The translations under genes were made by a program, and so were the position numbers. Source: Deltaproteobacteria bacterium TL4 (GTDB lineage: Bacteria; SAR324; NAC60-12). Taken from it: a stretch of DNA of 10,204 nt. The DNA lies in NCBI GenBank assembly GCA_051382335.1, contig JBBCAX010000313.1, forward strand, positions 1 through 10,204, read 5' to 3'. Position 1 is the first letter of the stretch. The number at the start of each line of letters is the position of its first letter. The notes under the pieces are model-generated. The model was not told the DNA's origin. It was given only the letters and a program-made list of their open reading frames with translations, and made no database searches. Positions 1 to 10,204 of this stretch are shown one piece after another.

Positions 1-37
1 CTTTGGCTTTTCTGGTCAAAGCAAGCTTTGACACTCC
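1..37 (-). repeat. GGAG-tagged REP-like palindrome, with the start of a probable partner REP at the window edge
   Basis: Minus strand reads GGAGT-GTCAAAGC-TT-GCTTTGAC (perfect 8-bp arms at 15-22 and 25-32), then CAGAAAA and GCCAAAG (1-7), which looks like the first arm of an inverted partner cut off by the window end. Confidence 0.55.
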
Positions 38-79
38 TAATCATGAGTCGATTAAATGGGTCATCCAAAATATACATGC

Positions 80-102
80 TGAATTTATTTAAATGCATGT
101 CT
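80..102 (-). mobile_element. Terminal-inverted-repeat-like end of an IS/MITE extending leftward out of the window
   Basis: Minus strand AGACATGCATTTAAATAAATTCA matches AGACGTTCACTTAAATAAATTCA (10044-10066, + strand) at 20/23 positions. It supplies the stop codon of ORF 89..391. Confidence 0.55.
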
Positions 103-391
103 CTATTTGCAGGTTGGCAATCGCTTCAAAAATAATAGGTTCCTCAGAGGGTGAATAGTCCTGACGGAACTGCTTTAAATAATTTAAGGCGAAACTCGGT
201 TTCTTTTCTAACAATGCGGCAACAGCGGCAAAAAACAAGAACCCGGGTTCTTTGGGATATTCCTCCAAGGCGCTTTGAACGGTTGACAAGATCGTAGCCT
301 TACTTCCAAATTTTATGAATTTATCGATAATGATTTTTTGCCACTGATCAAAAGTCAGGGTTGCAGACTTTTTAGGTTGCTTCATAGGCAT
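89..391 (-). pseudogene. Truncated N-terminal fragment of a larger protein with a TPR-like helix pair (recalled resemblance to N-termini of some SNF2/DEAD-box-type helicases)
   Basis: Amphipathic helical pattern FLFFAAVAALLEKKPSFALNYLKQF..EPIIFEAIANLQ. The last residues (ETCI*) and the TAA at 89-91 lie inside the 80-102 TIR-like motif. The helicase resemblance is from memory and unverified. Confidence 0.5.
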
Positions 392-650
392 TTTGAGAAT
401 TTCATATGATTAGAAATGGACAGCAAAAAGAATGACGACTCAACACGTTAACGCAAGGAGATAAACAAGTCCCTGGAAAAATAGAGTCAACTTGGTTTTT
501 TTACATAAGAATGCAGAATGATAAAAGTTAAATTTTTCAAATCATGCCTCGCATTGATTGGAAGCCGTTACTTCTCGTTACCAAAGTCCACCTCGGATCG
601 TTACTTACAATGATTCGATGAGTTTGTGAGAATCCGAGCTTGCGCTACCC

Positions 651-827
651 TTAATAGTAGCGTCCGGAGGGTTCTTCCTTCAACTCAATATTTTCTTGCT
701 CCGATTGAATTTGTGTTTTCTGTTTCCATGAAACTTCGTGGGTGTAGAAATACGTAAAGATTAAGAGGAGCACCGCAATAAAAATCAAAATTGCGTTTTT
801 TTCTTTAGGATCAAAACCATTCGGCAT
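651..827 (-). CDS. 58-aa small single-pass membrane protein (not in ORF track)
   Basis: ATG at 827 to TAA at 651 gives MPNGFDPKEKNAILIFIAVLLLIFTYFYTHEVSWKQKTQIQSEQENIELKEEPSGRYY: KEK followed by a 17-residue hydrophobic helix and a polar tail. Purine-rich AAAGAAAG upstream; in-frame TGA 10 codons upstream; short hairpin over the stop (643-662). Confidence 0.6.
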   Translation of the reverse strand: MPNGFDPKEKNAILIFIAVLLLIFTYFYTHEVSWKQKTQIQSEQENIELKEEPSGRYY

Positions 828-1115
828 ATAATTTTTCTTTCTTTGATAAAAGCATCAGCTTTTTATTAGTACCAAGGCGCAACGGTTACACGGACTAATC
901 TAGCGATCCTCCATAAATTTTCAACGAAAATTCCTGGAAAATTTTCAGTGATTCAGGGAGAAAGAACAAGAACGACTCAAATAAAGAACTTGTATGACTA
1001 CGCTCGATGGGAATTTCACTGAAAAAAAGTGGTAGAAAAACACCCATTTCTATGCTCCCTATAAGTTACTTTTAATAATATTTACAAAAAAAACACCGGG
1101 GTATTTCAAACGATA

Positions 1116-1132
1116 CTGGTGTGCTAATTGCA
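1116..1132 (+). promoter_or_regulatory. sigma54 (-24/-12) promoter candidate
   Basis: CTGGTGTGCTAATTGCA has exact GG-N10-GC spacing and a TTGCA -12 box (consensus TGGCAC-N5-TTGCW), about 80 nt upstream of the ATG at 1214. Confidence 0.55.
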
Positions 1133-1213
1133 GAGTGTCCTGTGACAGCCTGATTGTGATGGCGTTTGGCGTTTCGCCTAAATTTTAACTTTACAACACT
1201 ATGAGAGGAAATT

Positions 1214-1627
1214 ATGAAATCCGCAAAAAATGGATTACTTCTGTTGGTTTTAGCATCCATTATGATGTTTATCATGAGTGGAATTATCCTAGCGCAGTCT
1301 GCTGACTCTGAAGAAGAACAGGCAACAGCAGCAGAACCAGAAGTCAAAGAAGCCGTGGTTGAGAAAGAAGCCGTGGTTGAGAAAGAAGCCGTGGTTGAGA
1401 AAAAAGCCGTGGTTGAGAAAAAAGCGAAGAGTGTTAGTCCCAGATTGACTAAAAAGCAAATTGTAGCCATTCAGGAAGCTCTGAACAAACAGGGTGAACA
1501 ACTTAAAGCTGATGGGGGTTTAGGCAAAAAAACCATTGGAGCCATCAAAAAATTTCAGCAAGCCAATGGCTTGGAAGCTACGGGTAAACCTGATAAGCAA
1601 ACTTTAGCTAAATTAGGTATTGAGTAG
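1214..1627 (+). CDS. Secreted/periplasmic protein with a C-terminal peptidoglycan-binding domain (PG_binding_1-like)
   Basis: RBS GAGGA; Sec signal peptide (MKSAK, hydrophobic core, ILA|Q); acidic/repeat linker; C-terminal IQEALNKQG..ADGGLGKKTIGAIKKFQQANGLEATGKPDKQTLAKLG fits the PG_binding_1 pattern. Confidence 0.85.
   Translation: MKSAKNGLLLLVLASIMMFIMSGIILAQSADSEEEQATAAEPEVKEAVVEKEAVVEKEAVVEKKAVVEKKAKSVSPRLTKKQIVAIQEALNKQGEQLKADGGLGKKTIGAIKKFQQANGLEATGKPDKQTLAKLGIE
1346..1425 (+). repeat. In-frame 18-nt tandem repeat (about 4.4 copies) encoding K(E/K)AVVE
   Basis: AAAGAAGCCGTGGTTGAG x3 (1346-1399), AAAAAAGCCGTGGTTGAG (1400-1417), then partial AAAAAAGC. Confidence 0.95.
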
Positions 1628-1632
1628 ACTCA

Positions 1633-1674
1633 CTGAGTTGTGGGTTCCCGTGATCTTCATGGAACCTCAGTATT
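1633..1674 (+). terminator. Stem-loop directly after the PG-binding gene
   Basis: GGGTTCC (1642-1648) pairs with GGAACCT (1661-1667) and GTGA pairs with TCAT around a TCT loop. The U-tract is weak. Confidence 0.4.
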
Positions 1675-1762
1675 GGATGACCAACGGCTGAAAATGAATG
1701 TTGGCAACCTCTGACGCGTCCAGATCAGATGCGGATTTTGACTGATTCACAGGGGGCCGATT

Positions 1763-1808
1763 CTGAGTAATGGGTTCCCTCTGAAACGTTTTGGTGGGGG
1801 CCCTTTGT
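1763..1808 (+). terminator. Terminator-like hairpin, second copy of the CTGAGTnnTGGGTTCCC unit
   Basis: GGGTTCCC (1772-1779) pairs with GGGGGCCC (1796-1803) using G-U pairs, followed by TTTGTG. Confidence 0.45.
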
Positions 1809-1930
1809 GAAAAAGTAGAAATCTAATTTCCCGTTTCTATAATGATTAAGGACATCTCATTTCCGATTAATTTTAGACAAATTTTTCTGGTGTGAAAAAA
1901 ATTTAACTTCAGACTTTAAAGTTTATTCTT

Positions 1931-1960
1931 TTGACGGGATAAGCGTATTGTGATTACGAT
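1931..1960 (+). promoter_or_regulatory. sigma70-type promoter candidate for the kamA-like operon
   Basis: TTGACG (1931-1936), 18-nt spacer, TACGAT (1955-1960), with an AT-rich upstream region. Predicted start site is about 1967. Confidence 0.55.
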
Positions 1961-1969
1961 TTTTTACGG

Positions 1970-2092
1970 GAGAACATGGGGTTCTTTTATTCAGAACTCC
2001 GGTGGTGTTGGTTTTCTGAAACTAAAGAATGAAGTGGATTAACGGATGGCCATCTCATTTTTTACTTCAATCGTGGTTCAGCTACTGTTCTC
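1970..2092 (+). ncRNA. Putative structured 5' leader (cis-regulatory RNA candidate)
   Basis: Closing stem GAGAACA (1970-1976)/TGTTCTC (2086-2092) encloses stems 1978-1985/1993-2000, 2002-2006/2081-2085, 2008-2014/2019-2025 and 2030-2038/2061-2069. The G-U pairs work only on the sense strand. Confidence 0.4.
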
Positions 2093-2132
2093 ATACTCTA
2101 TTCATTTAATAACGACATTTAAGGAATAAATA

Positions 2133-3431
2133 ATGGAAAGCAACTTAGTTAAACTAAAAAATAACGATGAGGAACCTCCACTTGGCCAATTGTCCAGCCT
2201 TGCCTCCCCATCCTACTCTATTTCTCTTGAAAAACTAAAGTCCCTCTCTTCACCGGCAGAAGACGAGTATCCAACTGTAATCAATCCAAAAACAGAAAAA
2301 TTCCGACAACGTTTCTTTCCCTACTCAACCCCAGAGTTATGGAATAGCTGGATCTGGCAGATCCGCAATCGAATCCAGAATATTGAGACTGTTTCATCAA
2401 TGCTGCAACTGTCCGAAAATGAAAAGAGTGCCATTGAGTGTTCTGAGAAATCTGTCCCTTTGAGCATCACACCTTACTATGCCAGTCTGCTTGACGAATT
2501 TGATCCCAAAGATCCCTTACGCATGACGGTGATTCCTGTCACTGAAGAAAACATCCGTCGGCCAGAAGAGGATATTGATCCTCTGTCTGAAAACTGTCAA
2601 AGTCCCGTGCCTGGATTAATCCAAAGGTATCCGGACCGTGTTTTATTTATGGTTACCGGATTTTGTTCTACCTATTGCCGTTACTGTACGCGGTCGAGGA
2701 TATTAGGTCATCAGGAAGAGTATCGTTTTACTAAAAAACGCTGGGAGCAGGCTCTTAAATACATTGAAAGGACGCCTGTCATCCGGGATGTCCTTTTGTC
2801 CGGAGGTGATGCCCTCACACTTTCTGACGATAGTTTAGAATGGCTTTTGTTCCGGTTGCGGCAAATTCCCCATGTTGAATTTATCAGAATTGGTACCAAG
2901 GTTCCTGTTGTCCTACCGCAGCGTATTACTCCGCAACTGGTTCAGATGTTACATAAATATCATCCGTTGTGGATGAGCATTCATTTTACACACCCCAATG
3001 AACTGACCCCTGAAGTGAAACAAGCCTGCTCCATGCTTTCGGACGCGGGCATTCCCCTGGGGAGTCAGACCGTGCTTTTGAAAGGTGTCAATGATGATGT
3101 AGAGACCATGAAAAAATTAATGCATGGTCTGCTGCGTTTCCGTGTGAGACCTTATTACATCTATCAGTGTGATCCTGTCGTGGGTTCCTCACATTTCCGT
3201 ACGCCAGTCAAAAAGGGGTTGGAAATCATTGCGGGCTTACGTGGCTATACCAGTGGCTATGCCGTTCCTACTTACGTCATTGATGCGCCTGGCGGTGGCG
3301 GCAAAATTCCTGTTCATCTTGATTCAATTCTCGGCTATGACGGAAATAATCTGCTCTTGAAGAATTATGAAGGCAAAACAGTTTCCTACCCAGATGATCC
3401 CACAGAAAAAATCAATTGGAGTGCCTCATGA
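2133..3431 (+). CDS. kamA: KamA-family PLP-dependent radical SAM amino-acid 2,3-aminomutase (lysine 2,3-aminomutase-like)
   Basis: RBS AAGGA at 2121-2125; QRYPDRVL, CSTYCRYCTR (CxxxCxxC), LLSGGD, IRIGTK, SQTVLLKGVND, PYYIYQCD and YVIDAPGGGGK(PLP)IP motifs. Confidence 0.93.
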   Translation: MESNLVKLKNNDEEPPLGQLSSLASPSYSISLEKLKSLSSPAEDEYPTVINPKTEKFRQRFFPYSTPELWNSWIWQIRNRIQNIETVSSMLQLSENEKSAIECSEKSVPLSITPYYASLLDEFDPKDPLRMTVIPVTEENIRRPEEDIDPLSENCQSPVPGLIQRYPDRVLFMVTGFCSTYCRYCTRSRILGHQEEYRFTKKRWEQALKYIERTPVIRDVLLSGGDALTLSDDSLEWLLFRLRQIPHVEFIRIGTKVPVVLPQRITPQLVQMLHKYHPLWMSIHFTHPNELTPEVKQACSMLSDAGIPLGSQTVLLKGVNDDVETMKKLMHGLLRFRVRPYYIYQCDPVVGSSHFRTPVKKGLEIIAGLRGYTSGYAVPTYVIDAPGGGGKIPVHLDSILGYDGNNLLLKNYEGKTVSYPDDPTEKINWSAS

Positions 3432-4423
3432 AAATTGGCATTACCTATGATCTCAGGGAAGAATACCTTGCCATGGGTTATAGTGAAGAGGAAACCGTAG
3501 AATTTGACCGACCCGATACCATTGAGGGGATCGAACAGGCGGTGCAACAGATGGGGTATGAAACGGAGAGGATCGGCCATATAAAAAAGCTGGCTAGCCT
3601 TCTGGTTCAGGGGAACCGCTGGGATTTGGTCTTCAATATTGCGGAAGGTGTGCACGGTTTTGGAAGGGAAGCGCAAGTTCCCTGTTTACTGGAGGCTTAT
3701 GGCCTTCCTTATACTTTTTCGGATCCCCTGCGTCAAACCTTGACCCTGCACAAAGGGATGACCAAACATGTGATTCGTGACTTGGGAATTCCTACTCCTG
3801 ATTTTTTAGTGGTGAAGGAAGAATCGGAGGTGGAGCGGCTGTGTCTCCCTTTTCCCGTTTTTGCCAAACCTGTCGCTGAAGGAACAGGCAGAGGCATAAA
3901 CGAGGACTCAAAAGTTCATAACATCACCGAATTGAGGAAAGTATGCCGCGGCCTGCTTGAGACTTACCAACAGCCTGTTTTAGTGGAAACGTTCCTTCCC
4001 GGAAGAGAGCTTACTGTCGGTATTACTGGAACGGGAAAAAAGGCCAAGGTGATGGGCGTGATGGAAGTTTTGTTACAAGCCAATGCGGAACGGGATATTT
4101 ACACTTACTCCAACAAAGCCCACTATGAGGACCGGGTCAAATACAGGGTGATCGACGGCGTTGTGGCTGAGGAAAGCGCGGATGTGGCCTTGAGGTCATG
4201 GAGGGGGTTAGGATGCTTTGATGGAGGTCGAATTGACCTGAGAATGGATGCCCAGGGGGTTCCCAATTTTCTGGAAGTCAATCCGCTGCCGGGGTTAAAT
4301 CCTCAGCATTCCGATCTTCCCATCCTTTGCCGATTGGCCGGGATCAGTTATCTGACACTGATTCGTGAAATTGTAGAATCGGCTCTGGAACGTGTGAAGG
4401 AAAGAGTCAAAGGGGTTCTATGA
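3428..4423 (+). CDS. D-Ala-D-Ala-ligase-like ATP-grasp amino acid ligase 1 (non-canonical specificity)
   Basis: Likely start is ATG 3428 (MKIGITYDLR), overlapping the kamA stop as ATGA, with GGAG at 3418-3421. Motifs FAKPVAEGTGRGI, VETFLPGRELTVG, GRIDLR and FLEVNPLPGL; lacks the Ddl GGxSxE motif. Confidence 0.88.
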   Translation: MKIGITYDLREEYLAMGYSEEETVEFDRPDTIEGIEQAVQQMGYETERIGHIKKLASLLVQGNRWDLVFNIAEGVHGFGREAQVPCLLEAYGLPYTFSDPLRQTLTLHKGMTKHVIRDLGIPTPDFLVVKEESEVERLCLPFPVFAKPVAEGTGRGINEDSKVHNITELRKVCRGLLETYQQPVLVETFLPGRELTVGITGTGKKAKVMGVMEVLLQANAERDIYTYSNKAHYEDRVKYRVIDGVVAEESADVALRSWRGLGCFDGGRIDLRMDAQGVPNFLEVNPLPGLNPQHSDLPILCRLAGISYLTLIREIVESALERVKERVKGVL

Positions 4424-6072
4424 AAGTGGTCATTTTACATGAGTATGTTCCTGAAAATGCCAGAAAAGATGAAGTCGACGTTTTGATTCAGGCCGAGGCC
4501 GTGTCTCAGGCTTTGTTACAGTTGGGGCATTGCCCCGAAACACTTTCCTTTTCTTTGGATCTTCCGTCCGTGCTTCGCGAGTTAGAGCGCATTAAACCTG
4601 ATTTGGTTTTCAATCTGGTAGAAACTGTGGAAGGTCAGGGGAATCTCATTTACTTTGCTCCCGCGTTGCTGGACTATCTGGGGATTCCCTATACTGGCGC
4701 AACGACGGAAGCTATGTTTTTAACTTCCAACAAAATATTGACCAAGCAGAAACTCCATAGCGTTGATATTCCTACCGCTCCCTGGTGCTCTCCAGGTCAC
4801 TCCCCTGCAATTTCTCTATCTTTTCCAGACCGGTATATTCTGAAGCTGGTTTGGGAAGAGGGTTCTGTGGGTTTGGACGAAGATTCTGTGATTTCCGCAA
4901 ACTCTCTGTCTCAACTTCAAGAAGCCCTCAACCAAAAGCGTAAGCAATATCAAAGAGAGGCTTTTGCGGAAAAGTACATTGAAGGGCGGGAATTCAATCT
5001 GTCCCTTTTGGCGGATGATCACGAAATTAAAGTCCTATCTCCTGCGGAAGTGTGTTTTGATGACTATACTCCCGAAAAAATATGTGTGGTCGGGTATCGT
5101 GCAAAATGGGAGAGTTCGTCGTTTGAATATACGCATACCCGGCGCTCTTTTGATTTTTCCCGGGAAGAGGCTCCTCTTCTGAACCGTATGACACAAATAG
5201 CTCAAGCTTGTTGGGGTTTGTTTGACTTGCGGGGATATGCCAGGGTTGATTTTCGTGTGGATGCCCGGGGAACTCCCTGGGTCCTGGAAATAAACGCCAA
5301 TCCCTGTATTTCGCCCGATGCCGGTTTTGTCGGGGCCGCTTGTCAGGATGGCTTGGAATTTCCAGAGGTGATTGCGCGCATCATAAGAGACAGTCTTCGT
5401 GCTCCAACTGAGCGAATTCGGACTATCGTCCAGAAATATTCCGATCAGCCATATCCTTCTGCGGAGGGAACACCGGTCAGGATTTCAACCAAAGTGAAAC
5501 AAAGCCCAGCCTTAAAAAAAGTAGAAGGCCTGACCTACCGTGAAAAAGCACAGCCTTCTGACTGTGCGGCTATCCAGAAAATTGTAGCGTCCAGTGGTTT
5601 TTTCTGTGAGGATGAAGTGAAGATCGCGGTGGAATTAGTCGAGGAACGCCTGGCTAAAGGGGAACGTAGCGGTTATTTTTTCATCTTTGCGGAACACTAC
5701 GGGGAAGTCATTGGCTATACCTGTTTTGGCCCGATTGATGGGACGCTGTTCAGTTTTGACTTTTACTGGTTGGCTGTTTTGGAAGAATGGCGGGGACGAG
5801 GCATTGGGATGGAGCTTATTCAAAGGACAGAGCAGTCAATTGCCAGGTCCGGAGGTACTCGTATTTATATAGAAACCTCCTCTCGTGACCAGTATACGCC
5901 AACGCGGAAATTATATTTGAAAACGGGTTATATCGAAGAGGCTGTCATTCAGGATTTCTATGCTCCAGGTGATGGCAAGGTGATTTATACAAAAGTAATG
6001 GATTCAGTCCGGGTCCAAAATCCTTCGTTGGAAACCGTTTCTCACAGTGATATTGAAGGAAAAACCTCCTAA
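4420..6072 (+). CDS. Fusion of Ddl-like ATP-grasp ligase 2 (aa 1 to about 325) and a C-terminal GNAT N-acetyltransferase (about aa 370-525)
   Basis: ATGA overlap with the previous gene; EKYIEGREFN, GYARVDFRVD, VLEINANP; about 45-aa linker; GNAT acetyl-CoA motif LAVLEEWRGRGIG and YIETSS..YTPTRKLYLKTGY. Confidence 0.88.
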   Translation: MKVVILHEYVPENARKDEVDVLIQAEAVSQALLQLGHCPETLSFSLDLPSVLRELERIKPDLVFNLVETVEGQGNLIYFAPALLDYLGIPYTGATTEAMFLTSNKILTKQKLHSVDIPTAPWCSPGHSPAISLSFPDRYILKLVWEEGSVGLDEDSVISANSLSQLQEALNQKRKQYQREAFAEKYIEGREFNLSLLADDHEIKVLSPAEVCFDDYTPEKICVVGYRAKWESSSFEYTHTRRSFDFSREEAPLLNRMTQIAQACWGLFDLRGYARVDFRVDARGTPWVLEINANPCISPDAGFVGAACQDGLEFPEVIARIIRDSLRAPTERIRTIVQKYSDQPYPSAEGTPVRISTKVKQSPALKKVEGLTYREKAQPSDCAAIQKIVASSGFFCEDEVKIAVELVEERLAKGERSGYFFIFAEHYGEVIGYTCFGPIDGTLFSFDFYWLAVLEEWRGRGIGMELIQRTEQSIARSGGTRIYIETSSRDQYTPTRKLYLKTGYIEEAVIQDFYAPGDGKVIYTKVMDSVRVQNPSLETVSHSDIEGKTS

Positions 6073-6107
6073 GGGGAAACGCCACTTTACGAGTTACCCC
6101 GATATTT
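6073..6107 (+). terminator. Weak stem-loop after the ligase-GNAT gene
   Basis: GGGGAAAC (6073-6080) pairs with GTTACCCC (6093-6100) with one mismatch, followed by GATATTT. Confidence 0.3.
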
Positions 6108-6133
6108 GTTAACCATCCTTTGAAGAGATTCCC

Positions 6134-6664
6134 ATGAGTTACGGTGACTCCTTAAGCAAAAAAGACTGGGGTACTTTACAATTTGCTCCTTTCTGGGTTT
6201 TTGATCTGGTCGCACGTGCCGGTGATAACGAAATTGACAGAGGCGAACAAAAAACGTTACATGAAATTGTTCGTAATTCTGTTACCTACCAAAACGATTT
6301 GGTCCGCAAAATCCTGGCCTATATTAATGCTGATTTTGATAAACTGTTGTCCGCGTGTAAAGTTGATGCCAGAAAAGCGGTTGATGGTTTGAAAGAAGTG
6401 GCACAGATTGTTGAGACCTCCGCACCTAAAGACGTCAAGATGTTCAAAGTGTATATGTTTGTGATCGGCTATAAAATAGCGGCCTCTCCGGGGTTCTTGG
6501 GAGTAAAAAAGAAAGTGCGGCTGGAAGAGATAAAAGCGTTGGATGAAATCTGTAAAATATTTCAGTTTACACAAAAGGAATTGAAATATGCGATCTCTCT
6601 CGTCGGAGAGGATAACCCTGATGAACTGGAAGCCTCCTTCAAGAATTGGAAAGCTAAAGTGTAG
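6134..6664 (+). CDS. Hypothetical protein, TerB-like helical family
   Basis: 176-aa ORF with TerB-like motifs VARAGDNEIDRGE (cf. VAxADGxIDxxE) and KIAASPGFLG..KKVRLEEIKALDEI (cf. AEASGGFLG..ISxxE). Confidence 0.6.
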   Translation: MSYGDSLSKKDWGTLQFAPFWVFDLVARAGDNEIDRGEQKTLHEIVRNSVTYQNDLVRKILAYINADFDKLLSACKVDARKAVDGLKEVAQIVETSAPKDVKMFKVYMFVIGYKIAASPGFLGVKKKVRLEEIKALDEICKIFQFTQKELKYAISLVGEDNPDELEASFKNWKAKV

Positions 6665-6839
6665 TTTTCAGAGACTGACTGCTTTTCAAAAAAACGTTTG
6701 GAGTGCCCCTATTGAGGTACACGCTAAGCCTTAAATAAACCATTGGGATGGTAGGAGTCATTAAATTTTATTGGGGGTGTTCACTTCGTTGAGTCACACT
6801 CTATTGATGTTCATTGGCAAAAAGACTTTTAAGAGCATT

Positions 6840-8207
6840 ATGTTAGATAGCTTTCCTCATGTACTAAGGCGTTATGGTTTGGATGTAGATGTCCGCGTGT
6901 TACTGGAATTATTTAAAACCATGGAAATGGGCCTGGTTTCAAATTTAGGATCGCTGTTTGATGTAGGCCAACATTTAATCGTGAAAGCAAGGCGTGATAT
7001 CGCCCCTTATACCATGGCCTTTTGGGATTATTTTCTGGGCATTGAAGTCGCTCAATACCGAACCGTTGACGAAGCCATCCACCGTTCTTCCGCCTTTGAA
7101 CAATGGTATAGTCAAAAGCTGGAAACGGGTCAAATCGAGCAAGAGGTGGACCGAAAAAAGCTTGTGGATCAATTTCTCAACGAGGTACTGCAATCAGACT
7201 TACGAGCCAATATCCAAAAAGAACTCGATGCGCGGGAACTGTTGGATAAAGATAATCCTGACAGGGCCGACCAGCCTGATGATGGTTCGCGAAGACCTCC
7301 TAAAATGAATGAAAATAGGGTGGACTATGCTCAGATTCCTCTGGAAGAACTGATGGAGCGGATGAAGAAAGTTGCGGCGCAACAGAAATCACCACATCAT
7401 GGGGGAAGCCACTGGATTGGAACGCATGGCGTCTCTCCCTATGGGCATTCAGGACACGGCCTTAATGGAATCCGTGTTGGAGGCGCAAGTTATGCGGGTT
7501 CGGCACGTAAGGTGTTAGCAGACCCCCAGTACTTTCACGTTGATACCGATGCCCATTTGACCGATGATAACATGGATGTCGCGTTTCAGGCTTTAAAACA
7601 TGTGGTCGATCATCACCTGGAAACAAAACTGGATGTGGAAAAAACCGTTCAAAATACAGGAAAAAACGCGGGTATTTTATTTCCTTACTTTAAAAAAGAA
7701 AAACAAGATCTGACTCAAGTGATGCTTCTTCTGGATAATGGCGGAAACTCGATGGTGATGCATACCCGTCAAATTCAACGTCTTTTTTCAAAAATAAAAC
7801 GTCGCTTTACACATGACCTGAAAACTTATTACTTTCACAATACGATTTATGATCAGGTTTATGAGGATGAATCACGGAGAACTTCTGTCGCACTGGGGAA
7901 ATTGCTGGAACACACACCTGATTTTAAAGTATTCATTGTTGGAGACGCGCACATGGGACCGCATGAGGTGTTTTCTCCTTATGGCGCCATTGAACACCGG
8001 GAAGAATCCAAAACACCCAGCATTGAAAATTTACAAGCGCTCCGACAACACTTCCCGCATATGGTCTGGATCAACCCTATTGATCAAAAATACTGGTCTC
8101 ATACGGTGGCCTCAGTAATTCAGAAAATTATTCCAATGGAACCCTTGACGATTCATGGAATCGTCAAGGCCGTTCAACACATGAACTCCAAGCTGATTTT
8201 TTCATGA
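6840..8207 (+). CDS. VWA domain-containing protein (CoxE-like/COG3825 type, normally the partner of a MoxR AAA+ ATPase)
   Basis: HHGGSHWIGTHGVSPYG (family HxGGxxWIGTxGxSPxG), MIDAS-like LLLDNGGNSM, YYFHNTIYD, IVGDAHMGP, VWINP. ATG 6840 (MLDSFPHVLRRYGLDV) fits the family N-terminus better than TTG 6771. Confidence 0.8.
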   Translation: MLDSFPHVLRRYGLDVDVRVLLELFKTMEMGLVSNLGSLFDVGQHLIVKARRDIAPYTMAFWDYFLGIEVAQYRTVDEAIHRSSAFEQWYSQKLETGQIEQEVDRKKLVDQFLNEVLQSDLRANIQKELDARELLDKDNPDRADQPDDGSRRPPKMNENRVDYAQIPLEELMERMKKVAAQQKSPHHGGSHWIGTHGVSPYGHSGHGLNGIRVGGASYAGSARKVLADPQYFHVDTDAHLTDDNMDVAFQALKHVVDHHLETKLDVEKTVQNTGKNAGILFPYFKKEKQDLTQVMLLLDNGGNSMVMHTRQIQRLFSKIKRRFTHDLKTYYFHNTIYDQVYEDESRRTSVALGKLLEHTPDFKVFIVGDAHMGPHEVFSPYGAIEHREESKTPSIENLQALRQHFPHMVWINPIDQKYWSHTVASVIQKIIPMEPLTIHGIVKAVQHMNSKLIFS

Positions 8208-9940
8208 AAAAACCATCCTCCCGCTTCACTCCGGAGTCGGTAATTCTTCCTGAAGGGATTCGTCCGTTATCCAGCAAAAGCATTGAAAGCCTTGTCGAAG
8301 AATTGACTTCTTTACGTGCGGGACATGAGGAATTTGATTCCATCAGTGTGGATAATGCCATTCGTTTTTGTGAAAAACTGGACCTTGCTTTTGAAGACAT
8401 GCCACCGGAGGCTCGGGAACTGCTCATCCAAAATTATGAATTTTTTGAATCACAATACCAACTTACGCTTTTTTTGAAGTTTATCTTTCATGGAAAACTC
8501 GAAAATAAGGAAATTGTCTTCCGACACCTGTTTAAAAAATTATACGCGTCCTACTCCGTTTCCAAGTGTATCCTCGCGACCAAAACCTTGTTTGAAGATC
8601 AAACCATGGAAGAGCAGGTGGAGTATGAGCTTAAAGCGTTGATCGACACCATTACTCAAAGTTTTATTGAGATGCTTCCTCCCTCCTTGCTCGCCTCAAA
8701 AGAACCACGTTCCCTCCTGTGGCTCAACCAAATAATAGCACAGGAAGGCGCGATCTTTATTGAAGATGAAATCTCTTATGGCCAATTTGTCCGAGGCTTT
8801 ACGGATCTTCTGTATAATATCATCAGTCATGAGAAGCTCCCCTTCTACTTAAAGTGGAGAGATGAATATCTGAAGTACTGGTTGGTTACTATTTTGAGAG
8901 AAGAAGATCACCTGCAAGGAAAACTCATTCCCGAACTCAGTCAATTGAAAGCAGAAATTTATACAAGATATATCAGTTGGACTAAAATTTCCAAAAGACT
9001 TAACGCAAATTTACGTCACAAAGATACGTTTGATTCCGATATGACCCAACGTGCGGAAACGTTACTTCTGGGACGCTTGCCTTCTCAAATACTTGCTGAA
9101 ATTATTCTGAAAATACGTGAGATGATGCAACGGGAGGAATGCGAGGAGGTGGATCTTGGCTTTGAAGACAGATATGTGTCGGAAAATCGGATGTACGCTC
9201 ACATCATTGACGCTGTAAAACAAGATACGCTTAAAATTGCGCCCGAAGCGGCATCCTGGTTAGAAAATATGGTGAACTCCATGAAACAGATGTTTCATCT
9301 TCCACAGGATTTACCTGGCGCTGAAAATCACGAAATTCTTTTAAAGGAAAGAATTTTTCCAGAGCGGTTCATTGCTCCCGTGTCCACTTCAAAACCTGGT
9401 TTCGGACGTCATTTCCCGGAAGACTATGATGTTCAAATCCCTAAATATTTTAGAGTTTTTTTTAGTACTTACCGACAAAGTGTGAATGTTGAGTTTGATT
9501 TATTTGTTCGAGAATTACTGGACTACTACGAACAAACACAACCTAATATCCTGACTCAAACCCTACACCAACATACGCTGCCCAAAACGGGGAATAAGCT
9601 GGAGTTTATCGAAAAAAATATGGTACTGCCGCTCTCCGGACAAAACCTTTTAATGCTGGGTTCTACGTGTTTTATGAGACCCGGAGAAACCAATTGGAGT
9701 TCCGCTGAGCCTCAGTCCTATTTCCTCTTTTTTACCCCCCTTAAAACAACACCTCCCACAGAAACATTAAAATATAACAACAAGGTCTATCACAAAATTT
9801 CCTTAGATCAACTGGGGTTGCACAAAAAAGAAATTTTTAGCGGATTTTTGGAAATTCTGGATAGTTTACCGGACTCTCATCGCTCTAAAGAACCGATGCA
9901 AAAGCTCATCCAGACTTGTCACGAAAATAGGGACTCCTAG
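8204..9940 (+). CDS. Hypothetical 578-aa protein, predicted largely helical and cytoplasmic
   Basis: Long ORF with ATGA overlap to the VWA gene; no signal peptide, TM segment or catalytic motif recognised. Confidence 0.8.
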   Translation: MKKPSSRFTPESVILPEGIRPLSSKSIESLVEELTSLRAGHEEFDSISVDNAIRFCEKLDLAFEDMPPEARELLIQNYEFFESQYQLTLFLKFIFHGKLENKEIVFRHLFKKLYASYSVSKCILATKTLFEDQTMEEQVEYELKALIDTITQSFIEMLPPSLLASKEPRSLLWLNQIIAQEGAIFIEDEISYGQFVRGFTDLLYNIISHEKLPFYLKWRDEYLKYWLVTILREEDHLQGKLIPELSQLKAEIYTRYISWTKISKRLNANLRHKDTFDSDMTQRAETLLLGRLPSQILAEIILKIREMMQREECEEVDLGFEDRYVSENRMYAHIIDAVKQDTLKIAPEAASWLENMVNSMKQMFHLPQDLPGAENHEILLKERIFPERFIAPVSTSKPGFGRHFPEDYDVQIPKYFRVFFSTYRQSVNVEFDLFVRELLDYYEQTQPNILTQTLHQHTLPKTGNKLEFIEKNMVLPLSGQNLLMLGSTCFMRPGETNWSSAEPQSYFLFFTPLKTTPPTETLKYNNKVYHKISLDQLGLHKKEIFSGFLEILDSLPDSHRSKEPMQKLIQTCHENRDS

Positions 9941-9956
9941 ACGTTATTCCCCGCCT

Positions 9957-10005
9957 TTTCCCAGCGATAAATCGCTGGGAAATTTTCATAAGGTCCCTCC
10001 GTGAC
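9957..10005. repeat. Perfect palindrome (REP-like and/or bidirectional terminator) with a degenerate second mini-hairpin
   Basis: TTTCCCAGCGAT-AA-ATCGCTGGGAAA (9957-9982) followed by TTTT, then GTCCCTCCGTGAC (9993-10005). Confidence 0.6.
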
Positions 10006-10043
10006 GGCAAAAAATGGTAGGAACCCCATGGACTCTGACATAT

Positions 10044-10066
10044 AGACGTTCACTTAAATAAATTCA
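10044..10066 (+). mobile_element. TIR-like end of an IS/MITE extending rightward
   Basis: AGACGTTCACTTAAATAAATTCA is 20/23 identical to the reverse complement of 80-102. Confidence 0.55.
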
Positions 10067-10082
10067 TTTGAGTCTAACCTAG

Positions 10083-10204
10083 TACATAGTCAGCTTTTAT
10101 TTTTCGGGTTCGGTAGGCTGGGATTACATGCCCAGCTTTTGCGAACGTTGTTTTTATCGGGCACGTAGTCCCGATCTACCACAAATTTAAAGGCTGACAG
10201 TGTA
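10083..10204. mobile_element. 122-bp MITE-like unit containing an inverted GTAG-REP doublet (REPIN-like)
   Basis: 17-bp imperfect inverted repeats at 10083-10099 and 10188-10204 (14/17). REP1 is GTAG-GCTGGG-ATTACATG-CCCAGC (10113-10136); REP2 on the minus strand is GTAG-ATCGGG-ACTACGTG-CCCGAT (10156-10179). Confidence 0.7.

Follow-up and report, generated by a model that had tools for sequence, protein, structure and literature searches.

A three-gene operon of Deltaproteobacteria bacterium TL4 encodes a lysine 2,3-aminomutase-type enzyme (KamA), two Ddl-fold ATP-grasp ligases (LigA and LigB) and a GNAT acetyltransferase domain, and its first gene opens with an acidic-Glu-Pro-Pro element that is conserved in both residues and codons. 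We propose, at a probability of about one half, that the operon yields a small, cationic amide of beta-lysine, which is likely acetylated afterwards, and that the proline-pair signal throttles the operon via ribosome pausing. In the window, that is, the whole 10,204-nucleotide stretch of DNA analysed, the original prediction had described three genes chained by ATGA overlaps and encoding four catalytic domains. The overlaps lie at 3428-3431 and 4420-4423 as described, and a Pfam scan recovered the four domains: Radical_SAM with LAM_C in the 432-aa KamA, Dala_Dala_lig_C in LigA (331 aa, counted from the ATG at 3428), and Dala_Dala_lig_C with GNAT in the 550-aa product of the third ORF (4420-6072). 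EpmA, KamDE and Mur, said to be missing from the window, were indeed not found in its seven main ORFs. Elsewhere in the TL4 genome lie efp-epmA (C150), a true ddl (C388; 464 bits against a cut-off of 457), a second KamA (C182) and a Rho gene. Rfam gave no match at the locus, and a sigma-54 promoter was seen in 6/51 loci compared to 1/51 controls, with none in the TL4 window.

Table 1. Features of the operon and of the control element at its start
Feature	Position	Strand	Evidence and remarks
kamA	2133..3431	+	Pfam/NCBIfam; PDB 2A5H, E 6e-135
acidic-Glu-Pro-Pro element	2166..2183	+	motif conservation and codon constraint; predicted ribosome pause/slippage site
C-rich, weakly folded coding stretch	2184..2303	+	37 C, 15 G; candidate Rho-loading site
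ligA	3428..4423	+	Ddl-fold ATP-grasp ligase, 331 aa; domain and residue evidence
ligB domain	4420..5409	+	second Ddl-fold ATP-grasp ligase, aa 1-330; residues and model
GNAT domain fused to LigB	5530..6072	+	aa ~371-525; Pfam

The original prediction mentioned neither the codon-constrained element nor the C-rich stretch. In TL4 the element reads D12-E13-E14-P15-P16-L17, with the codons GAA CCT CCA at 2172-2180, and only 1 of the 2811 ORFs of the genome has the pattern within its first 35 codons. The acidic-EPP motif is present in 91 of 97 homologous KamA proteins, at a median of 11 codons past the start; six lack it and three have Pro-Gly. The residue after Pro-Pro, Leu in the TL4 window, is usually Gly or Ser. 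The codons are constrained as well. All counts for the element are drawn from related sequences, so that their significance is overstated. After dereplication the first Pro codon is CCT or CCC in 52 of 53 genes, and it is so in 20/20 held-out genes, including three whose core never uses CCT. CCT itself occupies this position in 78 of 90 genes, where the usage of the individual genes would predict 20, and in 23 of 26 loci of at least 55% GC, where 1.8 would be expected. Likewise, GGT accounts for 52 of the 58 Gly codons of the element (7.9 expected), and at 34 other invariant Pro/Gly sites one codon never exceeds 60%. With CCU/CCC at the first Pro, the two codons form a pair that is slow, slippery and normally avoided.

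The motif is also found on a distant KamA clade within the operon; our KamA tree, which is quick and unfinished, supports only the placement of the L231/L232 KamA outside the main operon clade. A stand-alone leader of 153-191 codons with the motif at codon 12 occurs in two kamA-less loci, L215 and L217, which are close kin, and it may be a kamA remnant. TL4 lacks a short leader ORF that stands apart and is closed by a stop codon: the element is fused to kamA, as in nearly all loci. Ligase subfamilies at greater distance (L230 and L234-L242) do not carry the motif, and no such leader is present in the kamA-less Bacteroidales clade. No conserved shifted-frame product follows the motif, with stops at variable distance (median of 15 codons in +1).

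Could the element be something other than a pause, either a peptide for protein docking or a site that acts in the RNA, such as an anti-Shine-Dalgarno hairpin or a regulator site? CCTCC is the anti-Shine-Dalgarno sequence, and in 24 of 74 genes GGAGG lies at most 30 nt upstream, making a hairpin possible there. However, 35 of the 74 have no GGAGG nearby, no consistent pairing partner was seen, GAG is not enriched, CCT brings no net gain in stability, and the site is predicted to be unpaired in the TL4 window. With GGAGG patchy, pairing inconsistent and no gain in stability, we rejected the hairpin as a general explanation of the motif. Docking would explain why Glu and Pro-Pro are conserved at the protein level in a tail that looks disordered, and the preference for GGT/AGT has no clear decoding explanation; yet docking would leave synonymous codons free to vary, and some genomes retain the ligases although their sole KamA is tail-less. 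This retention also disfavours the view that the ligases depend on the tail as a carrier. Altogether, we regard a docking or RNA function as doubtful and prefer to read the element as a ribosome pause.

Behind the element, C exceeds G in 45 of 51 loci, and in 35/51 when only fourfold sites are counted; no such skew is found at 101 unrelated gene starts. The starts of ligA are also less folded (26/31) and mildly C-skewed at fourfold sites, and some of the weak folding is common to 5' ends in general. The stretch belongs to the N-terminal tail of KamA (~60 aa, variable), which is rich in Ser/Pro, and no intrinsic terminator was found in this part of the gene. The stretch resembles a Rho site and is a candidate rut; the prediction of rut sites is not reliable. 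The observed components (motif, codon bias and C-skew) would fit a simple scheme: ribosomes would slow, slip or drop off at acidic-E-P(CCU)-P, ~11 codons into kamA, leaving the C-rich stretch bare, and Rho would then end transcription, as it does in E. coli reporters. Pausing or control that depends on prolines has precedents (PMC8129111, PMC5021804, PMC12856214, PMC8705083). The element shares acidic residues next to prolines, the slow codons CCU/CCC, a C-rich stretch of putative Rho type downstream and proximity to a start codon with the Salmonella MgtL leader, the codon-tuned Pro triplet of E. coli CadC, PPG plus rut reporters and the eukaryotic AZIN1 PPW; it differs from them in being fused in frame to the first enzyme, mostly without its own stop codon, and in heading a biosynthetic operon. 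The weakest step is the signal, for which we favor the product itself or the polyamine/Mg2+ state of the cell, either of which would give feedback.

The assumption that the genes belong together is borne out across genomes. Among homologous loci with enough flank, ligB follows ligA in 108 of 116, kamA precedes ligA in 86 of 101 and a GNAT gene follows in 73 of 87, a co-occurrence far beyond chance. All four functions are present in 55 of the 77 loci with both flanks, and kamA, ligA and ligB in 60. GNAT was not found in 14 of the 87 loci and ligB in 8 of the 116, one of these eight being a ligA::ligB fusion. The 120 best long LigA homologues include 70 ligA::ligB, 22 kamA::ligA and one ligA::ligB::GNAT fusion; ligB::GNAT fusions occur in 7 of 143 loci, GNAT being a separate gene in most relatives. 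Every neighbouring pair of operon genes is thus joined by some natural fusion. A KamA-family gene scores above cut-off in 50/50 ligase-bearing genomes; of five genomes without an adjacent kamA, four have a lysine-fermentation kamA elsewhere. The ligA family, whose members are annotated as D-Ala-D-Ala ligase, was found in Bacteroidota, Planctomycetota and others and, within one large anaerobic phylum, in 79 of the 301 genomes sampled, and the operon genes are kept together in several bacterial phyla; in TL4's own phylum the ligases are patchy (8/88). Phage records gave only weak or Ddl matches to the ligases, and one viral contig carries ligA alone. Homologues on rhizobial plasmids (about 33% identity) were set aside, being single ligases in other contexts.

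KamA is a lysine 2,3-aminomutase-type radical SAM/PLP enzyme (TIGR00238, 357 bits against a cut-off of 199) that lacks the C-terminal multimerisation region of the Clostridium enzyme. Its C178/C182/C185 (CxxxCxxC) and PLP lysine K391 align with C125/C129/C132 and K337 of 2A5H, and R187, D347 and D384 align with the lysine-binding residues Arg134, Asp293 and Asp330 of 2A5H. Models of Glu and Arg mutases scored below their cut-offs (434 vs 650 and 395 vs 600 bits). The earlier idea that KamA yields beta-lysine (or another basic beta-amino acid) is supported in that the retained lysine-site residues make the enzyme look specific for lysine and, judging from the conserved active site, KamA likely makes beta-lysine from L-lysine.

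The ATP-site residues are intact in both ligases: LigA keeps K109, K147, E187, R268, D270, E283, N285 and G289, and the LigB domain, 26% identical to LigA, keeps K105, K142, E184, E191, R275, D277, E290 and N292. A model of LigB (pLDDT 93.5) matches DdlA best (8EVV, Z 32.6, rmsd 2.6 over 296 residues). Despite this fold, several observations argue against the ligases making D-Ala-D-Ala, an activity that would have undercut the original prediction. They score 152 (LigA) and 103 bits (LigB) against a Ddl cut-off of 243; the D-Ala motifs GGxSxEHEVS, HGxxGED and YxYxAKY are replaced in both when aligned to the genome's own Ddl, with invariant acidic E25, D27, E73 and E81 in their place in LigA; and the true ddl lies elsewhere. 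In LigB a near-invariant Cys296 stands where Ddl and LigA have Gly. Compared to Ddl/Van ligases, with which they share the fold and the ATP/acyl-phosphate residues, LigA and LigB (about 23-30% identity) fall below every cut-off and are two divergent paralogues that are often fused. The frequent ligA::ligB fusions fit the suggestion of a two-subunit ligase and, by analogy, LigA and LigB probably form a heterodimer built like the Ddl homodimer.

The GNAT domain has its best PDB match in 2R7H (E 4.9e-34). In 16 of 77 loci of relatives a deacetylase is linked whose nearest matches are acetylpolyamine amidohydrolases (6PHR, E 5.8e-72; 3Q9B, E 1.2e-61), which points to a small acetylated amine as the product. 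In the pathway that we propose, KamA would convert L-lysine to beta-lysine; LigA and LigB would activate a carboxylate, with beta-lysine as its most likely source, at the expense of ATP and couple it to an acceptor amine, for example that of lysine, a second beta-lysine or a polyamine. The GNAT would acetylate a free amine, a step that the deacetylase may reverse where present, and a DUF486 membrane protein could export the product. The scheme recalls PylB/PylC, where the product of a radical-SAM lysine mutase is passed to an ATP-grasp enzyme for amide formation with another amino group; PylC is also a fold match (4FFL, Z 18.6 vs 32.6 for Ddl). In contrast to that system, the mutase family and product are different, there are two ligases and an acetyltransferase, and the operon has no PylD, synthetase or tRNA; none of the three proteins matched a Pyl family.

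Alternatively, the product could be a compatible solute, the reading that the original prediction put first: an extended N-acetyl-beta-lysine peptide produced under salt stress. As in AblA/AblB, a KamA-type aminomutase with lysine-site residues and a GNAT share one operon, acetylation would neutralise charge, and the hosts, judged from record titles, are largely sediment and digester anaerobes. However, two ATP-grasp ligases stand between aminomutase and GNAT, and N-acetyl-beta-lysine does not need their extra ATP-costing amide bonds; KamA scores 479 bits against the AblA cut-off of 525 and has an N-terminal tail but no C-terminal region; the GNAT is not AblB (TIGR03827, 17.8 bits vs 205); and no osmolyte transporter recurs beside the operon. 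A rare pause signal would also suggest low, tuned expression over bulk synthesis. We consider an osmolyte unlikely.

The ligases might instead attach beta-lysine to EF-P or another protein, replacing EpmA, with Pro-Pro reporting EF-P activity. An ATP-grasp could form the isopeptide bond that EpmA forms, the operon opens with a pause motif of the EF-P type, beta-lysine from a KamA homologue would in both cases be joined via its carboxylate to an amine, EpmA was found in 0/15 Bacteroidales genomes with the ligases, and the GNAT and deacetylase could act on a protein. Set against this, the ligase is an ATP-grasp and not a LysRS paralogue, KamA scores 261 against the EpmB cut-off of 369, and neither efp nor epmA occurs in the 152 loci searched. 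The operon coexists with a complete efp-epmA: EpmA is above cut-off in 21 of 50 ligase-bearing genomes and in TL4, often with its own efp-linked KamA. In these incomplete genomes the EF-P tip is PGKG in 25 of 27 EF-Ps and PGNL in two, two operon genomes have Asn at the tip, and three have a Pro-flanked loop, a form described as active unmodified (PMC12856214). Moreover, the deacetylase resembles those acting on polyamines as small molecules, and a pause in kamA would cut output in cells with unmodified EF-P, opposite to what is expected of a supplier. Protein modification is therefore improbable. More improbable still is an altered peptidoglycan or envelope building block, a Van-like dipeptide or side chain, as the original prediction had also allowed: all nearest matches, by sequence and by solved structure, are Ddl/Van ligases, 2R7H was deposited as a putative D-alanine acetyltransferase and a peptidoglycan-binding protein gene lies upstream in the window, but that gene is 505 bases off and not a recurrent neighbour, no mur, racemase or van genes are among the recurrent neighbours, the ligases fail the Ddl cut-off that the genome's own ddl passes and have lost the D-Ala-site motifs, and their distribution is patchy.

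Returning to the acetylated beta-lysine amide, a bolder version, which we hold unlikely, has this amide, made by a widespread pathway, chemically mimic the modified EF-P tip or a polyamine and feed back via an attenuator coded in kamA (acidic-E-P-P, a fixed slippery CCU-C pair, then a Rho site), with a heterodimeric Ddl-fold ligase; this would parallel, in bacteria, the polyamine/eIF5A sensing at Pro-Pro motifs.

The operon is a candidate route to a beta-lysine metabolite and a candidate two-subunit Ddl-fold ligase. Literature searches, with most subscription journals outside their scope, turned up no account of the operon or of its leader, no such product and, as the original prediction had supposed, no characterised orthologue that defines one. 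A kamA(1-70) reporter would be a cheap handle on what the cell senses, and hence on the purpose of the product, before the chemistry is solved. If the attenuator is true, it would be a natural example of a coupling between Pro-Pro and a Rho site that has been shown mostly with artificial reporters.

ORF calling and domain scans bore out the three open reading frames, their ATGA overlaps and the four catalytic domains of the original prediction, which had proposed an uncharacterised pathway for an N-acetylated beta-amino-acid peptide. Aligned with the Clostridium lysine 2,3-aminomutase 2A5H (E 6e-135), the window KamA retains the cluster cysteines and the equivalents of R134, D293, D330 and K337. 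It scores above the family cut-off but below the cut-offs for AblA, EpmB, glutamate mutase and arginine mutase. The two Ddl-fold ligases, LigA and LigB, share 26% identity. In family alignments (31 and 24 sequences) as well as in 68 fusion proteins, each retains the ATP-grasp lysines together with R-x-D and E-x-N, so ATP binding looks feasible for both. In both ligases other residues replace the motifs of the Ddl D-Ala site; amid these replacements LigA has invariant acidic residues that would suit a diamine, and LigB has Cys296 at the position of a Ddl Gly (24/24 family sequences, 63/68 fusions). The top structural matches of the predicted LigB model (pLDDT 93.5) are known Ddl structures only (Z 32.6, rmsd 2.6, 296 residues), while other ATP-grasps, including PylC, reach Z 22 or less. 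The GNAT domain matches the structural-genomics entry 2R7H, and comparison with the AblB-family model ruled out that it is AblB.

The window is the entire 10,204-base contig of a 6.6 Mb genome. Elsewhere, after aspS, this genome encodes a true D-Ala-D-Ala ligase (464 bits against a cut-off of 457), and it also has an efp-epmA pair; the window ligases are therefore additional to the cell-wall pathway, and EF-P is served by a ligase of its own. Given the separate true ligase and the replaced motifs, the possibility that LigA and LigB simply make D-Ala-D-Ala is disfavoured. A second, stand-alone KamA and Rho are also encoded. The 176-aa ORF that begins 61 bases past the GNAT stop is probably not part of the cassette, because it is not a recurrent neighbour in relatives. 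The 478-aa ORF further downstream is presumably of VWA/CoxE type, judging by an LLLDNGGNSM motif.

Other features of the window
Feature	Position	Strand	Basis
Secreted-looking 137-aa protein, C-terminal PG_binding_1	1214-1627	+	domain scan
18-base repeat, 4.4 copies (EKEAVV/EKKAVV), within the 137-aa protein gene	1346-1425	+	
176-aa ORF	6134-6664	+	weak DUF5858 match only
ORF pair of 478 and 578 aa, overlapping by ATGA at 8204-8207	6771-9940	+	no Pfam match
Perfect inverted repeat after the ORF pair	about 9952-9980		

Conservation was assessed in 62 genome loci, 80 metagenome loci and one viral locus, the genome loci being titled Syntrophaceae, Smithella, Desulfobacterales, Bacteroidales, Planctomycetota, Verrucomicrobiota and Bacillota. 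Neighbourhood analysis, named in the original prediction as a check, showed that the genes co-occur. Where enough flank was present, ligB lies downstream of ligA in 108/116 loci, kamA upstream of ligA in 86/101 and a GNAT gene downstream in 73/87; for 77 loci both flanks were available, and these show all four functions in 55 cases, a deacetylase in 16 and a CxxCxxCC gene in 11. A DUF486 membrane protein separates ligB from GNAT in 8 loci. The best 120 longer homologues comprised 70 ligA::ligB and 22 kamA::ligA fusions, one ligA::ligB::GNAT and one CxxCxxCC::ligA::ligB, the remaining 26 being more distantly related tandem ligases. Occurrence is patchy: 8/88 genomes of the organism's own phylum and 79/301 (49 of the 79 close) in a large phylum of anaerobes, that of G048. 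A KamA-family gene above the cut-off is present in 50/50 ligase-bearing genomes, and 4/5 genomes checked that lack an adjacent kamA have a lysine-fermentation kamA. The deacetylase is nearest to acetylpolyamine amidohydrolases. Together, synteny, fusions, KamA co-occurrence and this deacetylase favour a pathway that takes free beta-lysine as its substrate and yields a small acetylated amine.

GNAT::deacetylase::GNAT triple fusions, single polypeptides that unite acetylating with deacetylating domains, occur in L022 (8028-10289), L024 (8032-10323) and other Desulfobacterales loci. In Smithella-like genomes (L005, L007, L008, L012, L020, L050 and kin), GNAT is followed in 19 loci by a DUF47/phosphate-transporter pair, with lysA next in 9 loci; this may be lineage synteny. 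L244 and L245 carry a distant ligase pair without kamA; the gene directly before ligA presumably resembles a pyruvoyl-dependent arginine decarboxylase, a hint that this subfamily may act on a polyamine-type substrate. A distant single-ligase subfamily (L234-L239) has kamA about 3.7 kb downstream and without the EPP tail described below. In the Bacillota locus L064 (5845-8936), a lone ligA precedes genes for a hydrolase of metallo-beta-lactamase fold and for an M20 peptidase; the fermentation kamA of this genome lies at another place. Several Bacteroidales (L073-L075) encode KamA-like proteins of about 700 aa under the family cut-off, and a solitary ligA (L168, 6001-6999) lies on an IMG/VR contig amid methyltransferase- and glycosyltransferase-looking genes.

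The original prediction described the operon parts correctly but overlooked an element at the kamA start. The N-terminal tail of operon KamA is variable, its sole constant feature being acidic-E-P-P-(G/S), present in 91/97 uncut kamA genes (three of them with Pro-Gly); the window has Leu after Pro-Pro. The motif Glu lies a median of 11 codons past the likely start, picked by a simple SD score, and 21-89 codons ahead of the enzyme core. The first Pro codon is CCT in 78/90 genes (expected 20) and CCC in 11, and the following Gly is GGT in 52/58 (expected 7.9). After removal of sequences >80% identical, CCT/CCC persisted in 52/53, whereas no codon exceeded 60% at 34 other invariant Pro/Gly sites. 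Constraint therefore extends to synonymous sites. Among 24 loci fetched later, some kin of earlier ones, 21 had kamA; all 20 scored by script carry the motif (CCT 19, CCC 1; three of the genes have no CCT in their core), and the 21st has CCT as well. The motif also occurs in three loci with distant KamA; inspection did not find it in nine distant-ligase-subfamily loci with scorable kamA (among L230, L234-L242). Within the first 35 codons, the pattern occurs in 1/2811 host ORFs, kamA itself.

RNA 3' of the motif is C-over-G skewed in 45/51 genes (35/51 at fourfold sites), a skew absent from 101 unrelated gene starts, and is less folded than the kamA core in 47/51; ligA starts are likewise less folded. 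In two related kamA-less loci, start and motif survive as a separate ORF before ligA, with differing stops. No consistent base-pairing partner for the motif was found in homologous kamA genes. The kamA-less Bacteroidales loci L038, L041-L046 and L055 share a conserved stretch of about 45 bases just upstream of ligA, absent in L049 and L051; within it, a 5-bp hairpin covers the ribosome-binding site, and a possible ORF of 12-13 codons ends where ligA starts.

Precedents for such signals appear in published reports: bacteria select against CCC/U-C, a +1 slippery sequon, and CadC limits its own copy number through slippery Pro codons (PMC8129111); PPG/polyproline at an ORF start with a C-rich rut site leads to Rho termination without EF-P (PMC5021804); in MgtL, prolines combined with acidic residues make ribosomes pause or become unstable when Mg2+ is low, and in Bacteroidota an EF-P that has a Pro-flanked loop functions unmodified (PMC12856214); and polyamines compete with eIF5A, causing pausing at a PPW motif (PMC8705083). 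Ribosome pausing, slippage or drop-off at E14-P15-P16 is thus predicted to bare a candidate Rho site and lower operon output. Such down-regulation would fit feedback by a product hindering Pro-Pro synthesis, or shut-off at low polyamines or Mg2+. Counting against an attenuator are the Leu after Pro-Pro in the window and the kamA-less Bacteroidales, where no EPP-type leader was found. That the operon instead supplies EF-P modification does not fit: a pause turning the operon down has the wrong sign for a supplier, EpmA occurs in 21/50 host genomes of the ligases, separate efp-linked KamA genes exist in host genomes, neither efp nor epmA was found in 152 loci, and the EF-P tip is Asn in 2/27 EF-Ps.

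Alongside the directly observed gene content, synteny, fusions, intact catalytic motifs, codon-level motif and C-skew, we propose that KamA would form beta-lysine, the predicted LigA-LigB pair would form an amide, and GNAT would acetylate it, with deacetylation and export in some lineages. This pathway would work in the manner of AblA/AblB with an added PylC-like ligation step, yet it belongs to neither system. PMC2821294 distinguishes efp-linked from ablB-linked aminomutases, and makes no mention of D-alanine ligases in the passages and supplement rows covered. In the literature searched, neither the operon nor the EPP element turned up, nor did the characterisation of orthologues that the original prediction had named as refuting. 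The operon is real and widespread; it represents a variant pathway that appears uncharacterised, and it carries a proposed translation-level control element open to testing.
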